A DNA stretch of 64,000 nucleotides from positions 21,028 to 85,027 of the IMG/VR virus record IMGVR_UViG_3300032053_000032; one strand, given 5' to 3'. The notes under the pieces are model-generated. The model did not search any database and was not told the origin of the DNA. It was given only the letters and a program-made list of their open reading frames with translations. The position numbers and the translations under genes are program-made. This stretch comes from a virus. This document shows, one piece after another, positions 1-64,000 of this stretch; within the stretch, counting starts at the first letter, position 1, and each line of letters starts with the position of its first letter.

Positions 1-1581
1 ATGATCATGTACGGTACCGTCGACAACTGGTCGGTGGAGCATGACGAGAGCGGCAGCACGATCTCGATGGACGGCCGTGACCTGCGCGGGCTCCTGCTCG
101 ATGCTAAGGTCCCGATGCAGAAGATGGCGGACCTCCAGCTCGACAAGCCGATCGACGAGGTCGTGAAGGCGATCCTGCACACGCTGCCGTCCGAGGTAGA
201 CCTCAGCCTGTTCGTCATCTGCAACCAGGAGGAGTGGGGCGGCGTCATCCCGTCCCCGGTCGACAAGGACGGGCTCACGCGTGTCCGTCTCAAGGCGGAT
301 GGCGCCGGCACAGGGCAGTCGTCTGGCGCGGGCGCCGGGCAGGACAAGCTCTCGTACTGGGACATCATCACCAGGTACACCGGGCTCGTCGGCGCGGTCC
401 CGTACTTCCGCGGGCAGTACCTGTGGATCCGGCCGGCGCGCCGGCTGTACGACATGCTGGAAAACCCGAAGACGCGCACTCCGTTCGCGGACGGCGAGGC
501 GCGCACGGTCACCTCCGTCGGGAGCGATGGGGCTGCCATCGTCGAGAAGATCCGCATCCGCCGCCTGGTCTACGGGCGCAACATCTCCAAGCTCTCGTAC
601 GAGCGGAAGTTTGCGCAGGCATGCCCGATCGTCGAGGTCGTCTCGCTCGACGACTCGGTCCGCGGTGAGGGGAAGCTCCTGCTCGCGCAGTGGCCCCCGA
701 AGGGCTCGCTCGCGGCAATCCTCAAGGGCGACACGGACGAGACGTCCAACGCTGTGGCGGACCCGACCGGGGCGGCACCGAAGTCGAGCAGCAATACGGG
801 CGGCGCGAACCGCACGCGCATCAACGTTCCTGGGATCCGCTCGATGGCGCGCCTCACGGCCATCGCTCAGGACATCTACGAGGAGATCGGGCGCGGTGAG
901 ATGGGCGGCAACTGCTCCACGCGCGCGCTCACCTCGTTCGGCGGCGACTCGCTCGACCCGGACATGCTGCGGCTTCGCCCGTCCGACGGCGTGGAGTTCC
1001 TCGTCGACAAGCGTGCCCTAGCGTCCCGGCCACCTCTCGCTGCCGCCCAGCTCATCGAGAACACGCAGATGCCCTTTGAGGCGCTCGTGCAGAAGGTAGC
1101 CGGCACGCTCCAGGGCGGAAGGTCAGGCCAGAAGCCGGACACGAATCTCGCTCGCGTGCTTGTCGCGACCGCGCGCTCCGCGATCGTCGACAGCATGCGG
1201 TTCTTCCGTGTCTCCAACGTGAAGTACAACTGGGCGGCGTCGGTCGGACAGGGCGGTGGCGGTGGCGTGGACATCGCGTTCGACTTCCAGAACTACGTCG
1301 TTCCACGCCACAAAGCTTCGACAGCACCGGAACCAAAATACACGGCCAACGCGAAGGTCACGCCTGTGCAAATCCAGGGTGATATAAATTTCCTGCAACA
1401 ACTTGCTCAGCAGTTTGGAGTAGCCGCGTACAAGAAGGGCATCTCGCGCCCTGGTAGTGCGGAGGAGGGGCACGAGTTCGGTGTAGGCGACTCTGTTGAA
1501 GAAGGCATCCGCCTGAAAAAAGAGGCGCTTCAGGATACGGTATTCAACGCAAACGTGGGCATCGGGCGGGGGCTCAGGTAG
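1..1581 (+). CDS. Baseplate hub/tail protein (Mu gp44/P2 gpD-like), probably 5'-truncated by the window
   Basis: N-terminal 'GTVDNWSVEHD..TISMDGRDLRGLLLD' is typical of hub proteins; first gene of the baseplate block. Confidence 0.7.
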   Translation: MIMYGTVDNWSVEHDESGSTISMDGRDLRGLLLDAKVPMQKMADLQLDKPIDEVVKAILHTLPSEVDLSLFVICNQEEWGGVIPSPVDKDGLTRVRLKADGAGTGQSSGAGAGQDKLSYWDIITRYTGLVGAVPYFRGQYLWIRPARRLYDMLENPKTRTPFADGEARTVTSVGSDGAAIVEKIRIRRLVYGRNISKLSYERKFAQACPIVEVVSLDDSVRGEGKLLLAQWPPKGSLAAILKGDTDETSNAVADPTGAAPKSSSNTGGANRTRINVPGIRSMARLTAIAQDIYEEIGRGEMGGNCSTRALTSFGGDSLDPDMLRLRPSDGVEFLVDKRALASRPPLAAAQLIENTQMPFEALVQKVAGTLQGGRSGQKPDTNLARVLVATARSAIVDSMRFFRVSNVKYNWAASVGQGGGGGVDIAFDFQNYVVPRHKASTAPEPKYTANAKVTPVQIQGDINFLQQLAQQFGVAAYKKGISRPGSAEEGHEFGVGDSVEEGIRLKKEALQDTVFNANVGIGRGLR

Positions 1582-2238
1582 ATGCTGAGCAAGACGCGAG
1601 TCTCGAACACGATCGACACAGGCCGCCTGAGTCAGGCCGTGTCGCGCCCAGGCATTGACCCCCGCACGTGGGTTTGGCCGGCCATCGTCAAGAAGGTCAC
1701 CATCGACGCGGACCACGGTGTCTTCCTCGACGTGCTCCTGCTCCCAGATCAGCTCCCGGAGACAGCCCGCTACGCGCCCATCTACTCGGGCAGCGGGTTC
1801 GGGCTCTACTTCCCGATCGAGGTCGACGACGAGATCATCGTAATGGCTCCGCACGGGAACCCGGACGAGGGGCTCATCGCGATGCCCCGCCCGTGGTCGG
1901 GCGCCGACAAGCCGCCGGCCGAGATCTCCGGCAAGCCTGCTGACCTACTCCTGCTCGCCAAGGACGGCGCCACCGTGCGCGTGGCTGTCCAGGGTACGGG
2001 GAATATCGTGCTCGATCCGCGCGGGACCGGGAAGGTTCTCCTCGGTGGTGAAGCTGGAACCTCGCCCGTGTCCCGCGTCGGCGACTCGATCAAGATCCCT
2101 GGAGCTGGGCCGAATTTGCTCTCGCTTGGGCTTCAGGCGCAGCTTGACCTGCGCTACACCATCCTGAACCCAGCATCTGCACTTCTCGATATCTCGGGCA
2201 CGATCACGAGCGGGGCGTCTAAGGTGGAAGCCAAATGA
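1582..2238 (+). CDS. Baseplate spike/assembly protein (gpV/gp45-like)
   Basis: OB-fold-like 'GFGLYFPIEVDDEIIVMAPHGNPDEG'; C-terminal 'VSRVGD..GTITSGASKV'; synteny. Confidence 0.75.
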   Translation: MLSKTRVSNTIDTGRLSQAVSRPGIDPRTWVWPAIVKKVTIDADHGVFLDVLLLPDQLPETARYAPIYSGSGFGLYFPIEVDDEIIVMAPHGNPDEGLIAMPRPWSGADKPPAEISGKPADLLLLAKDGATVRVAVQGTGNIVLDPRGTGKVLLGGEAGTSPVSRVGDSIKIPGAGPNLLSLGLQAQLDLRYTILNPASALLDISGTITSGASKVEAK

Positions 2239-3050
2239 CCTGGGGCATCTTCAGTTGGGGCACGAGCCCATTCGGCGGCCCGCCCGTCGGCATCCACATC
2301 GCCTCGGCGGTCGCGACCAGCACGAACACCGTGCTCGTGTCGCTCACTGCGCCGCCTCTGGCTGCATCCGGCTTCCAGATCGGCGCGTCGCCGAACCCCA
2401 TGACGTGGACGCTCGTTCGCCTCGACAACGGTGCCACCCTGCCGGTCATGGCAGCCCGCCTCGTGGGGTCGATGCAGGTGGAGCTGTTCACGCTCACCCA
2501 GCTTGCTGATCAGCGCGTTCGTCACCGCGTTGGGAGCACAACCCTGCTCTCCGCAAGCGGCGCGATCATCACGCTACCCAACAGCGCGGACTTCGACGGC
2601 GTTATCCGCGCGGACGTCGAGACGAACGCCAGGAACGCCAAGCGCACGACCTCGCAGCGCGACCTCCACAACGTCCCCACCCCGACCAGCAACTCGGTTG
2701 GTGGCACGCTCAGGATCGGGCGCGACGGCGACTATGAGACGGAAGGCGGCACAGAGCTGCTACGGAAGCTGATCATCCGCCGGCTCGTCACCGCTCCTGG
2801 CGAGTTCTTCCACCTGCCGGATTACGGGCTCGGCATCAAAGTGAAGGAGGCCCCGCCGGGCGGGAGCATGACTCGCCTGAAGCAGGAGATCATACGGCAG
2901 GTCCAGCTCGAACCAGAGGTAGCCGAGGTCGGTGCGCAGGTCACGATGTCGTCGGACGGCCTGCTGTCCGTCCAGCTCCTCGTTCGCACCGTGAGGGGCG
3001 AATCCGTGGAAGTCTCGGTCAAGCAGGGCCAGAATGGGGTGCAATTCTAG
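2235..3050 (+). CDS. Baseplate wedge subunit (gp25/gp46-like C-terminal domain) with N-terminal beta-rich domain
   Basis: 'IIRRLVTAPGEFFHLPDYGLGI..LEPEV' matches the gp25/gpW motif. Confidence 0.75.
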   Translation: MTWGIFSWGTSPFGGPPVGIHIASAVATSTNTVLVSLTAPPLAASGFQIGASPNPMTWTLVRLDNGATLPVMAARLVGSMQVELFTLTQLADQRVRHRVGSTTLLSASGAIITLPNSADFDGVIRADVETNARNAKRTTSQRDLHNVPTPTSNSVGGTLRIGRDGDYETEGGTELLRKLIIRRLVTAPGEFFHLPDYGLGIKVKEAPPGGSMTRLKQEIIRQVQLEPEVAEVGAQVTMSSDGLLSVQLLVRTVRGESVEVSVKQGQNGVQF

Positions 3051-4262
3051 ATGGGCTTCCCGACCAGGCAAGACTTCGTACGGATCTCCCGCGACGAGAT
3101 CCTGTCCCAGAACTCCGCGCTCGCGCTCGACGCCGTGGACCGCGACGGCGCCGACGCGAACGTCATCGTGGCCGCCATCTCCGCAGCGGCGGACGAGGTC
3201 ATCAACCAGCTCGCCGACGTCGAGGCCGGGCAGTTCCTCGACAGCGCGGAGGGAACCAAGCTCGACCGCTGGGTGTTCGACCGCTACCAGCTCGTCCGGA
3301 AGCCGCCCGCGCCGGCGTTCGGCTCGGTCGAGTTCAGGCTCGCGGCGGCCAACCCGGCAGCATTCACCATCCCTGTCAGCTTGGTCCTGTCCACCTCCGA
3401 CGGGCGCCAGTACGTCACGACCCAGGCCACCGTTTTCCCGCTCGCGTCGCTGGGCCCGATCGTCGCCCCCGTGCGGAGCGTCCTCGCCGGGCTGAAGCAG
3501 CAGGCGGCCGCCCTCGCCATCACGAGCATCGTGGGAACCATCTCCGGCTCTCCCGCTGGGATCACGCTGAAGAACAGCCTCGCTACGGCCGGCGCGGCGG
3601 ACGGCGAGAAGGACGCGGACCTGCGCGACCGCGCGCGGCGCTTCTTCACGACGGCAGAGAAGGGAACGCTCAAGGCGATCGAGGCTGGGGCGCTCGCGGT
3701 AGCCGGGGTGCGGCGCGCGACCGCGCTGGAGATCATCGACGTGTCTGGACGCCCCGCGCGCGTCGTCCAGCTCATCATCGCGGACGGCTTCACGGACGCG
3801 CTCGCCAACCTCGGAGCGAACCCCATCTCGTACCAGACGCAGAGCCAGCAGCTCGCGCTCACCGTCTTCAACTCGCTCTCGAACGTCCGGGCAGCGGGCA
3901 TCTACGTCCAGGTGCTCGTGGCGCAGATCATCCTCCAGCCGGTTCTGCTCAACCTGCACTTCCAAGCCGGCGTGAACGTGGACCTCGTCGCGAACACGAC
4001 GCGCTCCACGATCGTCGCCTTCGTGAACAACCTCGCGCCGGGTGCGACGCTCGACCCGGCCGACCTGCTCACCGCGATCAGTACGGTGCCTGGCCTCGAC
4101 ATCAAGGGCGACGAGATCCAGAGCCCACCCGGCACCGTTGACCCGACACCGCTCCAGGTGATCCGCACGATGCTCGCGCTCGTGTCTGCGTCCGTCTCCA
4201 GCGGTACCCAGATCGGACTCTCCGCGAACCCGGATGTCGCGTTCATCCTGGGGGCGACGTAG
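3051..4262 (+). CDS. Baseplate J/gp47 protein
   Basis: 'FLDSAEGTKLDR', 'GAADGEKDADLRDRA', 'VAGVRRA' motifs. Confidence 0.9.
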   Translation: MGFPTRQDFVRISRDEILSQNSALALDAVDRDGADANVIVAAISAAADEVINQLADVEAGQFLDSAEGTKLDRWVFDRYQLVRKPPAPAFGSVEFRLAAANPAAFTIPVSLVLSTSDGRQYVTTQATVFPLASLGPIVAPVRSVLAGLKQQAAALAITSIVGTISGSPAGITLKNSLATAGAADGEKDADLRDRARRFFTTAEKGTLKAIEAGALAVAGVRRATALEIIDVSGRPARVVQLIIADGFTDALANLGANPISYQTQSQQLALTVFNSLSNVRAAGIYVQVLVAQIILQPVLLNLHFQAGVNVDLVANTTRSTIVAFVNNLAPGATLDPADLLTAISTVPGLDIKGDEIQSPPGTVDPTPLQVIRTMLALVSASVSSGTQIGLSANPDVAFILGAT

Positions 4263-4266
4263 GCGC

Positions 4267-5469
4267 GTGACCACCGACTTCCCCATCGGCGACTCGCCGT
4301 CCGACTGCTCGCCTCTCGCGCTGGCGCAGCAGGACTTCCTGGACCTGTTCGACCGCATCCTGCCCGAGAGCTACCTCGGGCCGATGAAGAACGGCGAGGG
4401 GCCGGGTTACGAGGTCTTCAAGGCGCTCGCGAAGGTATTCGCGCGGGCGTCCCTCGCGGTCGGACGTGCCGAATGCACGGCGCTCCTCCTCGCGGCCACC
4501 GGCCCGCGGTACTCGACCGGCGTCGTCGAGTTCTACCGATCCGTGACGACCGCCGGGAGCCTGGTCATCAAGGCCGGTACGATCGTCACCACGTCCAAGA
4601 GCGGCCGAGATTTCGCCGTGGTTGCGGACGTCACGATGGCTGGGCTCACCATCTCCGCGAACGTCCAGGCGCTCGTCGCGAGCTACCAGTGGGACGTGAC
4701 CGGGCAGGTGATCATCTCGCAGGGCGTCCTGCCAGGCGAGATTGACACCGTCAAGTTCCCGATCCAGTCCAGCCTCGCCCCGGCGCGCCTTGGCGACCCG
4801 TACGCCGACCCGACCGTGATGGTGCGGCAGTTCGCAACCTTCTCCGGAGGCTTACCAGCAGCGCTTGACCAGCTCGGGTCCGACCGCGGGATCGATCGCG
4901 TGCCAAGCGAGACGGACAGCCACTACCGGGCACGCGTCCGCTCGCTCCCGCAGGTCATCACGCCGGACGCGATCGAGAGGGTCCTCGTCGACCTGCTCAG
5001 CCCGCTCGGGATCGCGTTCGACCTCATCGAAACATGGGCGCCCGCGTACCAGACGTGCTGGTTCAGCGACAACTTCGACCCCTCTGCGATCCCGATCACC
5101 TCGGGCTTCGATTCCAACAACTTCTGCTGGAGCGACCCGCGCGCCGCATACCCGTTCCGCGGGCGCTGGCTCTCGCAGATCGACATGGCCGGCGCGTTCA
5201 TCGTGGTCCTGCCAAACCTCCCGGCGCTGCTCAACCAGGGGATGGCGTGGAACGACCCGGCGAACGATCTCGCCGCCCACACGGATACGCAGGGCTCGCG
5301 CGCGTACACCGTCTGGAATATGCCGGACAGCCCCGTCGCGGCGATGGTGCAGGGCGCGTGGAACGGCGACGACTACCAGAAATCGGCCTTCTACCTGAAG
5401 GTCATCGACATCCTGAACGCGATCAAGGCCGGCGGCGTGACGGTCGAGGTCGTGGTACAAGGGCAGTAG
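4267..5469 (+). CDS. Baseplate wedge protein (gp48/gpI-like, with J-like segment)
   Basis: 'ALDQLGSDRGIDRVPSETDSHYRARV' and terminal 'IKAGGVTV'; GTG start just after the J stop. Confidence 0.65.
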   Translation: MTTDFPIGDSPSDCSPLALAQQDFLDLFDRILPESYLGPMKNGEGPGYEVFKALAKVFARASLAVGRAECTALLLAATGPRYSTGVVEFYRSVTTAGSLVIKAGTIVTTSKSGRDFAVVADVTMAGLTISANVQALVASYQWDVTGQVIISQGVLPGEIDTVKFPIQSSLAPARLGDPYADPTVMVRQFATFSGGLPAALDQLGSDRGIDRVPSETDSHYRARVRSLPQVITPDAIERVLVDLLSPLGIAFDLIETWAPAYQTCWFSDNFDPSAIPITSGFDSNNFCWSDPRAAYPFRGRWLSQIDMAGAFIVVLPNLPALLNQGMAWNDPANDLAAHTDTQGSRAYTVWNMPDSPVAAMVQGAWNGDDYQKSAFYLKVIDILNAIKAGGVTVEVVVQGQ

Positions 5470-5478
5470 GAGCACAAC

Positions 5479-6702
5479 GTGGCAGACGCACCGTGGGACC
5501 GCACTATCATTCAGGCGCTTGAGCGCCCGATCTGCGACGACATCGATCAGGCGCAGTCGCAGATGGACGGCGCGCTTCGTGAGGTGCTCGACCGGATGCT
5601 CCTCCAAAGGACGTCGATCGCAAACGACGTCGGAGCGTGGAACAACAACGCCGCGGTCTTCTTTGGTGACGGCTTCAAGGTCCGTCCGGTCGCGGCTGCC
5701 CTCCAAGTGTCCGTCACCGCCGGGCTCGGCGTCGTGGTCGACACGACCGACGTCCCGATCGCGATCGGCGCTGGCATTGCTGGTGCCGCGGTTCCTGGCC
5801 TCGACGACCGCTCGCGTCTGAAGCCGCTCCCGCTGGAAGCGAACGCTGTCTTCAACATCCCAGCTCCCCCCGGCGTCGGGCTTCAGCGCTTCGACATCAT
5901 CGAAGTGAAGCAGAGCCGCGTCATTACGAACGCGACCGCGCGCGCCGTCCTGAACACGGGCACAGGTATCTTCGCGCCGAACGTCGTGAACAAGACGCTG
6001 GAGTTCAAGCTCGACGGGCACGTGGGAACCGTCGTATCGCCGGCTGTGTCGGTTCAGTCGCTCGGCTACAAGCAGGGTGCGGCGGCGGCCGTGGCCGTAT
6101 CACCGGCCGTCTCGCCTGGCTACACGATCATCGCGCGCATCCTCGTCATAAACGGCGCTATCAACGTCGATAACGGCGTCATCCAGGACCTCAGGTCGCA
6201 GGCTGCATCTGGTGGGATGAGCCGTGTCGGGCTGCGCTTCACGATGCCGACGACGGGCGCTGCTGTGGTTCCCACGATCACCAACCTGATCGCCCCTGCA
6301 GGGGCGGTCGCGGTGGTGGTAGGGCAGGCGTCCGGCTTTGCCTCGAACGCGACCTCAGCTCAGGCCAACGTCTACATCATAGGCGCCGCCGTGGCGGGAG
6401 CGAACAACGCGATCACCGTGAACAGCGAGCACGTCAACACGCCAAACACCGTGTACGTATCGTCTTTCAACGTCTCTCCGCTCGGTGTTCTTGTACAGGG
6501 AATCACAGCCGCGGAGAAGGCAGAAATTGAGGGAGCCAACGCGAGCCCTGCTGGCCTCAAGGTCGCCGTGGGCCAACCGCGGCTGGCCTTCCGCGTGTTC
6601 TCGAACGCCCTCCTGAACGGTGGGTCCGTGCGCAGCATGGACGGGTCGCTCGGCGACCCGAACCCGATCCCGTACCACGTCCAGATCGTGGGCGAGAGGT
6701 AG
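5479..6702 (+). CDS. Tail fibre/baseplate-attached structural protein
   Basis: Position after the wedge genes; 'LQVSVTAGLG..PAP..RFDII' fibre N-terminal pattern; AGGAG RBS. Confidence 0.6.
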   Translation: MADAPWDRTIIQALERPICDDIDQAQSQMDGALREVLDRMLLQRTSIANDVGAWNNNAAVFFGDGFKVRPVAAALQVSVTAGLGVVVDTTDVPIAIGAGIAGAAVPGLDDRSRLKPLPLEANAVFNIPAPPGVGLQRFDIIEVKQSRVITNATARAVLNTGTGIFAPNVVNKTLEFKLDGHVGTVVSPAVSVQSLGYKQGAAAAVAVSPAVSPGYTIIARILVINGAINVDNGVIQDLRSQAASGGMSRVGLRFTMPTTGAAVVPTITNLIAPAGAVAVVVGQASGFASNATSAQANVYIIGAAVAGANNAITVNSEHVNTPNTVYVSSFNVSPLGVLVQGITAAEKAEIEGANASPAGLKVAVGQPRLAFRVFSNALLNGGSVRSMDGSLGDPNPIPYHVQIVGER

Positions 6703-6705
6703 CCG

Positions 6706-8340
6706 ATGCCGGCAGCAGTCATCAAGATCAACGGCGTCGTCGGCTCCAACGATGACCTTCCGATCAATGTCCTCGTGCTACTGGATAACCAGAATGCTGG
6801 AGGTGAGATCACCTACCTCTGGAGTATCGTCGATCAGCCGCTCGGCGCCGCCGACGCGCTCTCCGCTACGAACATCCAGAACCCGACCTTCACCCCGAAG
6901 AAGGAGGGCACCTACCTCCTCAAGCTGGTGGTGAACCAGGCTCTTGTCTCCGAGGTCACAGACACCAAGATCGTCGGGATCCGCCAGGTCAAGAAGCCCG
7001 CTCTCCGTATTCCAGCTGCTGGGGAGACGCTAGAAGATGGAACGACAGGGTGGGCCCCAGCGGTTGACGCCTTCCTGCGCACGATCGACAGCGTCCAGGC
7101 AGATCCTGGAGTCCTCGTTGGCGTGAACGGCGGCGGAACCGCACTGGCAGCGGGCGTCGTCTACTGCGTCCGCCCGATCGGAATCACGAGCATCAAGCTC
7201 GGGCTCCCTGGCGAGGAGACGTTCGTCCCAACTTTCGCCATCGCTCTCGCGACACTGGCGCAGCAGTTCCTTGAAGGTCCGCTCTATGCCGCGGAAGGTG
7301 GTGTAGACGGCGCTCCGGCCGGCGCTGGCATCCTCATGCGCGTCCGCCGATTTGGGCGCATCGCGTTCCCGATCACGGCCTTGGCTGGAAGCGTGCTCGG
7401 CGACCCCGTGTTCCTACAGGACGACGGGACGATCAAGCCTGGCGTGGTCGGTACCACCTCACGCCGAGTTGGCACGGTGACCCGCGTCATCACGCCAACT
7501 ACCTACGCGGTCGACTTCGATGGATCCACGCTTCCAACGCGCTCGCAGATGGGGCCGCTCAAGTTCAGCGGGTCGTTCCCGACTGCCGATACCAACATCG
7601 GTGGGGACACCTTCCTCGCTGGAAACCTGGAAGTAGGACTGACCCTCGACGTTGCCGGTGCCGCCACGTTCGATGCCGGCCTGGCCGTTGTCGTCGGAGA
7701 CGCCACGTTCATCCAGGGAGCAACGCGCCAGAACGTCACCAAGAGCGGTGGCGGGCTCCTCGGACTGGAGACAGCGACTGCCGATCCGGTCAACATCGGG
7801 ACGAACTCCGTGGACCGCTGGCAGGTGAAGGCAACAGGCGAGCTGGCTAGCGTCGGCGGCAACCGCCAGATCCAGAACGTCCTCGACCCCATCGTAGCCC
7901 AAGATGCCGCAACCAAGAACTACGTCGACACGGTGTCCTCGAAGCTTAGGCAGACGCTAACGACAGAGATCACGGTCGACACGACAACGGCTAGCGCCGT
8001 TTTTGTAGCGTTTCTGTCGCAGGTGATCACGATTGCCGCCGGTTCCAAGGTGATGATCTGGTTCTCGTTTGGAGGATCTAACAGCACAAACAACAACGGT
8101 TTGGCATTTCGGATCCAGATCGATGGCGTGACGAAGCGCGGCACGGCTGCATCTACGATCTCCCCGGCCGGCGCCACCGAATCTGGTGGCATAGTTCAAG
8201 AGATTTCTGGCCTCGCTGTCGGTGTGCGAACTGTTACCGTTCAGTGGCGTGCGACCTCCGGCGGGACTGCTCAGGTTCGTCCAGTTACTGTTCCTGACTT
8301 TGAGCACGCCACCCTCGTCATTGCTGAAGTCACCGCGTAA
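6706..8340 (+). CDS. Tail fibre protein with N-terminal PKD/Ig-like domain
   Basis: 'TYLWSIVDQP..NPTFTP..EGTYLLKLVVN' Ig/PKD pattern; 'DAATKNYVD' fibre motif. Confidence 0.7.
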   Translation: MPAAVIKINGVVGSNDDLPINVLVLLDNQNAGGEITYLWSIVDQPLGAADALSATNIQNPTFTPKKEGTYLLKLVVNQALVSEVTDTKIVGIRQVKKPALRIPAAGETLEDGTTGWAPAVDAFLRTIDSVQADPGVLVGVNGGGTALAAGVVYCVRPIGITSIKLGLPGEETFVPTFAIALATLAQQFLEGPLYAAEGGVDGAPAGAGILMRVRRFGRIAFPITALAGSVLGDPVFLQDDGTIKPGVVGTTSRRVGTVTRVITPTTYAVDFDGSTLPTRSQMGPLKFSGSFPTADTNIGGDTFLAGNLEVGLTLDVAGAATFDAGLAVVVGDATFIQGATRQNVTKSGGGLLGLETATADPVNIGTNSVDRWQVKATGELASVGGNRQIQNVLDPIVAQDAATKNYVDTVSSKLRQTLTTEITVDTTTASAVFVAFLSQVITIAAGSKVMIWFSFGGSNSTNNNGLAFRIQIDGVTKRGTAASTISPAGATESGGIVQEISGLAVGVRTVTVQWRATSGGTAQVRPVTVPDFEHATLVIAEVTA

Positions 8341-8351
8341 GGAGTACAGGC

Positions 8352-9248
8352 ATGGGAGCTACTTTTCCGGCGGTCACGTACCGCTACAAGTACGTCGGGG
8401 ATCTCGGGAGCATCGTCACCGCCGCCGTCCCCAGCGCGCACCTTGTCTCCATCGACAGTGACTCGTATGTTGACGTTGCGGTACCCAAGCCGGACAAGGA
8501 CAAGCTCGACGCTGCCATGCAGCAACTCGGCTTCCTGTTTGACAGCGTCCTGCCGCCAGCGCCGCCAGACCTGAAAGCCACGATCGACGCGCCGAGCCCC
8601 GACATCTGGGCGTTCGGATCGGCCGATTCGGCCACGTCGATGCTCGCGTGGCCAGGTGCCGTTCCGACCAAGCTGGAGTGGCTGGAGAACGAGTCGCGCG
8701 GGCGCAAGGTCCTGGAGATCACGCACCTCGTCCCCACCGTCCTGTTCGGTGGCGTGCTCGCCTTCGCGCCAACGTCCCAGTGGGAGGGCGGTGACCTCGC
8801 GGAGCTGTCCCTGCTGCTCCCGGCAACGGTCGTCACGCCGAACGCCGGATCTGGCTCGTGCAAGCTCATCAACACAGGCAAGGGATTCAGCACCATCCTC
8901 CCCGCTGCCGGAGACGGTGACCACGACGTCGATCTCTCTACCGCGGTCCCGGTCCCTGTCGAGGAGGGCAAGATCGGCGAGTGGGCTGTGGACCAGGTGA
9001 CCGGGAACATCTCGTCAGCCCTTGGGAGCGGGAAGTACCACCTACTCGACACGACCATGGAGATCGCCGGCGTGCGCGTAGGCGGAATCCACCCGTCTGC
9101 TGGTGCCCAGCAGCAGTCCTACGTCATCTTCGCCTCGCTGGACACGCCAGTCAAGATCCACCCGAGCTGGAAAGTTCACTTCTCGGTCACCAAGAAGTCC
9201 GCAGGTCCCGGCACCGTCTCGGTGTGGGCCATCGCGACGAAGATCTGA
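8352..9248 (+). CDS. Putative virion/tail-associated protein
   Basis: AGGAG RBS; in the tail operon. Confidence 0.5.
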   Translation: MGATFPAVTYRYKYVGDLGSIVTAAVPSAHLVSIDSDSYVDVAVPKPDKDKLDAAMQQLGFLFDSVLPPAPPDLKATIDAPSPDIWAFGSADSATSMLAWPGAVPTKLEWLENESRGRKVLEITHLVPTVLFGGVLAFAPTSQWEGGDLAELSLLLPATVVTPNAGSGSCKLINTGKGFSTILPAAGDGDHDVDLSTAVPVPVEEGKIGEWAVDQVTGNISSALGSGKYHLLDTTMEIAGVRVGGIHPSAGAQQQSYVIFASLDTPVKIHPSWKVHFSVTKKSAGPGTVSVWAIATKI

Positions 9249-9258
9249 GGAGGAGGTA

Positions 9259-9576
9259 ATGGTCGCTGGCGTCGTGATCCTCGTCGGGTTGCTCGCGGCG
9301 GCCGCCGTCGCGCTCGTCGTCATCGGCGCGTCGCAGCTCCAGGCGAAGCACGCGCTCGCCCAGAGCTTGAGCAACGCAGGCACCGTGGTGGTGATGGCGA
9401 TTCTCTTCCTGTTGGTGATCGGGATCGACGTCTGGCTCGCGCTCGACAAGAAGGTGGGAAACACCTACAGCGAGCGGATCCGCGCGTGGGGCAAGATCTG
9501 GCCTCCGTTCCGGCTGATCCTCTCCTTCGGGATGGGCGTGCTCGCCGGACACTGGTTCTGGGGCTCGGCGAAGTAG
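9259..9576 (+). CDS. Small membrane protein with about 3 TM segments (holin-like)
   Basis: GGAGG RBS before ATG 9259; three hydrophobic stretches. Confidence 0.55.
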   Translation: MVAGVVILVGLLAAAAVALVVIGASQLQAKHALAQSLSNAGTVVVMAILFLLVIGIDVWLALDKKVGNTYSERIRAWGKIWPPFRLILSFGMGVLAGHWFWGSAK

Positions 9577-9641
9577 ATCTCGCGCACGCGGGAACCCTCG
9601 CGTGCTAGCCTTGTGGCTACACCTCACCAGGAGTAGTCGAC

Positions 9642-10244
9642 ATGGCCCGCAGCAAGCTCACGAACGTATCTCCAGGGCCGGTCACGGTCCCCCCTCCGTT
9701 CTCGCGCATCCTCGGCTCCGAGCGGTCGCTGATCATCGGCGCCAGTGCTGCGGACGTCTACGCTGCCTTCGATGGTGGCGCTGCCGCGGTCGCGGGGCTC
9801 CTGCTCGTCGAGGACACCGACCCGACCAGCCCGGCCGACATCGCCGCGCTACCCGATCAGAGCAAGACGGGGCAGGTCACCGTCACCGCGGCCACCTTCG
9901 GGAGCGGGCTCGGCGCGAACAAGTACGTCCCAGGTCCCGGCGTGAAGGCGTTCATGGTGCGCGCCCGCGTCGCGCTCCTCGGCACGGCCGGCGCGACCCT
10001 CGGCCAGGGAGGTGGGTTCGAGCTGATGGGCTCCTTCTCGGTGAACGCGGCCGGGGTGCTCCAGCAGGAGGGCACGACCACTGTCGTCCACTCCAAGGCT
10101 GACGCCGGGTTCAACGTCGCAACCGTCCCGACCTTCGACGCGACCACGCTCACCACGGCGCTCGACATCCTCTGCACCAACGGGGCAGCGGGCGAGACGA
10201 ACAAGTGGGCCGTCCTGCTTTCCATCTCGCCGATCTCGGCGTAA
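9642..10244 (+). CDS. Putative virion protein sharing an N-terminal module with 12701 and 15458
   Basis: AGGAG RBS; 'MARSKLTNVSPGPVTVPPPFSRIL' aligns with the paralogs. Confidence 0.6.
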   Translation: MARSKLTNVSPGPVTVPPPFSRILGSERSLIIGASAADVYAAFDGGAAAVAGLLLVEDTDPTSPADIAALPDQSKTGQVTVTAATFGSGLGANKYVPGPGVKAFMVRARVALLGTAGATLGQGGGFELMGSFSVNAAGVLQQEGTTTVVHSKADAGFNVATVPTFDATTLTTALDILCTNGAAGETNKWAVLLSISPISA

Positions 10245-10254
10245 GGAGTCGACC

Positions 10255-10563
10255 ATGTTCGCGACGATGCAACTGATCGACGTCAGCGCCGTGCTGGCCT
10301 ACACGGCGAACCCGCAGTCGGACCTCTCCGACAAGCTCGGCGCGAGCGCGGTCCTCGACTACACGCTGATCGTCGAGAACGCCGCCGGTGATGCGGTCGT
10401 GAACTTCAGCGACGACGGCGTGCGCGACATCGGACAGCTCAACGCCGCCGGGCCGAACAAGGGACTCGGCTTCGTCGACGACATCAAGAGAGTCTGGCTC
10501 AAGAAGATGTCGGGCACGAACCCGATCAGCGTCCGCGTGATCGCCAAGCGGAGAGTCCAGTGA
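10255..10563 (+). CDS. Hypothetical small beta-rich protein
   Basis: AGGAG RBS; coupled to the next gene. Confidence 0.55.
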   Translation: MFATMQLIDVSAVLAYTANPQSDLSDKLGASAVLDYTLIVENAAGDAVVNFSDDGVRDIGQLNAAGPNKGLGFVDDIKRVWLKKMSGTNPISVRVIAKRRVQ

Positions 10564-11984
10564 ACTTCGTCTCCGGAACGCCTGGCCCCCCCGGACCACC
10601 CGGCGCGTCGGATGCCTCGATCCTGACGACCGGTGGGATGCTCTATGGATCAGCACCGTCTGTCGCAGCGAACCTGCCGATCGGCACCGGTGTGCTGTCC
10701 GTGTCTGGTGGACTGCCAGCCTGGAGCAACAACCCAACGCTGTCGATGCCCGCGCTCGCGGCAACTATCGTTGCCGGACTGACACTCCTCAACCCAACTG
10801 CTGCTATTTCTGGCACCCAGCAGAACAGCCCGGCTGTCGTCATGACAGGTCAAGGGTTTGGCACCGTTGGTGGGTCTAAGAGCGTCGCGTGGGCTATGTA
10901 TGTACAACCCACACAAGGAACCTCGCCAGACGGCACGCTGACGTACGCTTTCTCTCTAAATGGTGGCGCTTACGCTACTCGTCTAGCCCTGTTTGGGTCA
11001 GGGCTCATGTCGGTCGGGAACATCTCTTTCGACGGCGTGCCAGGCAACATCTCGACGAACAACATCTATCTGAATAGCTTCATAATCGCCGGGATCAGCC
11101 AACTCAACTTCCTGAGTAACCTTGGCGCGACAACTGGTTCTGGTCACGTCTTCACCAACGCGAACGTGATGGCTCCATCGACGAGTATCAACCAATCAGC
11201 GTTCGTGATTGGCGCTGACGGGGTTGGCGTTCCGCTCAGTTGGGCCCCGACGGGTGGTGCTCCGAACTTCGTTGGACTGCACGTGAACCCCGAGATCAAT
11301 GGGACGTCTACTGGCAAGGGTGTTGTCGCCGCGATTGTAGCCAAGACCGCCACGCTCGCGGGTGGCACGGTCATCGTTCTCGACGTCGGAACCTCTCCGA
11401 CCGACTACTTCGACGCCGGGTATGTCTCGCGACTTAAGGTTGACAAGCTTGGCACGACGAGCATCGCCACCAATACAACATCTGCGGTCGGGTACGCGCT
11501 GGGCATCACGCACTCAAACACCGGCGGTGCGCCAGCCCTCAACATCAACAACACGGTTGGTACGACTTCCATCGCCATCACGCCAGGCGGTGGGCGAGCC
11601 ATCGACATTCAGCAGAACAGCACCGCGGCGACCGGCATCAACATCCAGGACAACGCGAGCCCGAACGGCAACAACATGCTCACGCTCACACGCAGCGGAG
11701 CAACGTCCTCGGGCCACGTCATCAGCATCACCAACGCTGGTACGGGCGACGCGCTTCACGGCGTGGGTGCTCTCACCATCGATGGTACGACCACCCTCTC
11801 CATCGGGCCAGCTTCAGCTACCGATGTGAGTGTGAGCCGTGCTGCCGGTAAGATCGGCTTCTACGGTCATGCCACGGTGGCGCAACAGACCGTGCTCGGG
11901 AGCCGTGCAACTGGCGCTGCCTTGGCTGACTTTCTCACCAAGATGGCAAATACAGGGCTTATCGTCGACGGATCGACTGCTTAA
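10560..11984 (+). CDS. Fibre-like protein (short collagen-like GTPGPPGPPG start, G/T/S/N-rich)
   Basis: Composition and the C-terminal 'KIGFYG..GLIVD' fibre-tip pattern. Confidence 0.6.
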   Translation: MNFVSGTPGPPGPPGASDASILTTGGMLYGSAPSVAANLPIGTGVLSVSGGLPAWSNNPTLSMPALAATIVAGLTLLNPTAAISGTQQNSPAVVMTGQGFGTVGGSKSVAWAMYVQPTQGTSPDGTLTYAFSLNGGAYATRLALFGSGLMSVGNISFDGVPGNISTNNIYLNSFIIAGISQLNFLSNLGATTGSGHVFTNANVMAPSTSINQSAFVIGADGVGVPLSWAPTGGAPNFVGLHVNPEINGTSTGKGVVAAIVAKTATLAGGTVIVLDVGTSPTDYFDAGYVSRLKVDKLGTTSIATNTTSAVGYALGITHSNTGGAPALNINNTVGTTSIAITPGGGRAIDIQQNSTAATGINIQDNASPNGNNMLTLTRSGATSSGHVISITNAGTGDALHGVGALTIDGTTTLSIGPASATDVSVSRAAGKIGFYGHATVAQQTVLGSRATGAALADFLTKMANTGLIVDGSTA

Positions 11985-11994
11985 GGAGCGCATT

Positions 11995-12249
11995 GTGCCC
12001 ATTTCTCAGCCCCCACTTGTACAACCAGATGTTCAGTCTGGGATGCTCAGCTTCTACCGAGACAACGACGGCGGCGACTGCACCTCCATGGCGCCGGGTG
12101 GCAACTGTAACGGTGTGCCCGGCCTCGATGCGGAGCTAGCCACGCTGGTCGCCGACGGTGACATCACCAGCCAGGAAGCAGTCACGCTCGTGAGTCTGCA
12201 CACCAAGGTGCGTACAGCGCTGAGGTTGCGCGCTGACCTTCAGCCGTAG
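11995..12249 (+). CDS. Hypothetical protein (possible fibre chaperone)
   Basis: AAGGAG RBS, GTG at 11995. Confidence 0.45.
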   Translation: MPISQPPLVQPDVQSGMLSFYRDNDGGDCTSMAPGGNCNGVPGLDAELATLVADGDITSQEAVTLVSLHTKVRTALRLRADLQP

Positions 12250-12287
12250 TGGGCGCAAGCAGAATATTCAAGAGACACAGGAAGCCA

Positions 12288-12689
12288 ATGCAGATCTACA
12301 TCAAAGTTCCAGATCCGATCACCTTGCTCAACCTGGAGACGGGTGGGCCTATCCTCTCCGACGAGAAGAAGGAGACTCCCGAGGAGCCCTGGGACATCTC
12401 GCACTTCTTCGTGCGCTACATCTTCTCGGATCCGCTCGTCAGTGAGGGGCGCTCACCGCGCGCGGCGGGGCAGTTCATCACGCGTGTCCGGGCCGCGCTG
12501 AAGGCCATCAAGGATGGCGTCCTACTCCTCGACGAGCCGGACCGGCTTCTGGTCAAGCAGATCCTGAATCAGGAACGCCCGAAGGAGCTGGAGAAGAGGG
12601 TTGGCCCGATGCTCATCATGCACCCGATGATCACGAGTCAGCTCGAATCTTTCATCTGCGCGATCGAAGAGGGCACACCCTCTCCTTAG
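12288..12689 (+). CDS. Hypothetical protein (possible fibre chaperone)
   Basis: ATG 12288 after AGGA; GC3-rich codons. Confidence 0.5.
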   Translation: MQIYIKVPDPITLLNLETGGPILSDEKKETPEEPWDISHFFVRYIFSDPLVSEGRSPRAAGQFITRVRAALKAIKDGVLLLDEPDRLLVKQILNQERPKELEKRVGPMLIMHPMITSQLESFICAIEEGTPSP

Positions 12690-12700
12690 GAGGAGATCTT

Positions 12701-14344
12701 ATGGCCCGTTGCCGCGTCAGAAACCTTACCGGACTGCCCATCACGCTCCCCGCGCCGTACGGCAGGCTCCTTCACGCTGGTCAAGCTGTAGTTGTGGCTG
12801 ATTCGCGTGATATCGTCGTCGCAAAGCTAGGTGGTAACGCGGTCGTCTCCGGGCTGCTCGATATCCTCGACGTGGAAGACGGGCAGGTCTTCGACCTTCC
12901 GTCTGGTGGTACGGCTGGATTCTCATCAGCCTCTGTTGGAAAGTCGATCGACATCTATCTGAGCCCTCTCGGTTCGGCTCTTGGCAGCGGCACCAAGCTT
13001 TCCCCGATGTCCTCACCGGATGACGTGCTCGCGGTGTTTCCGGTATTCAGCTTCGGCAGCGGTCGGACGAAGGTCCATTATGCCGACTCGTTGGGCAGAT
13101 GGGACGACGACCTGAACTACGACGGCCTTGGTGGACAAGCGACGTACACCGCCTCGGCGCTCTGGGTATGGTCGAACGAAAGCCAGCGCACGGCGTACAT
13201 GCATCGCGGCCCGCAGATGGTGCGTGCCACTGTCGCTGGTGGGAACAACTTTATCGATGCTGCCAACGTCAAAACGCTCTCGACGCCTGCCGTCTCGGCG
13301 AAGACCAGGGTCACCCTGGGCACGAGTCCTGGATGGACGGTGAACGACCTTCAGAGGAAGTTCGCTCGGTTCGTCAACACCGTATCTGGAAAGCTCGTGA
13401 TCTGGGAGATGCCAATCACGACGAATACGGCGAATTCATTCGACATGGACAACACGTCCATCAACGCTGGACTCACGGCAGATCTTGCCAACATGACGAT
13501 CGAGATCGTTGTGCCTGGCGCGATTATCGCTGCTCCTGTTGGAGGTCAGATCACCCTCAAAGGCCTCGACTGTTCTCTGCACAGTTCGATCTTGGCAGAG
13601 GAGGGATGCGCCCTGGAGCGTCTCGCCTTCAATTCCTCCACGCAGGTCATGGACTCGGGGTGCGCAGTGGACCGCTGCACGTTCAACGCAAGCGGGCGCT
13701 TCGTCGGCTTCAACTGGGGCTTCGTCAACTGTATCTTCGGTGCTCGTCAGGCGTTTCTTGCTGGTGCAACTGGTCAAGGTGTAGCCATCGCAAGACCAGA
13801 CTCCACCACCAGCCCGGAAGTGCAGACCACGACCAGTTGTGTGGAGATCATCTCCTACGGGGCGGTATTTCTCGGTGGAAGTGCGTCTACCGCTGGCAAG
13901 GGCTCTCCGTTCGCCTATAAGGCGATGAGAAATTTCAGCATCTACAACGCCAATTCTAGCGTGATCGTCGCGTTCGCTAATTCGATCTGGCAGACCGACA
14001 ACGTCCACACGTATACGACCAGCGTGATCGCGATCCAGGGGTCTGGGAACACCGCCCAAACAGGGTTCCAGACGAACGACAATGGGATGATATTCTTCGA
14101 CTCGCCAGCTACCTTCCCGAACGAGATCAGCATCACGCCTTCCATCTCTGGATGGGCGTTCGTCACGCCGGAACTCGCCGCGACCCCGAACGGGATCGCT
14201 GCCGGCGTGGGGGTAGGGAACTTCGAGGAAGTGGCTGGCTACAACGGCTTCTACACCCACCGCCAGAGCGGAACGGCCACGGCACCTCTCGGCGGATCTG
14301 GCATCGTCGCCACCCACCAGCGTGGCTTCGGGCTGGGAAACTAG
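12701..14344 (+). CDS. Tailspike/receptor-binding-like protein, paralog 1
   Basis: AGGAGGAG RBS; colinear similarity to 15458-17146; beta-helix-like composition. Confidence 0.6.
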   Translation: MARCRVRNLTGLPITLPAPYGRLLHAGQAVVVADSRDIVVAKLGGNAVVSGLLDILDVEDGQVFDLPSGGTAGFSSASVGKSIDIYLSPLGSALGSGTKLSPMSSPDDVLAVFPVFSFGSGRTKVHYADSLGRWDDDLNYDGLGGQATYTASALWVWSNESQRTAYMHRGPQMVRATVAGGNNFIDAANVKTLSTPAVSAKTRVTLGTSPGWTVNDLQRKFARFVNTVSGKLVIWEMPITTNTANSFDMDNTSINAGLTADLANMTIEIVVPGAIIAAPVGGQITLKGLDCSLHSSILAEEGCALERLAFNSSTQVMDSGCAVDRCTFNASGRFVGFNWGFVNCIFGARQAFLAGATGQGVAIARPDSTTSPEVQTTTSCVEIISYGAVFLGGSASTAGKGSPFAYKAMRNFSIYNANSSVIVAFANSIWQTDNVHTYTTSVIAIQGSGNTAQTGFQTNDNGMIFFDSPATFPNEISITPSISGWAFVTPELAATPNGIAAGVGVGNFEEVAGYNGFYTHRQSGTATAPLGGSGIVATHQRGFGLGN

Positions 14345-14352
14345 GAGATCAG

Positions 14353-14655
14353 ATGGAACTGCGAGAGTACAACACGTTCGATGTGGAGAAGTTCAAGCGC
14401 GAGTCGACAGACCTGCCACCGGCTATCGCGGCGCTGATCCCTCTGTACGAGCGGCACATTCAGATCCTGCCAGAGCATCACCGAGCGGTCGTGGAGGTCA
14501 GGCCGGGCTTCTGGGACGTCTCATGCGACGATTGCTGCATGGTCATCGAGCACTTCGCGCCATACGTGAAGGCGTCCGAGCCGGAGATCACGATCATCAT
14601 GCCAGCGCCAGAAGCCTCGCACGAAGCAGAGACGCCGGAACCAGAGGTAGCCTAG
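14353..14655 (+). CDS. Hypothetical protein
   Basis: AGGAG RBS, ATG 14353. Confidence 0.5.
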   Translation: MELREYNTFDVEKFKRESTDLPPAIAALIPLYERHIQILPEHHRAVVEVRPGFWDVSCDDCCMVIEHFAPYVKASEPEITIIMPAPEASHEAETPEPEVA

Positions 14656-14658
14656 CCA

Positions 14659-15057
14659 GTGCAGGTTCTGCATCTTACCGGGATAGTTGAAGACGGGTCG
14701 AGGAGGTCTTCGACTATCCCAGCAGACATGCGCAAAGTTGTACATGCAACGCGCGGCGCGAGCTTGTCCATCTTTGTGCAGGTACTCCTGCCATCTGGCG
14801 CCGCACCTGATCAGGCTGGCGCAACGCTTGTCCTCTCCGTGCAGCGCGTACCTTGGCCGAATGCCCCAGCTATTCAGGTTGCCGGAGTACTACAGCCGGA
14901 CGGTACTTACCTCTGCGCGATCACGCCTGCCATGACGCGCGATCTGGCGGTAGGGCGCTACCTCTACGATGTCTGGTACCTTCAGGGAGCGGACCGCAAC
15001 CAGGTCGTTCCCGTCAGCGCGTTCTTTATCGCCCCGACCGTCACCCCCGTACCCTGA
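14659..15057 (+). CDS. Putative structural Ig-like (BppU-N-like) protein
   Basis: 'ITPAMTRDLAVGRYLYDV..F.I.PTVT' pattern common in phage adaptor proteins. Confidence 0.5.
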   Translation: MQVLHLTGIVEDGSRRSSTIPADMRKVVHATRGASLSIFVQVLLPSGAAPDQAGATLVLSVQRVPWPNAPAIQVAGVLQPDGTYLCAITPAMTRDLAVGRYLYDVWYLQGADRNQVVPVSAFFIAPTVTPVP

Positions 15058-15067
15058 AGGAGCCGGC

Positions 15068-15451
15068 ATGTCGATCACCGCAGGCGAGATGGCCGAGCTG
15101 TTCGTGGCTGGCGCCGCCGCCGCGGCGGCCTTTATCGGGATCGGGAAGATGATCTTTGGTGGTGAGAGCACCGCGAAAGCTCTTGCCGAACTGAAAACGG
15201 AGCGCACCGTCAAGGACGAGATCGCCAAGAAGGAGGTGCACGACACCATGGCAACTCACGAAAAGTCGGACGAAAAGTTCCACGCCGAGATCAACAAGAA
15301 GCTCGACGTCGTGATGGAGAAGCTCGACATCCTCCTCAACAAGCAGCACGAGGGTGATGTTCGGCTTGCTCGTGTCGAGACGGAGCTGGACATCAGGCGT
15401 CCGACGCCGATCGAGGGCGTTCCGGCTATCCGTGACGGCGGGAAAGGTTAG
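15068..15451 (+). CDS. Single-TM coiled-coil protein (lysis accessory candidate)
   Basis: AAGGAG RBS; N-terminal hydrophobic helix followed by a heptad-rich charged region. Confidence 0.5.
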   Translation: MSITAGEMAELFVAGAAAAAAFIGIGKMIFGGESTAKALAELKTERTVKDEIAKKEVHDTMATHEKSDEKFHAEINKKLDVVMEKLDILLNKQHEGDVRLARVETELDIRRPTPIEGVPAIRDGGKG

Positions 15452-15457
15452 GCTACT

Positions 15458-17146
15458 ATGGCTCGTTGCCGTGTACGTAACATTACAGGACTGCCCATCA
15501 CGCTCCCCTCTCCGTATGGAATGTTGCTACATGCTGGGCAAGCGATCATCATCGCAGATCAGTCTGCGACGGTTATTTCCAAGATCGGTGGTGCGCTCGC
15601 GGTAGCTGGATTACTGGATATCGCAGATGTTGAAAATGGGCAGCTATTCGACGTAGCCTCTATCGGCGTGCTTCAGGGAACGCCTGCGGTTGGCATCCCA
15701 CCGATCGACGTCTTTATCTCGGCTGCGACTGGAAGTGATACCAACCCCGGAACGCAACTGGCTCCATTTGCCACGATCGACCACTTCTACGCGACCTACC
15801 CGTCTATGTTTTTCGGCGGCGGTCAGATCAACTTGTGGATCGCCGACTCAGAAGGCAACTTCTCCAGCTCGCCGGTGTATAGCCAGACCGCAAAACAGCA
15901 GGTTCATATATGCCAGGCCGTCCTAGTCAAGAACATGGGGGCTGGGATATTCGACCCCAGCCCCTCCATCTGCTACCGCGGCCCGCACATGGTCTTGGCG
16001 ACGCTCACCACGGGGTCACCAGCCGGGGCCGTGATCTCGTCCACCTCCATCCCCGCCCTGACAAAGAAGACGCGCGTCACGTTCACCCCGGACCCTGGGT
16101 GGACGGCGAACGAGTTCAAGCCGGCCAGAGACTCGGGCTCGCAAAAGTTCGCCCGGTTTCGCAACGGCACCAACCTCGTCGTTTACGAGGCGCCGATCAG
16201 CTCGAACACCTCCAACACGCTGGACATCGACTTCGACGACCTGAAGGCTGTCCTCGACCCGCTCATCGGTGCTGTATCAACCGAGATCGTTGTTCCAGGT
16301 GCGCTCATTCAGGGAGTCCCGAATGCAGGCAACGTCTGCAATATCATTGGTGACGTCGCTGGTGGGCGCACGTGGCCTGGATTTGCTGGCGTGAGCACTT
16401 TTGAACGCCTTGCATTCAACGTCGGCACCGTCTCTGCCGGGGCTACCTTCGACCGCTGCGTGCTGACAGGTGGAAATCCGCACACCGGAAATCGCGAGAC
16501 GCTGGCGTGCTGGGGCATCGGGGTATCTTTCGTCAACTCGTCTTGTACATTCGGGATGAACTTCCTCGGTAAGACGAGCCTGTACTACGCGATCCCACGC
16601 CCAGACTCCGCGCTGAGCCCCGCTAACCAGCCGACTACCACGGCGCTCGCGATGGAGCTGATTCTCCATAACATGGGGCTCAACATCGGGCTGGACCCGA
16701 ATGGATCTGTCATCGGCGGGCAGTACAAGGCATGGCGCAACATCTCCGTCTACCAGTGGAGCGCAACTAACTTTAACGTCGGAAACACCGATGGTGGGAT
16801 CGTTGTTTCAGGGCCTGGATCTTCGTTTCAGTCACGGCTCACCACAGCGGCGGGTATAAAAGTCGCGATTCAGGGTACGTCGAGTATCGGTGTGTACGGA
16901 CTCTGGGCAAAAGGTGGTGCTCTCATCTCTATCGACAGCCCGAACGCTAACGCTGGTTTGATCACCATCGCTGGGACCAGCGGTGCACTGGCAGTCGATA
17001 CAGGCGCACCTGTCGCTTACGGCGTGGCGGCTGGAAACTTCGAGGAAGTCATTGGCTGGAACGGTAACTTCACTCGAATGTTGGAAGGGACCGCGACACA
17101 TCCTACTGGAACACCATCTCGGATTTCAACGCTCGCTTTGCAATAG
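15458..17146 (+). CDS. Tailspike/receptor-binding-like protein, paralog 2
   Basis: 'DVFISAATGSDTNPGTQLAPFATI' (DUF1565/beta-helix cap-like); paralog of 12701. Confidence 0.65.
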   Translation: MARCRVRNITGLPITLPSPYGMLLHAGQAIIIADQSATVISKIGGALAVAGLLDIADVENGQLFDVASIGVLQGTPAVGIPPIDVFISAATGSDTNPGTQLAPFATIDHFYATYPSMFFGGGQINLWIADSEGNFSSSPVYSQTAKQQVHICQAVLVKNMGAGIFDPSPSICYRGPHMVLATLTTGSPAGAVISSTSIPALTKKTRVTFTPDPGWTANEFKPARDSGSQKFARFRNGTNLVVYEAPISSNTSNTLDIDFDDLKAVLDPLIGAVSTEIVVPGALIQGVPNAGNVCNIIGDVAGGRTWPGFAGVSTFERLAFNVGTVSAGATFDRCVLTGGNPHTGNRETLACWGIGVSFVNSSCTFGMNFLGKTSLYYAIPRPDSALSPANQPTTTALAMELILHNMGLNIGLDPNGSVIGGQYKAWRNISVYQWSATNFNVGNTDGGIVVSGPGSSFQSRLTTAAGIKVAIQGTSSIGVYGLWAKGGALISIDSPNANAGLITIAGTSGALAVDTGAPVAYGVAAGNFEEVIGWNGNFTRMLEGTATHPTGTPSRISTLALQ

Positions 17147-17164
17147 CATGCTACCCTCACGGGC

Positions 17165-17635
17165 ATGGGTATCCTCACCGTGAGCACCGTCTGTGGCACC
17201 ATCCTGGTCATTCTCGGCCTCATCTACAAGTTCCTCGCCCCGCTCGTCAAGAGCCCGGTCATCGCCGGGATCCTGTCACGCGCGAAGGATGAGGTTTTCG
17301 CCGCTGTTCACGAGGTGGATGCTGGGTACGTTGACGCGATCAAGCTCGCTTCCGCCGACGGCACCCTGACTGCGGCCGAGAAGGCTGTTGCAAAGGACAA
17401 GGCCATCGCCATCGCCAAGAGCAACATCGGCATGAAGGGCCTCGCGACGCTGAGCAGGATCGCCGGGATCGAGTCGGTTGAGAAGTGGATCGCCTCGTGG
17501 ATCGAGCGCGGCGTGAGCACAAAGCGCCTCACCGAGCAGCACGCGGACGCAGCAACGCTGGCTGCTTCTGCTGTCGCCGGGGGTGACGCGACCGTCCCTT
17601 TCGTCAAGCCCGCGCCGAACAACTCGCCGCGGTAG
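17165..17635 (+). CDS. Holin-like protein (single N-terminal TM, LL-H-family-like), short zero-frame product
   Basis: TM at about aa 3-25; 'AAVHEV..YVDAIK..EK..A..IERGV' pattern; upstream of the endolysin. Confidence 0.6.
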   Translation: MGILTVSTVCGTILVILGLIYKFLAPLVKSPVIAGILSRAKDEVFAAVHEVDAGYVDAIKLASADGTLTAAEKAVAKDKAIAIAKSNIGMKGLATLSRIAGIESVEKWIASWIERGVSTKRLTEQHADAATLAASAVAGGDATVPFVKPAPNNSPR

Positions 17636-17660
17636 TTGCGGCGCAGTCGGTTGTCGCGGG
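17596..17660 (+). promoter_or_regulatory. Putative -1 programmed ribosomal frameshift signal (slippery heptamer plus stem-loop)
   Basis: In-frame C CCT TTC at 17596-17602; 6-nt spacer; hairpin CCCGCG/CGCGGG enclosing CCGA/TCGG and CGCCGC/GCGGCG. Confidence 0.7.
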
Positions 17661-17892
17661 GCAGCGGCTCGACCACGTCGACTCGCTTCGGGTAGGGGAA
17701 GGCCATCTCGACCTGAGCGCCTTCGCTCACGGGGACGGGATCGGTGGCACCTCGGGCGTCTCGCTCGACTATGAGCACCGCGCGACGGCTGGGCTGTCCA
17801 TGTTCGGCACCGGGTGGGCCGGTGCAAGCTACGGTGCGGGCGGGTTTGCCCCGGCGTACGGCGCGCAGGTCGGTCTTCGTCTCAAATTCTAG
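17602..17892 (+). CDS. -1 frame extension of the holin-like gene: helix plus four amphipathic beta-strands ending LRLKF
   Basis: Frame open 17587-17892 with no ATG until 17800; its TAG overlaps the endolysin RBS; not in the ORF track. Confidence 0.65.
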   Translation, partial: RQARAEQLAAVVAAQSVVAGQRLDHVDSLRVGEGHLDLSAFAHGDGIGGTSGVSLDYEHRATAGLSMFGTGWAGASYGAGGFAPAYGAQVGLRLKF

Positions 17893-17901
17893 GAGGACGT
17901 C

Positions 17902-18780
17902 ATGGGCTTGATGATCGGCGGGCACGAAGAGGAGATCCAGGGCGTCGTCATCAACTCGTGGATCAAGCACCCGGAGCTTCGCCTGGACGGCGGGGACCGA
18001 CGCCCGCGCGACCCAGCGCGAGCCCACGCCTGGCCCGTCCGCAGCATCGTCATCCACACCGTTTACGGCGACGAGCCGATCGTGCTCCTCAAGGGCAAGG
18101 GACCAGACGGTGGCGAGCCCGCCGCGTGGATCAAAGACCAGCGCGGCGACAAGACCCACGCTGGCGAGCACATGCTAGTCGGGTTTGACGGCGCGGTCGC
18201 CTGCACCTGTGACCTCCTAGGCGAGGCGAGCTACCACGCGGAGAGCATCAACGAGCTGTCGATCGGCATCGAGATCTGCACCCAGCGCGCACGGGACGTG
18301 ACAACCGGCCAACCAGTCTTCTACATGTGGCAGGCTTCGCTCGACGCCACCCTGGCAATCTGCGACTACCTGACCGCGCTCCCGCGGGCATCCGCCGGGC
18401 ACGGGCTGATCTCCGTCGCGCGCCAATACCACTCCCCGTTCCGTAACGGGTCACCCGTGCCGAGGTTCGCAGCGGGCGGATCCGACTGGACGGGCATCCT
18501 CGGACACCGCGACCAGACCTCCAAGAGAGGAGCTGGTGACCCCGGCCACCACGTCTTCGACGTGCTAGCTGCGCGCGGCTACGAGGCGTTCGACGTCATG
18601 GATGATGCTGACAAGACGGTGTGGAAGGTCCGCCAGGCGTACCTGAACGGGAAGTACGGCTCCCACCTCACCGTCGACGGCGTGCCGGGACCTGGGACGC
18701 GGGCGGTGCTGGAGCAGGCGGGGTACCGCGGGGGGCTGTGGCAGTTCCCTCCCAGCGCGACCCCGCTCCCAACGGCATGA
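17902..18780 (+). CDS. Endolysin: N-acetylmuramoyl-L-alanine amidase (Amidase_2) with C-terminal PG-binding motif
   Basis: 'IVIHT', 'YHA..IN..SIGIEI', 'ILGHRD..DPG', 'LTVDGVPGPGT'. Confidence 0.9.
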   Translation: MGLMIGGHEEEIQGVVINSWIKHPELRLDGGDRRPRDPARAHAWPVRSIVIHTVYGDEPIVLLKGKGPDGGEPAAWIKDQRGDKTHAGEHMLVGFDGAVACTCDLLGEASYHAESINELSIGIEICTQRARDVTTGQPVFYMWQASLDATLAICDYLTALPRASAGHGLISVARQYHSPFRNGSPVPRFAAGGSDWTGILGHRDQTSKRGAGDPGHHVFDVLAARGYEAFDVMDDADKTVWKVRQAYLNGKYGSHLTVDGVPGPGTRAVLEQAGYRGGLWQFPPSATPLPTA

Positions 18781-19411
18781 TCTCCAGTCTGTAGATCGCG
18801 CGCGCGGCTCCCTTCGTTTCGACCATCTCCTCCGATACCCTTCCCGTCACGATCAGCTCCTGAAGCGCACGCCGTACGGTGCGGTAAGCCATTGAGGTTT
18901 GGGTGCAAAGCTGATCGCTCGTCGCGCTGTCATCTCGCAGAGCTTGGATCACAGCGGTCTGCGACGCGGTTGCTCCATCGAGAAACAGACAGCGATCACA
19001 AGCGCGCGCGTCCTCGTGCTTCTTCTCGCCGCACGGGCAACACCGCAGCTTGCTAAGCCGACTCGTCTCTCGCATCCTGGCGGCCTTTACCGGATCACGC
19101 CGACGCTCTCGCTGTCTTGCGTTGTCCTCTTCACGAAACTTCGGATCTGAACGTCGACGCTTACCAGCCGCGCGCTGAAGCTCCTGCCATCGCTCGCGGT
19201 TCGAGTCGATCCAGCGGCGTCCGTTTGCCTTGTGGCGCTCCTTGTTGGCCTCGTACCAAGCGCGCCCTTGCGCCTTTAGGCAGTCCAAGCAGGTGTGTCG
19301 CAGGCGAATCTTGCCGCGCTGGAAGTATTCCAGGAAGAAATCCGACGTGAACGGCTTGGTTTTCTTGCAGAGGTTGCAGCGGAGTTTCTCGGGAGGAACG
19401 CGCACACGCAC
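18668..19411 (-). CDS. Zinc-finger plus HTH protein (HNH-associated-like N-terminus, no HNH core)
   Basis: CxxC..CxxC twice; C-terminal 'YRTVRRALQEL..GRV' winged helix; 3' end overlaps the endolysin antisense. Confidence 0.55.
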   Translation of the reverse strand: MRVRVPPEKLRCNLCKKTKPFTSDFFLEYFQRGKIRLRHTCLDCLKAQGRAWYEANKERHKANGRRWIDSNRERWQELQRAAGKRRRSDPKFREEDNARQRERRRDPVKAARMRETSRLSKLRCCPCGEKKHEDARACDRCLFLDGATASQTAVIQALRDDSATSDQLCTQTSMAYRTVRRALQELIVTGRVSEEMVETKGAARAIYRLEIMPLGAGSRWEGTATAPRGTPPAPAPPASQVPARRRR

Positions 19412-19416
19412 ACGCG

Positions 19417-20001
19417 CTACTCCGGTTCCTTCGGGCAGAACGTATCGAGGAGCCAGCGGCCCACGAGGTCGAGGACACTGTGGGCGATTGGATACTTTTC
19501 GTCACCCGTGAACCCGGACGGCTCGAACTTCATCGCCTTCCACTTCGAGGCGATAGCATAGCACGGCGTTCCATACTGCCAGGCGACGGAGGCAGCCATC
19601 GCAGCGCCATCGAACGCGCCGGAAGCGAGCGACCCGGACTTGCCGACTCTGATGAAGATCTCCCCTGGGCGCCCGTCTTCGTAAAGCCCGATGGTCACGT
19701 AGATCTTGACCACCCCGCTCGGGTTGTCTTCCGACGGGGCAGCTTGAATCCGAAACGCGCGCGTCGGTCCCTTACGCGTGTCGCTCAGGCGCTGGCGCTG
19801 GACCACGCGCGGGGGTGGATCTGCTGGTGCGCCAGCAGGAAGCGTTGAGGTGAACGCGTTGGGATCGTGCGACACCAACTCCTGCTTGAGGTCAAACGCG
19901 ATCTGCTCGCGTGGGGGCAGCACGAGCACGGTAGGTCCGTGACGACCGCTCTTGGATTCGAGAGGCTTCAGCTTTTGTGGCTTCTTGGGTTTGTTGCTCA
20001 C
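19417..20001 (-). CDS. Stand-alone class II ribonucleotide reductase C-terminal (TSCPD/NrdJb-like) domain
   Basis: 'RQRL..RKG.T..F.I', 'YEDGRPGEIFI..GKSGS', 'QYGTP', 'FEPSG.T', 'SVLD'. Confidence 0.8.
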   Translation of the reverse strand: MSNKPKKPQKLKPLESKSGRHGPTVLVLPPREQIAFDLKQELVSHDPNAFTSTLPAGAPADPPPRVVQRQRLSDTRKGPTRAFRIQAAPSEDNPSGVVKIYVTIGLYEDGRPGEIFIRVGKSGSLASGAFDGAAMAASVAWQYGTPCYAIASKWKAMKFEPSGFTGDEKYPIAHSVLDLVGRWLLDTFCPKEPE

Positions 20002-20441
20002 TTGACCTCGATGATGGACCACCCACCGCCGTCCTTCTTGGCGACGCGGGTGACCTGGAAAAATCGGTACGGGTGCAGCTCGGCAGCGACCTTGATCTTG
20101 ACCCGGCCGGTTGGCTCCATGAAGCCCTTTACCTCGTGGAACTCTATCGAGCCATCGAGAAGAAGCACCCTGAAGTCCGGAACGTAGTACGTCATGTCCG
20201 CCAGGCGCAACTTTTCGGGCTCGAAGTCCCAGCGCACGACGTCCGGCGGGCTGCTATCAGACCACGGTGAGATGCGCCGGAGTTCCAGCACACGCGCGTA
20301 CGCGGCCTCCATCGCGTTCATCGCTCCTGGCTTGCGTCCCTTAGCGTGCCAGCGCCCCCTCACGGTCTTCGCCGTGGTCACGACGACTCCGGGCACCGGG
20401 TTGGGCAGGACGACCTTGGCGGGCTTCCTGGCGCGTGCCAT
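19998..20441 (-). CDS. PD-(D/E)XK nuclease (DUF1064-like)
   Basis: 'YVPDFRV..EFHEVKG'. Confidence 0.75.
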   Translation of the reverse strand: MARARKPAKVVLPNPVPGVVVTTAKTVRGRWHAKGRKPGAMNAMEAAYARVLELRRISPWSDSSPPDVVRWDFEPEKLRLADMTYYVPDFRVLLLDGSIEFHEVKGFMEPTGRVKIKVAAELHPYRFFQVTRVAKKDGGGWSIIEVK

Positions 20442-20740
20442 CAGTTTCCGTCGCTGTGATCAATGATATCGTACTTGTTGCAGGTCACGCGCAGGAAGTC
20501 CTGCCACGCTGTGGCGATGTCCGCGGCTAGCTCGCAGTCCGTGAGCAGGTGCTCCGGATCTCGGCAGAACTCGACGTGGTGAAGCATCTCCCCCTGCACC
20601 AAGGCCACCGCGATGAAGCCGTCGTCCATCGAAGAGAACATCCTCTTGATGACCTGGAGGAGCATGCGGATCTTGGGATGCACCGCGTCAGCCTGCGCCA
20701 TGACCTGCTCGACCGCGCTGCGTCTCTGAGCGTCCGTCAT
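20441..20740 (-). CDS. Hypothetical protein
   Basis: GAGGAG RBS; coupled to both neighbours. Confidence 0.55.
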   Translation of the reverse strand: MTDAQRRSAVEQVMAQADAVHPKIRMLLQVIKRMFSSMDDGFIAVALVQGEMLHHVEFCRDPEHLLTDCELAADIATAWQDFLRVTCNKYDIIDHSDGN

Positions 20741-20856
20741 CGTAAGAACTCCTCGATTGAGGGGCTTACCGTCGCTGTGATCACAGCTAGCACCAGCACT
20801 ACCACCACGATGAACAACGTGGCGAGAACTTCATCCCTTCGCGACCTCACGAGCAT
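20737..20856 (-). CDS. 39-aa single-TM peptide (MLVRSRRDEVLATLFIVVVVLVLAVITATVSPSIEEFLR)
   Basis: GGAGG RBS; ATGA overlap with the next gene; below the ORF-track cutoff. Confidence 0.5.
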   Translation of the reverse strand: MLVRSRRDEVLATLFIVVVVLVLAVITATVSPSIEEFLR

Positions 20857-20888
20857 ACCTCCTGGCTTGGGCGACGCAGGAGATGTTG

Positions 20889-21044
20889 CTACGTGTCGTT
20901 GGGCAACTCAAGTGCGTGAGCAAGTTTGTGCAGAGCGTGGAGCGCGCGCTCCACGAAGGATGCGTTCCTTCGCTTTTCATGCGCCTTTTGCCAGTCCGAG
21001 GTACGCTTCTTGCGCGCTTTGGCGCGCTTCGACCACTTGCTCAT
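20889..21044 (-). CDS. Small basic protein
   Basis: ATGA overlap with the VWA gene stop. Confidence 0.4.
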   Translation of the reverse strand: MSKWSKRAKARKKRTSDWQKAHEKRRNASFVERALHALHKLAHALELPNDT

Positions 21045-22417
21045 CCGTCGTTCGTCTCGTCGATGGAGATAAACTTTCCCCACTCGCACGGGTGCTGCTG
21101 ATACGGGCCGACCAAGAGCCAGATGACGGAGGCCCACGGCGGTGGCTCGGCGGGTGCTGGACCCTGCCCATCGGTCACGATGATGATCACGTCTGGCCGC
21201 GGATTCTCGGTATCATCGGGCGGCAACCCAGCCAGGTACTCGAAGACGGGGCAGAAGTCCGTCCCGCCACCACCCTTGAGCTGCGCGGCAGCTTCCTGCC
21301 AGGAAGCCGCGCGTACCGCGGTGTGAACCGTGGCGTCGCAGGTCAGGAATGCCACGGACGCGTTCAGCACGGCGAGCACCCCCGACGCTTCCGCCATCGC
21401 GCGGTTCAGCTCGGCAACGCCCATCGACCCAGACGTGTCGACCACGAACGCAACGTTCGGCACGAACTCGTAGAAGCCGGCGAGGCGAGGCTTCCCTGGT
21501 CCGAAACCGAGCCCTGCCTGGCGCACCGACGTGCGCCGGTAGGTGTAGTCCACCACCCCTGCACGCTGCACGAGCCCGCGGATCGAGTGAGCCAGCTCCT
21601 GCTCCCAGGAGATCTTGGGTGGCTTCAACTCAGCGTCCGCCCACCGCTGAAGTCCTGCCGGAACGTCTCCGCGACCCTTGCTGGCTTCCTCGCGGATCGC
21701 TTCGGCTGTCTCGCGGCGGATCCGGCGGATCTCGGGTTCTGACTTCCCTACCTGACGGCCAGTCGAGTCCTTGGCGTCCTCATCCGGCTCGCCAGGCACC
21801 GCCTGCCCACCGCCGGACCCGCACCACCCGGTTCCCGCGCCGGGCTTGGCGCCCATCTCAGCGGCCTTCTCACCAGCCTTCTGAGCTTCCCCCTTTTCCC
21901 GCCCAGAGCCATTCCCAGACTGGTCTGGAGTTGACCCCCTGCCGAGCGCGGCCAGGCGGTTGTAGTAGTCCTCCGCGATGGATCCGGGCTTGAAGCCGAG
22001 CGTCTGAGGGAGCACCGGCGGGCTGGCCTTGGGCGCGCGGAACTCGCGGTCCTTGGCGTCTGGACCGTAATCGCCGGGCTGCTCGGGCTTGATGAGCACC
22101 AGGTCGTCGTTGATCTCCATGTCGTGCGCGATGTTCCAGAGGCGGTGTTCCCCGGCGTGCTTCTCGCAGCGGGTGAACGACTCGCGGAGCGGATGCATGA
22201 CCTCGTGGCAGAGAACCCAGGCGATCTCGCCCACGGTCCACCTCTCGATGGCCACCGGATCGTAGAGCGCGACCATTCGCGGCGTGATCCCGATGGTGCC
22301 CAGTTCCGGCTGCTCCCGGAACACCATCGAGTTGAGCGCGCGCCGGAAGTAGGGCAGCTTCTGCTTGGCGATGTGCCGGCCGGCCATCAGCTTCGCACGC
22401 GGGGTGAGGGTGGGCAT
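21041..22417 (-). CDS. Metallopeptidase-like plus VWA domain protein (DUF2201 family)
   Basis: HEVMH; MIDAS 'DTSGSM', 'GGGTDF', 'VTDG'. Confidence 0.9.
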   Translation of the reverse strand: MPTLTPRAKLMAGRHIAKQKLPYFRRALNSMVFREQPELGTIGITPRMVALYDPVAIERWTVGEIAWVLCHEVMHPLRESFTRCEKHAGEHRLWNIAHDMEINDDLVLIKPEQPGDYGPDAKDREFRAPKASPPVLPQTLGFKPGSIAEDYYNRLAALGRGSTPDQSGNGSGREKGEAQKAGEKAAEMGAKPGAGTGWCGSGGGQAVPGEPDEDAKDSTGRQVGKSEPEIRRIRRETAEAIREEASKGRGDVPAGLQRWADAELKPPKISWEQELAHSIRGLVQRAGVVDYTYRRTSVRQAGLGFGPGKPRLAGFYEFVPNVAFVVDTSGSMGVAELNRAMAEASGVLAVLNASVAFLTCDATVHTAVRAASWQEAAAQLKGGGGTDFCPVFEYLAGLPPDDTENPRPDVIIIVTDGQGPAPAEPPPWASVIWLLVGPYQQHPCEWGKFISIDETNDG

Positions 22418-22421
22418 CGGG

Positions 22422-22568
22422 CTACTCCTTGCCGTACACGACGGCGGCCTTGAATGCGTAGAAGAACTCGGTATCGGTCCCTTCGGTCACCTCGGCGCGT
22501 ACCTGCTCGATGGTGAAACCGTAGGCGAGAAGGTTAGCGATCCGGCGGATGGTCGAGTTCGTTTCCAT
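22422..22568 (-). CDS. 48-aa cassette protein (METNS...)
   Basis: ATG 7 nt downstream of the repeated promoter -10. Confidence 0.6.
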   Translation of the reverse strand: METNSTIRRIANLLAYGFTIEQVRAEVTEGTDTEFFYAFKAAVVYGKE

Positions 22569-22616
22569 GAGAAGCAGTATGCTCGCTTTCCGCGTTGTAT
22601 GCAACAACTATTTTGC
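22569..22616 (-). promoter_or_regulatory. Repeated sigma70-type leaderless promoter, copy 1
   Basis: TTGCAT-17 nt-CATACT-7 nt-ATG. Confidence 0.75.
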
Positions 22617-22628
22617 GGAAAGCGACGA

Positions 22629-23849
22629 TTAGCGACGTGACCGAGGCTGGAGGCCGGTCGCCTTGACGAACGGCTGCATCTTGGCGAGCACCGGCCGGGC
22701 TTCCGGGATTTGCGACAGCTCGCTATCGATGAGCGTTCCCATCGGGCGGATGCAGAGGTCAGCCATCTCGCCGACCACCTCCCCGAGGATGCCCCAGAGG
22801 ACCGTCGCGCGCGCCTTCCGCTTGTCGAGCTTCCGGTCTTCGAGGATGGTGGCGCACGCGTTGAGCGTGACCTCGGTGCGGTCGATGCGGTCCGGGTCGT
22901 GCGACCACTTCGTCACGCGGTCCATGACGTCGAGCGGGTTCGGCAGGTCGACCTTTTCGCGGTACTCGAACAGCTCCGAAGCTGCGCCGGCCCCCACAAA
23001 CGACGCAACGAACTCCTCCGCATCGCCGACTTCGAGCCCGTTCACCTCACCGGAGGACAGCGCGCGGGCTGCATTCTCCCAGGAGCGCGGAGAGCACCAC
23101 GCGCGGCCGGCCTTCCCGTCTCCGAGCTTGGGCACCTTCAGGAGCGCGTCGGGCACGGCCTTGATGTAGCCGGCGACCACCGCGCGCGCCTTCGCCCACG
23201 GGCTGCCCCAGTTCTCCATCACCCGAGCTTCTTCAGAAGCTGCCGATCCAAGCACGACTTCGGTGTGACGGTCGGCACCGGACCCGAGGAGCCAGGACGT
23301 CCACTCGCCGACGTCCGGCCGGTTGTCCTGAAGCCAGGGCAGGTGCCCCATGCGGTTCGCGACCGGGGCAGGCAGCTCGCTTCCACCCGCGGACAGCTCC
23401 GGCGGGTTGGCTGCTCCGAAGATGCGGACGCGCCGCCCGAGGAAGTGCGCGCCGATCCGCTTCTCGTGGATGAGCCCCATCAGCGCGGGACGAAGCGCAG
23501 CGGGCGCCGTGTTCGTCTCGTCCACGAAGACGATGCCCACCGGAACTCCCTGGGCATCAAGCAGGTTGTCGGTCCACTCCGGGGGTGGGTAGGTGAGGAT
23601 CATGCGGTCCACGATCTTGCCGTCCGGGTACTTGAACGGGCGGATCTCGGGCACCGGCGTCACGCCGAATGCGCCCTCCTGGCGCTCACCTGGCGACAGC
23701 ACCTCGACGTACAGCCCAGTCTCCCGGCCGAGCTGGAGGATCGCTTCGGTCTTCCCGACACCGGGAACGTCCCAGAGCAGCATGGGAAGGCCCCAGCCGC
23801 GGCTGGTGGGCGTGAAGAGTGCGGCGCGGAGAATATCGAGGCGGCTCAT
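22629..23849 (-). CDS. MoxR-like AAA+ ATPase (partner of DUF2201-VWA)
   Basis: Walker A 'PGVGKT', Walker B 'VFVDE', 'GAANPP', 'NRM.H', 'SPRSW'; AGGAG RBS before ATG 23849. Confidence 0.9.
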   Translation of the reverse strand: MSRLDILRAALFTPTSRGWGLPMLLWDVPGVGKTEAILQLGRETGLYVEVLSPGERQEGAFGVTPVPEIRPFKYPDGKIVDRMILTYPPPEWTDNLLDAQGVPVGIVFVDETNTAPAALRPALMGLIHEKRIGAHFLGRRVRIFGAANPPELSAGGSELPAPVANRMGHLPWLQDNRPDVGEWTSWLLGSGADRHTEVVLGSAASEEARVMENWGSPWAKARAVVAGYIKAVPDALLKVPKLGDGKAGRAWCSPRSWENAARALSSGEVNGLEVGDAEEFVASFVGAGAASELFEYREKVDLPNPLDVMDRVTKWSHDPDRIDRTEVTLNACATILEDRKLDKRKARATVLWGILGEVVGEMADLCIRPMGTLIDSELSQIPEARPVLAKMQPFVKATGLQPRSRR

Positions 23850-23887
23850 GTAATTGGCTCCTGGTAGAGGTCTTGGGCAAAGCGTCC

Positions 23888-24001
23888 CGCTCGTGCCCGG
23901 CGCAACGTGGTCCTGGTGTTCTGGAAGGCTTTTGTATCGCCTTGCCGAACCTGGGCCTCCGTTACGGGCCGAGGTGGGAGCCGTTGCGCCGGGCACGAGC
24001 G
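23888..24001. repeat. Perfect 20-bp inverted repeat in the AAA gene leader
   Basis: CGCTCGTGCCCGGCGCAACG at 23888-23907; reverse complement at 23982-24001. Confidence 0.9.
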
Positions 24002-24021
24002 AGGCGTTCCGCGCCAGTCTG

Positions 24022-24216
24022 TTACTCCTCGTCGATGCAGGCGAGGCAGGTCGCTCGGTGAGCGCGGACGGTGTCCGCGACGCACGCGGGGCACATCGGC
24101 GCTTCGCACCGGGGGCAGTACATGCCGCCGGAGTCATCTCCGCAGCCCGTGCAGATCTCCGGGTTGGTGTTTTCGTCAGTGCGGTCGTACTCCATCGCGT
24201 TCGTCTGATTGCTCAT
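24022..24216 (-). CDS. 64-aa Cys-rich zinc-finger cassette protein
   Basis: Four CxxC; leaderless start after promoter copy 2. Confidence 0.65.
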   Translation of the reverse strand: MSNQTNAMEYDRTDENTNPEICTGCGDDSGGMYCPRCEAPMCPACVADTVRAHRATCLACIDEE

Positions 24217-24264
24217 GTTTCTTACTATGCTCGCTTTCCTCGGTTTGTGCAAGAACTATTTTGC
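24217..24264 (-). promoter_or_regulatory. Repeated leaderless promoter, copy 2
   Basis: TTGCAC-17 nt-CATAGT-7 nt-ATG. Confidence 0.75.
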
Positions 24265-24297
24265 AGCTCAGCGTTTTATTTCAAGTGCCGTCGGTGA

Positions 24298-24537
24298 CTA
24301 CTCGTGGCTGGTGTCGCCGTCGTCCTTGTGGTGCTCGCAGCTCGCGCACCAGACGATGCCCTCCAAGGTCCGCTTGAGGGACAGGCTGACGCACTCGGGG
24401 CACAGCACGTGCCCACACCCGACGCAAACCTTCGCTCCAGGCGTGAGCACGTAGCCGAGATCTTCCACGAACTCGACCACGGAAGTCCCGCAGGACTCGT
24501 CGAGCGGTGCGCCAGGGCAGTTGGAGTTCGAGGCCAC
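24298..24537 (-). CDS. Small Cys-rich zinc-finger protein
   Basis: Multiple CxxC. Confidence 0.5.
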   Translation of the reverse strand: MASNSNCPGAPLDESCGTSVVEFVEDLGYVLTPGAKVCVGCGHVLCPECVSLSLKRTLEGIVWCASCEHHKDDGDTSHE

Positions 24538-24574
24538 TAGTACTCGCCCTTGGCATCAAAGTGCGCGTCATCAC

Positions 24575-24781
24575 TCACTTCTTCTCCGTTAGCGTGATCG
24601 TCAGATTGTGTGCAGTGTCCTTGGACAAGACATCAATTGCCCATGAAGTCGTCAGGGACTTATCTGCAATCGAAGGGTGATGTGCTCTGACCCAAGCGTG
24701 GATGGCTTCAACAATCTCACTCGAATCGAGTATGACCTTCACAGGCAACTCCTCTGGCATTTCCCGATACGGGTTTGTCAT
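24575..24781 (-). CDS. Hypothetical protein with lower GC than its neighbours
   Basis: GAGG RBS; AT-richer codons. Confidence 0.55.
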   Translation of the reverse strand: MTNPYREMPEELPVKVILDSSEIVEAIHAWVRAHHPSIADKSLTTSWAIDVLSKDTAHNLTITLTEKK

Positions 24782-24793
24782 AAATACCTCACA

Positions 24794-24939
24794 GGCGGCT
24801 CGTCGTGAGAATCGAACTCACGTAATTCCCAGAGTCTGATGTCCAACGGAGTTCGCCGTGCGTCGCGATCTCGTTAGCTACCTTCCTTAACCAGTTCGGC
24901 ATACTGCAAGCGTGGGAGGTGCCGTAACAACTAGGTTAA
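24794..24939 (-). ncRNA. tRNA-like structured RNA 1 (non-canonical)
   Basis: CCGAACTGGTTAAGG D-loop-like segment; T-arm CGTGAG-TTCGATT-CTCACG; 3' ACGAGCCGCC. Confidence 0.45.
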
Positions 24940-25619
24940 ACGCCGCGCTTTTTCAGCACACCGACGTGTTTAGCCACGCCGGCAGCACCCGAGATCGCGA
25001 ACAGCACCTCCATGTCCGCCTCCAGATCTGCCAGTCGCTGGCCGCCCGCGTCGAAGACGGCCTGGATCCGGTTCAAAGTCTCGCGCCGAACGACCACAGC
25101 CAGCGTCATGTCCGACGCGATCTGCACCGCCCAGCGAGGCGCGTAGGTGCCGGCCGGGCGGACGTACACCTCCATCTGCCGCGGCCCATGGATCGCTGCT
25201 TGGCGCTGTTTCCGAAGCGGCGGGTAGACGACGCCCGCCATCCCGTGGCCGTCGATCTGAACATAGCGCCGAACCTCGTAGCTAGTCTCGATCCGGTCGA
25301 CGTTGCTTCGCTGGATCGAAGCCGTCCCGTTACCCGCTGACACGAGTCCAGCCACGGCCATCTCCTTGCGCACCCGTTCCTGCCCAGACTTCATCTGCCG
25401 ACGCTGGCAGTGGCCCTCGACGACGTCTGACCCCTGGTGGCGGTAGAGATCCCGCGTTGCGCCACCGCACCATGGGCACTTCACCACGCCTTCCAAGCGG
25501 GATCTCTCGGCTTTAGCCGCGCGAGCGACCGCGACGCGCTCGACCATCGCGTCTCGCTTCTGGAGCAAGTTGTCGATGGACACCGACGGGACCAGCGACT
25601 CGTTCACGGGAGTAGTCAT
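24936..25619 (-). CDS. Hypothetical protein
   Basis: ATG 25619 overlaps the GGCT stop (TGATG). Confidence 0.5.
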   Translation of the reverse strand: MTTPVNESLVPSVSIDNLLQKRDAMVERVAVARAAKAERSRLEGVVKCPWCGGATRDLYRHQGSDVVEGHCQRRQMKSGQERVRKEMAVAGLVSAGNGTASIQRSNVDRIETSYEVRRYVQIDGHGMAGVVYPPLRKQRQAAIHGPRQMEVYVRPAGTYAPRWAVQIASDMTLAVVVRRETLNRIQAVFDAGGQRLADLEADMEVLFAISGAAGVAKHVGVLKKRGV

Positions 25620-26245
25620 CAGCGGGCCTTCCTGCGCGCTTTCGTGATCATGAGATCGGACGGCACGCTGCGCACGGGGTTGAGGTAGTTCGTCTCGCGC
25701 GCCAGCGCCTCGCCGCGGTGGCCTGCCCAGGTGTCCGCCCACGAGGCCAGCATCGAGGCGCGGGTGGCGGCTGCTTGCTTGTCGGCGTGCATCTGGCGCG
25801 CGGCCGACTGGCGGATCGCATCGTCGAGAGGAGCAAGCGCCCACCCCATCGCGAGGTAAGCGCGGGCGATCTGTCGAAGGTAGCCGTTCGTCGGCGCGCC
25901 GTAGGCGAAGGGCGTCACCTGCCGGTAGACGTGCGCCTTGACGGCCTTCCCGCTCGGAACGAACACCGGGAACACGTCACGTGCGTACGTCCACGGCGCA
26001 CCTTCGTAGCCGTCTAGCTTGGCAAGGTCTGCGCTGCTGACTTCCCACACGAGCCCGCGCACGACGTCGTTGCGGCTGGCTGCCTCCACCGTGGCAACCG
26101 TCGAGCCCCAGCTGCGCGAGTAGCCGGCGAACAGAAGCCGCTGCCCGCGCAGCTCGGCTGGAGCCACGAGGTCGGAGGATGGGCAGCGGTGCGCCATCTG
26201 CGCTGCGTCCATGTTCGACCCGAACGCGAAGACGAGCTGGCTCAC
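25619..26245 (-). CDS. Gamma-glutamylcyclotransferase (AIG2-like/ChaC-like)
   Basis: 'FAFGSNM..QMAHRCP', 'VRGLVW', 'LDGYEG'. Confidence 0.9.
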   Translation of the reverse strand: MSQLVFAFGSNMDAAQMAHRCPSSDLVAPAELRGQRLLFAGYSRSWGSTVATVEAASRNDVVRGLVWEVSSADLAKLDGYEGAPWTYARDVFPVFVPSGKAVKAHVYRQVTPFAYGAPTNGYLRQIARAYLAMGWALAPLDDAIRQSAARQMHADKQAAATRASMLASWADTWAGHRGEALARETNYLNPVRSVPSDLMITKARRKAR

Positions 26246-26433
26246 GTGCTACCTCCTGCGAACGCGGATGGGATCCCGCTGGCCACCCGATCGCGATCAA
26301 GCTCGATTAGGCGCACCAGGTCGAGCTGTTCGACGAACACCCAACGATAGCCGCGGCCGGCCGCGTCCTTGTCGAGCGACTTCAGGAACGCCCATGTGAG
26401 CGGGTAGAAGTGCATGATCTTCATGTTGCTCAT
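26242..26433 (-). CDS. Hypothetical protein
   Basis: 4-bp overlaps with both neighbours. Confidence 0.45.
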   Translation of the reverse strand: MSNMKIMHFYPLTWAFLKSLDKDAAGRGYRWVFVEQLDLVRLIELDRDRVASGIPSAFAGGST

Positions 26434-26717
26434 CGACCCACCCGACGGATCGGCCGAGCGTTGAGCTGCGCAACGATGAACTGCGCGAGCGCGACCCACT
26501 CGCCAGGGGTAGGTGCCCAGAGGCGCTGCCCTTCGTTGCCGCAGCAGCCATCGGCGCAGCGGTCATCGAAGATGTTGACCAGCACGTCGACTTCGACGCG
26601 GAACGCCTTGGCCGTCATCAGCGACGCCTTCTGAGCCGCAGTCCACTGGATGCGGAGGACGTTGGCAGGCTGAAGGCTGAGGACTCGGCCGGCCGCTTGA
26701 ATTTGCGTTTTGCTCAT
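26430..26717 (-). CDS. 95-aa cassette protein (MSKTQ...)
   Basis: Leaderless start after promoter copy 3. Confidence 0.6.
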   Translation of the reverse strand: MSKTQIQAAGRVLSLQPANVLRIQWTAAQKASLMTAKAFRVEVDVLVNIFDDRCADGCCGNEGQRLWAPTPGEWVALAQFIVAQLNARPIRRVGR

Positions 26718-26775
26718 GTTTCTTACTATGGGCGCTTTCCGCGTTGTATGCAAGGGGCAAAATGCGATTTCTTCG
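26718..26775 (-). promoter_or_regulatory. Repeated leaderless promoter, copy 3
   Basis: TTGCAT-17 nt-CATAGT-7 nt-ATG. Confidence 0.75.
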
Positions 26776-26808
26776 GAAATCGTACAAGCTACCGTAACTG
26801 CTAGCGTG

Positions 26809-27093
26809 CTAGGCGACCTCTTCCACGAGCTTCGCGCTGATCAACGAAGCGATGATGCGCTGACAGAGCACGTCCATCGCGGTCACGGCTCCCACCTTGC
26901 CGGCCGGTGTCTCGTCGGTGCGCTCCGACGACACGTCGATCAGAAGCCCGGTCTGCTGCATCACCCGATGAAGCAACGTGACGACATACTCGCCCAGCGT
27001 CTCACCAGGTGAGAAGTCCATCGCGCGCAGCGACTCGATGATCTGGCGCGCAGTCCCCTGGTGCAGTCGTCCGTCCGGCATCTTGATCCGCAT
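26809..27093 (-). CDS. Hypothetical protein in the amidoligase operon
   Basis: GGAGG RBS before ATG 27093. Confidence 0.55.
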   Translation of the reverse strand: MRIKMPDGRLHQGTARQIIESLRAMDFSPGETLGEYVVTLLHRVMQQTGLLIDVSSERTDETPAGKVGAVTAMDVLCQRIIASLISAKLVEEVA

Positions 27094-27095
27094 GG

Positions 27096-27494
27096 CTAGT
27101 CCTCCCTGGTGTAGTCGATCGCGTTGTAGTGACTGGCGACGCCGTCGAGCCAGTCTCCCGTCGGAATCTCGATGTTGCTCCACTTCCGATCGTGGCTCAT
27201 CACGTACCCGAGGACGGTGGAGCCGTCCAGCAGGTGAATCAACTGACGGTGGTACAGGCTAGGAGCACCTTCCAGGCGATCGAGGCGCGCCAGGGTCTTG
27301 TCGTCCACCTGGTAGACTTCCCCGACGATGGGCACCCCGCGCCACGTCCAGGTGATGCAAGGGTACCCACCGAGGTGCCACATCTGCCAGGTGGGCTCCG
27401 TGCGCGCGTGACGCAAGAAGGTAGCGCCGGCCAGGTGGTAGTGGTTTCCCTGACCAGAGCGGAGCGTGCCGTACACAAAGACTTCGGTGAGCAT
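27096..27494 (-). CDS. Gamma-glutamylcyclotransferase (AIG2-like/YtfP-like)
   Basis: 'VFVYGTLR.G..NH', 'GEVY.VD', 'LDRLEG..Y.R'. Confidence 0.9.
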   Translation of the reverse strand: MLTEVFVYGTLRSGQGNHYHLAGATFLRHARTEPTWQMWHLGGYPCITWTWRGVPIVGEVYQVDDKTLARLDRLEGAPSLYHRQLIHLLDGSTVLGYVMSHDRKWSNIEIPTGDWLDGVASHYNAIDYTRED

Positions 27495-27517
27495 CGCGAT
27501 CTCCTGTCTTGGGCGGG

Positions 27518-28486
27518 TTAGCTGTTGTCGTCCGACGAGGCGGCCGCGATGACCGCTGCGGTGGCAAGCTGGAAGGACACGGAACCGCTGGAGGCCGCAG
27601 TGGCGACGGGCGCCGCGGTAAAGGCCGCCATCAGGTGGGTGCGCACGGTGCTGAACTCCTCACCCTTGCTGAAGCCGAGCTTGCTGACCAGGTACGTCAT
27701 GCCCGCGCGGTCCGCCGTGATGGGCGTCGAGAGGGGGATGGAGGTCTTCCAGGTCTTGCAGCGAGCGACCATCGCGAGGCAGAGCTGGATGTACGCCTTG
27801 ACTTTGCCAGCGTGAAGGGTCGAGTTGAAGAGGCGGAACTCCACGGTGCCCTTGGTCCAGACCGCGTGAAGGTTCAGGGCCTGGTAGCGGCTGCCATCGT
27901 AGTGCGTGGGGTAGTTCTCGACACGGCCGTACCAGGCGCGTGAGAGGCCGCGCGAATCCTTGGCGATGGTAGCGCGCTCCGAAGCAGGAGCGCGGCGCAG
28001 ACGCTCGCAGAGGGTCTTGCCAAGCTTCTTGCAGTACTGTTCGCGACGGGGAAGGACCGCGAGCGACGTGAAGAGCAGATCCTGGTAGTAGTGCATGAGC
28101 GACGCGAGGTTGATGGTGTTCTGCGCCGTGAGCGACTCGGCGCCGACATGGACGTGGATGCCACACGACTCGTCAACCTGCGCGCCGCAAGCGCGAACGG
28201 CGCGAACAACCGCCTGAACCGTGTCGAGGTCGCTGTACACGAGGATGGGCGAGACGACTTCCGCGCCACCGTTACAGGGAAGCGACCCGTCGCGCATCGA
28301 CTTCCAGACGCGCCCGTCGGTGGCAGTAACGATCCAGGTATCGTAGCTATCGTGCGTGTGGGTGACGACGCCACCGACGACCGACTGAACGGCCTCTGCA
28401 ACAACCTGGCGGCTCTTGCCGAACGTTTCGACTTCGAGGCCAAAGCGGAAAGACTTCATCGACTCGGTCTGGTTCGCGGTGGTCAT
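27518..28486 (-). CDS. Putative amidoligase (COOH-NH2 ligase, Amidoligase_2)
   Basis: 'FGLEVE', 'DGSL', 'EVVSP', 'CGIHVHV', 'RYQALN', 'TVEFR'. Confidence 0.9.
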   Translation of the reverse strand: MTTANQTESMKSFRFGLEVETFGKSRQVVAEAVQSVVGGVVTHTHDSYDTWIVTATDGRVWKSMRDGSLPCNGGAEVVSPILVYSDLDTVQAVVRAVRACGAQVDESCGIHVHVGAESLTAQNTINLASLMHYYQDLLFTSLAVLPRREQYCKKLGKTLCERLRRAPASERATIAKDSRGLSRAWYGRVENYPTHYDGSRYQALNLHAVWTKGTVEFRLFNSTLHAGKVKAYIQLCLAMVARCKTWKTSIPLSTPITADRAGMTYLVSKLGFSKGEEFSTVRTHLMAAFTAAPVATAASSGSVSFQLATAAVIAAASSDDNS

Positions 28487-28928
28487 GAGAGGTACTATAT
28501 GCGTATTCTGTGCCAGTCGCGGTTTCTGCGGTCGCTTACGTGGTTTCGCACACTTAGCCGAATGACGTGCCCAAGCGAGTGCCGCAAATTGTCTCTAAGA
28601 GTTACGCCTACTTACGTGCAAATAGCTGAAATTGCAGGTAACGCGGAGACTGCAATTAGTGCATAGCTTGCCGTAAATTGTCACTTCGCGCTGAGCGAGC
28701 AAACGTATCCTTTATACGCGGTTTCTGCGGAACACGCGTACCCGGCTTTTGCGCTCGTAAGCGGCTAGTTTGACTAGCCTTTTGCTACCAGAAGCACCCC
28801 AGTGACTTCACCTACCTGTGACGCCAACGGCACACGGTCAACATGTTGACCGGCTAGGTAAGTATGAGGAATGACATAGCTGGCACGGGCAAACCGCCTA
28901 TGGCACAGAAAACGCATAGAGAGAAGAT
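28487..28928. promoter_or_regulatory. Divergent control region with twin sigma54-like (-24/-12) elements, direct repeats and a palindrome
   Basis: TGGCACAGAAWACGCATA at 28498-28515 (-) and 28901-28918 (+); CGCGGTTTCTGCGG twice; 18-bp palindrome at 28835-28852. Confidence 0.55.
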
Positions 28929-29459
28929 ATGTCAAACACCGGTTACGAGAACGCACCCCAGACGCTCCTCCTCGCTACGAACTGCGCTGCGTGCAATCGC
29001 CCGCTCTGCGACAGCGTCTCGGTGAACGCCGGCATCGGTCCCGAGTGCCGCAAGAAGTACGGTTACAACGATGACGCGACGCCCGAAGCGCGTGCTGAAG
29101 CGAACCAGATCGTCTGGTCCATCGCGGTCGCGGGCTCGACCGTCTCCAGCGTCGAGGCCGCGTGCCGTCTCGCTGAGCTGGGGTTTGGCAAGCTCGCGCG
29201 CAAGATCATCGAGCGCACCGCCGACATCGTCATCGAGCTGTCGAGCTGCGGCACCCTCTACATGGTGACCACGCCCTACAACGAGGCGGCCACCAGCGAC
29301 TTCCGCAACATCCCCGGCCGCCGCTGGCTGAAGGCGCTCAAGGAGAACCACATCCCCGTCACCTCGCGCCGCCAGCTCTGGAACGCGCTCTGCGCCCACT
29401 TCACCGGGATGATCGGCTGCGGTCCGTCGGGCGCTTTTGTAGTTCAGGCGGTGCGCTAG
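28929..29459 (+). CDS. DUF6011-like zinc ribbon plus HARP-like domain protein
   Basis: 'CAACNRPLCDSVSVNAGIGPEC'; 'PYN..FRNIPGRRW'. Confidence 0.7.
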   Translation: MSNTGYENAPQTLLLATNCAACNRPLCDSVSVNAGIGPECRKKYGYNDDATPEARAEANQIVWSIAVAGSTVSSVEAACRLAELGFGKLARKIIERTADIVIELSSCGTLYMVTTPYNEAATSDFRNIPGRRWLKALKENHIPVTSRRQLWNALCAHFTGMIGCGPSGAFVVQAVR

Positions 29460-29687
29460 TGGGCGCTGTCGACTTCATGTCGCAGCAGGGGCTGTTCCGC
29501 GAGCACGACGTCATCCTCGTCCTGGCGACGCCGCGCACCGTCTGCGGACGTCTCACGCCGGCCATCTGGCAGATCCAGCAACAGAGCCAGAACCGTCGCT
29601 GTCGGCGGTGCTACCCCAACGAGGTAGCCGCGCGGAGCGCCGAGCACGCCATGAGCACGCGCGTCACCGACGGGCAGAAAAAATAAA

Positions 29688-29745
29688 CGAAGAAATCGCA
29701 TTTTGCCCCTTGCACAAACTGAAGAAAGCGAGCATACTGCTTCTC
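29688..29745 (+). promoter_or_regulatory. Repeated leaderless promoter, copy 4
   Basis: TTGCAC-17 nt-CATACT-7 nt-ATG. Confidence 0.75.
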
Positions 29746-29877
29746 ATGGAAACGAACTCGAAGAAGACGACGCTCAAGTTCAAGGTGGTCTGCATGGAGT
29801 GCGGGCGCAAGTTCAGCACATCCTCGACGCTTCCGAGCTGCTCCAAGTGTGGCTCATCCGACATCGAGGTTGCGTAG
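29746..29877 (+). CDS. 43-aa zinc-ribbon cassette protein (METNS...)
   Basis: CMEC..CSKCGS; leaderless start. Confidence 0.65.
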   Translation: METNSKKTTLKFKVVCMECGRKFSTSSTLPSCSKCGSSDIEVA

Positions 29878-30651
29878 ATGGCGCGCATGGCCCGCGCAAG
29901 CCGCAAGCCCTTCCCGACGGAAACGGCTCTCCTGCCGTTCCTGGCCATTCAGGTCTTGCACTCGGTTTTCTTCCCCGAATGGCGGCATCTTCGAGCGTGG
30001 GACCTCTGGATCGCCGCTACTTCCGAACAAGTCTATGGCGGCTTCAGCACGCCGCTCGCCCGCTTCGGGGAAGCTCTCGCGTGGGCAGGAGCTGCCGCGG
30101 TCGCCCAGGACATCGTGGGGCGTTGCAGTGTGCGCGCTGAAGTGCGGATCGAAGCGGGCATTCAGGTGGACGCTTCACCGTGGGAGCTGGCGCAGCTTCA
30201 GGCGATGTCGACCGGCATCGTGCGCAAGGACCAACTCAACCCGGTTGCCGCGCTGTACGCCAAGTATCGCGCCGAGAAGTCGCAGAACATCGCGGTGCTC
30301 AAGAACGAGCACTTCGGCGCCATCGGTGACCGCGTGTCCGTCAAGCTCCGCGTCGAGATGGTCAAGGAGCTGGAGCCGAGCACCCAGTATAACGTCGCGT
30401 ACGCGTCACGAAACACCCGTAACAATCTGCGCACGCTCCTCCGCTTCGTGGACGACGCCGGCCGCGTGTTCGTCTGGTTCGCGTCGCACGCTGCAAACGA
30501 TGTATTCGCGCAGCACGGCGCCGACGGCCTGAAGCCCGTGAAGCCCGGTTCCACCTACAACGTGGTGGGTACAGTCCTCAAGCAGGACGAGTTCCGCGGG
30601 CAGAAGTCCACGATGCTCAGCCGCTGTGTCTTGACGGCGTTCGCCGAATAG
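29878..30651 (+). CDS. Conserved phage protein with C-terminal OB-fold-like domain
   Basis: 'HFGAIGDR..F.DDAG..FVWF.S..GTV..QDEFRGQKST.LSRC'. Confidence 0.6.
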   Translation: MARMARASRKPFPTETALLPFLAIQVLHSVFFPEWRHLRAWDLWIAATSEQVYGGFSTPLARFGEALAWAGAAAVAQDIVGRCSVRAEVRIEAGIQVDASPWELAQLQAMSTGIVRKDQLNPVAALYAKYRAEKSQNIAVLKNEHFGAIGDRVSVKLRVEMVKELEPSTQYNVAYASRNTRNNLRTLLRFVDDAGRVFVWFASHAANDVFAQHGADGLKPVKPGSTYNVVGTVLKQDEFRGQKSTMLSRCVLTAFAE

Positions 30652-30672
30652 TTCACAAACTGCAAAAAGAAC

Positions 30673-30703
30673 CTTGACACAAACTACACAATTCGCGTAA
30701 AGT
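30673..30703 (+). promoter_or_regulatory. sigma70-type promoter
   Basis: TTGACA-18 nt-TAAAGT with A-rich upstream sequence. Confidence 0.6.
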
Positions 30704-30749
30704 ACCTCAGTACCGTAAAGCACTTCACCCGCACAGGAGACACCACGCC

Positions 30750-31328
30750 ATGACGACCAAGACGCCTGCCACCAACCATCCGATCGGAGCCCGTCGCAAG
30801 CCACGCTCCAGCACCCCGGCTACCCCTGCTGCTCCCTCGCCAGCGGTTATTGCAGCGCAGCCGGCGACTTCGGCAGCGGAAGCTGCCGCCACCCCGGCCG
30901 TGCCCAAGCGGTCGCGCACCAGCGAGATCGCTTCGTGGGCCAACCGTCAGCACGACATTGCCAAGAAGCTGATCGGGCGCGTCGAGCGGTACGACAACGC
31001 TCACGCGGTGGCTGCTGCCACACTGCTCACCGAAGCGTCGCGCCTCCTTCACGAGGCCAGCATCGCTCTCGCGCAGGTGCCGGCAGACGCGGTTGCGCGG
31101 CGTGGGCGCCGCAGCGGCAAGGCTGAGATCAAGGTGGGGGACGTCTGCGGGATCACCTCAAAGTTCCTCGACGAGTACACCGACCTGCTCGCGGACGGAG
31201 ACATCGACGGACCGATGACGGTCCTCAAGACCGGCGTGAAGACCGTCAGCGTGCAGACCGCGAGCGGCGAGAAGCTGCCCATGGTCCCGCGAAAGCACCT
31301 CGTCCTCTGCAAGCCCAAGGCTGCGTGA
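30750..31328 (+). CDS. Hypothetical protein (Ala/Pro-rich N-terminus, SH3/KOW-like C-terminus)
   Basis: AGGAG RBS. Confidence 0.6.
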   Translation: MTTKTPATNHPIGARRKPRSSTPATPAAPSPAVIAAQPATSAAEAAATPAVPKRSRTSEIASWANRQHDIAKKLIGRVERYDNAHAVAAATLLTEASRLLHEASIALAQVPADAVARRGRRSGKAEIKVGDVCGITSKFLDEYTDLLADGDIDGPMTVLKTGVKTVSVQTASGEKLPMVPRKHLVLCKPKAA

Positions 31329-32188
31329 TGGGCCTCGCAAACGGGCAGAACGCGCTCGGGGTGGTCGTCGTTCCGGGCAACGAGTGGCTGGTCGCTGGGG
31401 CGCTTGTTCTCTGGAGGCTCTCCGGCGTCACCGATGATGATCAGCTTGGCGCGGCGTGGTCGCGCGCAGGGCTCGACCGCGCGATGCTTCCCAAGGAGAC
31501 GTCGCTCAAGGACGCGATGAGGATCGCGGTGCAGAAGCAGGTGGCGAAGCACCGGCTCGTGCGACGAACGTCGACGGGCTGGCAGATCGTGGACGAACGC
31601 GAGCTGGCCTCCTCCGACGATCTGGAGTGGACGCCTACCTGCAAGGTGAAGCTGGACAAGGTCGGCCGGCTCGACATCAGGCCCGCCGATCACGCGCTCG
31701 CGCCGGCCATCCGCGCCGCGTACGACCTTGCGCAGGAGACGCTCTCGACCAACCGCACGTCATCGTGGCTCGTCTCGCTCGTGCATCACTGCCGCGGCGT
31801 TTCGATCACCCGTGAAGGCGGGATGTACTTCATCCCGAACGCGCTCCTCCCGGTCTGGCGGACGATGACCGGGGCGATCCGAGAAGCGACAATGCACAGC
31901 ACCTACGAGATCCCGGCCATGACGGCTGACGACGTCGTTCGCCTCGTGCTTGACGCCGTCGTCGATGAAGCCACGAAGCTCACGACCATCATCGAGACGG
32001 AACTGGACACCGGCGATCTCGGCCGTGATGCGCTCGCCACCCGTTACGACAAGATCGTGGCGGTCTGCGCCAAGGCAGAGACGTACGAAGCTCTGCTCGA
32101 CAACCGGCTCGACAAGATCCGCGAACGGCTGATCACGCTCCAGGCTTCCATCACGGAAGCCGCTCTCGCGAAAGGGGACGACCAATGA
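31325..32188 (+). CDS. Conserved phage protein (DUF6744-like)
   Basis: 'GGMYFIP' motif followed by a helical tail; coupled to neighbours. Confidence 0.5.
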   Translation: MMGLANGQNALGVVVVPGNEWLVAGALVLWRLSGVTDDDQLGAAWSRAGLDRAMLPKETSLKDAMRIAVQKQVAKHRLVRRTSTGWQIVDERELASSDDLEWTPTCKVKLDKVGRLDIRPADHALAPAIRAAYDLAQETLSTNRTSSWLVSLVHHCRGVSITREGGMYFIPNALLPVWRTMTGAIREATMHSTYEIPAMTADDVVRLVLDAVVDEATKLTTIIETELDTGDLGRDALATRYDKIVAVCAKAETYEALLDNRLDKIRERLITLQASITEAALAKGDDQ

Positions 32189-32799
32189 TCGAGGTGGACG
32201 TCAAGACGATCGGCAAGGTCGCCAAGACGGTAGCGCGCAAGTACGCGCGCAGGTGCTGGTGGGCGGACAAGGAAGACCTGGAGCAGGAGGCGCTCCTCAC
32301 GATCCTCCAGTGCCGCTACACCTTCAAGCAGGACGTCCACCGCCAGCCGCACGAAGTCGGCGACCGCGGCGTGCCATTCGAGAAGTACGCCGCCCGCGCG
32401 GCCATGCTCGCGCTGCGGGTCTACCTTCTGCGCGAGTCGGCGCCCGTGTCGGCGCGTGGCAACAACGGCGCGATGGGGGTGCTCGCCGGCATCTTCCGTG
32501 CGCCAACGTCCAGCCTCGACCACACGCCTCACGAGGCATGTCTTCAGGATCAGGAAGTCCTTCACCAGCTCTGGCTCTCCAAGGTGCGCGCTGTGGTGGC
32601 GCGCCTCCTTGACGAGATGGACGCTACCGCGACGGGTGCAGCCTTCCTCGCTGAACCCGTACTCTTGCACGACGCGCGGCCGTACGAGGTAGCGCGGCGC
32701 ACCGGCGTGCCTGTCAAGCGGGTCTACCGCGCGGTGCAGCAGTTCAAGGCGTTCGCGGTGGCTGACCCGGAGCTGCACACGCTCTGGAAGGCCAGGTAG
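32185..32799 (+). CDS. Sigma70-family (region 2 plus 4) sigma-factor-like protein
   Basis: 'ARKY..DKEDLEQEA.L..F..RGVPFEKYA'; HTH 'EVARRTGVPVKRVY'. Confidence 0.75.
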   Translation: MIEVDVKTIGKVAKTVARKYARRCWWADKEDLEQEALLTILQCRYTFKQDVHRQPHEVGDRGVPFEKYAARAAMLALRVYLLRESAPVSARGNNGAMGVLAGIFRAPTSSLDHTPHEACLQDQEVLHQLWLSKVRAVVARLLDEMDATATGAAFLAEPVLLHDARPYEVARRTGVPVKRVYRAVQQFKAFAVADPELHTLWKAR

Positions 32800-32828
32800 C
32801 TAGTCAAGCGCCGCGTGCAAGATTCAAG

Positions 32829-32857
32829 TTGACGCTTTCGCGGAAAGCGCGCATATT
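32829..32857 (+). promoter_or_regulatory. Promoter containing the palindromic operator CGCTTTC-GCG-GAAAGCG
   Basis: TTGACG-17 nt-CATATT; shares the GAAAGCG spacer motif with the four repeated promoters. Confidence 0.7.
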
Positions 32858-32881
32858 ACAGGACACGCATAGGAGAATCGC

Positions 32882-33109
32882 ATGGGGACACAGGCCGAGA
32901 AGATGATTGCAGACGGGTACATGCCAGCGCCGGAAGTCGCGCGACTGGTCGGGAGGGACATCTCCAGCGTGTACCGCTGGATCACGAACAAGCACATCGA
33001 GGCAGAGCGCGTGGGGCGCGCCTGGTACATCAAGCGCACGTCGCTCGTCACGTACCTCGGGGAACCGGCCGCGCGCCGCTTCGGGATCGTGCTGGATAGC
33101 GAGGCGTGA
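32882..33109 (+). CDS. Excisionase/MerR-like HTH DNA-binding protein (HTH_17)
   Basis: 'EVARLVG..ISSVYRWI..IEAERVGRAWYI'. Confidence 0.8.
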   Translation: MGTQAEKMIADGYMPAPEVARLVGRDISSVYRWITNKHIEAERVGRAWYIKRTSLVTYLGEPAARRFGIVLDSEA

Positions 33110-33302
33110 CTTTCAAGCAGTTCAAGATCTTCGTCTTTGCCGCTATCGGTGAGGCGAGTGGCTCGATGAGCTTGAACTTGCCGTCCTTACAACCGGACGC
33201 GACGCTACCGAGGAATTTACCGAGGACGATTTCACGGCGATGCGGGAAGCACTGGCCGATGCTCTGGCCGATGCTCTCACTGAGGAACCTGCTGGATATT
33301 GA
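33106..33302 (+). pseudogene. Small acidic protein apparently split by a 5-bp insertion
   Basis: MTFKQFKIFVFAAIGE in one frame continues as WLDELELAV..EEPAGY* in the -1 frame. Confidence 0.4.
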
Positions 33303-33314
33303 AGGGGGCTTGAC

Positions 33315-34823
33315 GTGCATCTAGAAATCGGGAATCTGAACACGCGCGCGGTCACGGCGACGGAGGATGAATCCCGGTTTCTGCGGGAGATCCTCGCGTT
33401 CAAGGATGAGGCGGCGCAGTGGAAACGTGGCGGCGGGCGGTACGCCAAGACCGACGACAAGATCCGCCTGTTCAACCTCATGAACTCCAGCTTCCCTACG
33501 GGCTACCTGTCCATCGTCGTTCGGATGGCGCGGGAGGCTGGCTACCCGGTAGCGTGGACCGATACCCGCAAGACGCCGGACGCGGTGCGCCTTGCAGAGC
33601 AAACCGGGTTCGTACCGGACCTCGCGTGGCTCCGAGACTACCAGCTCGAAGCGGTGAAGGCTGCGCTCCGGCGCAAGCGCGGGATCATCTGGGCGCCGAC
33701 TGGAAGTGGAAAGACCGAGATCATGATCGGCATCGTGAAGGCGCTGCCTTGCAGGTGGGTAGTGCTCGTCCATCGCGGAACGCTCATGGACCAGGCAGCG
33801 GAGCGTTACGAGAAACGCACCGGCAAGAAGGCAGGCCGAATCGCGGGTGGCATCTGGGACGTGCAGGACTTCACCGTGGCAACCTTCCAGACCCTGGCGA
33901 AGAACGCAGGGAAGCCTGAAGCGCAACGGCTGTTCGCGGAGACTGAAGGCCTTCAGGTTGACGAGGCACACACGCTACCAGCGGGAAGCTTCTACACCGT
34001 GGCCACCCGGTTCCATCAGGCGCACTACAGGTTCGGGCTCTCGGCGACGCCGCTCGCGCGCGGCGACCAGAAGTCCATCTTCACTGTAGCGGCGACGGGT
34101 CCTGTGATCTACCGGATTCAGGCCGAGACGCTGGTTCAGGCCGGTGTCATCGCCAGACCGGAGATCACCTTCCACCCGGTAGCTCAGACCGTCGAGAAGC
34201 CTACCTGGCAGGGCGTCTACGGCGACGGCGTGGTGCGCTCGGCCTACCGGAACCGCAACATCGCGGAGGCCGCCAAGCGCGCTGCGAAGCCGTGCCTGGT
34301 CTTCGTGAAGGAGATCAAGCACGGCAAGGCCCTGTCAGATCTCCTCATCGACGCCGGCCTGGAAGTCGAGTTCGTCTGGGGTACCGACTCCATCGAGGAG
34401 CGGAAGGCCGCCATCACCAGGCTGGAGCGGGGTGACACGGAGGTGCTCATCGCCTCGACGGTGTTTCAGGAAGGCGTAGACATGCCGTCGATCGCGTCGG
34501 TCGTGGTCGGATCGGGCGGACGCTCCGTCATCGCGGCGCTTCAGCGCATCGGCCGCGGGATGCGCATTCACAAGGAGACGGGCAAGACCACGTTTCAGGT
34601 CTGGGACTTCGCCGACCGCGGGAACAAGTGGCTGGAGCGTCACTCGAAGCAGCGGATGGCCGCGTACTCGGGGGAAGGCTTCGCCGTGGCGGTGAAGGAC
34701 TCGCCGCTCGTGGCTCCCTCGAAGCAGATGCTGAACGCGGAGGTCAAGCTCAAGGGAGCGCGGGCGCGCGCGGACGAAGCGCGAGCTGCCGCCGCAGAGC
34801 TGGCGATCAAGAAGGTCGGCTGA
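33315..34823 (+). CDS. Superfamily 2 DEAH helicase (UvsW-like)
   Basis: 'LRDYQ', 'APTGSGKT', 'DEAH', 'SATP', 'QRIGRGMR'. Confidence 0.92.
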   Translation: MHLEIGNLNTRAVTATEDESRFLREILAFKDEAAQWKRGGGRYAKTDDKIRLFNLMNSSFPTGYLSIVVRMAREAGYPVAWTDTRKTPDAVRLAEQTGFVPDLAWLRDYQLEAVKAALRRKRGIIWAPTGSGKTEIMIGIVKALPCRWVVLVHRGTLMDQAAERYEKRTGKKAGRIAGGIWDVQDFTVATFQTLAKNAGKPEAQRLFAETEGLQVDEAHTLPAGSFYTVATRFHQAHYRFGLSATPLARGDQKSIFTVAATGPVIYRIQAETLVQAGVIARPEITFHPVAQTVEKPTWQGVYGDGVVRSAYRNRNIAEAAKRAAKPCLVFVKEIKHGKALSDLLIDAGLEVEFVWGTDSIEERKAAITRLERGDTEVLIASTVFQEGVDMPSIASVVVGSGGRSVIAALQRIGRGMRIHKETGKTTFQVWDFADRGNKWLERHSKQRMAAYSGEGFAVAVKDSPLVAPSKQMLNAEVKLKGARARADEARAAAAELAIKKVG

Positions 34824-35182
34824 TGCAGAAGCCTGGCGGTAGGGTCGCGTGGGACGACGAAGGGCTCATCCGACTGATGATCGTGACCGCGGGGGAAGCG
34901 GGCACCGGAACGGTTATCCTCGATCACGTCGAGACGGGATGGCATGGCTGCCTGCACATACGGGACGTGAACAGCCAGTGGTTGACACCTCTCGATGATG
35001 AGGCCGCTGCGGTGCTCTCAGAGGCTGCACTCGGTGCCCGGCTAGGGACGCTCGCCTCAACACGGACGACCTCGTCCAGCCGGGCGCGATCAGCCCTACA
35101 CGGGCACGAGCCCGGCTCCTGGGGTGAAGGGGGCGCACACGGGTCGCAAGCGGGCCAAGCTCGTCCTCCCAGAAGAAAATAG
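34823..35182 (+). CDS. Hypothetical protein
   Basis: TGATG coupling with the helicase. Confidence 0.4.
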   Translation: MQKPGGRVAWDDEGLIRLMIVTAGEAGTGTVILDHVETGWHGCLHIRDVNSQWLTPLDDEAAAVLSEAALGARLGTLASTRTTSSSRARSALHGHEPGSWGEGGAHGSQAGQARPPRRK

Positions 35183-35235
35183 TTGCCACGGATGCCCAAG
35201 ACCGCGTACGGTTTCCTAGTCGACCTGCCGGTTGA

Positions 35236-35401
35236 CCACTAGGAATGATGAGGTTCGTCGACAGAGAAAACGGGTTGGTTGATTACGACCTCTAGCACAC
35301 CTCTCTAGAGCAAACGTGCCCTGCCCGCCGGCAGCTCTGTCGACGTACCTCTTCATTCCTAGTGGCCCGCGCACCCCTTTTGCGTAGAGGTCATCGTGAT
35401 C
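35236..35401 (+). promoter_or_regulatory. Structured 5' leader of the replication operon (31-bp inverted repeat plus anti-SD loop)
   Basis: IR 35236-35266 / 35335-35365 (29 of 31); loop 35281-35297 complementary to 35381-35401. Confidence 0.65.
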
Positions 35402-36790
35402 GCTATCCGTCGTGATCTTCGGAACCCTGATACGGTCAGTGGTTCCGCCGTCGTCGAGGAGGCCCTCCTCCTCAAGAAGCTCGGGGGAAAAGCCTACAAT
35501 ATCTGGCGGTTCCTGATCGAGCACCGCAACCCGGAGACGGGTATCTCGCACGTCACCCGCGCAACTCTCGGGAGCGACCGCGTGCAGGTCGGGGGCATCA
35601 AGGACCGCGACGTCGAGTCCAAGATGAAACGCCTCTGCAAGGCAGGGCTGGTGTCCAACATCGGCTGGCGCGCGCTGAAGGTGCCGTGCAAGAAGCGCGG
35701 AGATAGCGGAGTTGTCGTATTCGACACGAAGCTCGTCTACTGCCGCGTGGTCACGGGAGCACGCGCGCAGGGGTCAACGACGTCCCAGTGCCTGGTCAGC
35801 TACCGCACGAAGGCGTGGCTTTCGGGGGCTGCCGGATGGGGTGGGAAGCGCGCTGGGGCTGGTCGCAAGAAGCAGCCGAAAACACCCCCAAAAGTAGCAG
35901 ATAACGCCGCGGAATCGTTCGGCCCTGGAAACTTGGTTTTGAATCAAGAGGGGGCATCAGGGGGGGTTTCGGGCGAATCAAGTACCGTTATCTATCCGGA
36001 TCCGGTCCGGAATCCGGATCCGGAAATCTTAAGAAAGATGGCCGGCGAAAAGCCGCCGGCAATTCTTTCAAATTTTCTTCCGGAGCTAGATCAGCTCACG
36101 ACCTCCGGATCCGGTCCACCGCGGAAACCGCTTCCTCTCGAAGAACCCGCCTACCCCGGTTCCGCTGTCGTGAAGACCGCTATCATTCCGCACCCGCGCG
36201 CGCTTTCCGCCGAAACCTCTGATGCGGACGCGGTCCAGTTGTGCCTCAAGCTGTTCCGCGCCGCAGCGTTCATCCGCTTCGGGGTGCGCAGCTACCTGTA
36301 CGCCCGCACACGAGACATCACGACGGTCAAGGACTGGAAGAAGTTCAAGGCGTGCGTCACAAAGATGCGCGAGCACGACATCGCTCCGGCAACGTGGATC
36401 ATGTGGTCCTTCGACGCGTGGTGCTCCTTCGGCGGCCACGAGAAGACGCCGCCGATCACGTGGGTGTTTTCCGCCAACCGTGTCGACCTGCGGCACGGCT
36501 GGTTCAACTCCGAGGAACACAGCTATCAGGCGCACACGATCCAGCACGGACCGATAGCGAAAGACCTCCTGCGGCGGTGGTCGCGCATGCGCCAGACGCT
36601 GTGCATGGTCGCGCTAGCCGAGAGCCGAAATCACGATCTCGGGTTCAACTCCGACGACGTGATCCGCCTCTACTTCCCTGGCACTACCTACGCCGACATG
36701 GTGCGCGCTACCAGACGGGAGGCGCTCGACATCACGACCGACATCGCCAACCGAATCAAGGCCGGCGAGTGGGTCTGGGGTGGGTGGTAG
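35396..36790 (+). CDS. Putative replication initiator (N-terminal winged HTH, internal repeat region)
   Basis: wHTH-like 'MKRLCKAGLV'; lies directly before DnaB and primase; internal iteron-like DNA. Confidence 0.55.
   Translation: MIAIRRDLRNPDTVSGSAVVEEALLLKKLGGKAYNIWRFLIEHRNPETGISHVTRATLGSDRVQVGGIKDRDVESKMKRLCKAGLVSNIGWRALKVPCKKRGDSGVVVFDTKLVYCRVVTGARAQGSTTSQCLVSYRTKAWLSGAAGWGGKRAGAGRKKQPKTPPKVADNAAESFGPGNLVLNQEGASGGVSGESSTVIYPDPVRNPDPEILRKMAGEKPPAILSNFLPELDQLTTSGSGPPRKPLPLEEPAYPGSAVVKTAIIPHPRALSAETSDADAVQLCLKLFRAAAFIRFGVRSYLYARTRDITTVKDWKKFKACVTKMREHDIAPATWIMWSFDAWCSFGGHEKTPPITWVFSANRVDLRHGWFNSEEHSYQAHTIQHGPIAKDLLRRWSRMRQTLCMVALAESRNHDLGFNSDDVIRLYFPGTTYADMVRATRREALDITTDIANRIKAGEWVWGGW
35941..36117. 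repeat. Iteron-like repeats plus AT-rich tract (putative replication origin)
   Basis: TCCGGATCCGG at 35995, 36013 and 36104; GAATCAAG twice; AT tract 36061-36079. Confidence 0.55.
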
Positions 36791-38188
36791 ATGGCCGCCA
36801 AGAAGCCATCCGTCACGGTCGATCCGTACGGCATGAACGCGATGTTCGAGCGCGCCGCCGTCACCCTCGCTTGTACGAACACCCGCTTCTTTGGGGTGGT
36901 CGGCCGGCACCTCGAACCGGCCGCGCTGGGTTCCCCTGCGGCTCGTGACGCGCTCCTCGCGGCGCAAGCCATCGGCGCCGAAACCGGCAACGGTCCGGGC
37001 TCAGGGATGCTCGTGGTTCAGCGGCTGAGCCGCTGGATGCAGGAGGGCAAGGTCGCGCTGGAGCAGATCCTCGCGGTGTCCCAGATGCTCGACGACGCCG
37101 AGGATGCGGGCCTACCTCCAGAAACTGGCGTCGCCTCCGAGCTGGTCCCGATGCTCCAGCGACGGAAGCAGCAGGACGTTCTCCGCGAGATGATGCAGGA
37201 GTACGCCAACCGCGGTGACTTCGCGAAGGTCGCGCAGCTCCTCGCGGACTGCCAGCGTCTCGGGAAGGAGAACAGCGACGCCGGCACGAGGTTCACCACG
37301 TCGCTCGGGTTCCTCGACGACCTGAAGACGGCGGACAAGTTCATCATGGGAGTCGTCGGCCTCGACGACGCGCTCGACGGCGGGCTCTGGCGTGGTGGGC
37401 TCGGCTGCGTTGTTGGCTCTACCGGCGCAGGCAAGAGCATGTTCCTGTCGCACGCCGCCGCTCAAGCGATGGTCACCGGGTACAACGTCGCGTACGCGAC
37501 GCTGGAGCTATCGATCCCGCTCGTGCGTGTACGCCTCGCGGCGAACATCAGCGGGATCCCGATCAGCTCCATCCTGAGCGACAAGACGTCGCGCGACGTC
37601 GCGGAGTCGCGGTTGACCGCGCTCGAGACGTGCTTCGGGATGCTGCATATCCAGCACTTCACCCCGATGCTCGCCACCGTCGATGACATCAAGGCGTGGA
37701 TTGACACGTGCGAGAAGACGAGCGAGCGCAAGGTTGACCTGGTCTGCATCGACTACGCGGACAAGCTCACGGCGACCGTCGGCAAGGATGCCACCGAGTA
37801 CCGCACCATGCGGACCGTCTACGAAGGGCTGCGCGCATTCGCCGACGAGAAGAAGCACTGGTGCTGGACCGCCGCGCAGATGAAGGGCAAGAAGGACAAG
37901 AAGAAGCACACCGCTGACGCTGACGACGCTGCCGACTCCATGCACAAGGGGCGCATCGCGGACATCCTCCTCACGGCCAATACCCGCGGCGACCACGGTG
38001 AGGAGATCTTGTGGAACGTGGCCAAGAACCGCGAAGGGCGCTCGAACGTCGTCTGGGGTCCGGCTCCGCACCAGTTCGAGATCGGCCGCATCGCGGACAC
38101 CGAGCGCGTTCACGACATCGCCAGCCTGTTCATGGACCTCGCTGCCGAGACTAAACTGCGGGGCAATTCCCCAAGTCAACCGTCGTGA
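36791..38188 (+). CDS. dnaB: DnaB-like replicative helicase
   Basis: 'GSTGAGKS', 'YATLEL', 'IDYAD', 'WTAAQ', 'AKNREG'. Confidence 0.9.
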   Translation: MAAKKPSVTVDPYGMNAMFERAAVTLACTNTRFFGVVGRHLEPAALGSPAARDALLAAQAIGAETGNGPGSGMLVVQRLSRWMQEGKVALEQILAVSQMLDDAEDAGLPPETGVASELVPMLQRRKQQDVLREMMQEYANRGDFAKVAQLLADCQRLGKENSDAGTRFTTSLGFLDDLKTADKFIMGVVGLDDALDGGLWRGGLGCVVGSTGAGKSMFLSHAAAQAMVTGYNVAYATLELSIPLVRVRLAANISGIPISSILSDKTSRDVAESRLTALETCFGMLHIQHFTPMLATVDDIKAWIDTCEKTSERKVDLVCIDYADKLTATVGKDATEYRTMRTVYEGLRAFADEKKHWCWTAAQMKGKKDKKKHTADADDAADSMHKGRIADILLTANTRGDHGEEILWNVAKNREGRSNVVWGPAPHQFEIGRIADTERVHDIASLFMDLAAETKLRGNSPSQPS

Positions 38189-39045
38189 ACCATCACGAAG
38201 AGAACCGCCTCGCTGCCGACTCAGCGCGCGCTGCCAGGCACGCGTCGTCTGGGTGGTGGCGCGCCATCTGCCAGATCTGCCCGGTCAAGCTCGGAACGCC
38301 CGATCGGCGCGGGGGCTTCGCCGTGTTCGTTTCGACCGGCGCGTTTCACTGCTTCAGGTGCGGGACAAGCGGTCGGCTCCGCGACTGGGAAGCCAGGGAG
38401 GAAGTCGAACCTGAAGCAGCCGAGGTCGAGGCGATGGCACCGCCAGACGGCTTCTTCGAGCTGCTTGACCCGTCCATGCGCAGGTCTAAATCAGCAGAGG
38501 CGCCACGCGGGTACCTGCTCGGTCGCGGTGTAGGTCCCGAGCTGTGGGCTGCAGCGCGCATCGGCGCGTGCATGTCCGGGAAGCACTTCGGCCGCGTGAT
38601 CGTGCCCATCCTCGCGGACGATCAAGAGACGTGGCTGGGATGGGTAGGACGGGCCTGGGTACCCCGCTGCGAGCTGCCCTACCGCTACCCCGCTGGGATG
38701 GGTAGGAGGGGTCTGCTGTACAACCACGCGGCCCTGGCAGTAGAAACTGACGTTCCCGCGATCGTGGTAGAGGGCGTGATGGACGCGCTTGCGGTCTGGC
38801 CTCATGGCGTAGCGGTGCTCGGCAAGCCGTCCGAACCGCAGATCATCGCGCTCGCCGCGGCGCGCCGTCCGGTCGCAGTCGTGATGGACGGCGACGCCTG
38901 GGAAGAGGGCTGGGTACTCGGGCTGCGCTTGCGCCTCGAAGGCGCTCGGGCGGGCTCTGTCAAACTGCCACCGAAGCTCGACCCCGATCAGGTACCCCTT
39001 GACTGGCTGATGGCGGAAGCCGATCGGTGCATCGACACGCCGTGA
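38185..39045 (+). CDS. DNA primase (Zn finger plus Toprim)
   Basis: 'CQIC..FHCFRCG', 'YL.GRG', 'VVEGVMDA', 'MDGDA'. Confidence 0.88.
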   Translation: MNHHEENRLAADSARAARHASSGWWRAICQICPVKLGTPDRRGGFAVFVSTGAFHCFRCGTSGRLRDWEAREEVEPEAAEVEAMAPPDGFFELLDPSMRRSKSAEAPRGYLLGRGVGPELWAAARIGACMSGKHFGRVIVPILADDQETWLGWVGRAWVPRCELPYRYPAGMGRRGLLYNHAALAVETDVPAIVVEGVMDALAVWPHGVAVLGKPSEPQIIALAAARRPVAVVMDGDAWEEGWVLGLRLRLEGARAGSVKLPPKLDPDQVPLDWLMAEADRCIDTP

Positions 39046-39259
39046 GCGGAAATCCTTCCGACTCGCCCAAGGCGGACAAGAACGGCGTCGTCCTCGCGGT
39101 AGGGGACGACGTGTTCTGGCACGAGCGACGGATGCCCATCACCAAGTTTGATGGGCAGTTTCCACACCTGATTCAGGTACAAGACCCTGGTGGCCTAGGC
39201 GCCGGAAACGACATCAACGCCGGCAGCACCCGTCACCTTCGCGCAGATGAGGTTGAAAA

Positions 39260-39478
39260 ATGGCACGAGTCGATGACACCGTTACTTTCCCGGACGCCCG
39301 TCTCCTCCGGGAAACGGAAAAAGCAATTCTTGTCGAAATCGACGAGGTTGAGTACTGGGTCCCCAAGTCCCAAGTTGATTCCGCCACCCGCATCCACGCT
39401 GCCGGTGACGAAGGAGAACTCGTCGTCTCTGCTTGGTGGGTCGACAAGCAGGATGGCCTCAAAGCACCAACCAGCTAG
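39260..39478 (+). CDS. Small conserved phage protein
   Basis: 'ETEKAILV..WVPKSQ' motif; GAGG RBS. Confidence 0.7.
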   Translation: MARVDDTVTFPDARLLRETEKAILVEIDEVEYWVPKSQVDSATRIHAAGDEGELVVSAWWVDKQDGLKAPTS

Positions 39479-39494
39479 CTACAGGAGATTCAAC

Positions 39495-40175
39495 ATGATT
39501 CGCATCACGTCTTTCAAGGCAGAGGCCGTAGTCCTCGACGCCGTCCGGCAGGTAGCGTTCGACGACAACGCGCTGCTTATCGAGCACCTCACCCTCAACG
39601 AGGCGCACACCATCCTTCAGATGCTTGGGGGGATGCGCGCGATTGAGCAGGCCCCGGCGCTGCTTCCTGGATTCACCCCGTCGCTTGTGCCAGCCGAACC
39701 GACGGCAGTTCAGCAGGTCATCGTCAGGGCCGCTGCTCCTGCTCCGACGAACGGCCACGCCGCTCCAGCTACACCCGCTCCGGCTACCGCAGCTCCGGCT
39801 CAAGCGCGCCGCCGTACGGCTCACGTGGGAACCGGAGACTCGGCGGTCCCGGCTCAGCCTGCGCCTCCAGCGCCACAGCCTGCCCAGGAAGCGCCCGGTC
39901 CGAAGCCACCGGCTGACCCGGTACCCGTCAACGCGCCGATCGCCGCCAAGGGCGTAGCGGACATCCCGCTCGCGGTCCTCAACGCACCGAAGCTCCGCGA
40001 CGTGCTGGTCTACCTCTCCGAGAGCGGCCTCAAGAGCGCGGACGACCTCGTCAAGAAGTGCATGGAGTTCCAGCCGCACGTCGCCTGCCTCACCAGGATC
40101 GCCAACCTGGAGGACCGCGTCCGCCGCGCCCTCGAAGTCATGGGGCTGGAAACTGGCAGCCCGGCCGCGGCGTGA
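39495..40175 (+). CDS. Hypothetical protein with Pro/Ala-rich linker
   Basis: AGGAG RBS before ATG 39495. Confidence 0.6.
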   Translation: MIRITSFKAEAVVLDAVRQVAFDDNALLIEHLTLNEAHTILQMLGGMRAIEQAPALLPGFTPSLVPAEPTAVQQVIVRAAAPAPTNGHAAPATPAPATAAPAQARRRTAHVGTGDSAVPAQPAPPAPQPAQEAPGPKPPADPVPVNAPIAAKGVADIPLAVLNAPKLRDVLVYLSESGLKSADDLVKKCMEFQPHVACLTRIANLEDRVRRALEVMGLETGSPAAA

Positions 40176-40408
40176 TCCCGCCATCCGAGATAGTCAACCA
40201 CCCTCAGCACTACGGGGGTGACACCACCTACGAAGCGATCAAGGTGATCGAGGCGTGGGGGCTAGGGTTCTGTCTCGGCAACGTCGTAAAATACATCGCC
40301 CGCGCGGAGCACAAGGGTGCCCCGATCGACGATCTTGAGAAGGCTCGCTGGTATCTCGATCGCGAAATAGCACGACGTCGGCGTGAGAAAGAAGTGCAGC
40401 GTAAGTGA
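40172..40408 (+). CDS. DUF3310 (SaV-like/nucleotide-kinase-like) protein
   Basis: 'VNHPQHY', 'FCLGNVVKYI.RA.HK..DLEKARWYL'. Confidence 0.9.
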   Translation: MIPPSEIVNHPQHYGGDTTYEAIKVIEAWGLGFCLGNVVKYIARAEHKGAPIDDLEKARWYLDREIARRRREKEVQRK

Positions 40409-43116
40409 CAGCTACCCTCCCGCTCTACGCCGCCGCGGTACCGCCACGTCTTCGGGTTGAGACTGAAGAACCCCGTAACGTGGATGCGAACTGCGATCGG
40501 TGTCCGCTGTCCGCTGGCAAGCTCCGCTCTCGATGCATGCCAGCGGATGGCCGAGCGGGCGGGCTCTACGTCATCGGAGACTTCCCGAATCAGAACGATG
40601 TCGCGGCCGGCCGGCCCTTTTCAGGTGGAACCGGCAGGCTCATCCGTCCTGCCGTGACCAAGCTGTGGAAGGGTGACGTCGCCTTCGACTCCGCGCTCAG
40701 ATGCGCCCCAGGCCGTACGGGCATCGAGGAGTCGATGGTGGACGCCTGCCGTGGGTACCTCGCTGGAGTGCTTCGCCAGGTACGCCCGCAGCGCATACTC
40801 GCGCTCGGCGGATGGGCGGCGATGGCGGTCCTTGGTCGATCCCCGGCCCCGTTCTCTACCCGGCGTGCGTTCTCCTGGCTGTTCTCCGACGGGCAAGATC
40901 CGGTGCCCGTGTTCATGATGATGGGGCCTGGGTACGGCACGAGGAACCGCTTCGTTCAGAAGTGGTGGAACGACGACCTCGCGTGGGCGCTCACCGCGGA
41001 GCCACCGTTTCCGCCAGTCTGGCAAGACGGAGAGATCCGTCTCGTAACGACGTTAGCCGAAGCAGAGGAGGCAGTCACCTCGCTACGCGCCGCGCCGTGG
41101 TTCGCGTTCGACGCCGAGACTTCTGGCAGGATGTTCGAGGACGAGTTCACCGTCCTATCTGTCGCTGCTACCACGAAGGGATCCGATGTAGCGTGGTTCT
41201 GGGATGCAGTCGCTCTAGCTGATCCGGCCATCGTCTCGGTGTTCAAGCTCCTGATGGAAGACCACACGGTCAAGAAGGTCGGCCAGAACATCAAGTACGA
41301 CATGCTCGCGCTCCGACGTGGGCTAGGTATCGTGCTCCGCGGCTTTCACGGAGACACACGCTTGTGGCGGAAGCTCGAAGATCCGGACGCTGCCGGCGAC
41401 CTCGCGACCCTGAACGAGCTGGTTGGGATGGGTGGTCACAAGGACGAAGCCGAGGAGTACCTCGCGAAGTCGCGCCGTGCTCTAGCCAAGGCGCACCGTG
41501 GCTACAAGAAGAACCCCGACGAGCTATCGTTACTTGCTGTAGATCTGATCAACCGCGCACAGGTGCCACTCGTCGACTACCGGAACGGGACGACCATCCC
41601 GCGTGAAGGGATCATCGATCCAGCGATAGAGACGGCCGTACGTCTAGGCGCCGACCCGCTCAAGTACATCTACGCCTTGCTCCCGTACGACATCATCGCC
41701 CGCTACAATGCACGCGACTCCATCGCGACGGCACGTCTTGGCGAACTGCTAGAAGACCGCATCTCGAAAGAGCCAGATCTGCAACGCACCTGGGACACGC
41801 TGATCAAGCCGGCCACGGATGCAGTCGCGCTCGTCGAGTACACCGGTATCGCCGTGGACGTCCCTGCCATCGAAGCCTTCCGCGATCACCTCGCGTTGCA
41901 GCTCTTGGACGTCACCTCGCGGCTCGACAAGTACGGCACGTTCAACCCAGCTTCCGTGCCGCAGGTACGCAAGCTGCTGTTCGAGACGCTGCATCTGACG
42001 CCACCTAAGACTACAGATTCTGGGCTGGCCTCGACGGACAACGAGTCCCTGGAGTCGATCCAGCATCAGCATCCAGTAGTCGGCGACCTCATCGCGTACC
42101 GCAAGATCACGAAGCTCAAGGGTACGTACGCGGACGGGATGCTTGAGCACGTCACGTCGGATCACCGGATCCACCCTACGCTGAACCTGGACGGCGCTCG
42201 AAGTGGTCGCCTATCGTGTTCAGATCCAAACCTGCAGAACGTGCCTCGTGGCGAGTCCATCGAGGGTGCGATGGCGCGCAACTGCTTCGTTGCGCCGCTC
42301 GGTTCGACCCTGCTCCAGGCCGACTACAGCCAGCTTGAAATCCGCATCGCTGCCATGCTTTCCGGTGACGAGGTGATGATCGAGATCTTGAGGTCCGGGC
42401 ACGACTTCCATCAGCGCACCGCGGAGTTCATCGCGCCGATCGTGTGGGGCATCAAGGCGCATCAGGTCACGAAGAAGCACCGCTCCGCAGCAAAGGCGTT
42501 CGTCTTCGGCGTCCTCTACGGCATGTCGGACGCCGGTGTGGCTTCTCGCGCGGGCTGCTCTCTGGAAGAGGCCGGGAAGATCCGTGAAGCGATTCTTGGC
42601 CGGTTCCGCAAGCTGGCGAAATACTGCCAGGAGCAGCTCGCCTACGCCCGCAAGCATGGGTTTGCCTGGACGTGGTGGGACGGCCATCAAGCGCGCCGCC
42701 GCCCGCTCTGGCATATCGGCGACTCGGATGCAGATGGTGCTCTCCGGTCGGTAGCTGAACACAGCTCGTGGAACACACCCATCCAGGGAACCGCATCCGA
42801 CTTCTGCCTCGCGTCGCTGATCGCTGTTCAACAGTGGATCGAGGAGGACGTCGTGCCGGCCAAGCTCGTGCTTACCGTTCACGACTCGCTGATGCTTGAG
42901 GTAGTCGACTCGGCGCTACCCGAGGTAGCCTTTCAGCTTCGCCGGATCATGACGAGCTGGAACTCTCTCGGCGTTCCCATCACGGTGGACCTGGAATCAG
43001 GACGCGCGTGGGGCTCGATGCAGCCGTTCGCGACGCCGCCAGGCTGGGATGGCTCAGCTGAAGCACTTCACGCATGGCAGGTCGAGGAGAAGCTGGCGGG
43101 GCATGGAAAGTCCTGA
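40405..43116 (+). CDS. polA: Family A DNA polymerase with N-terminal family-4 UDG-like domain and 3'-5' exonuclease
   Basis: 'CDRCPL..GRPFSG', 'FDAET', 'NIKYD', 'YNARD', 'DYSQLEIR', 'RSAAK..FG.LYG', 'VHDS'. Confidence 0.95.
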   Translation: MTATLPLYAAAVPPRLRVETEEPRNVDANCDRCPLSAGKLRSRCMPADGRAGGLYVIGDFPNQNDVAAGRPFSGGTGRLIRPAVTKLWKGDVAFDSALRCAPGRTGIEESMVDACRGYLAGVLRQVRPQRILALGGWAAMAVLGRSPAPFSTRRAFSWLFSDGQDPVPVFMMMGPGYGTRNRFVQKWWNDDLAWALTAEPPFPPVWQDGEIRLVTTLAEAEEAVTSLRAAPWFAFDAETSGRMFEDEFTVLSVAATTKGSDVAWFWDAVALADPAIVSVFKLLMEDHTVKKVGQNIKYDMLALRRGLGIVLRGFHGDTRLWRKLEDPDAAGDLATLNELVGMGGHKDEAEEYLAKSRRALAKAHRGYKKNPDELSLLAVDLINRAQVPLVDYRNGTTIPREGIIDPAIETAVRLGADPLKYIYALLPYDIIARYNARDSIATARLGELLEDRISKEPDLQRTWDTLIKPATDAVALVEYTGIAVDVPAIEAFRDHLALQLLDVTSRLDKYGTFNPASVPQVRKLLFETLHLTPPKTTDSGLASTDNESLESIQHQHPVVGDLIAYRKITKLKGTYADGMLEHVTSDHRIHPTLNLDGARSGRLSCSDPNLQNVPRGESIEGAMARNCFVAPLGSTLLQADYSQLEIRIAAMLSGDEVMIEILRSGHDFHQRTAEFIAPIVWGIKAHQVTKKHRSAAKAFVFGVLYGMSDAGVASRAGCSLEEAGKIREAILGRFRKLAKYCQEQLAYARKHGFAWTWWDGHQARRRPLWHIGDSDADGALRSVAEHSSWNTPIQGTASDFCLASLIAVQQWIEEDVVPAKLVLTVHDSLMLEVVDSALPEVAFQLRRIMTSWNSLGVPITVDLESGRAWGSMQPFATPPGWDGSAEALHAWQVEEKLAGHGKS

Positions 43117-43141
43117 TGCACGCCCAAGCCAAGGAGGACAC

Positions 43142-43627
43142 GTGACCAAGCTGCTTCACGACATCGAGATCGACAACTACCTCGCCGACTGCGTTCAGAT
43201 CCTGCCAGAGGCTCTGAACGAGGAGTTCGTGCGCGTCGGTGCCGATCTCGCATACTGGAACGAGCAGTTCAGCCGCGCTAGCCGACGGTTCCTGCACACC
43301 AAGATGGCTCTGGAGCAGACCGAGGCCCGCCTCTCGATTCAGATCCGGGAGGCGCTCAACGGTGGGGGCGCTCGTGTAACTGAGGCGATGATCGTCTCTC
43401 GTGTCATCACCGACGACGTCTACACGGAGGTGCGCCTTGGCCACGTTGAAGCAGAAGCTGAGAAGGTGCGCCTCTACGGCGTCCTCGATGCCATCCGCAC
43501 CAAGCGCGACATGCTAGTTTCCATCGGCGCTCAGATGCGCGCCGAGATGAACGCCGACCCGACGATCAAGAACCACGCGCGCAACAAGAGGGAGATGGAC
43601 GCCGCCAACAACGACACGAAGTGGTAA
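43142..43627 (+). CDS. UvsY-like helical recombination mediator (putative)
   Basis: GGAGG RBS; all-helical; 'RVTEAMI..KRDML..GA..RAE'; next to SSB and RecA. Confidence 0.55.
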   Translation: MTKLLHDIEIDNYLADCVQILPEALNEEFVRVGADLAYWNEQFSRASRRFLHTKMALEQTEARLSIQIREALNGGGARVTEAMIVSRVITDDVYTEVRLGHVEAEAEKVRLYGVLDAIRTKRDMLVSIGAQMRAEMNADPTIKNHARNKREMDAANNDTKW

Positions 43628-43685
43628 ATTCACCCGCACGTAAAACGTTCAACTACAGAAAACAACAAGGGAAAGAGAGCAATTC

Positions 43686-44504
43686 ATGAGCAACTTGGTA
43701 GAGCACGGAGTTTGGGGCGCGGACGATGCAGAAGCGGACGAGGAGCAGCTCCAGCAGGGCAAGAGCAGCTTCTTCAAGTTCAAGGTCGGCAACAACTACC
43801 TGCGCTTCTTCCCGCCGCTCGCGGGGCGCAAGAGCCCGTTCCGCGTCGTCATGGAGCACTACCTCAAGATTCCTGGCGGCAAGGTCCTGTCCTTCGCCTG
43901 TCCTCGCTACGAGCAGAAGCTCCGGTGTCCGGTGTGTGACAAGGCCGACACGCTGGCGCGCACCGGCAACCCGCGTGATCGTGATGCCGCGTTCGAGCTG
44001 TACCCGAACAAGCGCATCTACTGCAACATCGTGAACCTGGAGGAGCCAGAGAAGGGCGTCCAGATCGTTGCCATCGGCAAGAAGATCTTCGAGAAGCTGA
44101 TCGCCATCCGCAAGAACGAGGACGTCGGCGGGAACTTCACCGACCCGCAGATCGGCTTCCCGATCCTGATCACCCGCGTTGGCACTTCGATGAACGACAC
44201 CAAGTACGACGCCTACGCGATCGTCAAGAAGGCTGGTCCGATCGCTGACATGTCGTGGCTGGAGCAGCTCAACGACCTCGAACGCTTCGCGCGCACCAAG
44301 ACGTACGAGGAGATCGTGGCCGGCTGGACCGGAGACATGCCAGCCATGCCCGCCGCGCCACCATCCCGTCAGATGTCGGCACCGCGTCCCGCGACTGGTT
44401 CTGGAGCGAACGGCAAGCCGCCGATCGAGGCCCGTACGTCTACCAAGCCCACGCACGAGCCTGACTTCTCCGAGATCGACGACAGCGACAAGTTGCCTTA
44501 CTAG
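43686..44504 (+). CDS. gp32-like single-stranded DNA-binding protein
   Basis: 'LRFFPP', 'CP..CPVC', 'TDP..G..I.I.R.G..TKY'; acidic tail 'EIDDSDKLPY'. Confidence 0.85.
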   Translation: MSNLVEHGVWGADDAEADEEQLQQGKSSFFKFKVGNNYLRFFPPLAGRKSPFRVVMEHYLKIPGGKVLSFACPRYEQKLRCPVCDKADTLARTGNPRDRDAAFELYPNKRIYCNIVNLEEPEKGVQIVAIGKKIFEKLIAIRKNEDVGGNFTDPQIGFPILITRVGTSMNDTKYDAYAIVKKAGPIADMSWLEQLNDLERFARTKTYEEIVAGWTGDMPAMPAAPPSRQMSAPRPATGSGANGKPPIEARTSTKPTHEPDFSEIDDSDKLPY

Positions 44505-44511
44505 TTCGTCT

Positions 44512-44683
44512 GGCCGAGAAAGCGCGGATGGGGCTCGTCTTAACGGTCTTCTTGACGTCGACGATGCATTCGGCCCGCGACGGAGGATAGCCGGTAACAA
44601 ACCTGGGCTTGCGGGGGATCTTCTAGAGAGTCCCGAATGGTTAATTCCGTCGGCGCAGGTTCGACACCTGCGGCAAGCCGCCC
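44512..44683 (+). ncRNA. tRNA-like structured RNA 2 / recA leader
   Basis: GGCTTGC/GCAAGCC pairing; CCGAATGGTTAA; T-arm CGCAGG-TTCGACA-CCTGCG; additional stems. Confidence 0.5.
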
Positions 44684-45706
44684 ATGAGCACGACACGCAA
44701 AAAGGCCGACTACGTTGAGAAGGTTGCCGAGACGCTGCGCGCCAAGTTCGGCAGCAAGGCGGTGACCCGTCTTGGAACGGACGATGCCAAGTCAGAGGTG
44801 ACGGAGGTCATCCCAACAGGGATCGCTCCGCTCGACCATTACCTGTTCGCCTGTGGTGGTCTTCCAGTCGGACGCATGATCGAGGTCTTCAGCGATGAAG
44901 GTGGTGGCAAGTCCGCGTTCCTGCTTCACTGCCTTGCCAAGACGCAGGAGGTGGGTGGGCTCGCTGTCCTCGCCGAAACGGAGCACGCCTTCCGCAAGGA
45001 GCGCGCGGAAACGTACGGTGTCGTTACCCCCGACCTGCTCCTCGGCGACGACCTGGGCTATATGGAGAACGTCCTGCTCTGGCTGGAGACGGCCATCAAG
45101 ACCATCCCAGCCAACGTAGGGCCTGTCCTCGTCTCGTGGGATTCCCTGGCCTCTACACCGACCAAGCGTGAGGTAGAGGAGGGCCTTGACGGAGGAGCCA
45201 CCATCGGCGAGCGCGCGCGGCTCCTGTCCAACGCGATGCGCGTCATCATGCCGCTCATCGCGCGGAAGCGCGTCCACTTCCTGATCGTGAACCAGACCCG
45301 CATGAAGATCGGCGTCATGTTCGGCCCGAACACCACGACGCCCGGCGGCGCCGCCGTGAAGTTCCACGCCTCGATGCGGATCCAGTTGTTCACTGGGAAG
45401 TCGACCAAGGACGGTCGCGAGCACGCCGGCAAGCAGGTAACGTTCCTCGCGCTCAAGACCCGCTTCAGCCCTCCATGGCGCAAGGTTCAGGCGCACCTCG
45501 ACTTCACCAACGGCTGGGACGCCGACAGGACGTTGCTGAACTTTGCCAAGGACAAGAAGCTCATCCCAGCGCGGTCGCGCTCTGTGCCGGATGCCCTCGC
45601 CGCTTGTCAGGCAGCGAAGTGGTCCTTCGTAGACACGGAGGAAACTGTCGGGGATCCTCCAAGTCAGGACGACGACCCCGTGGAAGCTGACGAAGGAGGT
45701 CCGTAG
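44684..45706 (+). CDS. recA: RecA/UvsX recombinase
   Basis: 'GGLPVGRMIEV..EGGGKS', 'WDSLA', 'NQTRMKIGVMFG..TTPGG.A.KFHAS.R'. Confidence 0.95.
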   Translation: MSTTRKKADYVEKVAETLRAKFGSKAVTRLGTDDAKSEVTEVIPTGIAPLDHYLFACGGLPVGRMIEVFSDEGGGKSAFLLHCLAKTQEVGGLAVLAETEHAFRKERAETYGVVTPDLLLGDDLGYMENVLLWLETAIKTIPANVGPVLVSWDSLASTPTKREVEEGLDGGATIGERARLLSNAMRVIMPLIARKRVHFLIVNQTRMKIGVMFGPNTTTPGGAAVKFHASMRIQLFTGKSTKDGREHAGKQVTFLALKTRFSPPWRKVQAHLDFTNGWDADRTLLNFAKDKKLIPARSRSVPDALAACQAAKWSFVDTEETVGDPPSQDDDPVEADEGGP

Positions 45707-46825
45707 GTGCTGCGACTCGCGCTCATCGCAGACTGTCACGTTGGGAACCATGCGAGGTTCGGTGGTCCCATTACCGCTGGGCTCAACCTCCGCTGCCGCA
45801 TAATCTTGGACTCGATCAGGAAGGCTGCCTGGCTCGCAGCCGATACCCGCAGCGAGCTAGTCATCCTCGGCGACCTGTTCGACACGGTTACCCCGACGCC
45901 GCAGATCGTCGCTGCTGTCGGAGACGCTCTTACCCGCGTGAGTCACGTTCACATGCTCGTCGGGAACCACGATCAAGTGAGCTTGCTGAACGGGGATCAT
46001 GCTCTCGGACCGCTGAGCAAGATGCCCAACGTGACCGTGTACCAGTCTCCCGACATCATGTACGCCGGCACCGAGGAGGTCTGGTTCGTCCCATTCCGAC
46101 CCGGTGACGCCCGTGCCTGGCTCCCTGGTGTTCTCGCCGACCTAGAGGCTGCCGCCGATCTGGTTCATCGGGGCGTTGACGCTCACCGGCTGGAGGGTCG
46201 CATCCTCGCGCTGCACCTCGGGCTCGAACGCGCTGAGATCGCGCCCTTCATGAAGGGCCATTACGACGCCATCCCGATTGGCCAGCTCGACGAGCTGTGC
46301 AAGCAGTTTAGTATCACGCACGTGTTCGCCGGCAACTGGCATTCTCGATGGGAGGGTCGAGGCCCGAAGTCCCGTGCATACCTGATGCAGGTGGGCACGC
46401 TAGCGCCGACCGGGTGGGATAATCTAGGCGCGCGCAACTACGGTACCGTCGCGCTATTCAGCCAGGGCGATGTCGAGATAGAGGAGGTTGTCGGACCACG
46501 CTTCCTCACCGTGAAGTCCGACGATGACCTAGCTGCCGCTTTCCTCCTGCGCGAGCAGCATCACGTCTTCGTGCGCGAGTTCGTAGCCGACGGCAGGTTT
46601 CCCTGCCCTGCTGATGAAGCCAAGAAGTTCGCTGGCTACGAAGTCGCGCGGGACAAGCAAGAGACGACCATCGCCGTGCGCACCGCTGCAACCGTCGCCC
46701 GATCCGCATCTACGATGGACGAGGCGCTCGTCGGGTTCATCGCGGAGATGGGCCTGGAGGACGGCATCGATCGCTCCGCTGTACTGGCGCAAGCCAAGCT
46801 GTACCTCGCCAAGGAGACGTCGTGA
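45707..46825 (+). CDS. sbcD: SbcD/Mre11-like metallophosphoesterase nuclease
   Basis: 'ADCH', 'GDLFD', 'GNHD', 'GNWH'. Confidence 0.88.
   Translation: MLRLALIADCHVGNHARFGGPITAGLNLRCRIILDSIRKAAWLAADTRSELVILGDLFDTVTPTPQIVAAVGDALTRVSHVHMLVGNHDQVSLLNGDHALGPLSKMPNVTVYQSPDIMYAGTEEVWFVPFRPGDARAWLPGVLADLEAAADLVHRGVDAHRLEGRILALHLGLERAEIAPFMKGHYDAIPIGQLDELCKQFSITHVFAGNWHSRWEGRGPKSRAYLMQVGTLAPTGWDNLGARNYGTVALFSQGDVEIEEVVGPRFLTVKSDDDLAAAFLLREQHHVFVREFVADGRFPCPADEAKKFAGYEVARDKQETTIAVRTAATVARSASTMDEALVGFIAEMGLEDGIDRSAVLAQAKLYLAKETS
46108..46148 (+). repeat. 41-bp exact direct repeat, copy A
   Basis: CGCCCGTGCCTGGCTCCCTGGTGTTCTCGCCGACCTAGAGG, also at 59600-59640. Confidence 0.9.
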
Positions 46826-47502
46826 TCCTCTCCGACTCGTCGATCAAGGCCGCCCGTGCACGGGGCGAGATCGTCATCACCCCGTGGGATCTAGATGCGC
46901 TCGGTCCCAACTCCTACGATGTCCACCTCGGCCCTGAGGTGCTCGTGCAGCGCCGCTACCTCGCGAACGGCTACGGAGGACATGACCTTCGCCCTCTCGA
47001 TGCCGCGGTGGAGTTCCCGCTGCTGAACCAGGACTACGTGCCGATCCCGCCGGAGGGACTGGTACTCAGCCCGGCGTGGCTCTACCTCGCCTCGACGCTG
47101 GAGTACACCGAGTCAAACGCGTACGTCCCGGTGCTCGATGGCAAGTCCAGCGTCGGGCGCCTCGGCGTGCGGATCCACGCGACCGCTGGCCGCGGTGATG
47201 TTGGGTTCAAGGGGCACTGGACGATGGAGATCGATGTCGTCCAGCCCGTGCGCCTCTACGCCGGGATGCCCATCGGCCAGCTCACCTTTCACCTCGTCCA
47301 CGGCGAGATCGAAAACCGCTACGATAAGCGCCCTACCTCCAAGTATGGTGGGACGACGAACTCGCGCCCGCAGGCGAGCAAGATGTTCAAGAACTTCCCG
47401 CTGCCGCTGCGCTGTCAGGTCTGCGGCGCCGTCGTGCGGGAGGGGCTCGTCGTGTGCAGCGGGCTCTCGCCGTGCCTATCGACCTACACTGCACGACGAT
47501 GA
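46822..47502 (+). CDS. dcd: dCTP deaminase
   Basis: 'ILSD', 'PNSYDVHLG', 'GKSSVGRLG..H.TAG.GD.GF.G.WTMEI'. Confidence 0.92.
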   Translation: MILSDSSIKAARARGEIVITPWDLDALGPNSYDVHLGPEVLVQRRYLANGYGGHDLRPLDAAVEFPLLNQDYVPIPPEGLVLSPAWLYLASTLEYTESNAYVPVLDGKSSVGRLGVRIHATAGRGDVGFKGHWTMEIDVVQPVRLYAGMPIGQLTFHLVHGEIENRYDKRPTSKYGGTTNSRPQASKMFKNFPLPLRCQVCGAVVREGLVVCSGLSPCLSTYTARR

Positions 47503-48347
47503 CCGCCGCACCGATTGTGAAGTGGGTCGGAGGGAAGACGAGCACGGCTCAGGCTCTCGCGCGGGTGGTTGTCAGCCGACGACCCGCGCAGCGGGGTGGG
47601 CGATACATTGAACCGTTCCTGGGAGGGGCTTCCGTCGCGCTTGCTGTAGAGTCGCGCACCGGCGTTCCGCTGCTGCTGAGCGACCTATGCAGCCCGCTCA
47701 TCGCGACCTACCAGGCTGTGCGGGCTCAGCCTGAGAAGGTTCACGCTGAGTTGACTGGCCTCTACGATGAGGTGGGCACGGACGCTGAGGCCTACGCTGA
47801 GGTGCGAGGGTATGCACCAGCCACGTTCACTATGATCGCCGCCCGGTTCCTGTACCTCAACGCTCTCTGCTTCAACGGGCTATACCGTGAGAACTCCGAC
47901 GGTGACTTCAACGTCCCGTTCGGGAAGCGGGTGAACCCGTCTCCTCGCAAACTAGAGGAGCTAGTCGCGTGGGCAGACGCGATGAAGACAGCCGAAATTT
48001 TTCTCAGTGGATTCAGGAAAGCAGTAGCTGCCGCCGCTAGCGGTGACTTCGTATTCGCTGACCCGCCATACCACGGCACCTTCTCCAACTACCTCGCGGA
48101 TGGGTTTACCGATGCTGATCACGTGGACCTGTCGACCTCCTTGCAGCAGGCGTACGAACGTGGTGCCGACGTCATCGTTACGAACGCGGATACCCCGTTC
48201 ATCCGAGATATCTACCGCTGGGCTGAAATTCGCATGTCCGATGAGCGGCGCAGCGTGAATCGCGACGGAGCTGGGCGAGGACTGGCCCCGTGTCTCCTGA
48301 TCGCCTCGTCTGAAGATCTCTTCCCGGACGCCCAAGTCATCTCCTGA
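47499..48347 (+). CDS. dam: DNA adenine methyltransferase (Dam/D12 class)
   Basis: 'KWVGGK', 'YIEPFLGGASV', 'FNGLYREN..FNVPFG', 'DPPY'. Confidence 0.92.
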   Translation: MTAAPIVKWVGGKTSTAQALARVVVSRRPAQRGGRYIEPFLGGASVALAVESRTGVPLLLSDLCSPLIATYQAVRAQPEKVHAELTGLYDEVGTDAEAYAEVRGYAPATFTMIAARFLYLNALCFNGLYRENSDGDFNVPFGKRVNPSPRKLEELVAWADAMKTAEIFLSGFRKAVAAAASGDFVFADPPYHGTFSNYLADGFTDADHVDLSTSLQQAYERGADVIVTNADTPFIRDIYRWAEIRMSDERRSVNRDGAGRGLAPCLLIASSEDLFPDAQVIS

Positions 48348-49969
48348 TGCACGTCCAACAGCTCAAGATCAGCGACTTCATGTCTCACGATGCGAGCGTG
48401 ATCAACTTCCCGTCGTCTGGGATCGTCGTCGTCACAGGCGAAAATGGCGCTGGGAAGTCGTCCATCATTGAAGCCACTGCCGTGGGCCTGTGGGGGCGCT
48501 CGCTTCGCGGCACGAATCCCTGGCGCAAAGAAGCTGCTGGGCAGGTGCTCGTCACGACGGACAAGCTCGTGGTCTACCGGAACCGTTCTGCTTCGCGCAC
48601 CTCGATGCACTGGCGCCTGGCGACCGAAGTCGACGGGGTGTCGTTCGAGTCGACCACCAAGGCGCAGGCAGCCCTGGAAGATCACGTTGGCACGTTCGAC
48701 GTTTGGCGCCGGACTCACTGCTTTTCGGCTTCCGATGCCAGCCACTTCACGATGGCCACGGACGGTGAGCGCAAGCGGCTGCTAGAGTCGATTCTCGGAA
48801 TCGACAGGTTCGACGCTGCTCTTAACCTCTGCCGGTTGGACATACGGAGCGCGCAGGTAGCCGCTTCAGGCGCCCGAGAGGAGCAGGCCAAGTACATCGA
48901 GCGCGTCGCCCGCTACGAAAAGCAGATCGCCGATCTCAACGTTGCTGCTCCCAAAGCGTCGACCGCGGATCCTGCTGATCTTGAGAGAAAGATGGCGACG
49001 CTCATCAAGCTGGAAGTTGGATGCCGTGCTGACATTGCTGCCGCGAACGCGCTCCTCGCTGCGATGGCGCGCGTGACCGGGCAGATCGAGGAGCGGCTCC
49101 GGGTAGCGCGTCTGCGCGGCAAGGCACCCACGGTTTGCAGCTCGTGCGGGCAGAAGCTACCGGCCCACAAGCTTCACGACTACGCCGCCGAGACGTCAGC
49201 CCTCATCGCAGAACTGGACGCGCTCACGGTGGATCAAGCTGAAGAGGCTGCTGGTCTTCACGCGTCCTGCTCTGAACTAAGCGATGAACTAGCTAGCATC
49301 AGGACGCGCTATCAAGGTGTAAGCACCAAGCTACAGGAGGCCCGTGTTGTCGCCGAACGGCTAGCTACGTACGACCAGCTTCGCGGACTGGCTCAGGTAG
49401 GGCTCACGGCCGCGCAGGATGCCCTCCAGCAAGCTGCGAGCAAGATCACCGCGGCGAACTCCAAGCTCGCGCTGCTTGACGCCGTAGCGACCGTGTTGGG
49501 ACTTCGTGGTGTTCGCGCTCATGTGCTCGGGCGGGCGCTCTCGGGCATCGAGACGTGCGCCAACTCCTGGCTAGGGCGCATCGCTGGTCCCGACCTGCAG
49601 CTCACGCTGAAGTCCTACGTTGAGAAGAAGTCCGGCGGCGTGTCGGACGCGCTCGGTCTGGAGATCCGCGGCGCGGGCGGCGGGGAAGGGTACCGTGCAG
49701 CATCCGGTGGTGAGCGCCGCCGCATCGACATCGCTCTCCTGCTCGCGCTCGCTGAAGTCTCACAGCAAGCCTTCGGGCAGGATCCAGGCACGCTGTTCTT
49801 CGATGAGGTCTTCGACGCGCTTGACGCCGATGGGGTAGAAGCCGTATCCGTCGCGCTTGGTGAGCTAGCAGAGGACCGCGTCGTGGTAATCGTGAGCCAC
49901 TCGTCGGAGCTTGTCGCGCGGCTTCCTGCTACGTTGCGCCTGCACGTTTCCCACGGAAAGGTTTCCTGA
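48347..49969 (+). CDS. sbcC: SbcC/Rad50-like ABC ATPase
   Basis: 'GENGAGKSS', zinc hook 'CSSCGQ', 'SGGERRR', 'FFDEVFDALD', 'VSH'. Confidence 0.92.
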   Translation: MHVQQLKISDFMSHDASVINFPSSGIVVVTGENGAGKSSIIEATAVGLWGRSLRGTNPWRKEAAGQVLVTTDKLVVYRNRSASRTSMHWRLATEVDGVSFESTTKAQAALEDHVGTFDVWRRTHCFSASDASHFTMATDGERKRLLESILGIDRFDAALNLCRLDIRSAQVAASGAREEQAKYIERVARYEKQIADLNVAAPKASTADPADLERKMATLIKLEVGCRADIAAANALLAAMARVTGQIEERLRVARLRGKAPTVCSSCGQKLPAHKLHDYAAETSALIAELDALTVDQAEEAAGLHASCSELSDELASIRTRYQGVSTKLQEARVVAERLATYDQLRGLAQVGLTAAQDALQQAASKITAANSKLALLDAVATVLGLRGVRAHVLGRALSGIETCANSWLGRIAGPDLQLTLKSYVEKKSGGVSDALGLEIRGAGGGEGYRAASGGERRRIDIALLLALAEVSQQAFGQDPGTLFFDEVFDALDADGVEAVSVALGELAEDRVVVIVSHSSELVARLPATLRLHVSHGKVS

Positions 49970-50541
49970 TGGACGCCAAGATCACTTCGCCGAATCCGCT
50001 ATCTGCTCCTGTTCACCCGCTCGACTCTCTCAAGTGGGTAGACCCGACCACGCTGCACGCGAATGGCTGGAATCCGAATCGCGTATTCGGCCCCGAGTTT
50101 GAGCTGCTGAAGCTCTCAATCCTTGAAGATGGGTGGACGCAGCCCGTAGTCGCTCGCCCAGATGGCACCATCATCGACGGCTTTCACCGCTGGACCTTGT
50201 CCCTGAAGGATGAAGACGTCCGCCGCGTATCTGGCGGCCTTGTCCCGGTGGTCTTCACGCGTTCGACCGACGCCGCTGCACAGATGATGTCGACCGTGCG
50301 GCACAACCGCGCGCGCGGACAGCACGGGATTCTGGCGATGGGTGAGATCGTCCGCACGATCCGCGCGGAGGGCGTATCCGACGAGGAGATCTGCCGCCGC
50401 CTCGGGATGGAGATCGAGGAGCTGGACCGTCTCGGCGAGACGCGCTCGATGGCAGAGCGGCACGGTCAGGACTCGTTCGGGAAGGGATGGGTCCCGGTTC
50501 CAGAAGCTGGCGGGCTCTCCAAGAAAAAGAAGAAGTCCTAG
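49969..50541 (+). CDS. ibrB: ParB/Srx-like protein, IbrB/YbdM family
   Basis: 'ANGWNPN.V..E.ELL..SI.EDGWTQPVV', 'IIDGFHRW', 'STVRHNRARG.H'. Confidence 0.85.
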   Translation: MDAKITSPNPLSAPVHPLDSLKWVDPTTLHANGWNPNRVFGPEFELLKLSILEDGWTQPVVARPDGTIIDGFHRWTLSLKDEDVRRVSGGLVPVVFTRSTDAAAQMMSTVRHNRARGQHGILAMGEIVRTIRAEGVSDEEICRRLGMEIEELDRLGETRSMAERHGQDSFGKGWVPVPEAGGLSKKKKKS

Positions 50542-51734
50542 CTGTCGTCCTCTTCGAGCATCCCCTGATCGTTTGCGATCAGCTCAACTGGAATCGCCGC
50601 CATCGCTGCGTACTGCATGCGTCCCTTGAAATCCCCCTTCATCACGACCTTGAGCAGGTACTTCCAGTACGAGTCGATTACTGGCTTGTTGCCGGTCTTC
50701 TTGTTCCAGTACCTGAGCGACCACCGTACGCATTCAGCGATGCGCGGACGGTCGGCCGGCATCCACTTTAGGATCTCCTCGCGAACGCGCTCCTCCCACG
50801 TCTGTCCAGGCGCAGGACCAGGGATGTCCGCAGCGCTCGCTCCATACAGAGGCGACCTGCTGTACTTCGCCGCTGTGCGGGCACCTGGTACCCTACCGAT
50901 GCACTTCTCCCACAGCTCTGGCCAGCAGAGCGCCCAGTACCAGAGGCCGCGTGACGGCTCCTCGCCGAACGGCGGTGCGCACCGCTGCGAAGCCATGGGA
51001 ACCCCAACTGCCGAGAGGAGTTCGTACGTCTTGTTGGTATCCCAGCCGAACTTGGCCGGCGCTGTCCAGACGTCCTCGGTCTTCCAGTCATAGATGGGCT
51101 TCGCCTTGTAGATCCCGTTACCGTCGGCGAAGTTGTCCACGTGGATGTAATTGTCCTCGGTCCGCCCGATGACCGAGTGATACCTCAGCATGGACTCTTG
51201 AGCGCGCACGCCGTTCAACTGGCAAACCGTTCCCCACTCGCGGGGGTAGATGAACTCGTTACACTTCGGCATCGAGCGCCGTTCCCAGCGTGGGAGCATG
51301 TCAGCCGTGATCGCCCCTTCGGGCAGAGCGCGTACCCAGATCTTCTCGTCTTCGGGTGCCCACGGTGACCACCACGGCTGACGCTCGGAGCAGGAGTTCC
51401 TGTGCATCACGGGTAGGCACAGCCACCGGAGGTTCACGCCGTCCATCTGCCGGACGCGCTCGACGTACTCCACGGTTTGCAGGCTGATGCACTCCTCGTC
51501 GAAGAACGCTACGTCGATCGGGAGCTTGCCCTTCTGACGCGCAACATCGAGTGCAACCTGCAGGACCACGGTCGAGTCCTTGCCACCAGAGAACGCCACC
51601 GAGATACGGTCGAACCTGTCGACCAGCTTGGCAACGCGCTCGCACGACATGTCGTACACGTTCTCGGTGGAGAACTCGCGCCGCACCTTTGGTAGATAGC
51701 CTTCCTTGGCAAACTCGCGGCGTACCTTGCTCAC
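50538..51734 (-). CDS. ibrA: PAPS-reductase-fold (PP-loop) protein, IbrA/YbdN (DUF3440) family
   Basis: 'FSGGKDS', 'W.CLP', 'GVRAQES..RY', 'PIYDWKTEDVW', 'PELWEK..RVPG'. Confidence 0.88.
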   Translation of the reverse strand: MSKVRREFAKEGYLPKVRREFSTENVYDMSCERVAKLVDRFDRISVAFSGGKDSTVVLQVALDVARQKGKLPIDVAFFDEECISLQTVEYVERVRQMDGVNLRWLCLPVMHRNSCSERQPWWSPWAPEDEKIWVRALPEGAITADMLPRWERRSMPKCNEFIYPREWGTVCQLNGVRAQESMLRYHSVIGRTEDNYIHVDNFADGNGIYKAKPIYDWKTEDVWTAPAKFGWDTNKTYELLSAVGVPMASQRCAPPFGEEPSRGLWYWALCWPELWEKCIGRVPGARTAAKYSRSPLYGASAADIPGPAPGQTWEERVREEILKWMPADRPRIAECVRWSLRYWNKKTGNKPVIDSYWKYLLKVVMKGDFKGRMQYAAMAAIPVELIANDQGMLEEDDS

Positions 51735-52570
51735 TTGGGTGTCAACCCACGTCCCGAGCCAACGATCTTGCTGCGTCTCTCCGGAGAGAGCGAGAGGATC
51801 TCCTCGATCTGCGCGCTGTACTTCGTGAGGATCGACGGCTCAAGGCGCATCGTGTCTTCTCGGGAGGCGAGAGGCCATGCCACACCTCCGAGCTTGAAGC
51901 CACCCTCGATGGCGTAGAAGGCCGGTAGCTTCAGATCGTGCTTGGCCATGTACGCGAATACCGCCTCGTGCGGCCAATCGTAGATCGGATTGACGACGGT
52001 GTAGCCATCCTTGCTGCGGTTGAAACCCTCGCCGTTTCCGACGTGATTCCCGTCGATAGTGCGTCGTCCAAGCAAGACCGCATCGAGGTTGTACTTCTTA
52101 AAGAAGAGGCGCTGCGCTCGCCAGTTCATGCTCATGCCGGTCGTGCTGTCCTTGGAGAAGCTCTTTTCCCGGCCTACACGTCCAGGCCAGAAGGCCGTGG
52201 GGTTCTTGCGGAGCCAATCCCAGCTCAGCCCTCGGTCCGTGCGGATCACTCCAGGTGGCGTGTGCTTCGCCAGGAAGTCGACGAACGTCGTGAACTCGAA
52301 CGTTGGCTCAACAACGATGATGAAGCCGTCCCGGATGCCAAGCTGAGCGAGCGCCAGGTGGTACAGAACTTGTGAGTCCTTACCCCCAGACCAGCCAACG
52401 AACAGTCGCGGCCCGATGTCCTTCTGCGCCTTTTCGATCCGCCGGACCGCTCGCCCTACGAACTCGTCCAGCTCCTCTTCGGAGATGTAGTCGAACGGGT
52501 TGGCCTGCACGATGCGCCACGCGCTGTCCGGGATGTTCTTGCTGTGCTTGACCCCGAGGATCGTGTGCAT
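51731..52570 (-). CDS. Second PAPS-reductase-fold (PP-loop) protein
   Basis: 'WSGGKDS', 'LGRRTIDGN', 'PIYDWPHE'. Confidence 0.85.
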   Translation of the reverse strand: MHTILGVKHSKNIPDSAWRIVQANPFDYISEEELDEFVGRAVRRIEKAQKDIGPRLFVGWSGGKDSQVLYHLALAQLGIRDGFIIVVEPTFEFTTFVDFLAKHTPPGVIRTDRGLSWDWLRKNPTAFWPGRVGREKSFSKDSTTGMSMNWRAQRLFFKKYNLDAVLLGRRTIDGNHVGNGEGFNRSKDGYTVVNPIYDWPHEAVFAYMAKHDLKLPAFYAIEGGFKLGGVAWPLASREDTMRLEPSILTKYSAQIEEILSLSPERRSKIVGSGRGLTPK

Positions 52571-52572
52571 AA

Positions 52573-53289
52573 TTACGCGCCTTCGTGCTTGGTCGAGTCC
52601 GCGTTGATGTACGTGCGGTTCTTCATCGGGTGCATCGTGTCCGACGGTCCCCAGTCCGAGTCCGGATGGAATGCGATGATGTCCATGTCCTCGTCGGACT
52701 CCGTCGTTCGGAAGGAGTGCATCTCCTGAGCATCGAGCGCGAAGATGCAGCCTGGCGACAGCGCGTGCTCCCACATGTCACTCCTGCCGATCCTGTTCGG
52801 ACCGAAGGCGATCCCGTGACCGCGCGCCACGACGCCGAGTCGGATCGACGGGTGCGTGTGCTGCGACTGCTTGATCCCCGGAGGGAAGTGCAGGTAGTTC
52901 AGAACCGGGTCGCCAAGGCGCGCCGGGTAGGCCAGCATCGAGTCGGAGCAGCCGTCGATGTAGCTGAGGCGCCCCTGCTTCTCCGTGCCGCCCATCGAGA
53001 GCTGCGCGCGATGCCCGTAGCGGTAGAACACCACGACCTTCCCATCGGCGTCTGGGGTGAGTATCCACTCACCTGGTATCGCGAAGAAGCTGCCCTCCTT
53101 GAGGGTTGCCAAGATCCCGGGCGCGCTGACTTCGGCGTATCCGGAGAGCACATAGCCGTAAGAGGTCCCGGTCCGCTCGCCGACTTCCTGACCTACCCCG
53201 GTCGGCCCGTACACGACCAGCTTGGACGGGTACATGGTTTCGCTGAAGTCGAACTGGTCGCCGTGCTTCGGTTCCTTGATGAGCTTCAT
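52573..53289 (-). CDS. Cupin-fold metalloprotein
   Basis: 'LHFPPG..Q.QHTHPS.R.G.V..G.G' and 'E.HSF.T'; 'YIDGCSDS'. Confidence 0.8.
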   Translation of the reverse strand: MKLIKEPKHGDQFDFSETMYPSKLVVYGPTGVGQEVGERTGTSYGYVLSGYAEVSAPGILATLKEGSFFAIPGEWILTPDADGKVVVFYRYGHRAQLSMGGTEKQGRLSYIDGCSDSMLAYPARLGDPVLNYLHFPPGIKQSQHTHPSIRLGVVARGHGIAFGPNRIGRSDMWEHALSPGCIFALDAQEMHSFRTTESDEDMDIIAFHPDSDWGPSDTMHPMKNRTYINADSTKHEGA

Positions 53290-53298
53290 CGTCGTCTC

Positions 53299-54006
53299 CT
53301 ACTCCGCTTGAGTGTCCGTGAACGTCTCGCAGATGCGCGCCAAGGCATCTGCGGTTGTGCCGCCGTCCTTCTTCTTCGACTGCTTCAGCGCCGCCAGCAC
53401 CGTGAGGTTCTGCTCCTTGGTGAGCGACACCGAGAAGTTGAGGAACTCCGAAGGAGGCAGGGCTGCCGCGGGGCCATGACCTGTCTCGTTCGTACCACCT
53501 GGTGGGGGTGCTGTCATGTCATCGAGGAAGGACGTCCCAGCCGCAGCGAGCTGTTCGATCTCGACCGACGTGAATCCTGTGGTCTTGACGATCCAGTCAG
53601 CCGTCGCCTTGGACGGATCCTGCGCCATCATCTCGTCGATGTACGCGGTCAGCCCGGCGTAGTCCCAGTCTGCGGAGATGCGGTTGAGCGCGAGCACCAG
53701 CGCCTTCGCTTGGGTGTCGTCGGTAACATCCACGATCACGACGTGAACCTTGGCCGCGCCGCTCGTCTTCAGCTCGTCGTACCTGTGATGGCCGTTCAGG
53801 ATCTCGTAACGGCCCTTGGTCTTCCCCTCCCGGACGATGATCGGCTCGACCACGCCGAACTCGTGAAGCGAGCTGTGCAGAACCGCCTTCATCCCTGCCT
53901 GCATCACGCGAGGGTTGCCCGCGGCGAACCCATCGATCTTATCGAGAGGCACCTCCGCGAGCTTCTTGATCCTGGAAACAGGGGCGCTTAGCGTCGTGGT
54001 TGTCAT
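53299..54006 (-). CDS. ParB N-terminal-domain protein
   Basis: 'NPRVM..SL.EFG.VEPIIV..YEILNGHHR'. Confidence 0.85.
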   Translation of the reverse strand: MTTTTLSAPVSRIKKLAEVPLDKIDGFAAGNPRVMQAGMKAVLHSSLHEFGVVEPIIVREGKTKGRYEILNGHHRYDELKTSGAAKVHVVIVDVTDDTQAKALVLALNRISADWDYAGLTAYIDEMMAQDPSKATADWIVKTTGFTSVEIEQLAAAGTSFLDDMTAPPPGGTNETGHGPAAALPPSEFLNFSVSLTKEQNLTVLAALKQSKKKDGGTTADALARICETFTDTQAE

Positions 54007-54130
54007 CGAGGACAGTCTGCCTGGGATGCGCAAAAAGGACAAGCTGCTTAAGGCGCAGCAAGAAATCCCAAGTTAGGGCTACACTCCCGATGATGTCGGG
54101 AAAGGTGGACAGCAAGAAGGTGCGTGCACT

Positions 54131-54487
54131 TTGTGGCGGGTGACCAAAGTAGATGAACAGCTAGAGCACGGACTTCCATTCGCGTTCCGCCTTACATCAG
54201 GCGAGCTAGGCACCCAGAGCCTGCGCATCACGCACTTCCCTCGTCATGGAAGTCGTGCCTTCCTACGTCTGACGTATCCGCGCGACTTGATAGCTACAGA
54301 GCAGAGGTTCCTGTGTATGATTGACGAGTTAGCGCCTGTTCATGAAAGCTGCATCATCGGCTATGCGTTCCTCTCCGAGCTGGCCCTTGCTGATACAGAT
54401 CCCGGTGTAGCCCTCCTACACCGCTTCCAGCACGAAGCCTGCTTCGTGTGCTGTCCCTTCCTTGACCAGAATGTGCAGGCCAAGTAG
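54131..54487 (+). CDS. Hypothetical protein
   Basis: TTG start with AAGG upstream; atypical codon use. Confidence 0.3.
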   Translation: MWRVTKVDEQLEHGLPFAFRLTSGELGTQSLRITHFPRHGSRAFLRLTYPRDLIATEQRFLCMIDELAPVHESCIIGYAFLSELALADTDPGVALLHRFQHEACFVCCPFLDQNVQAK

Positions 54488-54503
54488 GATTGACCACATT
54501 CTC

Positions 54504-55259
54504 ATGACTTCAGCGCGCCGCAGTTACATTCACGTTGACAAGGCTGTCTACGAAAAGATCCTCGCCATGTCTCGGGCCGGGGCACCTGCCGTCACCATCT
54601 CGAAGGAACTCAACCTCGCGCGCGGTACGGTAGCCAAGGCGATGAACACCGGATGGCCCCTCCGCGGCTTCCCGTCCATCAAGGACGTCCTCGCTGGAGA
54701 CAAGCAGGCGGCCCGCGCTGCGGAGCGTGTAGCGAGCGAGCAAGATGCCGTAAGAAGCCTGGAAGAACGCGACCTTGCGCGTAAGCAGGCGGTCGACACT
54801 ATGCTCGCCGAACTGCGGATGATGGGTATCGCCCGGAACGGTGTGACCGGCGTCCTCGCCATCGCCGCCGAGCTGGTACCCGCGATGGTCATCGTAGGGC
54901 GCGGGCTCTCCGACCTGATCAAGCGCAAGATGGCCGACGGTGAGATCGACATCGACGAAGGGCTCCGCATCCTCGGGCGAATGAGCTACATGATCCGCCA
55001 GGGCGTCGGCGCAGCCAGCGATCTCATCTCGTCCGAGCGCGAACGTCAGACCACGCCGGATGGCGCTCCGCAGGCGGACACCGTCGAGGACATGACCGAT
55101 GAGCAGGCCCTCGCGCAGCTCGAACAAGTCCGCGAGATGCTCGACGTCACGCACGCCCGTGGCTTCATCGTCATCGAGGGTGGAAAGTCACGCGTTGGCG
55201 ACGGAGAAGGCACCCCAGTTCAGCCGATCCAACCAGGTACGCCACCGTCGGTCGCATGA
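54504..55259 (+). CDS. terS: Terminase small subunit (putative)
   Basis: N-terminal HTH 'ISKELNLARGTV', helical body, 'EDMTDEQ'; ATGA overlap with terL. Confidence 0.65.
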   Translation: MTSARRSYIHVDKAVYEKILAMSRAGAPAVTISKELNLARGTVAKAMNTGWPLRGFPSIKDVLAGDKQAARAAERVASEQDAVRSLEERDLARKQAVDTMLAELRMMGIARNGVTGVLAIAAELVPAMVIVGRGLSDLIKRKMADGEIDIDEGLRILGRMSYMIRQGVGAASDLISSERERQTTPDGAPQADTVEDMTDEQALAQLEQVREMLDVTHARGFIVIEGGKSRVGDGEGTPVQPIQPGTPPSVA

Positions 55260-56722
55260 CCGCCCCTGCCTCGCTTCGTAGCCTGAACCACAAGTCCTTC
55301 CGCGCGCAGGTCGCGCTCGCGCGCCGTCATGTCGAGTACTTCCTGCCGCTCGTGATGCGGGACGAAGAGACTGGCTTGCCGATCCAGCTCGCCCCTGTTC
55401 ACCGCGCGTGGCACGAGCTGGCCACCCACTACAACCGCCTGGTCATTTGGGCGCACGTTGAGGCCGGGAAAAGCCAGCAGTTATCCATAGGTAGGGTACT
55501 TTGGGCGCTAGGCAAGAACCCGTCGCTGCGCGTCGCGATCGTCTCGAACACCTACGGGCAGGCTGAGAAGGTCGTCCGCACCATCGCGCGCTACATCGCG
55601 AAGTCCCCCGAGTTCGCTGCCGTGTTCCCGAAGTGCCGTCCTGGACTGCCGTGGTCCTCGAACATGCTTACCGTTACGCGGCCTGGCTACCCGAAGGAGC
55701 CCAGCGTTCAAGCTTTCGGCGTCCACGGCAACGTCACCGGCGCGCGCATCGACATGCTCGTGGTCGACGACATCCTCGACCCGGAGAACACCCGCAGCGT
55801 CAAGCAGCGCGATGAGGTCTGGAGCTGGTATAATGCCGCGCTCGTCGGACGCCTCACCGCCAACGCCCGTGTCATCGTCGTTGGTACCGCATACCACCCA
55901 GAGGACTTCCTGCACCGCTTCGCCAAGCAGGTGATCCAGCTCAACGGACCGGAAGCTGCTGCGCGCTTCCCCGTCATCAACGACGACGGAACCCCTCGCT
56001 GGTCGAATCGCTGGCCGCTCTCGCGCATCAACGCCAAGGCAGCTGAGCTAGGCCCGCTAGAGTTCGCCCGGCAGATGCTCTGCAAGGCGCGCGACGACGC
56101 GGAGTCCCGGTTCAAGCGCGAGTGGATCGACGTCTGCCTCGCGAACGGGAACGGCAGTAACATGTCGTATGCACTAGAGAAAGTACCGCCCGGCTACCGC
56201 ACGATCACCGGCGTCGACCTCGCGATTCAGAAGTCTGACGCCGCCGACCGCACCGCCCTGGTTACGATCGCTGTCGGGCCTGATGGGACACGCAACGTTC
56301 TCGCGGTCGAGTCCGGGAAGTGGTCCGGCCCCGAGATCATCGCCAAGATCGTGCAGACTCACGAACGCTATCATAGCGTGGTCATTATCGAAAACAACGC
56401 CGCGCAGGACTACCTGCTCCAGTTCACGCGAGCGCAGAGCGCCGTTCCGATCAAGCCTTTCACAACCGGGCGGAACAAGGCGCACCCCGAGTTTGGTGTA
56501 GAGAGTATCGCCGCCGAGATGGCCAACGGGAAGTGGAGCATCCCAAATATGAACGGGCAGGCGCACCCGGAGATCCTCGCTTGGATCGACGAGATGATGT
56601 TTTATTCACCTTTGACTCATACAGGTGATAGACTGATGGCATCATGGTTCGCACGAGAAGGGATCCGAATGATAATGCACGGGAAAGTTCAATCTGCTCC
56701 AGTGAGCTTCTCCCGACGGTAG
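55256..56722 (+). CDS. terL: Terminase large subunit
   Basis: 'AGKS', 'TGARID.LVVDD', 'VVGT', nuclease 'GVDLA', 'IENNA.Q', 'DRLMA'. Confidence 0.92.
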   Translation: MTAPASLRSLNHKSFRAQVALARRHVEYFLPLVMRDEETGLPIQLAPVHRAWHELATHYNRLVIWAHVEAGKSQQLSIGRVLWALGKNPSLRVAIVSNTYGQAEKVVRTIARYIAKSPEFAAVFPKCRPGLPWSSNMLTVTRPGYPKEPSVQAFGVHGNVTGARIDMLVVDDILDPENTRSVKQRDEVWSWYNAALVGRLTANARVIVVGTAYHPEDFLHRFAKQVIQLNGPEAAARFPVINDDGTPRWSNRWPLSRINAKAAELGPLEFARQMLCKARDDAESRFKREWIDVCLANGNGSNMSYALEKVPPGYRTITGVDLAIQKSDAADRTALVTIAVGPDGTRNVLAVESGKWSGPEIIAKIVQTHERYHSVVIIENNAAQDYLLQFTRAQSAVPIKPFTTGRNKAHPEFGVESIAAEMANGKWSIPNMNGQAHPEILAWIDEMMFYSPLTHTGDRLMASWFAREGIRMIMHGKVQSAPVSFSRR

Positions 56723-56891
56723 AGTGGCGTGTTGTAGTACGGGTGTGCTACCAGATCATGAGGCGAGTGCACTGTAGGTAGGCGCGAGACGAGCCCCCGT
56801 CATGTAGTGAGACGGGACGTAGTTTCGTAAGACCTTCCAACCCGGGTTCCTCGAAAAGTCTAGGCTCTGCCTGGACCTATCTCTTCAAGGT

Positions 56892-56931
56892 GAGCCACCC
56901 GAGCCAAAACAGGCCCGGGTGGCTTTGCTTT
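56892..56931 (+). terminator. Intrinsic terminator-like hairpin
   Basis: GAGCCACCCG / CGGGTGGCTT stem followed by TGCTTT. Confidence 0.6.
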
Positions 56932-56982
56932 ATGCGAGCGAGGAGCGAGGACATGGAGTTTCAGCGAGCAGCATAGCAGCAA

Positions 56983-57402
56983 GTGTGCGTAACTACTCGG
57001 CGAAAATCGCGCCATTTGAAACGTCGCTGGCTACGGTGTTCACCGGCTTACTATCCGCGATGTCAAAAAGCGCTGGTCCTGGGCGCATATTTGATCGCAA
57101 CGCCCAAGCCCTTTATCGTGCCGATGATCTGGGACAACGCGACGGAAGCTGAGCACGCTCTCGGCAACCCCGGACCGCCACGGTGCTACGAGTGCCAGGA
57201 GCTGCTCGTCCGAGCCCGCGGGCTAGCCATGAACGACTGTGGCGAGTGCGAGTCCTGCGCGCAGATGTTCTCGCCGGGTTTGCTCATCTGCCGGAACGCC
57301 GAGTGCTCCGTCGGTGGACCAGCTCTCCGCGGGCTTCCAGAGAACGCCTGGCTGGAAGAGAACGGAACGCGTCGGAACTGGCCTTGCTTAACGGCGCCAT
57401 GA
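56983..57402 (+). CDS. Cys-rich hypothetical protein
   Basis: Several CxxC; start uncertain. Confidence 0.4.
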   Translation: MCVTTRRKSRHLKRRWLRCSPAYYPRCQKALVLGAYLIATPKPFIVPMIWDNATEAEHALGNPGPPRCYECQELLVRARGLAMNDCGECESCAQMFSPGLLICRNAECSVGGPALRGLPENAWLEENGTRRNWPCLTAP

Positions 57403-57541
57403 CGGCGCCCGTATCGTGCGTCTCGCTGTCCGGCGTCCTCACTTCGCGTCTGAACCAGTCGAGCAGTTGCGTACAAGGCCGAGCGCGCGAACGCCCTACG
57501 AATGCCGACAGTCGGCTTGCAGATCGCAGCGGTCTTACGCC

Positions 57542-57913
57542 ATGAAGGATGGCGTGCTCTCCGTGAAGGACGCTGACCTGCTCCGAACGATCATGGAGTG
57601 GGCGCGCAGCCTGCCAACATCGAACCTTCAAGATTCGCTAGAATCTGTTGGCGCGACACCGCATAGCGGCGTGCTTCCGCAGCTGTACGAGTACGAGTAC
57701 ATCAAGATCGCGCGCCTGATGCTCCTCGGGCAGGGCGCTCGTGACTGCGACGTCGACACCATCGCGAAGGTAGTTGAGGTCGCGGAAGCTGCTCTTGCTG
57801 AGCACGCGCTCCGCGGTCACGGACAGCCCGGACAACCGCCGCACGCACGACCCCTCGACTGGGGTAGCGAGATGCAAGATAAGGCTGGATTCCTACTATG
57901 GCCAAAAACGTAA
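57542..57913 (+). CDS. Hypothetical protein
   Basis: GC3-rich coding pattern from ATG 57542. Confidence 0.5.
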   Translation: MKDGVLSVKDADLLRTIMEWARSLPTSNLQDSLESVGATPHSGVLPQLYEYEYIKIARLMLLGQGARDCDVDTIAKVVEVAEAALAEHALRGHGQPGQPPHARPLDWGSEMQDKAGFLLWPKT

Positions 57914-58113
57914 GTAAATCCGTGCCTATGTGCGGTCTTCCGGGTTCGACGTGCATGGAGATAGCGAGTGTCTCCTGCACCCGCTGTTCGGCGTACGTCT
58001 GCACCCGCCACAGCACTCAAGTTCGGTGGGGCTTGCAGATCGGCCCCGTGATCCGGATCGTGAACATGTGCTGGGACTGCGCGGACAGCGTTTCAGACAC
58101 CGGAGGCGAGTAG
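57898..58113 (+). CDS. Small zinc-finger (B-box-like) protein
   Basis: 'CTRC..VC..H..CWDC'. Confidence 0.5.
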   Translation: MAKNVSKSVPMCGLPGSTCMEIASVSCTRCSAYVCTRHSTQVRWGLQIGPVIRIVNMCWDCADSVSDTGGE

Positions 58114-58314
58114 ATGGACATCGGACCGCGTGAACCTGGAACCCGACCGCGCACGAACGACGAAGCCTGGGAGTTCGTCGACATCGTGCTAGACGACCTC
58201 ATCCCGTGGGTGCGCTCGCGCATCAAGCACGTCCGCGACTCGATAGGCACGGAGGCACGACGTGAGGAGATGGTTCTGACGTCCGTGCTGAATATGCTCG
58301 GGTTTAAGCCATGA
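58114..58314 (+). CDS. Hypothetical protein
   Basis: GGAGG RBS. Confidence 0.5.
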   Translation: MDIGPREPGTRPRTNDEAWEFVDIVLDDLIPWVRSRIKHVRDSIGTEARREEMVLTSVLNMLGFKP

Positions 58315-58613
58315 CCCGTGTGAGCCAGCTCCCCGAGCGTCTACCCATCACCGAGCCCTGTACCTGTGACCTCTGCCAGCAGCATCGGATGCTCCCTGGC
58401 AGCGCCGTCCGCTACGGATACCCCCTGTCAGGGAGCAGCGGGTATCCGTTCTCTTTCGAGGTCAAGCCGGAGAAGACCACCCCAGGCCGCCTGTCCTGGG
58501 CCTGGTGGCGTTCCGGCAGCCGCCGCGCCCGCGGGTTCCCTTCCGCTTGCGCGGCCCACAGGGACGCTCTGGCAGCGGTAACAGCCCTCCTAGCGCCCAA
58601 GACCCGCCCGTGA
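58311..58613 (+). CDS. Hypothetical protein
   Basis: ATGA coupling. Confidence 0.4.
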   Translation: MTRVSQLPERLPITEPCTCDLCQQHRMLPGSAVRYGYPLSGSSGYPFSFEVKPEKTTPGRLSWAWWRSGSRRARGFPSACAAHRDALAAVTALLAPKTRP

Positions 58614-58839
58614 GCGAACTTCACCGAGAAGTGGAGAAGCCGCGCCGACTCGCCAAGAGCTAGCAGCTCAGGCCGTAGAAGCGGCCCTTCGTGACCCGGA
58701 ACGTGAAGAATGGGCAGGTCATGAGTCGCACCGAGAAAACCATCGGATTGTGGCCCTCGGATTCATGCCGATCGGCGGTTTTCGTAGGTAGAAATAGGCT
58801 GCTTTGTACAGTCCAGCGAAACTTTGAACAGGAGACACC

Positions 58840-59493
58840 ATGGAGCCCTGCGAAACGTGCGGTTCTACCCCAGCAAACCCGTCAGTTCGCTACTGCGCCG
58901 ACTGCACGGATCCTCACGACAGGAGGTGGTGCAAGCAAGCCAACCCGCTGACCAACCCGCTGACCCCTACCGACTACTTTCACCGCGAGTTCCCGCGTCA
59001 CGGAACGCTCGTACGACCCGGAGACGCGCGTCCGGCTCCGTGGATGCCAAAGGACGGTAACGGCTACAATCGCCCCAAGTACTGCACGGACGTGTGGGCG
59101 CTGCTTCAGTACGACTTGCTGGGGCTTGATCTGTCTTCCGGCATCGCCGAGCCCTGCGAGTCCTTGGCGTTATCCGGGTGGCTCTCGCGAGAGCACAGGA
59201 ATTTACCGAAAGGCGGGCGAGGGAACTTGTGGGAGTTCCGCGGAAAGAAGTCGAACGCCATCTTCGTGCCCGGCTGGATTCACCTCTGCGTGGTTAAGCT
59301 TCCAAACCGCTATGAGGCCGCGCTCGCTATCTGGCTCGCGATGAACGTGCTCACGCCGCTTCAGATCTTCTTCGCGGTGCAGGACAACGACCGGAACGGG
59401 TTCGTGCAGTTCATGCGCGAGACGGGCTACGATCCCGAGCACGAGATGTTCGCCCTCGAAGCCGAGGCAGCTATGCGTGGTCACGCCGGATGA
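58840..59493 (+). CDS. Hypothetical protein with N-terminal zinc finger
   Basis: AGGAG RBS; CxxC..CxxC. Confidence 0.6.
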   Translation: MEPCETCGSTPANPSVRYCADCTDPHDRRWCKQANPLTNPLTPTDYFHREFPRHGTLVRPGDARPAPWMPKDGNGYNRPKYCTDVWALLQYDLLGLDLSSGIAEPCESLALSGWLSREHRNLPKGGRGNLWEFRGKKSNAIFVPGWIHLCVVKLPNRYEAALAIWLAMNVLTPLQIFFAVQDNDRNGFVQFMRETGYDPEHEMFALEAEAAMRGHAG

Positions 59494-59599
59494 CCTGCTC
59501 CTCCTGCATAAGGAAGCTGCGTGAAAGGCGGGCAAGGCGCGGCCTGGATACATGCGCTATCTGCCAAAATAGGGCAGCGCATCAAGCCGAACGTGCACT

Positions 59600-59640
59600 C
59601 GCCCGTGCCTGGCTCCCTGGTGTTCTCGCCGACCTAGAGG
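59600..59640 (+). repeat. 41-bp exact direct repeat, copy B
   Basis: Identical to 46108-46148. Confidence 0.9.
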
Positions 59641-59698
59641 ACGAAGCTCAACGCAAACCTACTGCCCAGCAAGAAGTAGGAAGTGCTATCTTGACTTC

Positions 59699-61321
59699 AT
59701 GCCAGTGGCTGGTGACGCCTTCCGAAACATCACGAACGCTATGCCGCCGGGCACGGGCGGACGTCTTCGGCGTCTCGGCTTATCGCCGCGCGCTCAGCGC
59801 CTGAACGAGCTTTGGGCGCGCTACAAGACGCAGCAGTACGACGTCCGCCTGGCCGACTGGGACGGTAGCCAGCGGCCGACGAGTGTTGAGCGGGAGATCA
59901 TCTCCAGCCAGGGCTTCATCCCGCCGGGCTTCTACGATGCTGGTGGGCAGATGGACAGCCTGCCCATCAAGTTCCGCCGGCCCTCTACACCGTACCACCT
60001 CGCCAAGGTGATCGTGGACCGCTTTACCGGGCTCCTGTTCACGGAGTCCAGGCACCCGCGGATCCGCTGTCCAGGTGACAGCGATACCGAGGACTACGTG
60101 GCTGGTATCGCTGACGTGACCCGGCTCTGGGCGCGCTGCATCGAGGCCCGGCAGTTCGGCGGCGCTACGGGCTCCGCGTGCATGTCCTTCATGTTCGACG
60201 AAGGGCGCCCAGTCATCGAGGTTCACGATCCGCGCTGGACGACCCCTAAGTTCGTCTCGCGCACGAACAAGAAGCTCACAGCCATCGAGGAGAGGTATCA
60301 GTACCCGGAGGAGGTCTTCAACCCGAAGACCGAGCGATACGAGGAGATCGCATTCTGGTACCGGCGCACCATCGACATCCGCAAGGACGTCTTGTTCAAG
60401 CCCGTGCCGGTGGGCAGCGGTGACGAACCAGACTGGGATAACCTCATCGAACGCGAGGTCGAGCATGGGCACGGCTTCTGCCCCGTGATCTGGGTGCAGA
60501 ACCTCCCCGTGAAGGGCGAGGTTGACGGGGAAGGTGACTGCTCCGGCATCTTCGACCTCTGCGACGCGATCGACATGCTCCTATCCGCAGGGAACCAGGG
60601 CACGATCCTGAACTGCGATCCAACGCCAGTGCTCTCGACCGACAAGGAAGACTGGCCGGTGCTCCGCAAGGGTTCCGCGAACGCCGTCAAGCTGGAGAAG
60701 GGCGGGGGCTTTTCCTACGCCGAGATCACCGGAGCTGGCCCGAAGGCCGCGCTGGAGATGGCCGACAAGCTGCGCTCGCTCGCGCTCGAAGTCGCGCAGT
60801 GTACGTTGGAGCATCCTGATGTCGCGAACCGGACCGCGACCGAGGTCGAGCGCAGCACCGAGAGCATGAACAGCAAGGGCGACATCCTACGCGAGCAGTA
60901 CGGACAGCACGCCGTGCTCCCCCTGCTGGAGATGATCATCGCCGCGGCTCGGAAGCTTGGAACGCCGCGCGCCGTCAATGGTGAGGTTACCCGCTCGACC
61001 ATCTCGATCCCGCCGCGCGTCATCGAGGACGAAACCGGGAACGTAACCGTAGTGGAGCGCAAGCTCGGCCCCGGCGCACCGCTGCAACTCCTCTGGTCTG
61101 GCTACGCCAAGCCCTCTATCAAGGACGCGAGCGACGCCGCTACCGCCGCCTCGACCGCGAAGGCCGCCGGGCTCATCGACTCCGAGAGCGCCAGCCAGTA
61201 CGTCGCGCCGTACTTCAACGTCGAAAACCCTCGCGCGATGATCGCGAAAGCGAAGGAAGAGGCAGCCTCCGAACAGGAAGCCGTCCAGTCCTCGCTGATG
61301 CAAGCAAACCGCAGCGGATAG
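59699..61321 (+). CDS. Portal protein (SPP1 gp6-like)
   Basis: 'AKVIVDRFTGLLF', 'EHGHGFCPVIWVQN', 'GEGD..D.ID'; follows terL. Confidence 0.85.
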   Translation: MPVAGDAFRNITNAMPPGTGGRLRRLGLSPRAQRLNELWARYKTQQYDVRLADWDGSQRPTSVEREIISSQGFIPPGFYDAGGQMDSLPIKFRRPSTPYHLAKVIVDRFTGLLFTESRHPRIRCPGDSDTEDYVAGIADVTRLWARCIEARQFGGATGSACMSFMFDEGRPVIEVHDPRWTTPKFVSRTNKKLTAIEERYQYPEEVFNPKTERYEEIAFWYRRTIDIRKDVLFKPVPVGSGDEPDWDNLIEREVEHGHGFCPVIWVQNLPVKGEVDGEGDCSGIFDLCDAIDMLLSAGNQGTILNCDPTPVLSTDKEDWPVLRKGSANAVKLEKGGGFSYAEITGAGPKAALEMADKLRSLALEVAQCTLEHPDVANRTATEVERSTESMNSKGDILREQYGQHAVLPLLEMIIAAARKLGTPRAVNGEVTRSTISIPPRVIEDETGNVTVVERKLGPGAPLQLLWSGYAKPSIKDASDAATAASTAKAAGLIDSESASQYVAPYFNVENPRAMIAKAKEEAASEQEAVQSSLMQANRSG

Positions 61322-61335
61322 CCCAAGCCTCGATC

Positions 61336-61545
61336 ATGGCCACCTGCTTCTGCTCCAGACTTCATCCATGTCAATGCCGAGCGGCGCTACGCTGTGAAGT
61401 GCAGGTCTGGAAGCGCCAGCACGGCTACGTGGCCAACTGGCGCGTCATCCGCGACGTGGCGCTGTTCTTCGCGGTGTTCGGCGGGCTGTTCATCTACCCG
61501 ATCGTGCGGTCGCTCATCGAGATCGCCATGTTTGGGCGTAAGTAA
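61336..61545 (+). CDS. Small membrane protein
   Basis: C-terminal hydrophobic helix. Confidence 0.4.
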   Translation: MATCFCSRLHPCQCRAALRCEVQVWKRQHGYVANWRVIRDVALFFAVFGGLFIYPIVRSLIEIAMFGRK

Positions 61546-61660
61546 AGGTGCGGCCATGAGCGACGACGTTGGCGACGGAGATCGCGGCGGCGTGCCGGGC
61601 GGAGAGGGCGCCGGTGCCGATCTGGCCCGACGCCATCCACGGGCTGGTGGAGGTGACCCG

Positions 61661-62026
61661 ATGAAACGTCCGAGCTACCGTGATGCGGTCTTCCTGCTCG
61701 CGTTCAACGACGATGAGGCGGAGACGGACCCGGAGATCATAAAGAGCAGCGTGGCGCTGGGGATCGTGGCGACCATGTTCGGCGTCGAGGTCGACAAGCT
61801 CGCCCACGACGTCCTCAGGCTGCGCGAGGCGAACCAGGGCCGGTGCGCGACGTGCGGCCGGCCCTGCCCGCTGCGAACCTTTCCGCGGTCGCTGTGCGAC
61901 GTCTGCGAGGCGAAGCGGTCCGATCCCGGTCCGTGCTCGTCGTGCGATGGCACGGGCCGACGTCCGTTCCCGGGGACCGAAGGCGGCATCCTGTGCCGCG
62001 ACTGTGACGGGGTCGGCACCCGATGA
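61661..62026 (+). CDS. Hypothetical protein with DnaJ-type CxxCxGxG zinc finger
   Basis: GGAGG RBS before ATG 61661; 'CSSCDGTG..CRDCDGVG'. Confidence 0.55.
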   Translation: MKRPSYRDAVFLLAFNDDEAETDPEIIKSSVALGIVATMFGVEVDKLAHDVLRLREANQGRCATCGRPCPLRTFPRSLCDVCEAKRSDPGPCSSCDGTGRRPFPGTEGGILCRDCDGVGTR

Positions 62027-62292
62027 TCGCGCCCAGGTTCACGGACGGGGAGCTGGGCACCATTCGCTCCCTGTGCAGTATCCACGTCGACACCGACGAT
62101 GCAAGCAATCGCACGGTGGCGGTGCTCAAGCGAGTGATCGCCAAGATCGACGCCTCGCGCGACCGTCCGCCCTGCAAGGAGTGCGGGCAGCCGATGCTCC
62201 CGCGCGACGTGGCCAAGCTGCCCGGCGAGTACGAGCACGCGAACGGATGTTCACAGGGCAGGGCACCAGGTTCGACCCGGGTGCGCCGATGA
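62023..62292 (+). CDS. Hypothetical protein
   Basis: ATGA coupling; CxxC. Confidence 0.45.
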   Translation: MIAPRFTDGELGTIRSLCSIHVDTDDASNRTVAVLKRVIAKIDASRDRPPCKECGQPMLPRDVAKLPGEYEHANGCSQGRAPGSTRVRR

Positions 62293-62803
62293 GCCTCCTC
62301 GAGCTGGTCGGGCTCGGGATCGGGCTGCCCGTCTCCCTCTTCGCTGCTCTCGTGCTCGGCGGTACTCACTGCCCTGTTGGGGATGGCGAAAGCTATGTCA
62401 GGCAAGGGATCCCGCGACTGGCCGCCGAAGGCGCCATGGAAGCGAAGCAGCCGGTCAGTGAATGGGCCGGCAACGCGCTCAGCCTGCGCGGTCGGAACTG
62501 ATGCACCGCTTCGAGTCGCTCGCATGGGAGATCGCCGTCACGCTGTTGTGGCTCTCGGGCCCCGCCGGGGTGTACCTGCGATGACGCGCGCAGCAGACCT
62601 CTTCGCGGCCGTCGCCGCCGTCGACGTCATCGACTGCCGGTGTCCTGCGTCGGTGCGGCCGTGACGCACCCGGGTGGCCGTGCTGAACACGTCACTCGGC
62701 GCGTTCTGCTTTCCGCCAGACGACAACACGCCGGATCGGGGGCCGCAGTGAACCCGCAAATCCGCCACGCGCAGCGCGCCTGCGAGGCGGCCAAGGCCAG
62801 GCA

Positions 62804-64000
62804 GTGAGAATCGCAATCGACTTTGACGGAACCATCGTTGACGACTCCCACGCGTACGACGACACGAGCACGCCGCTCGTCTTCAACCACGGTGCCCGAG
62901 AAGCGCTCTACTCCCTGAAGCGCGCTGGGCACTGGCTGATGCTCTGGTCTGGCCGGTCTACCGTAGGCTCGCAGATGCTGTCGTCCACCCTGAACAAGGC
63001 GCGCCTCAAGCAGATGCTGGAGTTCGTCGCGCGTGAGCTGCCAACCGTATTCGACGCCGTAGATGATGGGCACTCCGGGAAGCCGAGTGTCGACCTCTTC
63101 ATCGATGACAAGGCGATCCGCTTCGGTGCCGACATGGGCGGGGTAGGTTGGAAGCGCATCGCGGGCGCGTTTGGGCAAGCCCCCGAGAGTCAGCCAGGTC
63201 GTGTCGGCCCGAGCTGGAAAGAGATGAGCCTGGAGTGGTCCCGCGAGGTGCGGCAGCACGGCGTGAGCGAGGTGAAGTCGTTTGGCTCCATCACCGATAT
63301 CGGGAAGACCAAGGCCGGGCGGGTTATCAGGATCATGACCAGCGGATCGCGCGACTGCATCATCATCGCTGGGCAGCACGGTGAGGAGCCTGCTGGCGTG
63401 ATCGCGCTCTACAAGCACGCTCAGGAGATCTTCGACTTCGCGGCGAAGCTCGACGTGCGGCTCATCGTCTACCCGTGCGTGAACCCAGAAGGGTACGACC
63501 GCGGGCAGCGCCACAATATGGCGAACGAGCAGCCGACCAACAGCTTCTTGGAGTACCGGCTCGCTGGCGCGAAGCACTGGGTTGGCGAGGTCCCACCCGG
63601 TAAGGTCGCGCAGGGCGTCCGCGACTTCTCAAACCCTACATCCAAGGAAACGCGCTACCTGAGCGAGGACCTGCACCGTCTTGGCCTGACGAAGGGCTTC
63701 ACGGTCCTCGACATGCACGAGGACTCGATGGTCCCGGCTGGCGGCGCGTTCGCCTACGTGTTCGGTGAGCGCGAGAAGTACGCCGCCGTGATGCAGCGCA
63801 GCGGCGCGATCCCGCTCGCGAACACGAAGCTCAAGAACGACTCCTGGACCGACCTACACACCGACCTCTGGACAGACGAGCACGGACTCGTCGAGTTCAT
63901 GGACGGCACGGTCACCGACTACCTCTGGCGCCGTAGCGCGGGGATGTCGGCGTGTCTGGAGTGCTCAACGAAGGACCTGCCGTCTGCGGTAGGAATCGCG
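62804..64000 (+). CDS. HAD-family phosphatase domain fused to an M14 zinc-carboxypeptidase/deacylase domain (3'-truncated)
   Basis: Translated by hand: 'MRIAIDFDGTIV..WSGR..KP..DLFIDD', then in the same frame 'AGQHGEEPAG..PCVNPEGY..LDMHED'. Confidence 0.8.
   Translation, partial: MRIAIDFDGTIVDDSHAYDDTSTPLVFNHGAREALYSLKRAGHWLMLWSGRSTVGSQMLSSTLNKARLKQMLEFVARELPTVFDAVDDGHSGKPSVDLFIDDKAIRFGADMGGVGWKRIAGAFGQAPESQPGRVGPSWKEMSLEWSREVRQHGVSEVKSFGSITDIGKTKAGRVIRIMTSGSRDCIIIAGQHGEEPAGVIALYKHAQEIFDFAAKLDVRLIVYPCVNPEGYDRGQRHNMANEQPTNSFLEYRLAGAKHWVGEVPPGKVAQGVRDFSNPTSKETRYLSEDLHRLGLTKGFTVLDMHEDSMVPAGGAFAYVFGEREKYAAVMQRSGAIPLANTKLKNDSWTDLHTDLWTDEHGLVEFMDGTVTDYLWRRSAGMSACLECSTKDLPSAVGIA

Follow-up and report, generated by a model that had tools for sequence, protein, structure and literature searches.

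The late operon considered here lies on the plus strand of a 64,000-nt stretch of phage DNA (the window) and closes at its 3' end with genes for a tail protein, a holin-like protein, and an endolysin of the Amidase_2 type, after which the coding strand switches (Table 1). An apparent "gap" of 266 nt separates the holin-like gene from the endolysin gene. The window, with a GC content of about 63%, is part of an IMG/VR virus record of 85,027 bp, which has direct terminal repeats and is rated 100% complete; its source is an uncultured sediment phage. A family A DNA polymerase, helicases, a terminase, and a portal are all phage-encoded. Lysis by phages is carried out by holins and endolysins, to which spanins or a disruptin are added in hosts with two membranes.

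Table 1. Features at the 3' end of the late operon (window coordinates)
Feature	Position	Strand	Evidence
Tail protein gene	15458-17146	+	
Holin-like gene, 156 aa; zero-frame stop TAG at 17633-17635	17165-17635	+	ORF, translation, homologs
TGA closing the -1 frame upstream; the -1 frame is open from 9 nt 5' of the slip site	17584-17586	+	
Slippery heptamer C_CCT_TTC in the holin frame (Pro145 CCT, Phe146 TTC)	17596-17602	+	
Spacer GTCAAG, 6 nt	17603-17608	+	
GC-rich stem-loop, 52 nt, about -30 kcal/mol; holin stop UAG in the apical loop	17609-17660	+	
-1-frame extension, 96 codons plus TAG: linker RQARAEQ, helix, four β-strands ending in LRLKF	17602-17892	+	Translation
Portion homologous to a family of small proteins	17623-17889	+	phmmer, family profile
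GTAG: -1-frame codon GTA overlapping the holin stop TAG	17632-17635	+	
Extension stop TAG overlapping the endolysin Shine-Dalgarno sequence AGGAGG	17890-17896	+	
Endolysin, Amidase_2 type, no signal peptide, in the frame of the extension; ATG at 17902	17902-18780	+	

An open -1 frame within the gap

An earlier note on this DNA had read the gap as an open -1 frame (17587-17892) that lacks a usable start and whose TAG lies over the ribosome-binding site of the endolysin; the coordinates and a scan for starts agree with that reading. The frame stays open from the upstream TGA through the terminal TAG, and it contains no ATG, GTG, or TTG before 17800. Near-cognate codons (NTG, ATN, ACG, AAG, AGG) are likewise absent before a CTG at 17713, which already falls within the first β-strand of the encoded product. 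Several other ways of reading the region were considered and rejected. A start at the ATG at 17800 would leave only the last two strands. An ORF on the minus strand (17308-18171) is a shadow frame over two real genes. A frame-0 ORF from a GTG at 17583 has the lowest third-position GC of the three frames and could lead into the module encoded by the extension only after a +1 shift. Finally, readthrough of the TAG into the endolysin was discarded: the two frames match, yet the endolysin has its own perfect Shine-Dalgarno sequence and ATG.

The length of the open frame is not significant by itself, as 11% of the stop-to-stop frames here reach 101 codons. Since long open frames are this common, the case for coding rests on homology. 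A phmmer search of 1.8 billion representatives returned 47 relatives (best E-value 1.3e-14), and a family profile of 38 members matches 17629-17889 with an E-value of 5e-31, in a single copy in the genome. This homology rules out a chance ORF and shows that 17602-17892 code for a true member of a phage protein family, one that is as yet unnamed. The GC content by codon position over 17636-17892 (0.74/0.53/0.79) has the same pattern as in the holin-like and endolysin genes.

Where the two frames overlap, the holin-like gene carries the arrangement that the earlier note had described, and each of its parts was confirmed: the heptamer C CCT TTC in the holin frame, a hairpin 6 nt further on, and a product that, after slippage, would be 242 aa (146 + 96) rather than 156 aa. 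The C_CCT at 17596 is the only in-frame C_CCT of the holin-like gene, and the zero-frame stop lies 11 codons 3' of the slip site. A construct running from the holin-like gene to the extension stop is 728 nt long. Heptamers of the efficient type are rare in frame; 7 were found in 13,314 codons (42 well-behaved genes of the window), so that only 0.008 would be expected by chance in the 16-codon overlap. C_CCU_UUC is among the high-level -1 frameshift motifs in E. coli, and motifs of the form H_HH.U_UU.Y are among the most efficient frameshifters in E. coli (PMC4066793). The distance from heptamer to hairpin falls within the 5-9 nt range of stimulatory structures. By stability, the hairpin lies within the top 0.8-1.7% of actual 63-nt windows from the genome and at 7.4% among windows that are equally GC-rich. 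An intrinsic terminator at this position was ruled out, since a U tract is lacking and a terminator scan gave no call here. Transcriptional slippage was also ruled out, since there is no long run of A or T.

The record comes from a metagenome assembly and the two frames lie exactly one base apart, both of which would fit an assembly or sequencing indel; one more base between 17587 and 17635 would produce a plain 242-aa protein. However, Logan contigs of the runs X1 (possibly the source run), X2, and X3 agree with 17563-17788 at every position and without gaps; those from other samples (X2 records 11 and 14; X3 record 20) show no indel of the kind that the earlier note had named as a refutation. 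A Logan contig of X4 covers 17644-17961 only. The identical sequence is thus present in several sediment samples. In addition, the zero-frame tail of the holin-like protein (...PAPNNSPR-stop) is paralleled by ...PAPAGSSAR-stop and ...SSQR-stop in the homologs P0003 and P0004, so that the holin stop is real. Given the gap-free contigs and the matched tails, an indel is most improbable.

The holin-like protein and the β-module family

The holin-like protein (P0002) has an N-terminal transmembrane (TM) helix, a three-helix domain, and a disordered, Pro-rich tail. An AlphaFold2 (AF2) model places the TM helix at residues 4-28, the following helices at 31-62, 70-100, and 102-138, and a tail of low confidence at 139-156. 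Since the slip site lies within this tail, a fusion would break no folded domain. Homologs of the protein include P0003 and P0004 (56-60% identity to P0002), P0005 (41-45%), and the proteins of the IMG/VR contigs L003 (48%) and L004 (39%). The PHROG model phrog_13712, annotated "holin", is matched by 5 of the 7 members of the holin-like family (best E-value 6.6e-13); for P0002 itself, none of the holin models gives a match at E ≤ 0.01. LL-H-type holins (PHROG 13712, 36209), which share with P0002 a short N-terminal TM helix, a helical domain, and a position beside the endolysin, appear among its weak fold matches. In all 7 homologs, Lys or Arg residues follow the TM helix, and by the positive-inside rule the C-terminus is predicted to be cytoplasmic (N-out/C-in), bearing out a caveat of the earlier note about topology. 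P0005 has an extra, signal-like segment at its N-terminus.

The 47 representatives of the module family are small proteins of 46-115 aa, and the phmmer matches span nearly the entire subject protein. A profile search adds further members, among them P0057 (57% identity). Pfam models, that of YadA_anchor included, match none of the family, and the module of the window (P0001) has no match in PHROG. Family members start 0-25 residues before a helix. An AF2 model built with the family alignment has a pLDDT of 96.5 and consists of this helix (residues 3-32) followed by four strands (39-49, 54-65, 70-83, and 86-99; 11-14 residues each), in agreement with the helix and four amphipathic strands with a terminal Phe that had been read from the sequence earlier. 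The strands are long and amphipathic. The conserved columns of the alignment are Asp42, Asp61, Tyr62, His64, Arg65, Ser71, Phe73, Gly79, Gly96, and Arg98, and the invariant and near-invariant residues of the family are intact in the window extension. The C-terminus resembles a β-signal, G-L-R-x-R-F/W; in 35 of 38 members the chain ends in Phe or Trp, and the sequence of strand 4 follows the pattern G-hydrophobic-x-hydrophobic-x-aromatic.

Searches with the fold give scores that are all middling, with membrane β-sheets as the common theme. The matches include pore-forming proteins (RCD-1, Z 7.2; gasdermin B, Z 6.6; complement MAC, Z 6.6), CdiB (Z 6.2), and the membrane anchors of trimeric autotransporters (Hia, Z 5.7, rmsd 2.7 Å over 59 residues; AtaA, Z 5.4; YadA, Z 5.0; Foldseek E-values 0.04-0.2). 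With the YadA, Hia, and AtaA anchors the module shares a size of about 70-100 residues, a helix, four long strands, an aromatic residue at the C-terminus, and a sheet that carries small residues on one of its faces. However, it differs from them in having no sequence match, no signal peptide, and no passenger domain. The YadA_anchor model (PF03895) finds nothing at E ≤ 1 among the 38 family members or at E ≤ 10 in the six-frame translation of the genome, and a profile search of the PDB yields no trimeric-autotransporter anchor among its matches at E ≤ 10. Thus, the likeness to YadA anchors proposed in the earlier note holds for the predicted layout; it does not extend to a YadA_anchor sequence match, a Sec signal peptide, or a passenger, and the model would not by itself place the module in that family.

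Routes to synthesis of the module

Three phage genomes, those of the window, L003, and L004, carry the module directly 3' of the holin-like gene and in its -1 frame. The two contigs thus have the same gene order as the window, and the L004 module is 39% identical to that of the window. In both relatives the first in-frame start of the module is a GTG that overlaps the holin TGA (GTGA) and is not preceded by a Shine-Dalgarno sequence. Because of this overlap, independent, coupled initiation is possible there, and in the absence of a Shine-Dalgarno sequence, coupling would be the mode of initiation. The only in-frame C_CCT of the holin-like gene in L003 and L004 sits 6-9 codons before the stop, against a background rate of 0.0015-0.0026 per codon. 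It is followed, 3-10 nt downstream, by hairpins of -38.9 and -46.7 kcal/mol, which are equalled by 0 background windows at those loci and which contain the GTGA overlap. These hairpins could equally be stop/start coupling hairpins. Another holin-like gene, in L002 (a Hydrogenedentes MAG), follows tail genes but has neither the module nor a C_CCT site. Slippage into the module frame may therefore be a trait of the family (n = 3 loci). On conservation of the heptamer and hairpin, raised as a check in the earlier note, the loci point both ways: C_CCT and strong hairpins recur in both relatives, whereas the full heptamer occurs in this phage only, with the weaker C_CCU tetramer and a GTG start in the other two (n = 3 loci compared).

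Other searches for relatives were negative. Cultured phages gave no match to 15400-19000 by blastn or to the proteins P0001 and P0015 by tblastn. Scans of IMG/VR with P0001, A1, P0006, P0009, P0037, and A5 gave no relatives, and a scan with A7 gave only the L003 contig; metagenome scans with A1 and P0009 and a word-index protein search with P0001 were empty as well. None of 135 Hydrogenedentota genomes contains the module, an empty answer that carries no weight.

At 17632-17635 the window has the same geometry as its relatives, with GTAG in place of GTGA, except that GTA is not a start codon. This exact correspondence suggests a way in which the module could be a start-less relic: a start was recently lost (for example, GTG to GTA at 17632-17634), expression of the frame has ceased, and both the heptamer and the hairpin are there by chance. 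The Met1 of the three closest homologs aligns with the CTC at 17623, 15 residues before the sequence LDHVD, which is consistent with such a loss, as is the frequency of open frames of this length in the GC-rich DNA here. However, the conserved residues and the coding periodicity are all intact, and the same sequence persists across several sediment samples. Furthermore, chance would have to supply the heptamer, at an expectation of 0.008, as well as a correctly spaced hairpin that ranks within the top 1-7%, and the C_CCT and hairpin in both relatives would be left unexplained. We consider a relic unlikely.

The same overlap could instead serve reinitiation. Ribosomes that finish at the holin UAG would restart on the overlapping GUA or on the next codon, GUU, and the module would be released as a separate protein of about 86 aa. 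Such a protein would begin 11-12 residues before LDHVD, as do P0011, P0017, P0022, and P0037, and the GTG of L003 and L004 also lacks a Shine-Dalgarno sequence. However, GUA and GUU each mismatch AUG at two positions, and reinitiation leaves the heptamer unexplained. We know of no natural gene that starts on GUA or GUU, and we regard this route as distinctly improbable.

A further consideration bears on how the starts of the homologs are to be read. Any TGA preceded by G, A, or T yields a -1-frame "start" for free. Such starts may explain why many database members begin with MT... or MR..., while others are called inside the conserved domain. Consequently, the starts assigned by gene callers are weak evidence either way. 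This applies to one of the points that stand against frameshifting, namely that the homologs are called as separate genes in the databases. The other points are that the z-score of the hairpin against dinucleotide shuffles is just -0.7 to -1.8, that the full heptamer is confined to this phage, and that the search for in-frame fused homologs suggested by the earlier note found none: a fusion of holin and module occurs in 0 of the 47 representatives (the longest is 115 aa) from the search of 1.8 billion. That note had also named homologs with their own start and signal peptide as evidence against a fusion. The homologs are called with starts of their own, in L003 and L004 the GTG; a signal peptide or hydrophobic leader is found in 0 of the 47.

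Nevertheless, the heptamer with its low chance expectation, the hairpin, the lack of any start, and the recurrence of C_CCT and hairpin in L003 and L004 favor programmed -1 ribosomal frameshifting, and we infer, with a probability of roughly 60%, that the module of this phage is made in this way. Ribosomes would reach C_CCU_UUC (Pro145-Phe146) and be paused there by the hairpin. A fraction of the paused ribosomes would slip back by one base and read 96 more codons. The major product would then be the 156-aa holin-like protein and the minor product a 242-aa fusion composed, in order, of the TM helix, the three-helix domain, a short linker, a helix, and the four-stranded β-module. The ratio of the two would be fixed by the efficiency of the slip. 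In the relatives, stop/start coupling, the same slip, or a combination of the two might link production of the module to that of the holin.

The proposed cassette has the elements of the frameshifts of λ G/GT, dnaX, and IS3/IS911: a zero-frame X_XXY_YYZ, a short spacer, a stem-loop, an early zero-frame stop, and a long and a short product at a fixed ratio (PMC4066793). Unlike those systems, in which the gene encodes a tail chaperone, a replication protein, or a transposase, the gene here is a holin-like lysis gene, and the added part is a module that is listed elsewhere as a separate gene. Two products from one lysis gene also recall the holin/antiholin pair of λ S105/S107; however, there the pair arises from dual starts, while here it would arise from a frameshift at the 3' end. 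A literature search found no paper on a programmed frameshift in a holin gene or on this module. Should the slip prove real, no earlier report of a programmed frameshift in a holin gene is known to us.

Topology and possible roles

The earlier note went on to propose that the fusion is a one-chain, lipoprotein-independent spanin, in which the inner-membrane TM helix is joined to a trimeric, YadA-like outer-membrane barrel of 12 strands, a proposal compatible with frameshifting. Several observations are consistent with it: the confidently predicted helix and four strands, the presence of the Hia, AtaA, and YadA anchors among the fold matches, and the terminal Phe/Trp in a strand 4 that resembles an outer-membrane β-signal. 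No Rz/Rz1 pair had been recognized earlier, and a crude lipobox regex over the 85-kb genome likewise yields no convincing lipoprotein or spanin candidate; a lipobox is absent from both the module and the holin-like protein. Moreover, about 15% of phages of two-membrane hosts lack spanins or another known outer-membrane step (10.1101/515445). However, signal peptides are absent from the module and from the rest of its family, and the C-terminus of the holin-like protein is predicted to be cytoplasmic in all 7 homologs. With no export signal and a predicted C-in topology, an inner-to-outer-membrane spanin is left without an export route. The YadA_anchor model is unmatched, the fold scores are middling, and the pore hairpins of gasdermin and MAC match as well as or better than the anchors. 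The proposal in this form is thus hard to sustain, and we judge it unlikely.

With λ Rz/Rz1, T1 gp11, and the phiKT disruptin gp28, the module shares a position in the lysis cassette beside the holin and endolysin. It differs from these spanins and the disruptin in its features: a lipobox, a C-terminal TM helix, a periplasmic coiled coil, and a cationic amphipathic peptide are all missing. Furthermore, unlike in the spanins, the membrane anchor of the fusion would be N-terminal, with a C-terminus predicted to be cytoplasmic.

From its sequence, the module, whether free or fused, is predicted to start in the cytoplasm. It may act there, as a regulator or as a β-type lesion; alternatively, its passage to the envelope may have to await opening of the membrane by the holin. 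Our reading of its role is tentative: the module could be a membrane-active or oligomerizing partner of the holin that takes part in disruption of the envelope or in the timing of this step. A broader possibility is that frameshifting at C_CCU is the normal route for the whole β-module family, that the "separate genes" in the databases are gene-caller artefacts of a TGA after G or A, and that the fusion places an outer-membrane-type β anchor on an inner-membrane protein. We hold this extension to be doubtful.

The locus provides a natural case of a start-less module that can be reached only through a textbook -1 slip cassette. It adds an unnamed module with a confidently predicted fold and an outer-membrane-type C-terminus; in several uncultured phages, this module is genetically tied to a holin-like gene. 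A slip of the proposed kind, if it does occur, would give phages a new way to set how much of each of two lysis products is made. If, in addition, fusion were true of the whole family, the module would represent a new, lipoprotein-free way to breach or bridge the outer membrane, or a β-barrel lesion made from the cytoplasmic side.

Junction hexamer and a locus without the module

The hexamer GTGACG is present where the holin-like stop codon overlaps the start of the module gene (the helix plus four beta-strands) in two related IMG/VR viral contigs, L003 and L004, and it also occurs in the window (Table). In the window copy, the TGA within the hexamer is the stop that bounds the -1 frame on its 5' side, and the GTG falls in the third frame. 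The window copy could be either a coincidence or the remnant of a rearranged junction. The holin-like locus of L002, a Hydrogenedentes MAG, was used as a natural negative control. It contains neither a module gene nor an in-frame C_CCT, and a terminator-like hairpin lies 3' of the holin-like stop codon.

Table. Coordinates of GTGACG hexamers and genes
Feature	Location	Strand	Remarks
GTGACG	L003:5983-5988		holin-stop/module-start overlap
GTGACG	L004:5962-5967		holin-stop/module-start overlap
GTGACG	window 17583-17588		8 nt 5' of heptamer C_CCT_TTC
Holin-like homologue	L002:5881-6249		42% identity; immediately 3' of tail-like gene
TM-protein gene	L003:5147-5560		directly 5' of holin-like gene; product 137-148 aa (range over L003/L004)
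TM-protein gene	L004:5035-5481		as for L003
Low-affinity iron permease family gene	L004:6720-7031		PF04120, E 3e-39
HNH/endonuclease VII-like protein	window 18668-19411	-	winged-helix region
TSCPD-domain protein	window 19417-20022	-	
Three-domain polymerase	window 40405-43116		903 aa

Other genes of the window

The TSCPD-domain and HNH/endonuclease VII-like genes lie on the opposite strand, convergent toward the end of the endolysin gene; by the listed coordinates, the latter ORF shares ~110 nt with the endolysin 3' end. Elsewhere, a uracil-DNA-glycosylase-superfamily domain and a 3'-5' exonuclease share one 903-aa chain with a family A DNA polymerase.

Genes flanking the pair in the related contigs

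In L004, a 45.9-kb viral contig, the PF04120 gene lies ~500 nt 3' of the module gene. The protein encoded 5' of the holin-like gene in L003 and L004 has a central TM helix with coiled-coil-like segments on either side and no Pfam match; a counterpart gene is absent from the window. This protein may belong to the same lysis cassette as an additional membrane component.
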